A stretch of DNA of 64,000 nt, from positions 11,780,001-11,844,000 of the forward strand of contig JAQFVV010000005.1 of the NCBI GenBank assembly GCA_028023455.1. Reading direction: 5' to 3'. Both the position numbers and the translations under genes were made by a program. Source of the stretch: Epiperipatus broadwayi (taxonomy: Eukaryota; Animalia; Onychophora). Shown one piece after another: positions 1 through 64,000 of the stretch; the stretch's first letter is position 1, and each line of letters begins with the position of its first letter. Under the pieces are notes generated by a model. The model ran no database searches. It was not told where the DNA came from and was given only the letters and a program-made list of their open reading frames with translations.

Positions 1-330
1 AAAAACAAAACCTGCATCTATGAAATACCATGTGAATGTGGGAAAATGTATATTGATGGGACTACTTGTCCCATTGAAAAGTGATTGCAAGAGCACAAAA
101 TGATAAATTAGAAGAAAACAGATGCATCTAAGATAGCTAACCATGTTAACATATGTTCAATTGGGATAATACAAAAATATTGAATAAAGGAAGAGGTAAA
201 AAGAAAAAAAAATTCAAAGAAACTGTTCGCATGATAATGGTGAATAGCACCATAAATCAACCTAATGTGATTGTACATAATATATGGAAACTTCTAATTA
301 ACTTTGCTCTTAGGAAAAAATGGAGAAATC
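1..330 (+). mobile_element. Penelope-like element, GIY-YIG endonuclease C-terminal remnant
   Basis: Frame 1 reads CIYEIPCECGKMYIDGTTCPIEK*LQEHK, then SKIANH and FNWDNTKILNK..KKKFKETV..INQPNVIVHNIWKLL. This matches the PLE GIY-YIG pattern (YxIPCxCGxxYIGxT..RLxEH..SxIAxH..FxWxxxKIL). It contains stops and frameshifts and is cut by the window edge. Confidence 0.8.
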
Positions 331-381
331 AGGAGGAATCTAATAGATAAGTATATAAAATTTCTATTGACTGTTGCCTTT

Positions 382-620
382 GGTAGAATGGCTCAGTTGA
401 TTAGAGCATTATCTTAAAATTCAATATTCAAGAATCTAAGGGTCCAATTTTGATTCCTGTACTAGTACAGTCACTGGTCTCAAAATGTTGTGCATATACT
501 AACCTGTGTGCTATTATTAACAGTTGAATGTACTTTGAAAATTTAAATAAAGTTAAATTTTTCTAAAGACATTCAATACTCAATACCAGATAATAAAAAT
601 AGTCCAACATATAAATACAA
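382..620 (+). mobile_element. tRNA-derived SINE-like element, family E copy
   Basis: A-box-like TGGCTCAGTTGATTAGAGC and degenerate B box (TTTGATTCC), then a tail (TATTAACAGTTGAATGTA..TTTTCTAAAGACATTCAA..AGTCCAACAT) also seen at 21.6 kb, 54.6 kb and 58.2 kb. Confidence 0.6.
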
Positions 621-1523
621 CTAAATCAATGTTTTGAGCATCTATTATGAAAGCAGCCTTTTTGACATTAAGCAATATGAATATTGCATAAAATTTAATC
701 ATGATTAAAATCATCTAAGATCTGTACAGTTAAAAAGATAAAATATTTTTTTAATAATTAGTCCACTAGAGAGCACAGATTTCTTCAACAGATCCTTGTA
801 GAGAAACTTTAAAGGAGAAAACAATCCATGCCAAGCTTGCAAAATATCAGGTGCTAAATGTAGGAGCAGTTTTCTATCCTTGTTTTCCTCACTTTAAGAA
901 TATTTAGATATCTATTAACTGATCACTGTTGGAATTAGTTAATGACAAGCTTCATGTGAACAAATATCCTAAGCATCCGGAAAAGTAATTTGCTTTGTCT
1001 AGATTCAAATCTTGATTGTGGGCAACTTTTTAAAGATACAATCAATTTAAAAAATTCAACTTTTGTTTTTTTTTGAAAATCATTAATTCCAGAATATTTG
1101 ACAACACCCTCTCAAGCAACAGATAATTACATTTCATTAGACTATGAATCATTCTGATATTAATGACTTAATTATTTTTGATATAATTTTCCTTTTGCTT
1201 ATTTCAATCAGTTATATTGCATACCAATAAAAAAAAATGCAACAAAACGATGAGGAAATTTGTTTCTAATGAATGCAAATAGTAGATATGTAGTAAATGC
1301 GTGAACCTAAATTCTCTAGAGAAAATATAAAAAAAGATGTTTTAGTTTGTCTCTGCAATTACTAAATCTCATCAATGTATAAAAAGGAATTTGTCATTTA
1401 CTTTCAAATAACTTTATCTACGATTTATTGATTTCAGGTAAAATTTGTAAACTCCAAAGTACACAGTGTATCCTATTCAAAAGAAGGATGACTTTTCTCT
1501 GAACTGCCTGCAGCCCTATCCAT

Positions 1524-1862
1524 ACATGTTATATAGTGACATAGTTTGGCAATTTACCACAAAATTTTTAAGGTGCTAGTATATATCGTAAGATATGACA
1601 TGAAATGTGGCAGAATGTTTCATACCTTTGTAGATTAAATTCCCTGCCATCATGAAATTTCGTAAACTACTTGAAAATATTCTTGAAACTTATGGCTTCA
1701 CTGTCATATAAAGTTTGAATCATTTAAAATGTTTCAGTAGAAGTTTCAATTCCATTGTAAGTTAAAAAACACATCACTTTTATATTGTAATTCATAATTT
1801 GATATGTTAGCACCTTAAAATTTTTGTAGTGAATATCTAAATTATGTTGCTATGCAATATGT
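1524..1862. mobile_element. MITE-like element with ~65-bp imperfect terminal inverted repeats
   Basis: ACATGTTATATAGTGACATAG..CCACAAAATTTTTAAGGTGCTAGTATA at the left end is mirrored by GATATGTTAGCACCTTAAAATTTTTGTAGTG..ATGTTGCTATGCAATATGT at the right. No ORF. Confidence 0.55.
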
Positions 1863-1989
1863 GATGATTGAGAGACAGTGCTACAGGAAGTTTGAAAAGA
1901 GAACTAGTCACCAGTCCTCTTGTATATAACTACCGTTTCTTATTGCATTGCCAAATGTATACCACTTCAACTACTAAGGTAGTTGAAGT

Positions 1990-2090
1990 TATGAGATATA
2001 AAGTTCTGAAGAAGATTGCTGGGGCAACCGAAACTGTAAAAAAGGGTGGTAAATAAAGCATTGTGTAACAGTAATAAAGTGCACGGATGA
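1990..2090 (+). mobile_element. Diverged family C terminus with hammerhead-like core (2006-2038)
   Basis: CTGAAGAAGATTGCTGGGGCAACCGAAACTGTA is homologous to the cores at 11300-11332 and 12099-12131, and the downstream GGGTGGTAAATAAAGCATTGT matches that terminus. Confidence 0.65.
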
Positions 2091-2945
2091 TTTAGTATTA
2101 TATGGCATCAATGTATATATATGTTGTACTAGATAACCTACTGATAGATCTTCTTGAATTCTTTCTCCTGATATTCTCTTCTAAATTTTTTTTGGTTTAT
2201 CCTCTCTGCAACTCCTAATGAGCATTGGTTAACTTATCTATGTTATGGAAAGGGGCATATAGTGGAACTTCTTTAGCAATTAAACATAAGTTAAAATTTA
2301 TTTTGTGGATAAATCTCATTTGTTATTTTTAAAATAAAAATCAAGTCAACAAAAAAAAGTGCTTCAATTTAAATTATGTTTACCAGTATTTTCCATGTGT
2401 AATTTTCTTGGAGGAATTATTATTTCCATTTTATTTTTTTGAAGATAGTTTCTAGTGAATTTGGAAAAAAATTTATCATAAAAATGGCAGTTTATCCATA
2501 TTATTTAAAAAAAATTTTTTTTCCTTCTAAAAACACAAAATTTTATTCACACAACCTTATTATACACATTTTAGTTCTAACTATCAATAAGAAAAAAAAG
2601 TAATAATAACTATCATTATTAGGTGACTTACAAAATCCAGATACTAACTTCGTTATGTCTTTAGGCATCTAATACCAATATGCTAAAAATTGTTAAACAA
2701 TTTTTGATTTAAAAAATATATATAAGCATAAACATCAAAACAATTATAGTAAATTGTTGTCACAAAGATGACATTTATTAAAAAGATGACATTTATATTA
2801 TAAATGTCAGTTTATATTTCTAGTGAATAATACCCAAAATTTCACTCATTAATTAATTCTTCTGTTAATCGTGTGTCCCTAATTGCACAGAAAAATTTAT
2901 GAATTTTAAATGACCAATTTCAATAATAAATTAAAATATTTCAAG

Positions 2946-3890
2946 TTATAAAAATTGTATGAAAAATTGTATAGTGTAATAATCAGTGAAGTGATCAGAT
3001 TCATGTGTTTCCACATTATATTTTTCTCTATCTTTATAATCACATAAAGGACACTTGAACACTTCAGCAATGTGTGCACATTTTTCTTCATTTTGATTAA
3101 ACTTCTGAGAATCTTTCATATGAGTATATTGTTTATGCTTAATTAACGTACTTTGAGAAGCTGCTTTGTAATCACAAAAGTTACAATCAAAAGGCTTTTC
3201 TCCTGTATGTAGTCTTTCATGGCATTTTAACCTATCTTTAGCAACAGTTCTATAATTACAAAAGGTACAGTGAAATGGTTTTTCTCCTGTATGTATTTTC
3301 AAGTGTGTTTTTAATGTACTATTTACAGCTGTCCTGAAATCACATAAATTGCAATGGAAAGGTTTATTTCCAGTATGTCTTCTACTGTGTAGCGTTAAAT
3401 AATATTTATATGCAGTTTTATAATCACACAAGTTGCATTGGAAAGGCTTTTCTCCAGTATGTTTTCTTCCATGTATTTTTAAAAAAGGTTTTTGTGAAGT
3501 CTTAAAATTACATAACTCACAATGAAAAAGCTTTTCTCCTGTATGTGTTCTTTCGTGCCGTTTTAAGTTTTCTTTGACAAAGGTTCTGTAATCACAATAA
3601 GTACATCGAAATGGTTTTTCACCAGTATGTACTTTCCCATGCATTTCCAAACGGGATTTATCAGCAGCTTTATAATCACACACAGTACAGTGGAATGGTT
3701 TCTCACCTGTGTGTATTCTTTCATGTACCTTTAAGTTACTTTTCTTAGCAGTCTTATAATCACATAATCTACAATGAAAAGGTTTTTCTTCTATATAAAC
3801 TGTATGTATTTTTAAAGTATTTTTCTCAACAGAATCATACTCACATGAATTAAAGTGGAATTGTTTTTTTTCCAGTATATGTTCTTTCAT
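2946..3890 (-). CDS. C2H2 zinc-finger protein, 9 fingers, 314 aa (paralog 1)
   Basis: Intact ORF with repeated FxCxxCDYKT...LxxHxRxHTGEKP fingers. Shares the N-terminal MKE and the C-terminal EVFKCxLCDYKDxEKYxVExHExxHFTDxYT with 45048-46301. Upstream exons cannot be excluded. Confidence 0.9.
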   Translation of the reverse strand: MKEHILEKKQFHFNSCEYDSVEKNTLKIHTVYIEEKPFHCRLCDYKTAKKSNLKVHERIHTGEKPFHCTVCDYKAADKSRLEMHGKVHTGEKPFRCTYCDYRTFVKENLKRHERTHTGEKLFHCELCNFKTSQKPFLKIHGRKHTGEKPFQCNLCDYKTAYKYYLTLHSRRHTGNKPFHCNLCDFRTAVNSTLKTHLKIHTGEKPFHCTFCNYRTVAKDRLKCHERLHTGEKPFDCNFCDYKAASQSTLIKHKQYTHMKDSQKFNQNEEKCAHIAEVFKCPLCDYKDREKYNVETHESDHFTDYYTIQFFIQFL

Positions 3891-4400
3891 GTTTTATTAA
3901 AATATTTTTTTGTGTAGTCAATTAATTACATAAATTATAATGGAAACATTTTTGATTTATGCAAGTTCTTTATGTTTTGTAAATTCATTTTTACAGCAAT
4001 GTTATAATCACAAATACAGCAATTAAAACATTCTTTTGCAAAAGAATTTTGAACTTTTAGCGATATAGTAACTTTATAACAAAACAATTTTTTTGTATGA
4101 TTTATTTTATATACCTTCAATTCATTTATTTGTACATCACTGAAATTATAAAACCCTATACTCAAGCAATATTTTTTCTTTGCAGATAATTTTAGTTCTT
4201 ATTAAACACATGTAAATGTAGATTATACATTCACACTATAATGTCTTCTTGTTTGTAAACTGATATATAATTTTATAGCACTTTGTCTTTCATAAAACTT
4301 ATAATGAAACATTTCTTTTTTGACTCTACATAAAATCACATATAAATCCTTAATGCAGTTGCTATAGCACTAAACACTTTTATTTAAATAGAAGGTTAAT
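3891..4400 (-). pseudogene. Decayed zinc-finger-like sequence upstream of paralog 1
   Basis: Broken finger-like pieces such as KECFNCCICDYNIAVKMNL, interrupted by stops and frameshifts. Confidence 0.4.
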
Positions 4401-6567
4401 TTGAAGATTATTAAATTTATAGAAGTATTAAAAAATTATTATCAAAGCCAAATGTAATAAAAGATTAATAGTGTAACAGATGTATAAGAGAAAGACAAAA
4501 CACCAGAATAACATCAAGTTTTGCTGTTTTTCTCAACAATAATAGTATAATCTTTAAAAAAATTAATTAGCATTCAAAAAGACAATGAATAAACAGAAAT
4601 TATTTGGAAAAATTCATTTGGCTTGATTTGCATTTTAAGGGATTAATGATAATGATGTTTTATAATGGGCCTATAATCTTAATAATTTCTATGAGAAAAC
4701 ATTTTTTTATTGTTTGACTTATTCACTTTCTGAACAGAAGTGAAACAAATTTTCAATTTTTGCATTTAATAATTTAATTTTTTACTTTTTTAATGAGACA
4801 AGTGTTAATATTAAAAATGGCTTGCATCTTCATGATGTTTATAAAAGGCTCATTAGATTTATAAATGAAGTTCTAATAATTGAAATGCTACAATGATAAT
4901 AATAATGAGATGACTAGCAATGGAAACTCCCACCCCAAAACTTAATATATAACTACAAAATTTAACAATTATTTTTTCTTTAATTAACTATGGCTTCTCT
5001 TTATAAACAAATTGGTCTAATATATAATGGATGGCAGATACTAATACCATAGATGTCTATTTTGGATTATGTTGAATTTCATATCAAAATTTTAATAACA
5101 ATTACAGCTTAAAATGTTTCTAATATAAATAAGATGTAATGGATAATTGGACAGAGCTTGAAAGTATGTATCCAAAACCTCTCTAATTATATCTAAAGTT
5201 CAGTATATACATTATATTTGTATCCAAATATTATAAATAAATTAATAACTAAATATTATATTTATTTAAAAGCAAACCCACAAATATTATCTTTAAGATA
5301 AACTAATTTTTTATACAAACTTTTGTTGAAAAAAAAAATCTTATTTTAATGGGTTTAATGAAATAAATTTGTTAAAAATGTTTTATAACAGTTTCAAGTT
5401 CTTTCATCAATAAAATCTAATTTTTATCAATGTAATTAATATCATATTAAATCTTTTTTCTAATATTTTATGTTTTTTATAAAATTAATTTTTACACACA
5501 AGCTAATTTTATTCAATTCACCTAATATTTTAGATTTAATATTTTCAGATTCATATTTTTTATTTTAAAATGAAGTATTATGGTTTATCAATAATTTTTA
5601 ATAGCATTATTTTTTAATATTTATCTAAAGGGATATTTTTCATTATTGTTAGATTATAGAAACAATGAAGTCTCTGCTTCAGAATATCCCTCTTCTTTTA
5701 TCCAAGAATTTGAAATTATCAAAACTAATTATGATTATTGTTGCAATACCAATGATTTCACTGACTGTTTGAACAGATCATGTAATAATTTAGTGTATGG
5801 GAGAGTTGTGGATTCAAGAATTATAATTCCTAGATGACTTCTCAACTAAGTAATATAAAATATCTCAGTTTGATCAAATGAAGAGAATACTCAAATGTCA
5901 TAGGACTTTCTTAGCAACTTCAGTCACTGTGACATAAAGTGTTGAATTCAGAAATTAATAATTCCTGGATAGAAACTCAATCTAATACTTGAATGTAGCA
6001 CAATCACTGTTGATGAAAATCTCTTTATTTTTTAATTACACTTCTTATTTGCAATGGATAAACAATTATTTGTCAGATTTTAGGAGAAGGATAAAATTAT
6101 TAGCAATTAACTTGATACTGGTCTTACTTTCTACAGGACAATGATGAAATGCACTTATAACATGGTTAATCATACAAATCTTCTGTCATGAAACATAAAA
6201 TGATCACAAAACACAAAATGTTTTAGAATTGGAGTTTTCAGTTGTAAATTAATGCCAACCTAAATAATAAAAAAATGTCAATTAATGATTATCTCTAATA
6301 ACTATACATACATATAATATATATTTTATATACACTATAGCTATTTTCTCCAGCCACACCCCCTCTTTAAAATAAAGTTTGAATATATATATATATCTTA
6401 AGCAAAATTCTTAAAAATTCCTTAGACACTTACAATCATTTAACATAAAATATAGTCAATCATAAATAAGCACAACTAAAAATGATTACTTATATTTATA
6501 TATTTTAAATAAAGATTTTAAAAAGTTTCTCTCACACATGTTGACTTCAGCAACAATATATTATTTT

Positions 6568-7110
6568 AAGCCAATAAACATCACGACTACCTCTTCTTAT
6601 GCTTATGTATAACTGTTGTTAAAACAGGCAAAACTCACTATATATATTGCCACACACAGCAAGCTAGAATAATCAATGGATGCCAGAAGGTTTGTGCATA
6701 AAATCTCCATCTAGTGCCTACTCATCCAATATCCCCAGACTAGTTTCTGGCTTATGGCCTTAGTCAGTGAGGAGCCCTGGATGTGAGAGCACTGCATCTA
6801 GATCTTAGGATCTAATGCAACCCTCCAGCAACCACCTTTTATCTCCATTTAACTACAAAACTATGAGTCTTAAATTGAAAACACCTTAATGTTTTCAATG
6901 CAAGCCCATTAGCTTATATAGTCATATGAGTCTGAACTCAGTTCAGTACCCATACATTTTGGTGTTTCTGGTTCTTTAACAACCATAGCCACCACTATCC
7001 TATTAGGCAGGATTGGTTCTAAGCCAATAATCATCACATGACTACCTCTTCTTATGCTTGTGTATAACTGTTGTTAAAACAGGCAAAACTCATTATATAT
7101 ATTGCCACAT
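6568..7110 (-). mobile_element. Family B hammerhead retroelement copy 1 (one ~455-bp unit plus ~75 bp of the next)
   Basis: A ~75-bp direct repeat at 6579 and 7032 gives the period. The hammerhead at 6732-6773 (minus strand) has a mutated core, CUGACUA. No clear TSD. Confidence 0.8.
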
Positions 7111-9769
7111 AGAGCAAAATCATAAAGTTTTTCCATTTAACAGATAGGTAAAAAGTGCTTCCATTAAAATATTCTACGTTATATTTGGAAATTTCAGAAA
7201 TGGTTTGAACATGATCTAGATTCAATAAAAAGCAATAAAACCCAAGAACATTTTTATCTAAACTTGTTGAGTAATTAAAAAATGCAATAAGTTTTTCAAA
7301 AAGAATTCTGTGTGGATTATGGATAATAATTATGCATTTAATTATGACAATTATGTAGAAACAATGGATATCTTTAGGGGGGAAATGTAAAAAAGATAGA
7401 TTTTCATATATAAAAAACATAATTACAACAAGAAAAAAAACTAGTTTTGTGTTGGTTATTGGCAAAAGTTGACAAAGCCTCATATTGTTATTTTTTAATT
7501 TAACACAAGTATGATAGAAAGATTAGAAGAAAGAATATCAGAAGAAAAAATTCAGGATTCAAGACACAAATACAAATAAGTTTTGTTATGTTCTTTCCAA
7601 AAAAAAAAAAATGAAAACAAAGATAAAACAGTAAATAAATGTTAGATGTAATGATCTAAAGATAACCTTAACTAGTTATCAAAAAGAGATAAATATCAAC
7701 AAATGTTTGCCAGATTGCAAGAATTTCAAATAAAGATTTCCAATGTTAAAGTTTATTTCTGTGTTTATTATGAAAAAGTAAAAAAACTGCCTGAAGGCAG
7801 GAATACTACAGTTAAGAAATATTTGATTATCAATGTGGTAACCTGCTATCTCACAATTTAATTTTAGTACCTCAAATCTTGAGCAAATATAAAGATTATA
7901 AGTTAAATATTTAATTTTCAGTCTACTTTTAACTCTTTGTTTTCTGAAATAATAGCTGCCCAACAAGTCACTTCAAAATCTTTAAATGTAAACAAAAGTA
8001 ACAATCAAATAAACAATAATAAGCTAGATGTAAGTAATCGATTTAAAACACATATTCCATTCACACTATAAAATTTATTTAATAATAATACATACACAGT
8101 GTATTTCAAAATAAAGACTACAATATAAAATGCCATTAATATAAAAACAGCCATAAATTATTACAAAATTTATGTGACTTAATAGTAAAATGAGAAGATT
8201 AAAGAGCTCAACCATTCATTTAAGGATTTCAAACATGAAATATATCCTAAATATTTAAAAATCACATTCCTACAAATGCATTTTCCATAAAGCTTTAATT
8301 TCTTATAATAATTTTGATTACCTAGTAGATTTTTTTCAGATTAAAAAAAATTATATTCCATAATACAATAAAAGCAAATAATCATTTTTAGATATAAAGA
8401 AGATCTCTAAATAATCAAAACTGTCATAAAAATACATTGTGAAAAGTGCATTAAGAGAATTGTGGCTTAATAAAATGCAATACAAATGTAAGAGGCTTTA
8501 AATATCAAATTACTTTCTAAGTAACTACAAACTATTCAATCATTATCACAGCGTATGGTTTAATACAGTGGCGGAATGAACACTCGCATGAACTAAAGGT
8601 TCCTGGAACTATAAGTTCCTGGATTAATGCTCAATCTGCCATTTCTGGTACTTGAACATCACATATCCTCCTGAGTAACTAATACACAATTATAGTGACA
8701 TTTTCTGCTTGTTCAGTGTAGCACAATAGGAATGATGTATTCCAGACCTAAAGAACCCTCATTCATCAAAATCTGAGGCACAAACAGAAATCTTTCTCAT
8801 GCTTAATTTTTCAGTTATAATTAGCTTTTCTCGAACTATAATTTTTCGATTATCAACCTGCATTTAATCATCTAACAGACCCTATCACATCTGCATTCTA
8901 TTAATATTAATTACTGTTGTATCCATTTCTAAGATCATGTCTTGCCATTTAAGCACAATTATCTTTTTCATAACATCATATATTTTAATAGGGCTTGCTA
9001 AAAGTTTTGCTCACTCATTTTTAGCAAAGTGCACATAGGCTTTATTACTACTCCAATAGCTAGCTAATAAGTGGCTCTATCAACTTGGGATTTATGCAAA
9101 CATGTTCAAACATAAATACTAACTTGATTTTGATACAATTACATCAGGGGTAATCCTAAGCGGAAATTGTCTTATCTTATGTATAACAAAATTTCAGTTT
9201 TAACAGCTTCAACAATTTATCATATTTTTTTGAGGAATAGCTGAGTTTTCTGCATCAACAATAGGTCTTGTGTCATTGATCATTTCCCTGCACTAATTGT
9301 GACAATGGTAGTGTGTGCTTGTGCAACCATACTTCCTTCCATTCTTTAATTACATGTAGTAGCAATTTTGACTCTTAATTTCCATTTTTTAGTACAACTT
9401 CAAGAATTACAAAAAGCAGCATGTTAAAGACAAGTTTAGATGACCAGTAATCCTTAGATGTGATCTATATACAAGAGGCTGCAATCACTAAGCTGGAATC
9501 TGGATTTGAGACAGAAATTTTTGCATGAAAGATTGTATGTTTAATCAGCCCTATTTTGGAATTACCCTGCTTACTGTGGAAGTGGAAAAACTTAAATATG
9601 GTCTATCTGGCAATCTAGCTAAGTTTTCATGCCTCATGGATGACTCATTAAAGTGATGAAAGTAATTGTAAAATCATTAATGTTAATGGGGTAAAGCAGC
9701 AGATGATGGTAGTATTAAAGAATATTATTTTAAAATCTAATTTTGTTCTAAATATGATACAATGGAATA

Positions 9770-12480
9770 AGTAAACTTGATGCAAATTTTTCAAGATTTG
9801 AATAGTGGACAATACATGCATATGATGATTTGTCAAAATTAATAAAGCTGCTTTTAAGGAAACTCATCTTCTGATGAAAGGAAGTTGAGCAGAATAGGTA
9901 GAAGTTGTTTTGGAAAGGCAGATCATGAAAGGAGAGTGCATAGTGTTGAATTTGCTATAAAGTTTAACCTAGTTTCTTTTATTCTTGGGTTTCCCTGATA
10001 TATCAAGAAAATGTTAATGACAATAACATAATATGTTACCTGAGGTCATTTTATTAGTTGTATATGCTCCAATGGTAGATTCAAAGAATTCAGAGAAAAA
10101 TTTTTTATTCTTGCTGGTTAGCGTTATTTCAAAAACATCATTAAAAAAAAATCAAATAATGCATGAGTTGGAACAGTAGATTTTGCCCAAGAGTTGCTGG
10201 AAATAGTATTGGTACTGAAAACTCAAATAATCTGTTGGAAATGACTATTACAAAAACACTGAACTGAAAAATAAAAAACCATGAATCCATTCTTGTTCAA
10301 AACAATGACATTTAATATATTAAATTGTAGTTTGGAGTCAATTTATAAGAGCTTGTGGATAATAAAATAGTGCATTCCAAGGTTGAAATGATAGTTTTAT
10401 TAAAAATTGATCATATTCCAATCATATTCATAAGAAATATGATATTCATTCTTTAGATGTATGTAATGTCTATTCTAAAGTTCACAAATTATTAAACACT
10501 AAAATTGCTAATTTGGACTTTCAGAATTATTATGTTGCTGAAAAATGGAATTCTCTTAAGAAATATGTTGTGGGATTAAGTAATCTATTTTTGTATTCAC
10601 TGAAAAAAAAAAGAACTTAATTAAAAAAGATTTTTTAATTGGCAGAATAATAAATTGAATGTGGAGTTTCACAACCAATGTAGAGATTTTAAAAAAAAGT
10701 TCAATAACTGAGACTTAAAAATGATTGCAGTCATTTCAAATCTTTTTTTTGGATGTATTGAAAATAATGTATGAATCTGAAAAATGAAATTAATCATAAT
10801 TCTGTTAAATCCATTGATGATATTCTCTTATAAAATAATATAATTTTGAACAGGTAGAGAAAATATTTCAATCTTATTTGGATAGAATTAAGATGATAAT
10901 TTTTAATGAATTTTTCATTCTATTTACATGGACAAAAATATTTAATTTAGTGAAGTTAAAATAATTGTTCTTTGTAAATTTAAAAATGAGAAGGCTAATC
11001 AATGCTGTTATATGTTGGCTTCAAAAATACTGAAATTTTTTAGAAATATATATACTCATGAAGTTATGCTGCCTGATCTTAAAGATGTTTTTATTGTGCC
11101 AATTTTTAGAAAGTAAAGGGGGATACAGATATATGATTACCAGAAACTAAGTGTGATTTAAAGAATCAACCAACAATATATTCATGAATTATTTAATCTT
11201 AATTTGTTCCTTTATTGCATTGCCTTAATTAATTAATTAATCCGTTTTTTATAAAATCTTTATTTTTTGTACAATGCTTACATAACACCCATCAACATCG
11301 ACAGTTTCGATTGCCCCTGCAATCTTCTTCAGAACTATAAAATATATACACATACACATAAATCACACAAACTATATATAAATTATATACAAATTATATA
11401 AACCTTATAAATTCCATACATATATATATTCACGGGGCCATTTGATAATGCCTGACACAATATATTCATAAAAATACACAAACATACCTATAACTTGTAT
11501 ATCCCCTCAAATACATGAATACTCATAAAATAAAATAAAATAAACCTTCTAACACCTTAATTTTAATCTTTTCCCTTTTCTTTTTTATTAAAATTCTTTA
11601 AATTTTTTTTATACATTTAATATATACATCTATTTATTTTTTATTCATTATTATTATTATTTTTTCATATATATTTTTTCATGCTATTATTTTATATCCT
11701 TCAAATATACTTATTCCTATTATTATTTTATTTATTATTTTATATTAATTTATCTTTATAACTTTATATTCTATCCCCATAATTTATAATAAAAAATATA
11801 TATGAAAAAAAAATAATAATAATGAATAAAAAGAAATAGATGTATATATTAAATGTATAAACAAAATTTAAAAAATTTTAATAAAAAAGAAAAGGGAAAA
11901 GATTAAAATTAAGGTGTTTGAAGGTTTATTTTATTTTATTTTGAGTATTCATGTATTTGAGGGGATATACAAGTTATAGGTATGTTTGTGTATTTTTATG
12001 AATATATATATGTATGGATTTTATAAGGTTTATATAATTTGTATATAATTTATATATAGTTTGTGTGCTTTATATTTATGTGTATATATTTTATAGTTCT
12101 GAAGAAGATTGCAGGGGCAATCGAAACTGTCGATGTTGATGGGTGTTATGTAAGCATTGTACAAAAAATAAAGATTTTATAAAAAACGGATTAATTAATA
12201 TATTCATGACTTTTGATGCCAAGAAAATTGCAAGAAAAATGTCAAAAAAAAAAAAAAGGAGTGATCTACATATTGCATTTATTAATTTGGTGAAGATACT
12301 GGACTCTACTAATCAAACAAGTCTTTGACATTATTTGTCGATTAAAGTTTAAACAAGGATAGGCACTAGTTCCATTTTATTTTTGATTTTTATGATAGCA
12401 GTCTTTTGAATTGTTTAATAGTTGACTTCATCAAAAGGGCATCAAGATGTAATACAGATTTGATGATGAAATTTAAATTT
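9770..12480 (+). mobile_element. Degenerate RTE/BovB-like LINE (APE endonuclease plus RT), interrupted by the family C insertion
   Basis: Remnant peptides INKAAFKETHL, RRVHSVEFAIK and VVYAPMVDS (APE domain); VFIVPIF.K.KGD at ~11090; DLHIAFINL and KQG.ALVPFLF at 12260-12385 (RT). Many stops. Confidence 0.6.
11188..12196. mobile_element. Family C ~1-kb palindromic non-coding element with hammerhead-like cores in both arms
   Basis: Near-perfect inverted arms (~11225-11690 and ~11780-12196). A 13-bp TSD AATATATTCATGA lies at 11175-11187 and 12197-12209. Cores CTGAAGAAGATTGCAGGGGCAATCGAAACTGTC at 11300-11332 (-) and 12099-12131 (+). Confidence 0.8.
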
Positions 12481-13218
12481 GAAACAATTAAAAACAAAAC
12501 TTCATTTTCTTGGATTCCGGTGCCATTTTTGCCAGTTCAAAAAACATTGGTTAAATAATTAATATTCAAAAAAATCAAATTTTTATCAATGATGGAATAA
12601 AAATCTTTAGCAGCTATTAGTTTGAACTGTTATCAATCTAAGTGAATCAATTTAAATAATCTATCTTTTCAAGTAAAAAAAGCGGACTTTGATATTGAGA
12701 TTTGAATATGCTGCTGTTTTCAGCTAGTTAAAAGATATTTCATTAGTGATAAAATTACTCCAACTAAATTAGTTATATATAGTTATTTTACTTTTTTATA
12801 CATAAGTGGGATTTGGACTTTCCATTAAAGTAACTTAAAGATATTAGAAAATTTTCATTTAGTTAAGGATGCTCTATAAAATTCTAAAAATAGGAAGATC
12901 ATAAAAAATTAATAATTTTTTCAGAAATCAGGTTTTCACTGGATTGGATATGTAAAATGAAACAATGATAAGATTTCTTACAAAACTATTTTGTGGTAAA
13001 CTTGAATACAATTTTCATAGGAGAAACAGATTCCATTTATATTACAAAAATATCTGACTGCAAAACTACTTGCTTTCATTAGGAACATATGGTTGATAGA
13101 ATATAGTGCAGAGCTGCAATTAGACAAGGTATTTTGAGTCTTTCAAAAAAGAAAGTTTTCTACTGAAAACAATATTGGAAAATAGTGAAAAATATAATGA
13201 GTCAACATATTTATGGTT

Positions 13219-13531
13219 AAATCACTAAACATCACATGATCACCATCTCTTATGCTAGCACATAACTTGCTTTGATTGAAAATTTTATTGTGTTTTCAAT
13301 TTAATTCTCATAGTTTTGTAGTTAAGTAGAGATAAAAAGTGGCTGCTGGAGGGTTGCATTAGATTCTAAGATCTAGGTGCAGTGTTCTCAGATCCAAGGC
13401 TCCTCACTGATGAAGGCCACAAGCCAGAAACTAGTCTGGGGATATTGGATGAGTAGGCAGTAGATTGGGATTTTATGCACAAGCCTTCTGGCATCCATTA
13501 ATTATTCTGGTTGGCACAGGGTGGCACTACT
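13219..13531. mobile_element. Family B copy 2, internally inverted
   Basis: 12-bp TSD ATATTTATGGTT at 13207-13218 and 13532-13543. About 45 bp in one orientation, then ~270 bp inverted. Confidence 0.85.
13401..13442 (+). ncRNA. Type I hammerhead ribozyme (family B), intact core
   Basis: Helix I UCCUCA/UGGGGA, core CUGAUGA, A-[GGC CACAA GCC]-A, GAAA, palindromic helix III ACUAGU, GUC cleavage after 13436. Helix I extends through a GGC/UA internal loop into AUCCAA/UUGGAU. Confidence 0.85.
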
Positions 13532-14449
13532 ATATTTATGGTTCATGGATTAGATTATATAATAATAGAAAAATTCAATTCTATTGTATTATATCCTACA
13601 TGATGTAATGGCTGATTCAAGAGCTAAACAACCATGGATTGCGGCTAGACTCTTGTCACTTCAGTGTTTGTAAATCATACAACTTTCCAAGTAATAAATA
13701 TTTGATTATTTTTGTCTTTGTACTGGAGAAAAAATGGCAAGACTCATTTAAGTGCTAATAATTATTTTATCAATCCATTAACATTTACTGTCAATCATTG
13801 TGAAATAATAGTACAATCAGTTATTACTATTTAGTATTCTTCTTGATTGAATATGCTTGTTTAGTATGGCTACTGCTGATAACATTTTCAAAGTCAATAT
13901 AGAAGTAAACTCACAATACCATATTGATTATCACTTACTACTCCTTTCTGAAGACTAACAGGAAAGTTTTTCTCCAAACAAGTAGTGAATAGAAAAGTGT
14001 TGTTAGGAAGTTTCAAAAGCATTTACATGTATTTTGTTACACTTAAGTCAGTTATCTAGTTAATCATATAAAATAATGAGATTGTGTGGGTAAATCAATG
14101 ATGAAAGCAATTTTATGATTTATAGTTATTCACTGGATATACCAACAAAATTCAAATTTTGGAATAATATTTGCAGAGTAAGATAAATAAATATACATTT
14201 GTTTTCACTTAAATTAAGGAATTTTTAAATAGAAATGTTTGGAAATGATTGCACAAATGTGTTTGTTGCTGATGATTAAACAATATTTTAAAATATTTTT
14301 TATATAGCAGTTAGGTAAATATATCACATGTAAAGTCCTTTTCAAAGGACAGCCATTTATCAATCAATACTAATACTAGCAAGATTTTTTATGTGCAGAC
14401 TACTTGAAAAACAAAATCTTAAGTCTGACTGGAACATGAATTTTATACA

Positions 14450-16350
14450 CACACTACAAGGCGCTTGCTCGTATAATAAGAATATTAAAACCCCAAATTA
14501 TTAAGCAAATATCACAAAAAGTAAAATGTTTATTTTTACATTATTTCTGAAGGTGAATTATTTTCATCACGAAATGAAAAAAAAAACCTCAGGCGTACTG
14601 AAATAGATTCCCGGTTATTTAAAAATGTAAGATTCAAAGATAAACAAAGAAATTTAATGTAAGAAGTGAAAATCAAGGTTTAGTTAAATTCGTAATATTT
14701 TAAAAAATTTGATTTACGTTCAAAACTTAGAATCCGATTTAATATGTAGATGTACATTTACCAGTTTGTACAAAGTACAATAATGTCTTTTTATTTCATG
14801 TTAAATAAAGAGAAAATGTTTCAATTAATAATTTCATTTACTTTTAATTTAGAACTAATTTTAAATAAAACGTTATTTTTTACTCTCATTTTAATGTATA
14901 AGTAATACTGCCTCCTATGATTTAAAATCTATAAAAGAAAAACATGTTTAATGTAAGTAAGAAAATCTTACCTAAATTCTGAATATTGTCTTTATATATA
15001 AATTACATTTTTTTTTATATAACTAATAAATTACATGATTCTTAAAGGTATTTTAGTTTATTGACGGGATAGGCATGAATTTGAAACGTAATTTCAAGAA
15101 CTTTTAAATGGCGGTAGTTATTTTACTTTATAAAAATTTACAGTATAATTTTTTTTAGTAAACTACAGATTTTTTTTAAGATTCCACTCCCTTTTTAAAT
15201 TTTGCCATAATAACGAAAAAATTCCAAGTGACATTTTTAATGGAAAAATTGCTTAATTGGGTAAACATTAACTTTGGGGGCCAAAGGAACACACTCTGGT
15301 GTAACAATTTCGAACTATCTGTATACTGAGTTTCTTCTTGTAAACTCTTATTTAGTTTAACGAGAAACTAACTCTTAACTGAAAACATTAGATGTCTTAC
15401 AAACAGAAGTGAATTGCTCCCGGGTTCTATAATTTCCTAAAGAAATACTTTTTTTTTTTTAAAAAAGGAATTTATTCCTCTGAAAAACATGACTTTTGAA
15501 ATGAAATTTTTATTTCAATGTAAATATTTTGGTCTTTGTATTCATTTTAATTAATGAATATAATAACCCTAATACACTGTATGCATAACATAGTGATATA
15601 TATATTATCATTTTTATTTTATAAGACAGATTATTTGAACTCCACAAAAATAAAAAAGTAGCTTATTTCGTAACTATTTACAAAGTAATTAATTTATTTG
15701 CTGTCAAGCGTTGTTAGCCGAGAGGTCATCGCACCCGCCTTGCAAGCAAGTAGTTGGTTGCAGAAGAGTGTGGGTTCGGCCGATGCTATGACATATGAAA
15801 AAAAAAAAAAATTATTTGCTATTAAATATGTTTATAATTAGTTCGAAGTTCCTCCACCAACTGCCATAAACTCTAAGATTCAGTGCGAATAACCGGAAGA
15901 TCTAAAATTTTATTTACTGGTACAATAATTGTAACCCGATTTGTGCCTGCCATGGATTTCTAATACCAGATAGTGTTAGTCCATAGTTACATTTATTGGC
16001 GCCATATTTGCGGCCATAGATAGTTCAAAATGTTTACATCAAAGTGTGTTCCTTCGGCCTGCCAAAGGTAATGTTTATCGCTTTCATCATATTACAATTA
16101 GAATTATATGTAAAATGCTATCGAATCTTCTCAGAAAAAAAAAAATATTATCAAATGATATTCCCACAGCTTATTTAGGTTGCTGATATCTCAAGCCTTG
16201 AAGATAGTTCATAATCCGTTTATTTCGGAACTTTTTTCAATAGGACATTTGTTATATGCACTTTATTGGAACTTCATAGTTGTAACAATTTTTGTTATTG
16301 TCTCATTAAACCGAATTGTATACATAAAATTATATGCAAGAGTCTCACTT
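14450..16350. promoter_or_regulatory. CpG-retaining segment, candidate promoter or first-exon region
   Basis: Visibly more CG dinucleotides than the flanks. YY1-like AAATGGCGG (~15107) and CAAATATGGCGCC (15998-16010, minus strand), ETS-like CCGGAAG, and a minus-strand donor-like AG|GTAAGA near 14968. Link to ZNF paralog 1 is inference. Confidence 0.3.
15703..15811 (+). mobile_element. Short tRNA-derived SINE (family F) with poly(A) tail
   Basis: A-box-like TAGCCGAGAGGTC, B-box-like GGTTCGGCC, ends ATGCTATGACATATG(A)n. TSD TTATTTGCT at 15694-15702 and 15812-15820. Homologous to 28493-28601. Confidence 0.7.
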
Positions 16351-16426
16351 GTATTTTGTTCATAATCTTGATTTTAGATTATTTATTCTACTCTTTCAAG
16401 TTATGCATAGAAGTAAGAAAGTATTA

Positions 16427-17055
16427 GACCATTAATCATCGCATGATCATTCTTTATGCTTGCACAAGCTGTGTACACAGAGGCAAAACTCTCCATACAG
16501 TAACACCACTCAGTGCAAGCCAGAGTAATCAATGGATGCAGTAAGGTTTGTGCATAAAATCCCTTTCTAGTATCTACTCATCAATATCCCCACACTAGTT
16601 TCTAGCTTTCATGAGTGAGGTACCTTGGATCTGAGAGCACTGCACCTAGATCTTAGGATTAGCTAACTATAAAGCTTTGAGTTCAAAATGAAAACAATGT
16701 TTTTAATTCAAGCTCATTAGCTTGTATAGTTGTATAGATCTGAAATCAGTTCAGCATCCATATTTTTGGTGTCTTTAGTTGTTTATTAACCACAGTTACC
16801 ATAATCCTATTGGTCAGGATTGGTATTAAATCTCTAAACATCACATGATTATCATTTTTTATGTGTACACAAACTATTTCCACAAAGACAAAACTCTCCA
16901 TACAATAGTGCCACTCAGTGCAATCCAGAGTAATCAATGAATGCAGAAAGATTTGGGTACAAAATCATTAGTGCATACTCATCCAATATCTCCAGACTAG
17001 TTTCTAGCTTGTGGCTTGCACTGAGTGGGCTATTGTATGGAGAGTTTTGCCTTTG
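16427..17055. mobile_element. Family B copy 3 (partial dimer plus short terminal inversion)
   Basis: The unit restarts near 16835, and ~43 bp are inverted at 17013-17055. TSD AGAAAGTAT(T/C)A at 16416-16426 and 17056-17066. One hammerhead is mutated (CUCAUGA, GUG) and the other is truncated. Confidence 0.8.
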
Positions 17056-17349
17056 AGAAAGTATCAAGGTTATTATTGCACATTCTATAGGCTTTTGAAA
17101 ATTTTTGCATTCAGAAGCACCTATATCGATATATATTTTATCTCAAAACTTCTCATTGTCAATGTTATCTGTCCAAGTATTAAATTCTTTGAAATCGAGA
17201 CAGTAGAAGCTATAGCAGCATCTTACTTAAAGTCTTTTCTTAATTCATTCAAATATATTTTTTCACAGACTAACTTTTTTCATAGTGAGAAATAATATTC
17301 TTTAAATATTCAAAATTTGTAGACAGTTTTTGATGCGATTGTGTCAACG

Positions 17350-18250
17350 GATATAACAAGCTGTTCATGTCACTTCTTCATGCATAATTCTTTATTATCT
17401 GTCAGTTTGCTAAGGCTCATTAAATTTTCAATAGTTGATTTCAGATCTGCAGGCTAAAGATTGCTATGGTCTAGAAACTCTTGTAGGTGAGTTGGAAGGA
17501 TTAATTTACTTCCATATGATTTCACAGGCAATATTTGATTTATTCAATAATTTTGATTTATCAGCATCATTAAGTCTCAATGTATTTATTTATGCACTCC
17601 ATGTCAAGTATGTTCTATGAACAGTAATATGTTTCAGACAACACATTTTTGAAAATTTTGAAATTCCAAAGAGTGATTTTACTTGTAATTACTGAGCAAT
17701 AGTTCTTCCCACAGCAGTTCTATGGACCATCATCTTGTTTTGTAGTTTATTGGAATTTTTAGAGGCATCTTGTTTTCATTTATTGCCTGATAGAGAATTC
17801 TGTAAGTGTTATTGATGAATAAGAAAACATGTGCCTCAGATGTTATAAATTCTAAATTTTTTGACAAGTATTCCAAGGAGCATGAGACACAACTATTTTC
17901 AGTTTTTAATTCACTTCATTATTGACTCTCCTACAATCATACTTGCATTGTCTATATTCATGATAATAAGATTTTCTATTTTCTTTTCTAAGTAGTTTGA
18001 ATTTTACAGTCTTGATATGTTCTGGATCTTACTTTTCTATTTCTTCTAAATTTAAATGTGTAGACACTGCCTTCATATTTCTAGTACTCATATAATTACA
18101 ATTTCCAGTATTTTGTTTGCAATGATATCCATTAGATTGAATAATAGACTGAATTTACTATCTCCATTTCACAAATTAAATCCTCAAAATGGTTACTGAT
18201 AAGTTTTGATAATTTCTACATGCTTAATATAATGCATTTTAATTGTGCAG
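17350..18250 (-). mobile_element. Degenerate hAT transposase fossil
   Basis: Minus-strand remnants DNASMIVG (TDxASVMxG catalytic region) and YQAINENKMPLKIP..TRWWSIE (TRWLS motif), with stops and frameshifts. Confidence 0.55.
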
Positions 18251-20359
18251 ATGTGTCACTGTAAGATCAACTAAATAGTTATATTTATATCTGGGGAATT
18301 CTAACTATAAATGTTGAAATATTACCTTCTATTTCATTCTTGATACTTTACATTTTGGCATTAATTGAAAGTAATGTGTTATGGCACTGTTTTCAGAAAT
18401 ATTTCATTGATATATATATATATTTCATGTGTATAATTTTTTTTTTCACAAAATATAAATTTATTTAGAAATAATACAGAAATATTCTTCAATTATAAGT
18501 TGAGCAAACTGTTTTTCAGCTTTTCTGATTAAAAAAAATTATAATTATGTATGAAAAGTAATGAAATCTATAAAAAAAAAATAGCTACATGAATTTATAT
18601 AGATAATATTCAAAATAATTGATAACAAAATAGTAACAAAATTAAATTAATAATAATATATCAGTTTCTTTTAAAATTAATTTTTCAAGTATACTTTAAA
18701 ATTAGAAATAGGTAAAGTGATATAGTCATATCCCAAAAAAATGCTGTTAACTTGAATAAATGAATCGCTAAAATATACTCTGTCTTTGGTTATGAGATTT
18801 ATGCAAATTTGGCACCTTCAGTTATGCATAGTGAGAAAAATACAGTTATTATTAAAGATAAAATACTCCCAAAATGCCAAGCTCAACTAATAAGATAAAA
18901 GCAGCTCTCCATTTTACTGCCATCTATCATAAGCTAGAGCAGAGGTTGGAAAACTGCCACATGTGGCTTTTTGATTCCAATCTCATGGCAACTTTTATCA
19001 TAATAAACATAAATACATTTTTTATTTCTTCTTGTAATTTGTAAATAAATATTTTGATCACTCTAGGAGAGGAAAAATACACATTACAATATTATTTTTG
19101 AATTCAGCATTATTATAGAATAGTAATTGTTGTATATGATGAACATTTAAATATTAGAAATTTGTGAATAATCCAAATTGTGAAAATAGTTTTTTGTTTT
19201 TATTTATTCATTTTTAAGAGAATTTTTAATTTTGTTAGGGTGTATATAGATTCTACTATGTTCTATTACTAAAATAAATGTTCAAATGTATCCATAATCA
19301 TTTAGAAATTATTAAACATATTTTTCACTTCTTTACTTGCAGTTATTTAATGAGAGGGAGGGGGCATTTAAACAAAATAGCTTTTCATGTTAAAAAAGTT
19401 TATTAAACCCTAAGCTAGGGTTATGAGTAATTATCAGATGCATATATTGTTTTCTCCTTAATATTTGAACTCCCATCCTCAGATTTTTATCTTTATCAAC
19501 AAGGTCTTGAATTCAAATTTGAAAGTAATTACATCAGAGTATTTTGCATGAATGTCACATTTATGTATTCTGCAATGAGTTGTATTGAGATTTTTTTCAT
19601 TTATACCGAACAATTTTTGAATGATTTGTTTTTAAACTATTCATTTATAAACTTCCAATTGCATTGCTTTTACTTCAGTATTATCAAAAGCTAAGACAAA
19701 AATGATTTACTATATTGTATTTGAAAAATATTCGCAGATATAGTTTTAATTGAATTCTCAAGAATATTCTATGTTGCATATGAAATTGCATGCTGACTCA
19801 ACTGAAAAAAAAACAAGTTTTAACACATTATGTTGTTCTGCAGTAACAATGAGATGCAATCTCTCCATTGTGTTAATTTTATTAATAAATAAATACAGTT
19901 TGTAAAAAATATGAATACATGTTTTATTTATGAATATAATAAAGTAAAAAAAATATGGATTGTATTTTGTCATCATATGCCAAATATATAAAATTAATAT
20001 ATCAATATTTAAATAAATCCACTATAAATTTATCTGAAAAAAAAAATCAAATATTAGCCAGATTTTTAGCTATCTGCTTCATGGAAAGTTTATTGCTAGA
20101 TCCACCAGCAATTTAGTCAGAAAAATAAGTAAAATAGGAATTGTAATTATCTTTAGAAAAATCTAGTAATCTAAATATGTCCATTACTGAAATATGGAAG
20201 AAAGTGCTAGTTTTAATTCATCTAGCTGACACCAAAAATTTTTTGGAAAAAAAAGTAAGATTGATACTCATCATAGCTTAGTTACTAAGCAACAAATTTC
20301 AGTAAACAATAATCCTCAAAACAAACATATGCAAACTACGAATATTATATTGGAGGTAA

Positions 20360-21480
20360 ACACTGGTTCTCAGAGAGGGAAAAGTACAAGAAATGCTATT
20401 GGTGTAGTTAGAATAATTGAAGAGAAATATTCTGAAAATGATAAAGAAATTGGTATATGTTTTGTGGATTTGGGAAAAGCATTTTATAGAGTTATCTAGG
20501 TTAAACTTATAATCACCTTAAAAAATAAAGGAATATTTTGAAATGAGAGAAGTTTGATTTGGAATATGTATATTGGGCAAAGAATAAAACTCAGACTGGA
20601 AAATAATGAGACTGATAAAGTGAATATAGAAAAAAGAGTTAGACAAGGATGTTCTATGTCACTTATGCTTTTTAATATCTATTTAGATTATGTTAGATAA
20701 ATATTTGGAATGTGGAGGAGCTAATATTGAAGGCATAGTAATAAAATGTATAAGATTTGAAGATAACATAGCTCTTATAGCTGAGGATGAAAGGAGTTTT
20801 CAGTGTATGTTGAATACTAGAGGAATGATGTATGGAATACAGAATGAAGATTAATATTTAGAAGTCTTTCTGGATAGGGATGAATACAAAAATGATTGGA
20901 AGTTGAAATTCATGACAATATAGTTCAACAGGTGAGTGGATTTAGATATATGGGTTGTTGGTTGAATGAGGATGGAAGAAGCAAGAACAAAGTTAAAAGA
21001 ATAGCATTGGCAAAGGATACATTATTAAGAGAAAAAATATTTTGTGTACTTTTTAAGATAAAGACTAATTAAATGCTATGTATGAAGTCAATTGTTGTAT
21101 GGTTGTGAAACATAAGCATTGAGTAAAGAAATATAGGAACAGCTTGAAAGACTTTGAGATATGGTCACAGAGAAGGATGGAAAAAATTAGTTGGATCAAT
21201 AAAATGATGAAGAAATTTTGTAAAGAGTAAAGGAAAGAAAGAAGATTGATTGAGTTAATTAGAGATAGAAAGAGAAACTGGATTGGGCATATATTAAGAA
21301 GAAATAATAATTTAATAAAAAATGTTTTGAAGGGAATTGAGAATGGAAACAAGAAGAAAGAATGGAAAAGATTGACCTTGGTGGATGATACAAGAGATGC
21401 AGAATGAAGAGATGGATAGGAGAAATTAATAAATGTTTCTGTTCTCTGGGCCTCTGTATATGTCAGAATATTATTGATAA
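20360..21480 (+). mobile_element. Degenerate non-LTR retrotransposon (RTE-like) RT and 3' region
   Basis: GKSTRNAIGVVRII, ICFVDLGKAF, VRQGCSMSLMLFNIYL, CIRFEDNIALIAED and RKRNWIGHILRRN; heavily interrupted. Confidence 0.75.
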
Positions 21481-21522
21481 TGCAAACTGCTTTGAGAAAT
21501 AATATAAACAATGAAATGATTA

Positions 21523-21762
21523 GTGTTTTCCTGAAGGTTTGTGATGATGGTTTTTAGTTGTATTTTTATATTGGATTATTTCCATCTAATATGAATGTCT
21601 TTAGAAAAATTTAACTTTATTTAAACATTCCAAATACATTCAACTGTTAGATGTGCTATTACTAACAGTTGAATGTATTTGAAATATTTAAATAATTTTT
21701 TCTAAAAACATTCAATATTCATATTAAGTGATGGAAATAAAATAGTCCAATATAAAAATACA
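21523..21762. mobile_element. Family E tails inserted as an inverted pair
   Basis: Hairpin with ~90-bp arms (ATTGGATTATTTCCATC..CATTCAACTGTTAG / CTAACAGTTGAATG..GATGGAAATAAAATAGTCCAAT). 13-bp TSD AATGAAATGATTA at 21510-21522 and 21763-21775. Confidence 0.75.
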
Positions 21763-22639
21763 AATGAAATGATTAAAGTAATTTTAATGAAATGTTTTTT
21801 TTAATGACAACATACACAGTAATTCAGACAGAAATATTTGTAATCAAGTTAATTCTGTGCAAAAGAAATGAGCAAACTATTGTAACAAATTAAAAGATAT
21901 TAACATTAATTTCAATGAAACAATTTTTAATATTAGATTGCTTTTTTTTTTTTGAAAAATTTTCTACTAAAACTTTATCTTGGCAGTGATTGTTCTTTAC
22001 ATCTATAAATAAATTTCATTAGATTGGTTTTCAGTTTTTAATAGATAATAATATATACAAGTGATATACAAGCAATAGACATCCAGTACTTTAAATTTTA
22101 TATTTGAAATCAAAAAGAAAAGTTTATGAATTCTTTTTGAATAATAGGAAATAAAAGTTCTATGTACTGTCATTCCTAGTAGTCCAAAAACTTTAACAAA
22201 ACAAGTTAAAAACTTTTATGAAGATTTTTGTATATCAGATCTTTAGAGCTTGATGAAACAATATGCCAACGTTTTACTCTTCCAGTATTTATATGAGCTA
22301 TGATATCAATACCTATTGACTATATAATATTTCATATAACAGAGTGAAAGAAGTTTAATGCATATACTAATACTATATATCTGAAAACAATTCAACATAT
22401 AGATATTTCAATATTGTTTGGTATTGAGATGTTTTTCTTAAAATTATTTTTCAAATTCATTTTACAACTTGTTACAATATTTTCTGATAGTTTCAATTGA
22501 TTTGCAGTCTGTCATTAGAAAAAGAATAAGATACTAAAAATATAATTTTCTTCTTCCTTTCCTTATGTATTGATTTCTACTTTTACATATAATACCATTT
22601 ACAACTTCCTCAAATACTTTAACAATACAATTTTTTATA

Positions 22640-22860
22640 TGGAAACTTTATTCTAACAGTTTCGACTGGCTTGCAGTCATCATCAGAGCTACAATATTCA
22701 AATATATAGTTTACAAATTTAATACATTGTATACACATTCATATACATAATTAAAATACACAAATAAAAACATACATTTTAACCTGACCATTATAAACAA
22801 TAATAATTTCTCATTTATTACTTTACTCTTAATTAATTCTATCCACATTTTTTTACATCA
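22640..22860 (-). mobile_element. Family D terminus with hammerhead-like core (22655-22686)
   Basis: Minus strand CTGATGATGACTGCAAGCCAGTCGAAACTGTT: 5-bp helix II GACUG/CAGUC, weak helix I. Homologous to 34881-34912. Confidence 0.65.
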
Positions 22861-23683
22861 AATATTTTTTTTTAGTTTTAGATGCAAAAAATCTCATCAT
22901 GATTTGAAATTCAGTTAAAGTTTCTAATCAAGTATATATTTGTTTAGTACTTGATAGATTGCATCTAGGCATAGTCAACTTGATTCTGAAGGTCCTGATT
23001 CTTGTCTAGACATTAAATAAGTTGACCAATCCTTATAATTTCTGTAATAAAAGCAAATAGTTGTATACACATAATAGTATTAATAAAATGAAAATAAATA
23101 TAAATCATTATTATTTTTTTGCATATAAATAAAACTGAAAAAGGTTAAACATTAATAATTTTTTTTATATACAAAAATGCTTCTTTGAATAATGCTTCAT
23201 TTCTTCTCAGTGTAACTTATATATTATCATGAATGTTTACGTTATACTTATTCAACATCTTGATTTTTTTTTTTTACATAACTCCTCCCCCCCCTTACTT
23301 TCTCCCTTTTTTCTTATACAGTACTGTAATTATTATATACATTAAACAGCAATGTAACAAAAAATATTATTATACATTTATAACCATACAAATTAAAAGT
23401 AAATTTTTTTATATTTATAGTTTACATTATTATTTATATCTATTATAATTTTTTGCAAAAATTGTGTTTTTATAGTTGCACACACACATGATATATATAT
23501 ATTACTAATTATAATGCAGTCATGTATGCACACATCTCCATAAGTAATATCACTATACATATATATAGAACATTATGTAATATAGGGTATATGAACACAG
23601 ACTTTCACATGACCCACCACTCTCCACTCTATCTAATAACACTGATACACTCAAGCACATATATGCTGAAAAGATAAATAATC

Positions 23684-23727
23684 ACCAATGTATGTATTTC
23701 ATGCTAAACCAGCAATCATCAGTTGGT
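23684..23727 (-). ncRNA. Family A hammerhead, unit 1 (U16.1 changed to C, probably inactive)
   Basis: ACCAA CUGAUGA U UGCU GGUUU AGCA U GAAA UACAUACA UUGGU; the conserved U before the cleavage nucleotide is C. Confidence 0.7.
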
Positions 23728-24156
23728 CCAGATTATCATCTCCCACACATATATACTATAAGTGCTCAGATATATATTAAGATAGACAATCTTCATACTT
23801 TAATGGACTGGCTCCAATCTACTGCACACTCCAACTCTTCAACCATCCATCCAATTGAAAATCCGATGATGGAATGCTCGAAGGCCACCCTAAGGCCGAG
23901 ATTCTTGTCACACCCATGTTGACCCAAGGTCAATCTGAACCCCACATGTACAGGACATAATCCATTAAATACATATGCAAGGATGGGCAGAGATCTCTAC
24001 AATGTAATAACTGATACACAGGCTTAATATATACCATGTGTTTATATATGTAATATAGGGTATATGAGCACAGACTTTCACATGACCCACCACTCTCCAC
24101 TCTCTCTAATAACACTGATACACTCAAGCACATATATGCTGAAAAGATAAATAATC

Positions 24157-24200
24157 ACCAATATATATATTTCATGCTAAACCAGCAATCATCAGTTGGT
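24157..24200 (-). ncRNA. Family A hammerhead, unit 2 (intact core)
   Basis: ACCAA CUGAUGA U UGCU GGUUU AGCA U GAAA UAUAUAU A|UUGGU; palindromic helix III AUAUAUAU, AUA triplet. Confidence 0.8.
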
Positions 24201-25062
24201 CCAGATTATCATCTCCCACACATATATACTATAAGTGCTCAGATATATATTAAGATAGACAATCTTCATACTTTAATGGACTGGCTCCAATCTACTACAC
24301 ACTCCAACTCTTCAACTGTCCATCCAATTGAAAATCCGATGATGGAATGCTTGAAGGCCACCCTAAGGCCGAGATTCTTGTCACACCCATGTTGACCCAA
24401 GGTCAATCTGAACCCCACATGTATACATATGCAAGGATGGGCAGACATCTCTACAATGTAATAACTGATACACAGGCTTAATATATACCGTGTGTTTATA
24501 TATGTAATATAGGGTATATAAGCACAGACTTTCACATGACCCACCACTCTCCAATCTATCTAATAACACTGATACACTCAAGCACATATATGCTGAAAAG
24601 ATAAATAATCACCAATATATGTATTTCATGCTAAACCAGCATCATCTCCCACACATATATACTATAAGTGCTCAGATATATATTAAGATAGACAATCTTC
24701 CTACATTAATGGACTAGCTCCAATCCACTACACACTCCAACTCTTCAACCATCCATCCAATTAAAAATCCGATGATGGAATGCTCGAAGGCCACCCTAAG
24801 CCCGAGATTCTTGTCACACCCATGTTGACCCAAGATCAATCTGAACCCTACATGTACAGGACATAATCCATTAAATACATATGCAAGGATGGGCAGACAT
24901 CTCTACAATGTAATAACTGATACACAGGCTTAATATATACCATGTGTTTATATATGTAATATAGGGTATATGAGCACAGACTTTCACATGACCCACCACT
25001 CTCCACTCTATCTAATAACACTGATACACTCAAGCACATATATGCTGAAAAGATAAATAATC

Positions 25063-25106
25063 ACCAATATACGTATTTCATGCTAAACCAGCAATCATCA
25101 GTTGGT
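25063..25106 (-). ncRNA. Family A hammerhead, unit 4 (intact)
   Basis: Helix I ACCAA/UUGGU, core CUGAUGA, helix II UGCU/AGCA, GAAA, palindromic helix III AUACGUAU, AUA triplet. Confidence 0.85.
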
Positions 25107-25477
25107 CCAGATTATCATCTCCCACAGACAATCTTCATACTTTAATGGACTGGCTCCAATCTACTACACACTCCAACTTTTCAACCGTCCATCCAATTGA
25201 AAATCCGATGATGGAATGCTCGAAGCCCACACTAAGGCCAAGATTCTTGTCACACCCATGTTAACCCAAGGTCAATCTGAACCCCACATGTACAGGACAA
25301 GAATCTCGGCCTTAGGGTGGCCTTCGAGCATTCCATCATCGGATTTTCAATTGGATGGACGGTTGAAGAGTTGGAGTGTGTAATAGATTGGAGCCAGTCC
25401 ATTAAAGTATGAAGATTGTCTATCTTAATATATATCTGAGCACTTATAGTATATATGTGTGGGAGATGATAATCTGG

Positions 25478-25521
25478 ACCAACTGATGATTGCTGGTTTA
25501 GCATGAAATACGTATATTGGT
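25478..25521 (+). ncRNA. Family A hammerhead in the inverted monomer (intact)
   Basis: ACCAA(25478-82) CTGATGA(25483-89) T TGCT GGTTT AGCA T GAAA(25505-08) TACGTAT A|TTGGT; predicted cleavage after 25516. Helix I extends past a UGG bulge into AUAAUC/GAUUAU. Confidence 0.85.
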
Positions 25522-25679
25522 GATTATTTATCTTTTCAGCATATATATGCTTGAGTGTATCAGTGTTATTAGATAGAGTGGAGAGTGGTGGGTCATGTGA
25601 AAGTCTGTGCTCATATACCCTATATTACATATATAAACACATGGTATATATTAAGCCTGTGTATCAGTTATAGAACATT

Positions 25680-26738
25680 CATCATCATCATCATCATTAT
25701 CAACCATTATCAATCCACTGCAGGATAAAGGTCTCTCCAAGTTTAATCCATCTTCTCCGATCTTTAGCTTCTCTTCTCCACATCACCCCTACACATTTTC
25801 TTATTTCATCCATCCATCTTACATGTGGTCTCCTTCTGGGTCTTTTACAATCTCTTGGAATCCAGTTTAAAATTTCAATTGTCCATCTATTATCATCTCT
25901 TCTAGCAATATGTCCAGCCCAACTCCACTTCAATCTTTTAATTTTTTCAATGAGGTCAGTAACACCTGTTTGTTCTCTTACCCATACTTTGCGTTTTCGA
26001 TCTCTTCTTGTTACTCCCAACATACATCTCTCCATACTCCTTTGAGTGGTCTGAAGTCTCTGTATTGATCTTCTACTGAAGTCTCTGTATTGATCTTCTA
26101 TTAAGTGTCCAAGTCTCAGATCCATAAGTAAGAACTGGTAAAACACATTTGTTAAAAACCTTTCTTTTCAAACACATAGGTATATTTCCTTTAATATCAA
26201 GTTATTTCTACCAAAAGCACTCCAACCAAGTTTAATTCTATGATTAATTTCCTCTATTATGTTTCCATCTGTATTAATAATCTGACCAAGGTATTTGTAA
26301 CTCTTAACTTCTTCTAATTCATCATAATCAATCTTTATTTTCATATTTTGAGCAAATCGATTAAACATTACTTTAGTCTTTTTAACATTTATCTTTAGTC
26401 CTACTTTCCTACTTTCATCTGATAACTCCTGCAACATTTCCTGCAGCTCGGAAGCATTATTTGCAAAAACAACTACATCATCTGCGAAATCTAAATGACT
26501 TAAATAATCTCCATTTATTTTCACTCCTTTAGTTTCCCATTTTAATCCACAAAATACTTCTTGCAGCACTGCTGTAAAAAGTTTTGGAGATATGGAGTCA
26601 CCTTGTCATACACCTTTCTCAATGTTGACTTTCCCAGTATCATTATGTAATCTAATCATCAAGGTATAGATCCAGGATATTGTCATATTTTAAAGAATAT
26701 TTATAAAAATGCAACAGCAACAATTAGAATTAGATTAC
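25680..26738 (-). mobile_element. 5'-truncated, 5'-inverted RTE-clade LINE with (TGA)n tail
   Basis: RT motifs KGV*QGDSISPKLF and YLSHLDFADDVVVF; C-terminal LKWSWAGHIARR..RPHVRWMD..LQWIDNG*; tail (TGA)n at 25680-25700. The piece at 26657-26741 reads QGIDPGYCHILKNIYKNATATIR on the + strand. TSD ATAGAACATT at 25670 and 26739. Confidence 0.92.
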
Positions 26739-26875
26739 ATAGAACATTATACAAATTTATATACAGACACATGCATTATGTAATTTTTAATTCACATTTA
26801 AATGGCCAATTCTTAATTTTTATATTGATATTTTGTATATAAAATAAATACTTTTTGTTTATAATATTTAATACA

Positions 26876-27300
26876 ATTCTATAAATATTTATTTCTCAAG
26901 AAAAGATTGATTTTGTTTCATAGCTTAACTAATAAATCATTGAGCAATGCTTTTGACCTGGTAGATCATAATCATAGCACATTAACTTATCAGCTAAACT
27001 GATATTATTAGGAGAAAACAGGACATTAATTATTAGTGGTTAATATGATGTACTTGGGAGGTCATAATCATAGCGTCAAACTTATCAGTTAAACTGTAAT
27101 ACTCTATGGTTAAACTTTCAGTTAAACTGGTATTAATGTTGTGTTTTCTCTGAATAATACCAGTTTAGCCAACAAATTGGAGCACTATTATTATGACCTC
27201 CCAGATCGAAAGCATTGTTCAGCAAATTAATAGTTAGATTGTGAAATAAAATGTAATCTTTTCTTGGGAAACAAATTAACACTATTTATAGAATTAAATA
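26876..27300. mobile_element. MITE-like element with >100-bp imperfect inverted ends
   Basis: ATTCTATAAAT..CAAGAAAAGATT..TGAGCAATGCTTTTGACCTGG..TCATAAT is mirrored by ATTATGACCTCCCAGATCGAAAGCATTGTTCA..AATCTTTTCTTG..ATTTATAGAAT. Also has an internal direct duplication. Confidence 0.6.
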
Positions 27301-27934
27301 GCTAAAGAAAAGAAGCAAAATTTGATAGTTATATATTTAACAATTAATCTCATAAATTTTTATTTGATTAAAATTTTTAATAAAAAATAATTAAGAAAGT
27401 CATAAGTATTGGATGGTTTTTAACAATAAAAAACTATAAACAATATCTTATTGTAAATAAAAAAAATGAAATAAAGAATAAGATAGTATTATAAAAGTAG
27501 ATGTTGTGATAGAGTCTACTACAATGGGCACTCAAGAAATCAATTAAAAAGGAAAAAGTACATAATAGAATAACTAATAGAAATGATAAATCAACACTGG
27601 ATGTTTACTGTCTAAATTATGGCCATAGAATAGATTGTCAAAAAAGTTTACACTATGTTAAAATCCTAATAAAAGAAAAATCTAAGAAGTTAATTACATA
27701 AAATATTAAAAAAAAAGTATGAATCTCTACAAAAAGACAATATTAGTCACTTAAAGAGTAATAGAAAATTATTTAATAAATATGCACAAATTTACATATT
27801 ATTCTAAATGTATAGACATACATGTAAACACAATTGTGAATTATAATTAGTATATATATATAAAGATACATGCATAGCTTAGTGTGTGGTTACAAAAAAT
27901 AACTTTTTTATGCAAATCTGTAATAATAAATAAT

Positions 27935-28220
27935 CAATAAACATCACATGACCACCACCTCTTATGCTTGTGTATCACTGTTGTTAAAGCAGGCAAAACT
28001 CACTATATATATTGCCACCCACAACAAGCTAGAGTAATCCTAAGATCTAGGTGCAGTGCTCTTAGATCCAAGGCTCCTCGCTGATGAAGGCCATAAGCCA
28101 GAAACTAGTCTGGGGATATTGGATGAGTAGGCACTAGATGGGGGTTTTATGCACATGACATCCATTGATTACTCTAGCTTGTTGTGTGTGGCAATATATA
28201 TGGTGAGTTTTTGCTTGTTT
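27935..28220. mobile_element. Family B copy 4, internally inverted
   Basis: 14-bp TSD TAATAATAAATAAT at 27921-27934 and 28221-28234. About 105 bp forward, then ~180 bp inverted. Confidence 0.85.
28075..28116 (+). ncRNA. Type I hammerhead ribozyme (family B), intact core
   Basis: UCCUCG CUGAUGA A GGC CAUAA GCC A GAAA CUAG UC|UGGGGA; the AUCCAA/UUGGAU extension is retained. Confidence 0.85.
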
Positions 28221-28492
28221 TAATAATAAATAATAATGCAAATTGTAAAAGTAGAAAAAAAATCATTATGCTGTTAGCTTGTCAATATAGTTATACATAT
28301 TTTTTATGGTTGTATAATATATATATATATATAATAGTTATATAAAAATAAAGGGAAATAAAAAAAATGTTGATTAAAAAATATACTGTAATTATAAAGA
28401 AAAATATAAATGTTGTTATATATAGTTGTCTATAATTATTTATAACATTAAAGAAGGCAATAAAAATGCTGAAATAAGCTGTTTTTGTATTT

Positions 28493-28601
28493 GTCAAGCA
28501 TTGGTGGTCGAGAGGTCAGCAATAGCTGCTTTACAAGTAGTTGTCCCGGGTTAGTGGGTTCACTTCCCGACTAATGCTATGACACATGAGAAGAAAAAAA
28601 A
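28493..28601 (+). mobile_element. tRNA-derived SINE family F copy
   Basis: GTCAAGCATTGGTGGTCGAGAGGTC (A box), GGTTCACTTCCC (B box), ATGCTATGACACATG plus an A-rich tail. Confidence 0.7.
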
Positions 28602-28975
28602 TACAATATTTGTTATTGTAAACCTTTTTCAGTTTCATTTATTTAATAAAATAAGACTGAGTTCAGCTCTTCACTTTATTGCCATCTATAGTAAATTTGA
28701 GTAATTATTACTAGATGCATATAAAATCCCTATCTTTAATATTTAAATATCCATTCTTAGACCAGTTTTAGCTTTTGGTCTTTATTAATGAGACTTAGGA
28801 TTAAATGTTGGAAGAAATGCAGTTCTGCATCCAGTAACTAACATCCAGTCACCCTAAGATTTTGAATCCATGTCAGTCATCTTGAATAGATACATAAATC
28901 TGAAATCAGTTCTGTAATTCAATTGTTCATCATCTATAAACATCTTATTTCTTTGGCTAGTTATATTAATAATAA

Positions 28976-29815
28976 ATGACTAAAACATCTGATCACTATT
29001 TATTAGGTCTACACAAGCTGTTTAAACAGTAGCAATTCTCTATATAGTCATGCAATCCAGTGCAATGGATGCTAGATTTGGTCATCAAAAATCTCTATCT
29101 AGTATCTATTCATCCTATATTCACAGATTAGTTTTTAGCTTATAGCCTTAATCAATGAGGCATCTTGGATCTGAGAGCACTAGATCTTCAGATTTAATGC
29201 AATCCTCCAACAGCCACTATTTATTTTTTCATTTAACTATAAAACTATAAGTCCCAAATGAAAACAGTGTTTCACTCCAATCTTATTTGCTTGTAAAATC
29301 ATAGTGATCTAAACTGAGTTTAGTATCTATATATTTTGGTGTATTTGGTTTTTTAATAACCATAGTCACATCATTCTTTGGCCAAGATTGATAATTAAAC
29401 CACTAAAACATCACATGATCATCATTACTTAAGCCTACATAAGCAATAGAAACAGTAGCAAATTTCTCCTTACAGCAATGCGACCCAGTACAAGCTGTAG
29501 TAATCAGACCTGAATGACTATACTATTGAATGAGCTTGGATTGAAACAATATTGTTTCTAGTTTGGACTTATAGCTTTGTAGTCAGCTAAAAATATAAAA
29601 GGTGGCTGGAGGAGGGTTGCATTAGATACAAAGATCTAGATGCAGTATTTTCAAATCAAAAGCTCCTCATTGAAGAAATCCACAAACTAGAAACTAGTCT
29701 AGGGATGGTGCATGAATAGGCACTAGATAGAGATTTTGATGTACAAATCTTCTAGCATCCGTTGATTTCTAGGGCTTGCACTGGGAGACACTATTGTTTG
29801 AAAAAATTGCAAATG
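28976..29815. mobile_element. Family B copy 5, older and diverged (partial dimer plus ~310-bp inversion)
   Basis: The unit restarts at ~29405 and is inverted from ~29507. Probable TSD TTAATAATAA at 28966-28975 and 29816-29825. Both hammerheads are mutated. Confidence 0.75.
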
Positions 29816-32800
29816 TTAATAATAACAAATCACCAAATTCTCAACCTAAATAATAAGAGAAAAGCAACTTCCCACTCTAGCATCATCTACCATTTAGAAT
29901 ATGTATACTTAGTCTGATTTTAACTTTTTTTTACATTTATAAGTAAAATGAAATTAAAGGTGGATTACTGGATACTATAACTACATTCTTTCCAACTTTG
30001 AGTCTCAAGACTTCAATAATAAAGACAAAAACTAAATTCAGCTCAAACATGGAGATTTAAATTTTAAGGATAAGGAATTAGTTTGCATCTCTAATTAATG
30101 ATTATTCAAGCTTACACTAAATGACATTAAAATGAAGAACTGCTCTTATATAATTTAAATTGGGAGTTAGATGATTTGTTATTATTATAAATAGAGTAAA
30201 GTGAAAAGAAAACATCTATAAAATGTAATTTTTTTAAGAAGAAAAACTAAAGGCAATGACTGTAGACAAATTTTTATTGAAATTTATATTATGACAAAAT
30301 TATAGTAATGAACTGCTAGTGTGTTTACATTTTTGTATAAACATAAATATACAATTTATAGAATATATAAAAATAATGTATAATTAAACAATATTCTAAT
30401 TAGAATATGCATTATAAGTAACTTCATTACAATCATTTTAAGTTCATTTCATCCACAAGTGTAGAAAAGTCATTTAATATTATTAAAACTCTGCAATTAA
30501 CCAAAAGACTTATTTCTTAGGAGAACAAAGCTGTGTATAGATTTACACTAACTTGCATCAAAATAAAAAAAAAATTATTATAAATAACTAAATAAAAAAA
30601 AACTTTCATTAAATTTTTATATAAAAAGTCTAAATAGATCAATATAAAACCAACATTACAATTATTGTACTTTGAAATGATCATGTGATATCATTATAAT
30701 TAGAGTTTAATAATTTGATAATTATCCATTTCTTTTCAAACTTAGGGTCATTCATATTGTATCTGCCTAAATTAGCACTGTATGTCACAGTGTATATATA
30801 TAAAAAATAAAGAAATTTGTTGATTTTGAATAATTTCATTTCACTTGATCTATGGATAATAGAGTTCATGAAATATAAATGTTAACTACATAACCATGTC
30901 AACCTTATATTTTAAAATAATATTATTTACTATTAATATTAGCATCAACTTATAAATTGGTTATGATCAATTTTAGGGAAATATAGGAAAATAATTAAGT
31001 GAATCATAAAAAGATCACTTGAATAAAGTCATTATTACTAATTACATATTTCAGTTTCTGTTACTATATTCATCATAGCAATTTACTTATTGTAAAATTA
31101 AATGTTTTATGTTTCATATATGTTTGTTTATTAATCAGTTAATTGGAATATATTATTAAAAATACATGTAAAAATATATATTCATTAAAAAGTATCAAAA
31201 ATGTAATATGAATTCTTTATTTTTGGTTAAAAATGAAAAATAATATTGAAATTGTAAAACAGGATTTTATTTTTACTGTACCCAATTATTTTAAAGTCTT
31301 CATTTTATTTATTAATTAGAGGCAAATTTTATTACACTGGATAGAGTGATCATTGAGTTATATTGAACAGTTGCCTTAACAACACTATGTTTAAAATAGA
31401 ACTGAAAAGCTGCAACTTGAGTTCTTATAATTTTTTTGTTGTTTAGAATGTATGCGTTTCTATTTGTCTTTAAAAATTTATCAAATTTATTTTCTAATGT
31501 GATTAATTTCTAAACGATGGGAGGATAAAACCTAAATGTCTTCCTATTTAATTGGAGCAGTTTGTTCATGAAATTCTAAGGGAAATGGCAAAATGTAATT
31601 TTAAAAAAAACATCAAAATGTGTGGTCTTGCAAGTAAACTATAAAAAAAATTCCATTGTTAAAATCTAGGATTTCATCTATTTATTTGCAATGAATATAA
31701 ACCCCATGATGTGTATATAGTGTAAGAGATAGCTTACAAACAACCTTCACACCTGTCCCAGTTTTTTCACAATGTTTGAATTCAGACCAAGTGGTAGGCA
31801 AATAAAATATCCTACATACCTGCTTATACACATGAAGTATATATGTATATAAACATACATATAAACTAATATGTTTATCTATTTGTAGAAATTAATTTTT
31901 TTTCTTCATTTAATATCATTAACTAAAATAATAATTAATTGACTTATAGGACAGACATAATCAAAGGTCAAAATTTATATAAGGTCAAAATAGTTGCTAG
32001 GTGATCAAGTTTGGAATAATGAAGAATAAATAATAATAATAATAATGTTTTATATATATATTGATTAAGTTGTAACAATAGGTTTTAGCTAGCACGAAAA
32101 AAACAATCTAGCACTTTTCTTCACTTGTTGACTAACAGCAGAATTATCAGCACTTAAAAAAGTCTTTTATTTTTTAAAAAATAAATAAACTGTTCAGCGT
32201 TTAAAAAGAAAGAAAACAGTAAGAATATGTATTTTAAAATTTAATGTCAATAGTTCAAAATTAATACAAAATCTTTATAATTTGGATAGAAGGAAACTGG
32301 AAATTTAAACTTCAATTTATAATTAGCAGGAATGAACTAATGACTTAATTTATTCTGCAAGTTTGAATTCATTGTTTTGGAAATTAGAAAAAAAAAGAAA
32401 CGTGAAAATACTAGAAATTGTTTCTTTAAGCCATTTTCTATATTTATTGAAGCCACAACATAATTAATAGTGATTGATAAAATGGTCATTACAATGTGTG
32501 GGGTAAAAACCAATACCGGTGGCATTCCAAAGCTATCTTCGATGTCATTATAAAATTATCCATCAAAATGTCTATCTTACAAAACGCTGGTGAACATCAA
32601 TCTTCATTGGATTTATATATGTTCAGAAGAGATAATTTGTGTTTGTTTTAACCAAGCAGCATGAAAAATATAAATATCAACAGAGTTGGTGAACAAGAAT
32701 GTTATGCATGGAGATTGATATTTAAGTTTATAAACTCTTAACTGTAGTCAAAATGCTTGCTTTCCTCAGGATATATATATATTTGATTCACATGATTTTT

Positions 32801-32964
32801 TTGTTTTTATTATTTCTATTTGAAAGTTCATGTATTGTAATTTTTTTTTAATTGTGTATTCAAGATTCATTTTCAAATTCGATCACCTGCATTTTGAAAG
32901 TGGGATCAGTGAGTATCATATATTGATATACAAGGGGGAGTAGGAATCAGTCAATAAAAATATG

Positions 32965-32992
32965 AATGCTATGACATATGAAAAAAAAAAAA
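32965..32992 (+). mobile_element. 3' fragment of SINE family F
   Basis: AATGCTATGACATATG(A)12, matching the tail at 15783-15811. Confidence 0.55.
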
Positions 32993-34833
32993 GTAAATTT
33001 ACAGATCCCTCTGGAAATTCAACACTAATTCAACATAGCAACCTCAAGTAAGTTTTTTTTATATATATTTAACATTGAGGGCAAACTTTAAAACAAACAA
33101 AACTATATAAATTACTAATAATTTTTTAATAATATCTAATTGTAATTATTTTATTTCTGAGTGCTTAATTAATCAACTTGAGTAAATGGTCTTTTACTTA
33201 TCTTTTATTAATTTTTACTATGACTTTCATACACATATAGATGGGAGTGGGTCTATATGTATATATTTAAAAAAAAAATAGTTATAAATATATTTACCCC
33301 AACCTAGAAATATCATTCTAATAATCATATTAGTGGGGTAGTTAGAATTATTAAACTCTCATTTTCTTTTTTGTTTTATGTATATATTTAGTAAATTATC
33401 TGATATCATTTTGTATATGCTGTACTTTGAAGTATTTGTTTCTCTAGTATAAATAAAGATTAATTGAGGACAGATTTCCAGAATGAAATCTGAATCAGAG
33501 AAATTTATTGTATTAAGCCATAAAGATGATAGTAGATCATTCTTGTTAAATTAATATTTTTTTTTTGTAAATATTTATTATTATATGTTTAGATTATTAA
33601 TAAATGTATTGAGTTGTTTAAACCAATCTGATCTCTGTTTGATCATTGTCATCATCATTATGCATTCATACTATTAAAAGTTTCATCATCACTATCATTA
33701 AGAATTTACACCATTAAAGGTTTGATGATGATGATCATCATCATTATGTATTGCTCTCCTAAATGATTGATCATAATCAATATTTTTTTATCTATGCTTA
33801 TATATAGGCATATTTGGTTAATAATTAAGTAGGTCCATCCCTGAAGAGAGCTGACTGCAAGAACTCCCTGAGTTTGAATTCTGTGGTGCAATGGGGCCTA
33901 AAAAGGGAGATGTAATGAATATGAATTGGCCAAGGTCATATTGAAATATTGTAAGTAAATTATGAATTAGCATACTAAAAGTAGATGTGATTTGGAACTA
34001 GGCATTTCATTGTGACATCTTTAGCATCCTATTCGAAGGCCTAGGTCTGACAGTAGTGAGATGTGCTCCCTTTGTTATATACCATTTCTGATTCTGTAAT
34101 ATCTGGCACACCCAAATGGGACATCGAATCATGGATTTGGAATATGATTTGTTGTAGATTGGTTGACACATATTCAAGTCATCCAATTACTGAGTCGTAT
34201 TCATGTCATCTTATGATATACCCCACGGTTCTGTTATAATAGATATCATATTTTGATCAATGAATTTCAGAGGATCAATTAATTCAACTTATATGTGATA
34301 TTATGCAATCGAAATTTCACTTTTTTAACTTGAAAAGAAAAAAAAAATCCTAGCATTTATTACTCATTTGGATGTAACTGAATTTTGTCAATGATAGAAG
34401 TCTCTTTATATATTATTACCAATGAAAAAAGAAAATAAAGCCAGTGATGTGTAGGTTTGCATCAACTAAGTATCTGTTATTTTAAAAAATTGGATATATT
34501 TATATACTTGAAAGAAAAATATCGGAATTTAAAAGCAAAAGTAATTGAATTCAAATCAACATTGGGATCAGAAACAAGAAACCAAAGCTATGATGGATCA
34601 GTGGGTAAAAAGTAAGAATGAGACTATTCACTTGTATATCTATGTGTATATATATATTCGTTTTGAAAAAAAAAAAGTGTACATTTTGTTAATATTTTAA
34701 AATATGAGATCAAATAATATATATAGATTATTATATGATTAACCATTCATGCAATAAAAGGTAGGAGAGATTCGTTTTTTGTTATTATTATTTCAACTCT
34801 TATCTGTATATATCACTTTTTATAAATCTCCAC

Positions 34834-35556
34834 ATATACACTCTATTGCAATTTTTTTTATATAATTCCTTTAATTTTCTAACAGTTTCAACTGTCCTGC
34901 AGTCTTCATCAGAGCTACAATATTTAAATATATAATCATACAACCATTATTCTATATACACATAAAAATACATATTTTACATTATTATTCATAATCATAT
35001 TTTATTTCTAACCCTATACTTTTACTTCTCTTATTTCCTAATTATTATTTTTTTATGATTTCTTTATTACTTCTACTTCCCACTTTTTATTTTTTACTTT
35101 TTCTTCCACCCTATCTGTCATTCTACAGTACTCTCTAATATATCTTTATCACCTTTTTATTTTATTTTTAATACCTATTAATCTATTTTCTTTCCTTCCT
35201 TTTTATTATTTATCTATACTTATTCTTTTATAAATAATTTTTATTACTATTCTGATCTTTATTCTCTTTTATAATTTACTTATTTATTTAAAAAATAAAA
35301 ATAAGGGGGAAGTAGAAGTAATAAAGAAATAGTAAGAAAATAATAATTATGAAATAAGAGAAGTAAAGGTACAGGGTTAAAAATAAAATATGATTATGAA
35401 TAATAATGTAAAATATGTATTTTTTATATGTATATAGAATAATGGTTATATGATTAGAGGTTTAAATGTTGTAGCTCTGGTGAAGACTGCAGGACAGTCA
35501 AAACTGTTTGAAAATTAAAGGAATTATATAAAAAAATTTGCATTTAGAGTGTATAT
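34834..35556. mobile_element. Family D ~720-bp palindromic element with hammerhead-like cores in both arms
   Basis: ~260-bp inverted arms. Left core (minus, 34881-34912) CTGATGAAGACTGCAGGACAGTTGAAACTGTT; right core (+, 35477-35508) mutated to CTGGTGA..CAAAAC. Confidence 0.75.
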
Positions 35557-35934
35557 AGGTTAATTTATGACTCTATGTTTTCATGTGCTTAAATTTTTTT
35601 ATATTCAAGATTTAACTTGTGGATATTCATATAGAGAAGGGTTTAAATACAACGGATTTTTATGTTGGTTTACTTAGAAATTATATTAATGAATAAATAA
35701 AGATCAATTTTTATTTGATCACATTTTTTTTATCATTGTATATTCTATTTAAAGTATAAGGAAAATATCCAGAATCTCTCGTTCAGTTTATATATAGTAT
35801 TATTGTCATACAACACATTTTTGAGTTTCATACTGTAATGGATGGAACCTTCTAGTATCTATGGTTCACTGTGCCATGATTGGCTGCCCCAGATGAAATG
35901 GTCTGTGGAATTCTACCAAGCTGGGAAAGGGAAA

Positions 35935-36220
35935 AAGTTGCATCTAACTACAGTCGGACTTTGGATCTTCAGGTAGGATGCTGATGAAAATTTGATAAAA
36001 TGACTAACCAATGATTGCACGTACTTTTAATTGACAAGCTCTATACCTATTTAATAATATTAGATACAATTTAGGTTAGTTCATCCACATCTCACTCCTT
36101 TCCGATTCCGTTATGCCCTAATATTCGAACCCAGGGAGAATATTGCCTTTGACTCTCTTAACAGGTATGATCAGATATACGAAGCAACCTCCGCATCTCT
36201 ATATAGGTTACAATTAGCTT
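35935..36220 (+). repeat. Unclassified dispersed repeat, second copy at ~40972-41230
   Basis: Shared GCAT..ACTACA.T.GGACTTTGG.TCTTCAGGTAG.ATGCT, TAGTTCATC and ATATTC.AAC.CA.GGAGAAT blocks in the same order. Confidence 0.55.
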
Positions 36221-39200
36221 TTAAAATACTTAATTTATCATAAAACTATTATATAAAATGAAATAAGTGTGTGTGGATATATGATTATTGGTTGACTGTT
36301 GAATGCCATGATAACTCAATAAACCAGAGACCAGAATAATATAAACTATTTAACATTTATTAACGATGATAAAATGAATTTAAAAATAAAGTATTTTAAA
36401 CTTGGACGTAAATGTTCCATTATTAATAATAGGGTTGTGAAATTTTGACATAATTTGCGGTTTAAACTTTACAAGATGGAAAAAACCTCGTATAGTTTTA
36501 CCATATTTTCATTCTATTGCAAAACGGTTAATTAATAAGTTATCTCCGGATTTTCAAGTAATTTTTCATTCACCTCCAAATACAAATAGATTAACAATTC
36601 AAAATTTAAAATTGAATCTAATTTAACACAGCATGTAGTTTATAGGGTTTCTTGTCCTCATAAAGATTGTCATTCTATTTATTATGGTGAAACTAAAACC
36701 AATATTTTAAATAGAGTTTCACAGTATAAATATTTGTATCATCATACTAAAACTAAAGCTTTGGGTAATTCAGTGTTTGTGGAACATGAAAATAAGGCTG
36801 GACACCTATGTCAACCAGTAGAAGCAAAATTATTATATACTGAGAAGAATGACATAAAGCATAAGTTTAAAGAAGCTTGTTTTATAGCTGGTAATCCCAA
36901 TGCTATTAATAGAAAGGATTCTTGTTTTAGTATTTTTAAAAGGTGGATGCTATAATATTTATTTTTATTATATTTTTATTTTATATTATTTTATTTATTT
37001 ATTTAGTTTACATTTTATTTGAGATAAGCATTTTGTTTTTGAATAAGTGTTTATATTTTGTATTTATATTGTATTGGGCTATGATTATGGAGGCTTAAAT
37101 CCCCCGAAAGCGCTCAGCTTTATATTTGTAATTTTATGTTTAAAGCTTCAGCAACTGTGTTTTATCACAGTTAGTATTTAGTTTAATAATAAAATAATAT
37201 ATATATACATGTGTCAAATATCAGTTAATAATTCTATAGATCCATATCTTTTTACCCTAAGATAGAAATCCATTTATGACACTCATTATTTGCAAAATCA
37301 TGAAATACACAAAACAAAAAAAAAAAAAATCAATATTAGCAATTTAAAATGATTGCGATTCTGACTTACTAAATTAAACATCTATTGTCTCATTTATAAT
37401 AATATTGTGATTTATTCCTGCAGAAAGCGATCTATTTGATTACAGTCTCCCCAATCTAAGTTTAAATATATATATGATAGATAAAAGAATTTATACCAGT
37501 TAATTAGTTATCCACACTGAAATAATTAATAACAATTATTAATCAACAATATATAACATGTAAGATGAATTTTGTAATCTACTAAGTGTTGTAATTTAAT
37601 CTGTATAAAATAGATGGAAATCTTACCTCAATATTATACATAGATATAACCTGATGTTAAGGAGCTACGAATTCAATGAGCATTTTATTTACAATTGTAA
37701 AAAAAAGAAAATAACTAAGTTTACCACTCCCCCTCTTCTTCTCTACTAACTCTAAAAATGAAATCTTTCATAGCATAAATTGTGAAGTTCACCATCTGAA
37801 TATGAAAATAAAACAACAGATAAAAGAAAAATCAAAGAAAATTCACAATATTAATCTCTTGATAAAAATTAATAGTTGAAATAAAGTTCATTGAATCATC
37901 CTAGTAGTAGTTCATGATATTTAGGCATGGAAATCTTCAATAATCAGTTTAGCTCACCATATCACTTTCTTTGGCAAAGGATTGATCACACAGTGAGGTC
38001 TCCTGATGTCATTTAAAATAAAACACATCGATCCTTAGCTGATCCATCTCTTTGTACTCCTGTGCATGTTTCTTCTTGAACATTTGGTATCTTCTTGGGT
38101 GTTATAATAAAGTAGAAAAAAAATAGAAGTTTTACACAAAATGTTAGGGAAGAAAGCGATCACACCATAGCACATTTTTCTTTATCCCATTTGCATCTCA
38201 AAATAACATTAGATAACTATTTATAATCATAAATTACTTTTTAAATATAGAAGAATTTTATATATATACATTAAATAAATTATTCCATTTTTGCTTTAAC
38301 TATTAGCAGAATTAGTTTTCTTTTTCTAACAAGATTTAAAAATACCAAAACTCTTCCACTCATGATCAGCAAATAATCTAGTTATTACGAAAATCTATAA
38401 ATTGTTCTTAATTTTCATTTTATAACTCTTTTTGCTAAATTTGATAAAGTTTATAATACAGTATTTGATTTAAGAACTCCTATAATTCGAACAAATTTTA
38501 CTATTCAAAATTTTAACTCAATTGGTGTTAGTTCATGATAGATGTATTATTGTCAAGATTTTTAAAAGCTTTTGCTTTTATACCGTCCGTGTTTAAGTCT
38601 CGTGGTGCACTAAGATCTTCATTTCCTGTTAGGTTGATGTGGCTGCTTATTGTTAAGTACATTTCATTAATAAAAAAATAAAATGTTTTATTTTCATACT
38701 TTGTTTCTTAGCTACCTAAATTGACATCAGGTCATCTCCAAGTTACTTAACTTCAAATTGTGTCACATTATTGTTCAGTTTAGAATGTATAACAATCTAT
38801 TAAAGCTTATCAAATAATGTATATATATATTATCTTTTCCTATAATATTTTGCTGTATTAAGTGATTCACTATAAAAACAATAATTTATTATGACTTCTC
38901 TGATTAAATGCTAATATCAATAAACATATGTGTTGGACATAATCAAATAACATTCCCATTATTAGTGCAAGTTTCACGATGGACTTAATTTAATAAGTGG
39001 TTGGCAGGAATGATTGAGTTGTAAGCTACCCCTTACAATACATATATTTATTTATTTTTTGTTATTGATTTTTATAGAATGATAGATTTTCAAATTAATT
39101 AGATATATTCAAGAGAAATCACATTTGTATTTTTTTAAACTGGTTATGATTTCAGTCAATTGCATTCATTATTTTTTTTATTGTTGATTTTATTGCTATC

Positions 39201-42200
39201 CTTATTAATTCTTGTTATACATCAATAAATCTAAAACTGATTAAAACCCAATAAATTTGTCTAATTATTATTTTTTTTTTAATGTGCAAGGTAATTTTTG
39301 GTACTTAGATTTTGATCCAGGATCAAACCAATATCGGTAAGTAAGATATGGTTATACCCACATATAGTTTTTTTTCTTTTTATATGATTGTTATTATTAA
39401 GTCTGATTAGATATAAATTTTATATTTGTCATTACATTGAAATATTTGTGTTTAGCTAAGTCAATATAACTGGTAGAAATAATTTCATTAGTTCATGATT
39501 GATTATTAATGAGCTTATCTTGTCCAGTTACAAAAATCTTAATAGACTTTGTTCTGTCATTAGTCAGGATGATTTGTTTTAATTAACTTTAAATTTCTTT
39601 GAAGTGGGGATCATAAATTTTATTAACTAGTATATCTTAATATTTATCTTTGATGTGGGCAACTGCCAATAATCGTTTTATCTAGTTTGTTATAAAATCC
39701 ATTTTTATAATCGATTGACTGGAGATTTAAATAAATGAATAATATCAGTGATTGTAATTTGATAAATATCCAATAGAAGCTTATGGTATATTTGGTATAA
39801 TGGTGTGATTGGATATTATAAAATGCAAGATTATCTAATAGATTTATTGATTAGTTCTTGTAGAGTGTTTCATTTTAATACATAACTTAAGCAATAATTG
39901 TATATTGATATAATGTAAAGTATGAATAAAATATTAATATTTTTTTTTACATTTTATTAAATTAGATATAAAACTGAGTAAGGATTTATCTTATTTAAAC
40001 ATTATAAATAGTGTACGTTTATAAAATATTATAATTATTTAGAAACTAGTTGATTTAAATAGAATATCATTAAATGTTAAATTTACATTACTATAAGTAA
40101 TATTAGATTGATAAAGTATATCAGAACTTAGTTATTTATTGATTTGAATTTGGTTTCATTCAATTATAAATTAGATATCTTAGGTATATGTCATCATTTA
40201 GGACAAGCACATATGATTTCAGTGCTTGGTGATATCCGAGGTGATGATCTTGTTTGATTTCTTTTGTTTTAAATATTATCTGAATAAATTAAGTTTGAAT
40301 AAAGATTGTCATTAGTATTTTACTTTAGAGTAGTAGACAATTTAAATAATTATGTATTGGAAATATTGTTATTGCCTAGTGTGACCAATGACTGAGCTAG
40401 ATAATTTTAGGCAGGTTATAACAATTACTATTTATTGATGCATGTTTTGCTCTGTTATCAATAATATTTAAATCATAAGGGCATTCCTTCATTATCTTTT
40501 ATTTCCATATTGTGTCAGTAATAAGTGGTTGTCTAAAAATGATAGAACAATTCTTTTATTTTATGACAAATGTTGACCAAACCAAAGTAGAGAGACAGTG
40601 GGGTTATTATTATTACAAAATAGCTACCCAATGCTGACCGATGATTGTCATATACAGGTGGTGATTGTTACAAAATGTCACATCAACTTTGGAGCTGTTA
40701 TAAAATGGCATTCCATATTTAGGTTAGATATATATATTATGATGAGTGATGTCTCAATTCTGAGACATACTAAAGTTTTTATATTCTCATCCCATATTCC
40801 ATTACAAAATAGCAACCAAAGATTGGGCTATATAGTTTATTCAGATTATATTAATCATTTCCTAGTGTCATCACTTTATTATGTTACAATATATTATAAC
40901 AGAATCGATTATATTTAAAGTCTAAATTGGGCTTGTTAAATATAACAGGATGTTTAAATTCACCAGAAAGAGGATATGCATTTCACTACAATTGGACTTT
41001 GGGTCTTCAGGTAGAATGCTAGAAATGAATCAATGAAATACTAAGTCCATGATTATATCTATCTTTATTATGCTAGCTCAATAATTTTTAAATAAATTTT
41101 GATATAATTTAAACTAGTTCATCTATCTCTCATGCCATGATATTCAAACTCATGGAGAATTTGCAATTAGCTCTTTTCAGGGATAATTTCAAAACAAGTT
41201 ATTATATAATATACCTCTATATAAGCATTAACTAATAACTGATATTCATATGATGCTTATAATACTAACATATATATAATATTATATAATAATGATTAGA
41301 CAAAAAGATCAGGTTAATAACTCAATATTTAATAAACAATAAAAAATATAATGTAAAAGATAAATAAGATATCAATAAATAAATAAGGATGAATTTTATC
41401 ATTTCAAAATATTAATAAATAATATTCCCATCTAACACGCTATGATAAAACTCTATGTTCTAATAAACTATTCAAAAGTAAAGAATATAATTTAAATCAA
41501 CAGATATATAAAACAATATCTATAAATTTTAAAATTAATAATTTAAATAACTTATTAATTTATTTAGTTTTTATTCAAATGTTTTATAATTATTAATATA
41601 TAAGTACTATTTACTGTATGGAGAGTTTTGCTTTGTTTATAAACTTATATATTATATGTATTTATAATAAATAAAATACATTAAATGTTTATTATATTAT
41701 ATATTAAATATAATAAATCTATTTTAAATATCTGTTAAATTATAATCATTTTTTTATATTTCATCTAATTTTGATGAATTATGTCAAACTTTCAATTCAT
41801 GTTTACAATATTAAATTTAGATATTCCTATTAAAATACAATGATGCCAAATTTGAAATAAAAATAATAATAATAAACATATTAAAATAATATAAGTATTA
41901 TTATAATATATATAAATAAATAAAGAAAAACTTATTTTCCAGAGTTAAGAATAGATCTTTAAGTTCATAGTTTATAATCCTAATGGAGTTTTCTTGCGAA
42001 GTATATATATAAATTCGTTGGTATAGCAATTATTTATCCTAAATTAATAAATCATTAATATTATCCAATGATTTGATTGACAAAAGATGAAATATATTTC
42101 CTTCGAAGATTGATGTTCTTATTCTCCATTTTTCTATTATCATTAGATGTTCTTTACAACAAATATTTCAATTTAGCATAGCAGTTGGTTTCGAAACCTT

Positions 42201-42839
42201 AATATTCTTTATATATATAATTACTTTAAACTTATATATATCTGAAGAATAACGAAGTGTTAAAATAACGTAGTTTCCAAAAACTCAAACGAATCTTCTT
42301 TTCTTTTATATTGCTATTCCTTTTAAGATTTAATAGAAAATTAAAATATTTTCCTTATAGTCTTTTAATCCATAGATTTATCTTAATTTGGAAGAGTTAA
42401 TATTTAATTCCAAACGTTGAATAGTAATATTTATAAAAGAAAGTTATTTAAAAAGAAATGATTTTCTTTTCTTCTCTTCAATAACTAAAAAAAGAATGAA
42501 TCTCCTCATGTGTTTTGTTTCATTTTCATGCTTAATTTAAATATTAATTGTTATAAATAGATATTAAGATCTAATAATTATATATATATAAAATTATTTA
42601 TTTCTCAACTTCAAATCTGGCAATTACTCAAAAGCTTAAAGTATGTATTATTTAAAGTTCACATGTATATATAAATAGTATATATGTATATGTATACATA
42701 TTAAAATATTCAAATAGATTTTATATTTTTAATATAATTTCATTAGAGATAAAAGTATGTTAGGTTAATAATAATAACTGGAAGTTACTATTATAATATA
42801 TACTATAATTGAAGCTTTTTTTAATGTGTACACAAAAAA

Positions 42840-43900
42840 ATAACATATTTAAGCCCAATTTTAATTAATTGTTACCGCAGTTAACAAATATATATTAATT
42901 TCTCTGGCATCAAGAGACTGATTCATAAATCAATTCGGAGAAATGATGAATATATAAAACTGCTAGTGATCACTAACTATTTAATTAAAATCTTCACGCT
43001 TGTAGATTATAATTTAATGAAAAAATAAACTTATTTTTAGGAATTGCCTGTATTCTTAATTTAGTTTCAGTAAGCAGCTTAAAACTAAAATTCATTTTTA
43101 CTTTAATTTTAATATTTTGGTCTCTCACATTAAGGTTAGTCACATTCGATTTTAAGTTAATTACATCTGCTGAATCAACTCTTGCTTATTTTATGATTCC
43201 CAAGTTACCACCATTTTCATCAGTAACAATTGCTTCATTGATTGTTTTTATTGATGTCACACTAGTATTTTTTCATCATGAAATTATTTAATGACCCCTC
43301 TTCCCATTATATTAGCATAAGAGTTGGTGTTCTTAAATTTTGCCAAAATCCACCTTTTCTTAATGATGGAAAAAATCACTGATATAAGGTGCCACTTGCA
43401 TATATGCTGTATGATTGATGGAGTTGCATATTATCACTATGTGTCAACAGAATTTAGTTCCTAATGAGTTGCAAGAACTCAATTAGCTCTTGCTTATTAC
43501 TTCTTAAATATAGAGTTCTTTTTTTTATTTGCTTTCTTCCCTCACTTAACTTCCAAATCAGAAGTTGATTGCCAGTTATGAGAGATAGATAACAACCTGA
43601 GACCATAATGTGCGTGTGTGACTTAACTTGTTAAATATGCCTCAAATGTTATACTCATTTAATAAATGTTTCTGCCAACAGCACTGAAAGTAGTTGTTTG
43701 GTATCCAATAATATGAATAAACATTAAATTCGCCATGCTAAAATCATCTATGACATTTCTAGAATATTGATAACATCTGATAACTCTTTATAAATACTGT
43801 ATAATTGAATTTCACCAGCACATGATGATGAGTTAGATACCATTGCCCTGATTTTTTCAGTCTTCTATCATAATGGAAACCATTGTCTTAACAAAAAAAT
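42840..43900. repeat. Old unclassified dispersed repeat, second copy at ~62490-63430
   Basis: Collinear blocks AAGCCCAATTTTAATTAA, AGTGATCACTAA, AATTTAGTTTCA.T.AGCAGC and GAGTTA.ATA.CATTGC.CTGAT. Class not determined. Confidence 0.5.
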
Positions 43901-45047
43901 AATGAGCTGAAAATAAAACAATAAGACTATTACCATAAATGAATTTAAGCAATTCACCAATGAGAATGAATCAATGTAAAAACATGTTTTACTATAGAAT
44001 CTTATCAGTGTGCAATGGAGGAATCTTTCATTTTGAATAATTTTAATCATAATGAAAGAAACTTAGGCAAGATTGCAGTAGAGGTAGGCAGTAACCAAGA
44101 AATGAGTTTTTTTTTTATTTGAAACTTATTGATGCAATTCTTTTGTGCTAATACATCTTTCTAAACATCCAGCTTATTTTTTTTTCAAATTTTAACATAG
44201 AGAACTGTTTCTGTGTTTGTATGGAAGAAGGCACATGGCTTAACATTATTAGTAACAAGATAATTTGAAGTATAATTTGGGGAATAATTCTGTAAAAGAG
44301 CTCAAATTATCATTGTCTATATCTCTTCTTGAGATGAGACCCAACCATCTTCCAAGGCAAAAAAAAACTTTAAAATATCACTACCAGTATTCTCTCTCTT
44401 AAGTTTTACTGGTGAGATTTGATCTTTCATTTTTTTTCATGATGGTTTATGATAGACTAAGGAATATTTTTCTATTCAAGAGGCAGTTCATCCTATTATT
44501 TAGTAGTGAAAATATTTCTATTAGCTACAAAATTTTATTTGCATAACTTTATTATATATTTTAGTTTTTGATATCAGTAAGATAAATATTTATAATCATT
44601 AACTATTCTTCAAAATCCAGAATCAATTTTTGTTCTCTACCATACATTTAATTTTGCAATATGCAAAAATTGATAATCTTAGCTTTTGATGAAACAAAAA
44701 AAAAGTTTTATATAATAACTATGTAGTAAAGAAAATATTTATCAAATGTACAAAAGTTATAAAAAATTCTATAATAATCATTTATAAATGTCCTAATCTT
44801 GACTGATTTACTCTGATCAAGTTTTTCTAGTATAAAAATGATTTTTTTATAATTTTTAAAAAAAATTGTGATCATTTCATCAAACAGATTTTCTTTTTAT
44901 GATAGATGAAATTTAAACATCATACACATATATCATTATAGATATTTTCATTAATTACAGAAATAAACTTCCTATGAATTTTAATCAAAAAATTTTAATA
45001 CATTCAACAAATGTTAATACAATGTAAATTAAATTTCAAACTACTTA

Positions 45048-46301
45048 TTACAAAAATCGAATGAATAATTTAACAGTATAATGATCAGTGAAGTGACTAA
45101 CTTCATGACTTTCTACAATATATTTCTCTGTATCTTTATAATCACATAAATGACACTTGAATACTTCAGTAGTGTAATAGTCTAATGCATATTTTACTTC
45201 TTGGTTATTCTGATCATATTCCAGAGAATCTTTTATATGAGTACACTGTTTATGCTTCAATAAAGTACTTCTGGAAATAGCTTTGTAATCACACAAGTTA
45301 CATTGGAAAGGCTTTTCTCCTGTATGTATCCTTTCATGGTATTTTAATCTGTCTTTCCCAATAAATCTATAACCACAAAAGCTACAATGAAATGGTTTTT
45401 CTCCTGTATGTAGTCTCAAATGTCTTGTTAAAGTACACTTTAGTGCAGTCTTGAAATCACATGAATTGCAATGGAAAGGTTTCTCTCCTGTATGTGTTCT
45501 TTGATGGGATTTCAAATTATTCTTGTAAACTGTTTTGAAGTTGCACAAATTGCAACTAAATGGTTTTTCATCCAAATGCGTTTTTTCATGCAGATTTAAG
45601 TTTCTTTTCCAATCAGTTTTATAATCACAAGCACTACAGTGGAATGATTTTTCAGCTATATAGTTTCTCTCATATTTTAAGTTATTTCTTGAATCAGACT
45701 CATAATGAAAGAAGCTATATGGTAAAGGTGTTTCTAATGTACATAGTCTTTCATGCATTTTTAAATTTGTTTCACCATCAGTCTGGTAATCAAATAAATT
45801 GCAATGAACACTTTTTTCCCCGATATGTTTTCTTCTGTGTAACTTCAAATCATTGTTATATGCAGTCTTATAATCACATAAATTGCACTGGAAAGGTCTT
45901 TCTCCTGTATGTTTTCTTTTGTGTACTTTTAAATAAGTTTTCTGCGCAGTTTTAAAATCACATAATTCACAGTGGAAAGGTTTTTCTCCTGTATGTGTTC
46001 TTGTGTGACGATTTAATTTTCCTTTGATCATAGTTCTATAATTACAAAATAAGCAGCCGAAAGTTTTTTTTTCTCCTGTATGCACTGATTCGTGCACTTT
46101 TAAATAATTTTTGTAATTACTTCTAAAGTCACAAAAATTGCAATGGAATGGTTTTTGACCTGTATGTATTCTTTCGTGAACTTTTAAGTTACTTTTCTTA
46201 GCAGTTTTATAAGCACACAAATTGCAATGGAAAATGTTTTTTTTTGTATCTGTCTTTCCAAATATTTGTAAACTATCACATTTTGGTACTTGTTCCTTCA
46301 T
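45048..46301 (-). CDS. C2H2 zinc-finger protein, 11 intact plus 2 degenerate fingers, 417 aa (paralog 2)
   Basis: Intact ORF with TGEKP-linked fingers; termini homologous to 2946-3890. Confidence 0.9.
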   Translation of the reverse strand: MKEQVPKCDSLQIFGKTDTKKNIFHCNLCAYKTAKKSNLKVHERIHTGQKPFHCNFCDFRSNYKNYLKVHESVHTGEKKTFGCLFCNYRTMIKGKLNRHTRTHTGEKPFHCELCDFKTAQKTYLKVHKRKHTGERPFQCNLCDYKTAYNNDLKLHRRKHIGEKSVHCNLFDYQTDGETNLKMHERLCTLETPLPYSFFHYESDSRNNLKYERNYIAEKSFHCSACDYKTDWKRNLNLHEKTHLDEKPFSCNLCNFKTVYKNNLKSHQRTHTGEKPFHCNSCDFKTALKCTLTRHLRLHTGEKPFHCSFCGYRFIGKDRLKYHERIHTGEKPFQCNLCDYKAISRSTLLKHKQCTHIKDSLEYDQNNQEVKYALDYYTTEVFKCHLCDYKDTEKYIVESHEVSHFTDHYTVKLFIRFL

Positions 46302-49300
46302 ATTTATTAAAATAACTTTTTGAGCATTTTTTTACACTGAAAACATTCCCCCCCCACTTTCTGTTTGTTTCTGTCTTTTTGAATTCATTTTATAATATTT
46401 CCATAATCATTACAAGTTTTACTGAAGTAGTCCTGCAGCGGTTTATAATCATGACATTGTTCTTTTGTGATATTTTATTTATAAATATTTTTAGATTTTA
46501 TTTGCGTATCTTTGAAAATATAAAAATAACATTTGGGCTTTTTTTTTTTTTGTGAAGGTTTTTATCCATTTTAAAATACATTGAAATGTAGTTTAATATA
46601 TATCCATAATGTCTTATTTTATTTCATCACAAAGGTTGTTCTTGATATTTATTTTATGTCTTTTTATGAAGTTATCTATAAATACTCAGTGTAATGATAA
46701 TGTTGAAAACTTCTTTATTTAAATAATTTTCAAACTTTAAAACAAAATTTGTAAATTATTTATTTAAAACGGATCCCCTTAACAAATAAATAGTTGAGAA
46801 ATAATAGAGATATGGTTTTGAAAGATAGAAAAATTGAAAGCATACAAGTGTTGAAAAAAGTAAAGGGGAAAATATTATTAAAAACTTATAAAACAGAGTT
46901 ACTAGAATGGGTATTTTAATAGATGCTATAAAAACTATGAAAGATACATGTATAGGAAAATTATTGGTATAAGATGAGAGAAGTGATCAAGTGCCAAATC
47001 TTAATAAAAGATCAGTAATATAACATGGTAGTAGAGATAAAACAATTCAATAAAATGAAATGAAACTGTCCTTCTAGCAAAGTGTAACAATTTATAAAAA
47101 AAAATTAGTTATGGTATTTAAAAAGAATAAAAAACAAAAATTTGAGAATTTAATTGAGTGTAGTTTATGGCATTTATTCTTTAGTGAATTAATGGTATTG
47201 ATTTTATAATAGCCTTTACTCTTATAATTAATTCTGCACAATTTTCTTTTGTGTTTGATTTATTCACTTTTTGGATAAAAGTGATACAGAAATGCTATAC
47301 TGTTAAATGATTTTTAAATTATCTTTTTCCATTCAATGTATTACTTTCATATTTTTTTAAAAGGGAAGTATATCAATGCTAAAACCAATTAACATCTTAA
47401 TGATGTAAAATCTTTGCTCCTTAAAAGTTTATGAGATAATTCTAATAATTGAGATGACAGAATTTAATGAGATAACAAGTAATGATAAAAATTCTTACCA
47501 GGTAGCTTACATATTTACAAAGTAAAAAAAAAATTTTCTTTAATGAATTATGATAATTTTATTTCATGTATTTTTGAAAATCTCAAATTCATTTTCTTTA
47601 TTTTAAAAAATAAAGGAATATGATTTATCATTTGTTCACAATGGTATTAATTTTAATATTTACCTAAGAAATATTTTTTATTATTAGATCATACATATCA
47701 AATTCTGCTTTAGAGAAACCTCATTTCTTCAAGAATTTGAAATCATCACTGAAAACTATTCATATTTATTGGTACAATATTAATGCATTTCGTAGCTTGA
47801 GATATATTTAGTGTGGTGATAAAACCAAAAGCTAAAGATTCCTGATCAATTAATTCTTAGCAAAATTTTTAAAAAATCTCAGTATTGATGAATAAAAGAT
47901 TGAAGCTGTCATTTGAGTCCTTGAAGCCATAGTATTTGTTGAGCAAATTTAATCACTTTGATATACTTTTATGTTGTACATTTTAGTATAGTGATAGAGT
48001 GTTGGATTTATAAAATAACAATCCCTGAATTCTCATTTTGGCATTCAAATGGCATATAATCCCCAAAGGAAGAAATCCAATTAATTTTTTTCTTGAAAGG
48101 AATAAACTATTTCTTGATACATTAAGAAAATTGTTAAAATTACTCAATAGGCATGAAGCTGATGTTGGCCATACTTTCAATGATGATATGCATTCATAAC
48201 TCAGCTTAAATGTGTTACACCGTTTGATATAAAACTTAAAAATAGTTTGTGAACTGGAGTTTTTAGATATGAATTATTGCCAACCTAAATAAAAAGAAAG
48301 CCAATTAATGAATATTCTAAAATTAATAAACATATACATATATATATATATATCATGTAAAGATTATTAAAAGTTTGTCACACATTAATACTGAAAATTT
48401 TAAAAAAAGTAAATTATAAATAAGAATTATTAAAAATTATGAATTACATACTAATATTTTAAATAATAGGCTTAAAATGTTTCGCACACACAGTAACTTC
48501 ACTAAGCAAGTATTAACTTGTGGAAACAAAATTGTACCCCTTTTTTATCATTTTGAAAAAAAAAATGTTTTCTTTAAACTTCTTTTAAAAAGCAGCTTTA
48601 AAATATTGAGATATAATCTAAAATCAATAAAGAACTATAAAAAACAAAAATATTTTTAGCTATGCATGCTCAATAATTCCTAAAGGAAAAAGAAATCAGC
48701 ATATGGGTTATGACAAAGGATTTTAATTGTGTCAGCAATATAAAAATTCAAAACCTCTAAGAAAATGAATATTATAAAATGGATCTCAAGACTACTCTCT
48801 CTCACTGTATATACATTTTGAAAACAACCTTTGCTCATCAGATGAACTAAAAGTATTAAATACTTATATTTCTATAAATAGTCAATAATATATCACATGT
48901 CCCCATTTCTATTTTTAAGCTTGTAAAATATAAACAAAGAGCTTTGCTAATTGCTCATACTTGTATTAAATTTGATACTTTTCAGTTACACCATCACTTT
49001 CAACAGTTTATGGAATGGTTAATAATTATAACAGTTTCAAGAATTGAGATGAATAGAAACAATTGAAGTTATTTAACACAATGGTTGCAAATGACTTTAC
49101 AAATAATTTCTAATATAGAAAAGATTTAGATAATTTGGATTAGCGATCAACAAAAATACTTTCCAGATTGAAGTGTTATATGAATGAAGATCTCACTTGT
49201 TTAGACTAAAATAACTTCTATATCTATAAAAAAGAGAAAGACAAAAAACATACTAGAACTTTTCAAATATATTACTGAATTATAAGCTGAAGGAAAATTA

Positions 49301-49899
49301 GAGTAACTAGCTAATATAATACAACAACCAAGCAATAATATTTGTTCACCAATGGGATAATTTAAACCAAAGATAATCAAATTATTAGAAATGTATACAC
49401 ATAAGACTAAAAAGCAACGTCTGCATATTTATTATCAATAATATTACATATATAGATAAGCCTGTGTTTCAGTTATATCATTAATATAAAAATACTCATA
49501 AATTATTAATCCTATAATATCCTTGTGTGATTTAAAGGAGTGCTAGAATGACAAACTAAGGCTAAATGTTTCCGAATTATAGCATAATTGATCTCTTAAA
49601 TGATATTTAATTTCCTGGGCATCAAATATTTCATTTTATTACTACCTTGTATAATATAATACAGTGGAGGACTGGAAAGCTAGGGTTTAGATTGAAACTC
49701 AATTTACTATTATAATGCTAAAATTTCATATAATCTCTAGGACAATTATTGTCTGCACTATCTAGAATTATGATTTTATTATTTATCAAAAAAAAAAGTC
49801 TTACTGCAAAATTTTATTACCATAAGTTATAACAAAAAAAGTTTTTTTTTTCTTTTGCAAACATCAACTAATGGAATAAAGATTGTGAGCACATATGGT

Positions 49900-50243
49900 A
49901 CTCAAAGAAGTATGGAGAGATGCATGTTGGGAGTAACAAGAAAAGATCGAAAATGCAATGTATGGGTAAGAGAACAAACAGGTGTTACTGCCCTCATTGA
50001 AAAAATTAAAAGACTGAAGTGGAGTTGGGCTGGACATATTGCTAGAAGAGATGATAATAGATGGACAATTGAAATTTTGAACTGGATTCCAAAAGATTAC
50101 AAAAGACCCAGAAAGAGACCACATATGAGATGGATGGATGAAATAAGAAAGTGTGCATGGGTGATGTGGAGAAGAGAAGCTAAAGATAGGAAAAGATGGA
50201 TTGAACTTGGAGAGACCTTCATCCTGCAGTGGATTGATAATGA
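49900..50243 (+). mobile_element. 3' fragment of the same RTE family as 25680-26738
   Basis: TQRSMERCMLGVTRKDRK..LKWSWAGHIARRDDNRWTIEILNWIP..GETFILQWIDN, nearly identical in protein to the 25.7-kb copy. Confidence 0.9.
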
Positions 50244-51663
50244 AATGTTTCTTAATGTTTTTATTACAACTACTTCTCTAGCATAGTTTGATGCAGCTGT
50301 AGATTCCGGAATTTTAAGGTTCACAGTTCATGCCAAATTGTATCACTTATAGCACTTAAACTTCTTATTAACTTCCGAATACTAAAAATCATCATTACTT
50401 TTTTGCAATTTCTTTAGTAACAAGATCATTAAAGATAAATGATTTAGGAACACCATGTACATTTATAATTCTTTTTAAAAGGAAATAAAATGAACAAATT
50501 TTAATAAAAAAAATTGGCAAAAGATATATACATTAATCTGTAAAGTCATTACAAATTAACAACATTTATAATTAAAACATTAAATCAAATTGACAACCAT
50601 TTGTCTAAAAAAACATTTTCTTAATGTAAAATCTCATTTATCTGTAATAAAAATAATTATGCGCCATACATATATATATAAACATTTATGTTTTTTTAAC
50701 CTTATCCAGCGTGAATTCTAAGGTAAAAAAGTTTATTTTATAAAGTTACTCCTAAATGTGAAGAGTAATCGCAGTGGAATATTACATCGTCAGTCTTATA
50801 TACCCATTTTTATATATTAAGTAAAGAAAATTAAATAATAATTAAAATAAGTACTTAGTACATATCGGGCAAACACCAAATACATTAAATTTATGATAAT
50901 TTAAAACTGACTTACATTTAGAAGTTAGAATTTTAGCATTTTTTTTTATTATAAAAAATACTAAAACATCATTGCTTTTTAATTAATATATTATTAAGAA
51001 AACTAAGTGATTAAATTAATAATTTTATTTATAAATGTATTTTGAACTTAGAGCTACTTTTCATTACGTTACTGTTCTTCGTACCTCTATGTAGGGCATG
51101 ATGTAGTGTCGTAGTATGACTTTGTAATCTACGAAAAAAAATTAGAAATACGTCAAATATAAGTAAAAATCTTGATATAATATTTCTTTATTTCTCCAAT
51201 TGCTAACACAATTTTTCAAAAATTTGAAGTTTCTTTGTCCTTGGTTCAAGTCTGCAGCAAATGGTATAAACTACGCATGCGTTTGCATTGTTATTTTGAG
51301 CATTTTCCGACGTAGTTTAATTAATATTAATTCTACCTAAAAATGAACTTTTATCCACTTGTTTCGAAACCGTATATTTTTCAAAAAATCTTTGTTCTCG
51401 TATGCGAGGCAATTTATAGTTTTGGATTGTATAATTATTTTAATTTTTTATTTTTAGCACCGCGGCATAAAAAATTATAGTTTTGATGAATATTATTTTT
51501 TAATAGATAAAATTGTTTTTTACATTCCTATTGGTACTTACGGATAATTTGCCTGAGGACGTATTTGACCCACCGGTTTCCCTTCCGGTAGGCATCGACG
51601 ATCTTTGTATGACTACGTTGTCATGGCAACGTTTATCAGTCACTTCGTAATTATAATTAAAGC

Positions 51664-51726
51664 AATCTGCATATTTATTTATTTAATACTCTAGTCTAGA
51701 GTATTAAATAAATAAATATGCAGATT
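51664..51726. repeat. Perfect 31+1+31 palindrome between 32-bp direct repeats
   Basis: AATCTGCATATTTATTTATTTAATACTCTAG-T-CTAGAGTATTAAATAAATAAATATGCAGATT; ATCAGTCACTTCGTAATTATAATTAAAGCAAT occurs at 51635-51666 and 51742-51773. Confidence 0.95.
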
Positions 51727-51897
51727 TGATTCTTATAAAATATCAGTCACTTCGTAATTATAATTAAAGCAATTTAAAATTATTTTTTTGTAAGAAAATT
51801 TGTTACGGCAAACAGAATTAAAGATGATGGCAATATTAGTAGCAGCAAATATAATACTACATCCGTTGACAAAACTAATAATATCATCGGTACCAAG

Positions 51898-54474
51898 ATG
51901 GATGAACGTCAGCCGAGAAGGCCGAAAATTAGTACAAGAAAATTTATCGAAAATTACTTAAATTTCGGTTTTAGGTGGACAGGGGACAAAGATTCCTCAT
52001 TGCCTTTATGTGTTGTATAAATAAATCATCAACTCTGTTCCAAATGTAAATATCCAACAACACATAAATATTATACAGAGATAAAAAAATAAATACGAAT
52101 TTACCAAGCATTTTTGGTACTGTGTTGTATGTGGACATTCAAAAACAAACGGTACATGGTTCCTAGCAAATTAAAATGGCTTTGGAAAAAGTTTACTCAA
52201 ATTTGATGTCCGTCGACAAAAAGTATTTTGAAAGATTAATGACAAATAGTGCCAAACAAATTCTAAAAGGTAATAAGGGTACCTGATAAAGCACAAATTG
52301 CCTCCCATGAGATAGCCCAATTTATTGCAGGAAAGGACGAAACCTCATTCAATTACAGAAATATTAATTGGTCCCATTCGCCATATAATTGTGAAAAAAA
52401 TGTTTGGCAAAGAAGCTGAAGTAAATAAAATTCCTTCCTTCAACGATATTATTAGTTGAAATCATTGATATGTCAGAAAATGTAATCAAAAATATTCAAC
52501 AGAAACGGAATAGCCAAATTTTTGTGCTACAAATAGATGAATTGACAGATATCAGCGGAAAAACACAATGGGATTTGTTCAATTTATTAACAGGGATTCA
52601 CTTATGAACCAATTTTTATTTTGTCAAGAATTGCCAGAAAAAACAAAAGGAGGAGAAATATTTAATTGCATCTACAATTTTTTCAAAAATACAAACTTAA
52701 CATGGGATTTCAGTACAGGCATTTGTACAGACAGTGCTCCATTGATTAATGGTGGGACATGAGAAAGATGTCTGAAGGTTTGCAAAACAAAAAAAAAATC
52801 AGATATTGTTTCCTTTCCACACATTGCATTATTCACAGAGAAGCTTTAATAGCAAAAACTCTTCCCATAGAATTAAACACTGTTTTGGATGATGTGGTAA
52901 AAATAGTTAACCATCTTAAAAGCATACTTTGTATAATCACAATTATTCAAAGAATTATGTGATAGCATGGAAGCTAATTACAAGTGTTATTATTGCATAA
53001 TGAAGTTTGCTGTCTTTCCAGATGAAGAGTTTTGACTTGTGTATTTGAATTAAGAGAAGACCTTTGTATACTTTTTAAAGAAGAAACAAGGAGAGAGAAA
53101 TATTTGAATTAAGAGAAGACCTTTGTGTATTTTTTAAAGAAGAAACAAGGAGAGAGAAAAAAAGAATATTATGTAAAAAATTTTACGATTGTTTGAGCAA
53201 TGAAGTGGGTAAGCAGAGCTAGTTTACCTAGAACAGGAGTATCCAACCCTATGCCCAGGGGCACCATGTCGCTCGCAGACCATTTTACGTGTGCCCGCCG
53301 CTATCCAAACACTATAAAAAATTATTTATCTGATACAAATAAATTTAATTTTTCTTATAAATTATTGTATTATATTGTAATCAAATTGTAGGTCATACTA
53401 TACTTTTACAGCGTAAGAGTCCATCATTAACAATATCCAATTATAAATTTACATTGAAAAAATAAATAGTGCCTGCCACCTGGCCAGTATTATAGAATGT
53501 GCTCTTAAGTGTAAAAAGATTGGGGACCGCTGACCTAGAACATATATTTGCACATCTTAACATTTTAAATACACAAGGACGAAACAAAAACATCTTAACA
53601 TTGACAGATAAATTAATTGTATTTAAGAAAAAGTTATGTCTATGGATGAAAAACATTGATGAAAATAGTTTAGCCTAGTTCCTCAAAATTCCTGAATATA
53701 AAATAAATTTTCTTGCACCATTGGTGAAAAACCATTTGCATATGCTTCAGAAGGTAATTAATAAATATTTTCCTTCAATCCAAACAGATAAACATGATTT
53801 GATTCAAAATCCTTTTGTTGACAATACATCAGACTTCAATCTTGGCTTTCTTTCTCATCTGATCAAACATTAAAAATAAAACATTTGGAACTTCCACTGG
53901 ATAGTTTTTGGATATTATTAAGAGATAAATATCCAAAGTTATTTAAAATAGCAATAAATATTTTATTGCAATTTTCTACATCACATTTATGCGAGTTAGG
54001 ATTTTCAACTCTCACTAATATAAAAAATAGTAACCATCATGATTGAAAAATCTCAAGGACAGACTGAGAGTTGCTCTGTCTGAAATAAGATCGGATATAG
54101 AAGAACTAACAACACTTTCTCAATCACATACTTCATATTAATTGTCATTTTCTTACAAAAATTCTGTTGATTTGCATCAAAGTATTAAATAATAGTCAAA
54201 TTAAAGCTTTGTTCATATTATTTTTATTTTTTATTTTAAGACAGTAATTGTATGTGCCTACTTGTAATTTTTTTATACAAAATTATTGTATGCGTACAAA
54301 TATTAATAATTAAAAGTTTATTTATTTATTAACTAACTCACGAAACACTTTTTTGCTTAATAGCGTGTTTCATCATGGTTTGTACCTCAAAATTAAAAGT
54401 TCTGTTTAAATTGTCTTTTGTTTTCATTTATTTAGAAGAAAGGTTCCGCGAGAGTAAAAGATTGAGAAACACTA
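51898..54474 (+). mobile_element. hAT (Buster/Charlie, ZBED5/SCAND3-like) transposon with pseudogenised transposase
   Basis: RKFIENYLNFGFRW, QIDELTDISG, CTDSA, HCIIHREALIAK, LHNEVCCLSR, YLEHIFAHLN and FSTSHLCELGFS; stop at 54139-54141. 3' TIR-like AAAAGATTGAGAAACACTA. Frameshifts, a 102-bp insertion, a nested MITE and a 59-bp tandem duplication (53042-53159). 5' TIR not found. Confidence 0.9.
53234..53532. mobile_element. hAT MITE nested in the transposase fossil
   Basis: TIRs CAGGAGTATCCAACC and GATTGGGGACCGCTG; 8-bp TSD ACCTAGAA at 53226-53233 and 53533-53540. The transposase frame resumes after removing it. Confidence 0.9.
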
Positions 54475-54475
54475 G

Positions 54476-54730
54476 TTTAGATGATTAGAGCTCACTGTAG
54501 ATTCAGTGTTATTCCTGAATGTAAAAGTTTCAGTTGCGATTCCCATATCAGTTGTTAAGCTAGCAAACATGAAGAAGAGGGGTGAATAATACCATTCAAA
54601 AAATATTGTGTCACATACTGATTTATATGCTATTATTAACAGCTGAATGTATTTGAAAAGTTTAAAGTTGAATTTTCTAAAGACATTTAACAATTGTAGA
54701 TGATGGAAATAATCCAACATACAATTATAC
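54476..54730 (+). mobile_element. Family E copy (tRNA head, degenerate hammerhead, tail)
   Basis: GATTAGAGC..GCGATTCC head, AAACATGAAGAAGAG..ATATTGTGT core remnant, then the family E tail to AATCCAACAT. Confidence 0.55.
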
Positions 54731-54789
54731 AAACAGTTAATGCCCCATATTATTTTTAAATAAACTTTTGAGAAATTATTGTGTATTAT

Positions 54790-55002
54790 AATACCATCAC
54801 ATCATACAGTGGCAATCTGTGAAGTCTGCACTATTTGCATAGTATCGCGAAGCATATCAGTGAGCCATCTAGGCCTGCTAATGGCTAATATGAACAGAAC
54901 TGCTATATACGTAAGTTCGGCAGTGTAAATGGTATATTTCTGTGTTTTTGCACAGAAACAGCACCGCCAAGTGATGTACAGTGGCTATTTAACAAGAACC
55001 TT
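54790..55002 (-). mobile_element. Degenerate end of a Merlin-like element related to 59365-60183
   Basis: Contains the subterminal hairpin motif AATGGTATATTTCTGTGTTTTTGCACAGAAAC (54928-54959), then CGCCAA and a decayed TIR-like end. Left boundary is approximate. Confidence 0.45.
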
Positions 55003-56102
55003 ATAATATTTTTTGATTAGTATAAGTGATGCAATATACTGTATATATATATTTTTGATTACAAATGCATCAACAATTACAGGCAGTAAATTTTATCATT
55101 TAAAATATAATTTTATTAGTAATATAATAAATCTATTAATACTGTAATATATATTTTAAAAAATACTTAGCAAATTTCATAATTAATGAATAAATATAAA
55201 ATTAATAATATTAAAAATCTTACAATTCTTTATATTTTTGTGAGACTGATTTCTTAACTTTATTGCATTTCATGATATTTTGATTATATGGCTATGTATA
55301 TCTTTGAGATCATGTAAACTGAACTTTCTTTGCAAATTATATCTGAAGTAACTGTTTAAAAGTTCAATATAGCAAGAAAAAAGCATGGACGTGTTAGAAG
55401 TATGCAAACTATCCAATCAGGATTTCACTATTTTTTTATAGGTGATTTACTTCCATGAGTACTGAATGAGTAAATAAATGCCTCACCAACTTTTAAATCT
55501 AATTTGATTTGTAAGCCTTTTTTAATATAAGCTCACATTTGACTATGATTATTGCTAAATTTTTGCATATTAATTACAATGATAATTAATTTGGGGACTA
55601 ATCTTTAATTTTTAGCTCATTGATAATTATGATGGGTTTATAGATTGCAGTTCAGTTAACACTTTAAAAATTGGATTTAAAATTTTACCTTGCAAATTTT
55701 ATATTTGTCTATTTTTATTTTATTTATTTTAAATGTTGCTCTTGTCTTTTAAATAAATCTTGTGTTTAAGATTTGCAGAGGTCTCTACTGTCATTTTTTC
55801 AGGCACATAATCTTAAGGTTGTAACCTTAATAAATATTAATAAGAATTAGAAATTTGTTAGAAAAGTCATAATTATTGTTGAATCATTCATTAAAACTTA
55901 TTTAAATTATAATTGTAATTTATCAGCATTGTAATGTATCATACAAGAATCGCTTGAAGAAAAAAAAATAATTATATTTTTTTAATGATGTGCATCAAAT
56001 ATAATTATGAATTTGATCAAATCTAAGAGTTATTTCACACAATTCTTTTGTCAAGAATGGACAAATTCTATTTACTAATTTGGTAGTTTTCTATTCTATC
56101 GT

Positions 56103-56229
56103 GGACTCTTTCTGTGTTTTATCGTAGAAAGAAACCTCATAGGTTGATAAGGCTGCCGCCCAACCATCCGCGAGGACTCTTTCTGTGTTTTATCATAGAA
56201 AGAAGCCTCTTAGGTTGGGTGAGGCCGCT
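56103..56229. repeat. 71-bp tandem duplication
   Basis: GGACTCTTTCTGTGTTTTATC.TAGAAAGAA.CCTC.TAGGTTG..AGGC starts at 56103 and 56174. Confidence 0.85.
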
Positions 56230-57785
56230 GAAACGGTATATTTCTAGGAATTGACATAGAAATAGCGTCATCATATGGCTGACACGATAGAATAGAAAAC
56301 AACCACTAATTTGAATAACAATTTTAACATGATGTTCCCAGTTATTTGAAAAAAACTTAGTAAAACCAAGTCTGATAATCAGTAAAGAAAAAACAGAAAA
56401 TAAAGTTAAAGAGATAAATGCCAAGTTATTTTTGATGGCTTATTTTGTAAAAAAATGATGTAGAAAAGCAACTATTTTTCTTATTAATCTTTATTGTAGT
56501 AATTTAATTAACTTTAAATTTACAAGTTCATAATTCAATTTTCTTTCCAAATTTCATCCAGTTTTCATAAAAAATAATCTATAAGATTTTACAATTCCTC
56601 TTTACTTTTTATATCATATTTTATTTTCATGATTTCACATGCATAAATATTTTATTATTTTTTCCATGCTTTGACTATTTTCATAAGATCAATGCCAAGA
56701 TAACTTGTATCTCTCCAGTTCTTTTAACATACATAGAAAAAAATAAAATGTTTATTATTGTGAACATAATGAAAAAAATGTAAGTTAAGAAACTACAGAT
56801 TATAGTGAGGCTTTTTAATCATTAAGAATCTTTACAGTGGGATGTGAAATACATGCGTTTATATTTTATTTTCATTTTGAAAAGATTACAGAAATAGAAT
56901 AGTGAATCCTTTTTTTCTGCTTGTTCTATTCAGCATAATTACTTTAAGGATTAAACTTTAAAACATGATAAAATTTATTGAAATGTTAGGGCTTTTTTTT
57001 TTTCAGAAATTCAAGAAGTTATATCATAAGGACAGACAGTTGTTATGGTTCCAAGAGTTTTAATAAATCAGGTAATTTTAGTAATCACTTGAAATACTTA
57101 ATACTTTCCATAGTTAAGACAGACGTTGATTCTCTAATCTATGATAAAAGTTTAGACGTAATACCCACATTAAGTTCCCTGGAATCTATCACACTTTTTG
57201 CATATTCAGAACATTTATTTTCTCAAACAGCTTCACCTATTTAAATAGAAAGTAGGTTGAAGTAAAGAAGGGTTCCCCTCTTTTCTACCATAGCGTAAGC
57301 TTGTGGTTAAAACACCTGTAGAGGTCCCTACTATCGCATTTTATACGCATATTATCGAGGTTATAACCTCAGTAAATATTATTTAATGTTTATACTAATT
57401 TTTTTTTAAATTATGAATTTGATATTTCCTTGCCTCATATATTTAAAGAATTTTTAAAAAAAATAATAATGTTTTAAAATGCTTGCTGCATTTTAGTCTG
57501 CTGTTTTATTATTAAGTGGTGAGATAAAATATTTATTACGGTTTAATAGACAGAAGAAAAATTGAAATGGTACAAAGAATTAAAATTTTTGATAGGGGGG
57601 AAAAGTATAATTAAGCGATCATCATTTTTCTTAATAAAAATTGTAAATAACAAAAACATCAGAAAATAAGTGTAAAAAAATGATAGAATATAAATAATAT
57701 CATTAACAAATTTTATGAATTTAAATAAAAGGAAGATAACAGAAAGCAATATATTGCATCATAAAGATTGATATAAGAAATATTT

Positions 57786-58250
57786 GCCTGAAAGTTTGTG
57801 ATGATATATTAGATGTGGTAATATATTCGATTACTTTCATCATCTATCAGTAAATGTCGAATATATAGAAAATTTTAAACTTTATTTAAACTTTTCAAAT
57901 ACAAACAGCTTGTTAGTAATAACACACAAATAGACAACACAGGTTAGTAATTACGCAACGTAGTCTCCATTTTCCTTCAGGTGTTGCTGACCTGACCAAT
58001 GACAATATTAGCATAGAAGTCGAACTTACACCTTTAGATTCTTGAATATCAAATTTTAAAGCAATTCGCTAACCAGCAACACCTGAAGAAGAGTGGAGAA
58101 TAATACTTGAAACATTGTGTAATTACTAACTTGTGTTGTCTATTTGTGTGTTATTATTAACAAGTTGTTTGTATTTGAAAAGTTAAAAATTTTCTATACA
58201 TTCAACATTTACTAATAAATGATGGAAATAGTCCAACATTTTATCACATC
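57786..58250. mobile_element. Family E inverted-pair insertion
   Basis: 17-bp TSD TGATATAAGAAATATTT at 57769-57785 and 58251-58267; ~190-bp inverted arms. tRNA-like head on the minus strand (GTTCGACTTC B box); hammerhead-like core at 58079-58120 (+). Confidence 0.8.
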
Positions 58251-59364
58251 TGATATAAGAAATATTTATTAGAAAAAATAATAATAATTGGAATATGGAA
58301 AGGTGGAAAAGAAAAAATTGAGTGCGGATGTCATAAATGAAACATGGAAACTGTTCTTAGAAAAGAGTGATAATAAATATTAAAAAAAAAACTAATAGAG
58401 TACAGTGTATAGATATTTAGAAAAAGATAATCTTTAGAAAATTTTGGAAATATATTAAATATGAAAATTTTTATAAAAAATAAAAGTAATAAATAACAAA
58501 GGGAAAGAATGTACAAATAGAAAAGGCATAGAAAATTTAAACAATTAAAATATTAGTCTAAAAAATAAATCTGATACTAATATTAGAGATAACTGATGAA
58601 AGAATTGTAATGTCACAAGAGATGGATTTGTTAGTTTACATATCCAGAATGAAATTAAAGATTTCACCAAATATCTACAAGGCATTACTAAGAATAGATT
58701 ATTGTAGTAATGAGAGAAACTAATGCTTGTGGGAAAAGTTTTAGGAAAAACATAAATGATTAAAAATAAATACTTTTAAGTCCTAGATAACTAAGATTGG
58801 AATACATTATATATTATCAATGATTAATAAGAAATTTATAAAATTAGATATACTTGATTGATTATAGATTGGCTTATATGCTTGAAAAAGAAAAGATTTT
58901 TAATATATATATATATATTGCAGTACTGCTTTTATCTAAATCATATTTGAAACTATATAGAAACTGCTGACCATGTAACAAAAAGTGGAAAGGTTTATTT
59001 TTTGGAATTAACAGCTAGATTGAAAGCCAAATCATAAACTGTATGGTAAAAGATTGTAAGAGACTTAGAATATATGATAGAATTAATGAGATAAAGAAAT
59101 TTGAAGATCTAATGTAGTGAAACCAACTTTATAATGAACTAAATTTGAAAATTGCAAAGAATTGATGATAGTAAAAAATGCTGATTGTAAAATTTTATTG
59201 GTCTTGACAAATCATCCTTCAACTATCCATTATTTGTATTTAAAATTAATTACATTCATAAATAAGCATATATTCATTAAACTATATATATATAAAAACA
59301 TTAAACCAGTAATGATTTTTAATATTGGATGTGCTTCATAAGTCAATTCTACCAAACTATTTTC

Positions 59365-60183
59365 GGTACTCATCGTTTAGACAGGCCAGCGCTTGTTTGG
59401 CGTTATTTCTCTGCAAAAGCACAGAAATATGCCATTTAGGCAGCCACCTCCGGCTATTTTATAGCCAGGACAGTCGTTTGCTGATGTGATTTCTGTGCAA
59501 AAGCAAAGAAATGTGCCATTATTCGCTTGATTTCCATGTGAATAACATCGTACATAGTGGTTATGATACACTGTTATGCAGTTTATCCGTAAGCTAAGTA
59601 TTAAAAGTTTAATATGAGTTGAGGGTAGGTGTACTTTAAGTTACCATAACTCTTTAAATATTGTTTTTCAAATAATCATCTTATAAGTGAAGTGGCGTAG
59701 TATTGTGTCCTAAAAATTGTGTGGCGATGTCTTCACAAATACGAAGATTTGTTTGAGGCCATTCTATTCAAAATGTCACTTCCAAAAACAGACAACACTA
59801 GCACACACTATATTTTTGTTGTGTTTATTATTTTTGTTTTAAAAAAGTTTTTGTTTGACCCAATTTTACAAAACAGTTATTTATAAATATATTATTTTAC
59901 CAAAAAATGTTCATTGGTAAATTGTTAATGTTCGTTAATCAATTATTTACAATTACACTGTTATTTATAAATAAAATTTTATTAAATAATGTTTGTATTT
60001 TGCAGAAAATAATTATATTTTACCAAAAATATTCTAATTTACAAATAAAATTATTATTATAATGTTCGATATTAAGTTGCCGATCGTAAATAGTTTAATA
60101 AATGTCGGCCCGGAATAGTAATAATATTTTTTTAACAGATAAGAACACCACTAAGCGGCTGGCCTGCCTAAACGATGAGTACC
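59365..60183 (+). mobile_element. Non-autonomous Merlin-like DNA transposon (819 bp)
   Basis: TIRs GGTACTCATCGTTTAG(A/G)CAGGCCAGC starting 5'-GG; 8-bp TSD CTATTTTC at 59357-59364 and 60184-60191. Remnant YCVLKIVWRCLHKYEDLFEAILFK at 59701-59772 resembles the ISXO2/Merlin transposase C-terminus. Confidence 0.8.
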
Positions 60184-61193
60184 CTATTTTCATTATTATA
60201 TTAAAATCAAACATACCACCCTTTGATAACATACAACATAGAGAAATTACATATTATGTTCTTTTCATTATTTTTCCTTTAAATGACTAATAATAATATA
60301 GTACCACAAAATATTAACTTCATATTTAGTGCAATAGAAGACATCTTAGTAATTTATATCATATATTTGTTAAGTTTAATAGCCATTAATTTTAAGAACA
60401 TTATTAATATTAATTAAATATGTCATCTTTAACAATTATGTTAAATTATTCTACTTATTTAATTGTTCAACTTATCATATTCAATTTTATTATTGTTTGA
60501 TAGTCATTTTGTTTAAATTATTTTGAACCACTTGATTGATGTTGAATTCTGTGAAAAATTTATTAACTGTGATGCTGTATTTCATTCATTATATCTTACA
60601 TTTAAGGGAATCATCACATCCGTATTAGATGAATTTTTTTTCATTGATCAGAAAACAATTTTCACAGGTTTCATTTGTAAATACGCTTCTCAACAAAGTT
60701 AATGTTAAATAAAACAAATAAGTTTGATGTCTATTTCAAATTTTTTTAATGAATTAGTGATCCATTCTGCACAATTTTATCTACTAAATAAAATTTGTTT
60801 GTTCTTACCTTTTTTGAAATTGAGAGAGTTCAGAATTAATATTCCATTCAACTGTTTGTTTATTGGCTATAGATGTGTTTCTGGAGCCTTTATACTGTTA
60901 TTCAATTGTCCTGATTTAGCTCAGGAATAGTGACAGGTATAAGTAATACTTCCTAAATTGAAACTGAAGAAGCTACTTCTCGTGCTTTATCAAATAGGAT
61001 ATCTGAACAACTTAACATTGAATTAGTTTATTATATCTACTAAATTATTGAAGAAACATTGGGATATTTGATTCTACCATGGTTAATTTTATTGTATTGT
61101 TTTTTTTCATTTAATGTGATAGATGTTTTTAAGTAATTATGAAACAGGTTCTAGTATGAGAAAAGAATTGAAATTATTGTAAATTTGTCTGAA

Positions 61194-61455
61194 CCACTAA
61201 ACATCACATGATCATCATCTCTTATACTAGCACATAATTGTTGTAAACAAAGGCAAAACTCTCCATACAGTAGTGCCACCTGTGCCAACCAGAGTAATCA
61301 ATGGATGCCAGAAGGCTCCTCACTGATGATAGCCACAAGCCGGAAACTAGTCTGGGGATATTGGATGAGTAGGCACTAGATAGGGATTTTATGCACAAAC
61401 CTTCTGGCATCCATTGATTACTCTGGTTGGCACAGGGTGGCACTACTGTATGGAG
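61194..61455. mobile_element. Family B copy 6, internally inverted
   Basis: 13-bp TSD AAATTTGTCTGAA at 61181-61193 and 61456-61468. About 120 bp forward, then ~140 bp inverted, with a ~55-bp segment present in both arms. Confidence 0.85.
61317..61358 (+). ncRNA. Family B hammerhead with intact core but weakened helix II
   Basis: UCCUCA CUGAUGA U AGC CACAA GCC G GAAA CUAG UC|UGGGGA; A-C mismatch in helix II, and the 5' strand of the helix I extension is lost at the inversion junction. Confidence 0.65.
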
Positions 61456-64000
61456 AAATTTGTCTGAAACATGATTAAAACCTATCTGCTATTATGAAAT
61501 ATTTGTTTTCAATATGAATTATATTGTTTCATAAATAATTTTGTTTTAGATGCAAAAAAATCTCTACCAAGATTTGATCAAGCCACTGTCTATGAAATTC
61601 AGTAAAGCTATCTAATTAAGTATTAATTTGTTTTATACTGAAGCAATAAATTGGATTTTAGAATATGATTAAAGTTTTATATGAATATTAAAGCAAATGA
61701 TTTAGCCTAAGCTTATGATTCAGTATTGTCTGTACTCAATTTGAGGATAGAAGGTTGTGATTCATATCCACATAAGGAATTAATAGAGATCTTAATATTT
61801 GTTTATAAAATGGGAAAGATTTATATAATAAAAATTGTGTATATGTAAATAGATATTTATAAAAATAAATATTTAAAAAAAAAAAAAAATTAAATAAACT
61901 AATAGGTAAATAAATTTTTATTGAATTTTAAATTATTATAAAATCATAATTAATTATTAATGGATTTGAATCATTATATAAAAAATGAATAAATAATTTA
62001 TAAATACACAAAATAATGTATACCTAAACAATATTCTAGTTGTAATAGATCATGAATGGTAACTTCACGACAACTGTTTTAATTTCATTACATTTGTAAA
62101 ATCAAACAAATCTTAATGTTTGCTCAAATTTTGAAAATATATTTTTTCATAACTAAGGGAATGAAACCATACATAAATTTATTTCCAACAAAATACATAC
62201 TCAAAAAAAAAAAAAAGATTATTGCAAAAATTATACATAAATAGTAAGTGAATTCTAAAACTTTAATCACATTTTTATGAAAAAAATAAGTGAATAGATT
62301 CTTCCACTAACACAAAAATATCATACTTTCTTTAATGTTAAAGCATATGTTCAACTATAGTTTTTTTGATGTCATTAAGTGACTTCATTGTTCAATATTT
62401 ACGATTTAATGATTCTAGTTTTTTTCTAAATATGATCATTAATTTATTTATATTTTTATTGCCCTCTTTTTCTCTAAGGTAAATATGGAAAAACAACATA
62501 AGCCCAATTTTAATTAACCACTAATTGCAACTAAAATATAAATTAGGTTATGTAGTTATCCAAAAATCAATTCACAAATAAACAACTCTCCAGTGATCAC
62601 TAAATGATTAACATCCCCACCCCTATTGCTGACTTCAAAACTGGATGAAAAAATAAAGGGCATTATTGCTACTGTTCATATTATGAGTGAATTTAGTTTC
62701 AATTAGCAGCATAAAAATTATTTTAAATATTTTGCCTTTAACCTTGAGGTTGTCATGCTTTTAAGTTAGCTTTATCTATTAGTCAAATCCCATTCTTAGA
62801 TCACCACTACGTTCATTTTGGAATATCTTCATTAATAAAAGATCTTTAAGAAACTATTAAAAGATCCAGTCCCTTTCACTATCTATATTGCCATAAAAAT
62901 TGCTATCTTTAAATAACAAACCCATCTTTTTATTTACTATGGAAGGAATTAAAGAATGTAGTTCATAATGAATTGTATCAAATCAATTAGAATGCTATTG
63001 TTTTTTTACTTCTTAAGATTATTGAGTTTTTTTTTGTGTGTGCTCCTTTAAATATATTTGAATGAGAAACATTTTCCAGTGTTTCTCTTGTGAGACTGGC
63101 TATAGCAACAAGACTAATTTGTATGGTAGTCTTAATTTATTTAATGTATCACAAAGATTACACTCATTCCATAAACTTTAGGATGCCAGCATTGGAAAAA
63201 GGTGTTTGAGACTAAGTAACATAAATTATGCATTAAGTGAAACAAATTTGAAAGAGTTTATGTTTATAGTTGTCTACTTTTATTGAAATTCATTAATTGT
63301 ATATTGTCAATAATATCTGATAGGAGTCTCCAAGCATTATGTAATTAAATATCAGCAAATTAATATTTGTAATATTATTGAGTTAAATATCATTGCTCTG
63401 ATATTTTTCTTATGTGCCATTATATTGAAGACCACTATCTGAAAAAAAGAAGTAAGGTAATGAGTCTATTTTTAAAATGAAACAAGCAATCTACAAATAG
63501 CAAATGAATGATCTTAAATTATACAAAGTACTAACAGAAAGAATCTATGTAAAAACAGATGTTTTACTTTTCTCAGTAGTTAATGAATCTTACAAGTACC
63601 AGGAATTTCTTTCTTTTAAATAGTTTTATATTCAATGAATGAAACTTCAGGTAAAATGTAGAACAAATGGATAGTAACCATGAACTGTGAGTTCTTTAAT
63701 AGAATCTTACTGGTGCTCTTCCTTTGCTCTTTATTCTAATACATTATTTTAAACTTATGTTTCATTCTCTCTTCAACTCCTAATATTGGTAAATTTATCT
63801 AGAATTATCTCATTGCTTCCATGGAAGGATAGCCTAACACTGTTCACTTCCATAGCAACTAAAGGTAATTCAACATTTATTTTGAGACAAAGAACAAACA
63901 TTATTGAATTTAGTTCCTTGGAAGAGACAAAACTGTAATGTCTTTTTATTTTGAGAGGAGAATCAACAGTCCCCAAAAAGGAAGCACTAGCAGAATAAGA

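Follow-up and report, generated by a model that had tools for sequence, protein, structure and literature searches.

Non-LTR retrozymes are already in the literature, as is the suspicion that they depend on Penelope-like elements (PLEs); the metazoan members were defined by Cervera & de la Pena 2020 (PMC7229834). Among the ribozymes of this class, the axolotl HHR_Amex2 has a U-U mismatch and a 2-bp helix III and is more active as a dimer (PMC7229834), and in Xenopus 8 of the 9 retrozyme dimers tested did not cleave in vitro. For satellite 2 of newts and salamanders, the passages devoted to it in PMC7229834 and PMC7761336 describe a helix III that is too weak alone and dimers that pair through a palindromic loop. 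Retrozymes have been described as PLE derivatives (10.64898/2026.07.22.740005; PMC7761336), and according to a 2020 review the metazoan retrozyme repeats show no motif that betrays the autonomous element mobilising them. PLE insertions are tandem or inverted and carry a 30-40-bp tail on one side, a footprint which is stated to be absent from LINE target-primed reverse transcription (PMC8557442).

The window analysed here, a stretch of 64,000 nucleotides from the onychophoran Epiperipatus broadwayi, contains one 2,095-bp insertion (23575-25669) between 10-bp target-site duplications, made of 473-nt non-coding units of a repeat which we call family A, and beginning and stopping mid-unit. Its features are the following:

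23565-23574, no strand: left target-site duplication ATAGAACATT, 11 bp when the preceding T is counted
23575-25299, minus strand: main arm, made of 3.65 copies of the 473-nt unit, the hammerheads reading on the minus strand
23671-23742, minus strand: extended hammerhead of unit 1, core motifs present, sequence GAAAUACAUACA
24144-24215, minus strand: extended hammerhead of unit 2, intact core, helix III AUAUAUAU (UAUAUA)
24610-24650, minus strand: hammerhead remnant of unit 3, lacking CUGAUGA and the 5' side of helix I through a 24-nt deletion
25050-25121, minus strand: extended hammerhead of unit 4, with helix III AUACGUAU, matching exactly the version that is commonest in the family
25296-25669, plus strand: inverted arm, a 5'-truncated 0.8 unit of 374 nt, the inverted repeats being 95-100% complementary
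25463-25534, plus strand: extended hammerhead of the inverted arm, commonest version, predicted cleavage after A25516
25670-25679, no strand: right target-site duplication ATAGAACATT, directly adjoining an RTE LINE fragment of the minus strand at its (ATG)n tail

The two arms lie head-to-head and meet in a 4-nt GACA overlap (25296-25299). When positions are numbered on a reference unit, taken as the reverse complement of window 23969-24441, the outer terminus of the main arm is a sense 3' end of the "short" type (position ~395), and that of the inverted arm is one of the "long" type (position ~435). The first-pass annotation had read the whole as a tandem ~473-nt array, which holds for 23575-25299 but not for 25296-25669, where the partial unit is inverted. 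Its repeat period is confirmed by the hammerhead C3 positions at 23722 and 24195 of the minus strand, and its placing of the array between target-site duplications, with ends falling mid-monomer, agrees with the 10-bp repeats at 23565-23574 and 25670-25679. The main-arm units differ from one another by ~2-3%, in addition to deletions of 19, 24 and 37 nt which shorten units 3 and 4. The family A unit has a GC content of 38%, its longest stop-free stretch is 113 codons, and no frame is open across the repeat. What is present at the locus are non-coding tandem units of a few hundred bp, with GC below 50% and a type I hammerhead, and with no LTR, primer-binding site or polypurine tract.

A complete canonical type I core is present at three of the five hammerhead positions; of the other two, one has two substitutions and one has lost CUGAUGA. 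The three with every core position (C3-U4-G5-A6-N7-G8-A9, G12-A13-A14, A15.1-U16.1, H17 not G) are unit 2, unit 4 and the copy on the plus strand. In unit 1, CpG decay and a change of U16.1 to C have turned helix III into UACAUAC, so that the palindrome is lost and the A15.1-U16.1 pair is broken; judged from these changes, the hammerhead of unit 1, with its nominal cleavage site between 23689 and 23688, is therefore probably inactive. This copy also has a G at 23690 that is peculiar to it, nearly all contigs of other organisms having A. Both CpG positions have decayed in unit 2 with the palindrome retained, and cleavage is predicted between 24162 and 24161; in unit 4 it is predicted between 25068 and 25067. 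The exact UACGUA version is found at this locus in unit 4 and the plus-strand copy only, and it is in these two that the motif reported beforehand, ACCAA-CUGAUGA-U-UGCU(GGUUU)AGCA-U-GAAA-UACGUAU-A followed by UUGGU, was recovered. Helix I likewise runs on as described, beyond a UGG bulge through AUAAUC/GAUUAU to GAGAU/AUCUU, and A25516, named as the cleavage-site nucleotide of the plus-strand copy, occupies position H17. By contrast, the assertions that each monomer has one hammerhead and that helix III is perfectly palindromic in every monomer hold for the plus-strand copy and for units 2 and 4 but go too far for the others: unit 1 keeps the core motifs but not the palindrome or the A15.1-U16.1 pair, and unit 3 has lost CUGAUGA by deletion.

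The predicted ribozyme has the three expected helices, of which helix I is open and the other two are closed. Helix I comprises 5+6+5 bp with the UGG bulge; helix II is 4-5 bp long, its basal position being a U10.1-U11.1 mismatch. Helix III consists either of 2 bp with a tetraloop, or of 8 bp formed between two ribozymes via the 8-nt palindrome AUACGUAU; the intramolecular form costs +2.8 kcal/mol, as against -6.5 kcal/mol for the intermolecular 8-bp duplex. Slow cleavage is predicted because of the U-U mismatch and the weak helix III. The minimum-free-energy fold of the monomer includes helix I and a helix II-like stem, and the 473-nt monomer folded as a circle is 72% paired with a long helix I extension. 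This circular fold is not more stable than those of shuffled sequences (z = -0.5), so that thermodynamic stability lends it no support.

A structural descriptor of the hammerhead gave 3 matches in the window, where 0.01 would be expected from 100 dinucleotide shuffles. The covariance-model search suggested by the first-pass annotation came out negative: curated Rfam hammerhead models (Hammerhead_1 and relatives) had no match at the gathering score or even at E<=10 in the whole window, in the 2.4-kb region or in the isolated 61 nt, and the output at both thresholds consisted of chance-level miRNA and snoRNA matches only. Mispaired U residues at 10.1/11.1 and a helix III that is all but missing probably explain the miss, which signifies poorer automatic detectability; the descriptor-level match stands. 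Covariation is thin: locus L049 holds an old relative in which distal helix I shows one compensatory change (AUGAUC/GAUCAU in place of AUAAUC/GAUUAU), and position 10.1 varies between U, G and A.

Further evidence comes from contigs of four other organisms from four studies (library type unrecorded), in which depth over 23671-23734 and 24151-24214 exceeds that of neighbouring bins by a factor of 3-100. The depth peak coincides with the 72-nt extended hammerhead, and the contigs diverge just outside this block. The extended hammerhead is the only block of the unit retained across other organisms and families. A search for sequencing runs gave 11, none of them recorded as RNA, and contigs of this sort do not reveal RNA ends, strand or circles. 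Within the genome itself, conservation of the hammerhead region does not exceed that of the remaining unit, a test that is low in power because the family is young (~2% diversity).

The 5.6-Gb genome contains 46,069 exact core matches to the U10.1-type version and 22,250 matches to the G/A10.1 variant, with 0 for the reversed control pattern in each case, which makes the U-U variant about twice as numerous as its G/A10.1 relatives. In a sample of family copies, 41 of 106 are identical to the commonest hammerhead version, most variants representing CpG decay, and copies stand at ~97% identity. They form tens of thousands of dispersed short arrays with defined sense-strand 3' ends, 1-5 units long and almost always two-armed. 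Insertion anatomy at 24 independent loci shows head-to-head arms and duplications; the dispersed insertions have duplications longer than 4 bp, being 10-11 bp at 23575-25669 and 11-16 bp in 15 of the 23 other loci sampled, each a different AT-rich sequence. All 18 two-armed copies have one long end (434-447 of the reference unit) and one short end (345-400), and thus a ~40-nt tail at one end only. Neighbouring opposite-strand pairs within 2 kb on one contig (C1) are minus-then-plus in 15 cases and plus-then-minus in 1. Both arms of an array carry the same subfamily-diagnostic alleles, i.e. one haplotype, and median divergence is 1.8% within an arm versus 3.1% between arrays.

The DNA at 23575-25669 is a cDNA-type insertion, with target-site duplications, defined 3' termini at both ends, two arms from one template and an extra ~40 nt at one end. 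The tens of thousands of dispersed short arrays with defined sense-strand 3' ends imply cDNA insertions and not a locally expanded satellite, and the single haplotype in all units, including the inverted arm, is what is expected from a single homogeneous multimeric or circular RNA template. Both observations support the earlier proposal of a cDNA copy of a multimeric or circular RNA as opposed to an ordinary satellite. The proposed layout of a non-LTR retrozyme is supported too, as it fits every feature tested (non-coding low-GC units, type I hammerhead, weak palindromic helix III, duplications >4 bp). We regard it as probable, at roughly two chances in three, that the locus arose in one retrotransposition event and that its source is a high-copy family of non-LTR retrozymes built from non-coding units of 473 nt. 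Family A belongs to the known non-LTR retrozyme class, and the kind of element is itself not new.

A model of its propagation can be outlined in which the arrays would be transcribed and the hammerheads, probably as dimers across adjacent units, would cut the transcript into 473-nt monomers, which host tRNA ligase could circularise. A PLE reverse transcriptase/endonuclease would then prime from both nicked target strands on the multimeric or circular RNA, and priming from both strands would yield head-to-head arrays of more than unit length.

It is the shape of the insertions that points to the PLE enzymes. The arrays combine a partial tandem, an adjoining inverted 5'-truncated copy and a ~40-nt tail at one end, and the head-to-head arms together with the one-sided tail make the integration footprint specifically Penelope-like; read from the sequence, the two-armed form points to insertion by PLE enzymes. 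Snap-back, in which the cDNA copies itself, was rejected as the origin of the inverted arm in view of the unequal arm lengths, the two terminus classes and the broad junction phase offsets. PLEs with intact RT and GIY-YIG ORFs are abundant in the genome, which has more than 10,000 GIY-YIG candidates, and have been recently active; an autonomous PLE at locus L043 has the same inverted-plus-tandem layout as family A. The identity of the PLE ORFs is defined by the GIY-YIG match, the motifs seen and homologues, which carry RVT_1 and one of which its source labels as a GIY-YIG endonuclease. The intact ORFs gave nothing in a Pfam hmmscan, probably owing to the K-, I- and N-rich nature of the proteins.

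None of the three PLE families sampled (22 loci, 44-48% mutual protein identity) has non-coding ends in common with family A or contains its hammerhead. BLAST of the unit against these 22 loci returned only unrelated family A insertions and relatives at two loci, namely an old relative of the hammerhead region at L049, 81% identical, and one at L039 with 77%. With the PLE proteins as queries, tblastn gave nothing in either the window or the family A loci. A tentative extension, which we hold to be possible but on the doubtful side, would make family A a high-copy read-out of PLE integration on a retrozyme: each event would use one homogeneous 473-nt, possibly circular RNA, priming from both nicked strands at two fixed sites ~40 nt apart would make head-to-head arms and a one-sided tail obligatory, the U-U variant may owe its success over its G/A10.1 relatives to slower cleavage that keeps circle output in balance with the supply of template, and nicking may be shared between PLE and RTE or done in cooperation.

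The last point arises from the immediate surroundings of the array. A 5'-truncated RTE fragment (25680-26738, minus strand) lies directly beside it, and ATAGAACATT is present three times, at 23565-23574, 25670-25679 and 26739-26748, so that the RTE fragment is flanked by the identical 10-mer. The triple target site suggests a shared nicking preference, and the use of the same 10-bp site by array and RTE LINE makes a LINE-driven route conceivable. In this scenario the insertion would be SINE-like, made by LINE machinery (an RTE-type apurinic/apyrimidinic endonuclease and RT), with the inverted arm arising by twin priming; duplications of 10-16 bp are typical of LINEs too. We consider such an origin very unlikely, since family A ends without (ATG)n or any other LINE-like tail, none of the other 23 loci has a microsatellite tail like that of RTE next to the insertion, two arms are the rule, and the ~40-nt extension seen at one end in 18/18 copies is described for PLEs and not for LINEs (PMC8557442).

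An account that leaves the ribozyme idle is less far-fetched, though still unlikely. Here a non-autonomous repeat would be retrotransposed with its hammerhead vestigial or barely active, uncleaved read-through multimers being mobilised with no circular RNA stage. The insertion termini lie ~110-160 nt 3' of the cleavage site and not at the site, which counts against our preferred reading, and the arrays span many uncut sites; the U10.1-U11.1 mismatch, the 2-bp helix III, the lack of an Rfam match and the 8 of 9 inactive Xenopus dimers tell in the same direction. Transcripts of young homogeneous arrays would moreover predict homogeneous arms equally well. However, every core nucleotide is kept in the commonest version, which 41 of the 106 sampled copies share exactly, the extended hammerhead is the sole unit block kept across other organisms and families, and the closely similar axolotl HHR_Amex2 cleaves as a dimer with its RNA accumulating as circles (PMC7229834). 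An ordinary satellite or segmentally duplicated tandem repeat, spread at the DNA level and bearing a chance or relic hammerhead-like motif, would account for the tandem arrangement, the absent ORF and the negative Rfam result, but is highly improbable and largely refuted already: there are tens of thousands of dispersed arrays with their own 10-16-bp duplications and the same two terminus classes, chance would produce the motif 0.01 times per window, and the genome has 46,069 matches versus 0 for the reversed control pattern.

Under the retrozyme reading, family A constitutes a young data set, very rich in copies and unusually clean, in which the integration footprint can be read directly. Its three components are a pair of opposed arms copied from a single template, a fixed tail of ~40 nt confined to one end, and duplications of 10-16 bp; the footprint provides independent structural evidence for the PLE link and constrains models of PLE target-primed reverse transcription. 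As this family shows, annotation that relies on Rfam overlooks hammerhead motifs in this genome by the tens of thousands.

Set beside PLEs, family A has the same partial tandem with an adjoining inverted 5'-truncated copy and the 30-40-bp tail at one end (PMC8557442), and it occurs alongside abundant RT + GIY-YIG elements in the same genome; unlike them it is without an ORF and has no similarity to the non-coding ends of the three sampled PLE families. As with the PLE pseudo-LTR hammerheads (Cervera & de la Pena 2014), in so far as these are cited in PMC7761336, its ribozyme is of type I, has a weak helix III and would act as a dimer, whereas helices I and II are full-length and not reduced as in the "minimal" PLE hammerhead outlined there. 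Plant LTR retrozymes (Cervera et al. 2016, PMC4918200) are likewise non-autonomous and non-coding, and their hammerheads are proposed to release unit-length RNAs that become circles and templates for reverse transcription; they differ from family A in their type III hammerheads located in LTRs, primer-binding site, polypurine tract, 4-bp duplications and dependence on Ty3/Gypsy (PMC4918200). Satellite 2 of newts and salamanders (Epstein & Gall 1987; Forster et al. 1988), in the outline given by PMC7229834 and PMC7761336, shares with family A tandem repeats, there of the ~330-nt class, with a type I hammerhead, but forms long satellite blocks where family A forms thousands of dispersed, duplication-flanked insertions, and its helix III stem is given as 1 bp compared to 2 bp here.

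The closest agreement is with the metazoan non-LTR retrozymes (PMC7229834), which have short non-coding tandem units with GC below 50% and one type I hammerhead each, duplications of more than 4 bp and copies in the tens of thousands, and which lack LTRs as well as a primer-binding site and a polypurine tract. The family A unit of 473 nt exceeds their ~170-400 nt while remaining inside the 51-972 bp range of 10.64898/2026.07.22.740005; the short (1-5 units), almost always two-armed arrays are a form described neither in that work nor in PMC7229834. The host genome, very AT-rich and 5.6 Gb in size, differs from that of the axolotl, whose HHR_Amex2 resembles the family A ribozyme in two respects: helix II begins with a U-U mismatch, and helix III has 2 bp closed by a tetraloop.

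The family A block, a repeat with a 473-nt unit and a type I hammerhead, covers 2,095 bp of the window (23575-25669) and consists of two opposed arms whose five hammerheads differ in preservation:

23565-23574 and 25670-25679: duplicated 10-mer ATAGAACATT, on either side of the block
23575-25299, ribozyme sense on the minus strand: main arm, 3.65 units
25296-25669, opposite orientation: inverted arm, 5'-truncated, 0.8 unit
Unit 1, minus strand: hammerhead with helix III UACAUAC, U16.1 changed to C
Unit 2, minus strand: hammerhead with helix III AUAUAUAU, two CpG positions decayed, palindrome retained
Unit 3, minus strand: hammerhead with CUGAUGA removed by deletion
Unit 4, minus strand: hammerhead of exactly the commonest version
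Inverted arm, plus strand: hammerhead of exactly the commonest version

The arms meet in a 4-nt GACA overlap and, as they are opposed head-to-head, each outer end of the block is a sense-strand 3' end. Hammerhead cores at 23722 and 24195 lie exactly one unit length (473 nt) apart, and later units are shortened by deletions of 19, 24 and 37 nt; Tandem Repeats Finder detected a 452-nt period alone, over 24423-25299. The first-pass annotation had described a tandem array of ~473 nt with one hammerhead per monomer between target site duplications. The period and the flanking 10-mer hold, but the array is not a plain tandem, its last unit being inverted, and the hammerhead is intact in only three of the five copies. 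The unit 1 ribozyme is probably dead because of its altered helix III.

The commonest version of the hammerhead, ACCAA-CUGAUGA-U-UGCU(GGUUU)AGCA-U-GAAA-UACGUAU-A|UUGGU, contains all conserved core positions, and with helix I extended beyond a UGG bulge by AUAAUC/GAUUAU and GAGAU/AUCUU it forms an extended 72-nt module, as originally read; in the plus-strand copy, H17 corresponds to A25516. The descriptor used, which called for the core, a helix II of at least 4 bp, A15.1-U16.1 plus one further pair and a 5-bp helix I, matched three sites in the window versus 0.01 per dinucleotide shuffle. Rfam hammerhead models gave no match at gathering score or E<=10, even with the isolated 61 nt, so the call rests on the descriptor and not on a curated model. 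In folding predictions, the minimum-free-energy structure includes helix I and a helix II-like stem. Intramolecular helix III was calculated at +2.8 kcal/mol, and pairing of the 8-nt palindrome AUACGUAU between two ribozymes at -6.5 kcal/mol, a layout that is classical for hammerheads working as dimers. The repeat's sense strand is rich in G+U, with a circular fold of -127 kcal/mol versus -91 kcal/mol for the antisense.

The core is far from private to the window. Exact matches in the 5.6-Gb genome number 46,069 for its U10.1 string and 22,250 for a sister hammerhead carrying G or A at 10.1 (CUGAUGA-R-UGCUG...GCAUGAAA); reversed control patterns gave 0 in both searches. The U10.1 variant, the more numerous of the two, has the weaker helix II. 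BLAST with one unit returned 3,700 first-look candidates, the scored ones being 95-98% identical. The unit has 38% GC and is non-coding, with a longest stop-free stretch of 113 codons and no frame open through the repeat. Of 106 hammerhead regions sampled at 24 independent loci, 41 match the commonest version exactly, and the most frequent variants are the two CpG-decay products of UACGUA. Family A is young, with about 2% diversity, and for this reason the hammerhead shows no measurable excess of within-genome conservation over the rest of the unit. Locus L043 (9306-9758) has an older subfamily of the unit, 88% identical and likewise with a small inverted piece.

Evidence for constraint comes from other organisms. 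Contigs of four runs (four organisms, four studies, library type unspecified) were placed on two units at >=80% likeness, and their summed depth over 23671-23734 and 24151-24214 is 3-100x that of neighbouring bins. Many contigs diverge immediately beyond about 23670-23740, a block which corresponds to the 72-nt extended hammerhead, and the sole well-supported difference inside it, G23690 to A, reverts a private mutation of unit 1. What persists between species and between repeat families is therefore the ribozyme module with its U at 10.1, and this retention is the best sign of constraint at hand. In distal helix I of an old relative (locus L049), AUAAUC/GAUUAU has become AUGAUC/GAUCAU, a compensatory change.

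Across the 24 loci, copies are short arrays of 1-5 units, almost all two-armed and head-to-head with sense 3' ends outward. In 16 of them, the window's included, the flanks carry clear AT-rich duplications of 10-16 bp, each locus having its own sequence. Neighbouring opposite-strand pairs within 2 kb on one contig (C1) were minus-then-plus in 15 cases versus 1 plus-then-minus for the U10.1 version, and 9 versus 0 for the G/A10.1 variant. Outer termini fall into a "long" (434-447) and a "short" (345-400) class, counted on the reference unit, and all 18 two-armed copies have one of each; therefore about 40 extra nt are present at one end, on either arm. Subfamily-diagnostic alleles are common to all units of an array, inverted arm included, and median divergence is 1.8% within arms, 2.6% between arms and 3.1% between arrays, so that each two-armed array represents a single event from one homogeneous template. 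Because the termini sit 110-160 nt 3' of the predicted cleavage site, a cleaved linear monomer is ruled out as that template, leaving an uncleaved multimer or a circle.

Insertions of Penelope-like elements (PLEs) are likewise described as having partial tandems, a neighbouring inverted copy truncated at its 5' end, and a tail of 30-40 bp confined to one end; the one-sided tail is said to be absent from LINE target-primed reverse transcription (PMC8557442). These shared features support a PLE-style integration of family A, which sharpens the retrozyme reading of the first-pass annotation. The genome has >10,000 GIY-YIG candidates and at least three PLE families with intact ORFs, whose database homologues carry RVT_1, one being named GIY-YIG endonuclease by its source. 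One recently active PLE (L043:759-9118, G000:C12394; also at L045 and L046) combines a truncated copy in inverted orientation with 2.3 tandem units of 3,135 bp; its copies are 97.6% identical. Pfam hmmscan returned no family for the K/I/N-rich PLE proteins, so standard annotation may miss such elements. Among the three PLE families sampled, none had family A's non-coding end or hammerhead. The older subfamily copy at L043 starts about 190 bp past the end of the PLE insertion and seems to be an insertion of its own, not part of the PLE.

A 5'-truncated RTE-type LINE fragment (25680-26748, minus strand; RVT_1, E 6e-12) adjoins the right duplication of the array with its (ATG)n tail and is also flanked by ATAGAACATT. 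Three copies of the 10-bp target (23565-74, 25670-79, 26739-48) imply two insertions into one and the same staggered cut; a nicking preference common to both elements, or a hot spot, could account for this double use. A second hammerhead family, family B, lies at ~27936-28221, 13407(+) and 61323(+), with core CUGAUGA-AGGCC..GCC-A-GAAA-CUAGU-C and palindromic helix III ACUAGU; the 27936-28221 copy comprises one unit, has internal inverted ends and carries a ~14-bp TAATAATAAATAAT duplication on its flanks. Minimal PLE-like motifs, CUGA(A/U)GA-stem-GAAAC-UGU, occur at 2006(+), 11332(-)/12099(+), a pair also head-to-head, 22686(-) and 34912(-), so the window has at least three or four ribozyme-bearing repeat families. 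It also contains C2H2 zinc-finger array ORFs at 2946-3890(-) and 45048-46301(-) (zf-H2C2_2, E 7e-53 and 3e-66), which explain the 84-nt periodicity found by Tandem Repeats Finder at 3272-3546 and 45787-46249. At 26.6% GC, the window is very AT-rich for a 5.6-Gb animal genome.

Metazoan non-LTR retrozymes consist of tandem units that are low in GC and a few hundred bp long, each with a type I hammerhead, without LTR, primer-binding site or polypurine tract and with duplications >4 bp (PMC7229834), a definition which family A fits; the retrozyme reading is supported. Its closest ribozyme is HHR_Amex2 of the axolotl, which has a 2-bp helix III with tetraloop cap and a U-U mismatch at the helix II base; its cleavage is weak in the monomer and much better in the dimer (PMC7229834). 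In Xenopus, in vitro cleavage was reported for just 1 of 9 dimers (10.64898/2026.07.22.740005), which calls for caution over the predicted self-cleavage of family A. A 2020 review found retrozyme repeats to be without a motif pointing to an autonomous partner. Earlier work has proposed a PLE-retrozyme link on the basis of co-occurrence (PMC7761336) and of the phylogeny of pseudo-LTRs in Xenopus (10.64898/2026.07.22.740005). Inverted arms and a one-sided tail go unmentioned for retrozymes in the 2020 NAR paper (PMC7229834) and the 2026 preprint (10.64898/2026.07.22.740005); thus, within an already known class, the integration footprint is a modest addition rather than a new concept.
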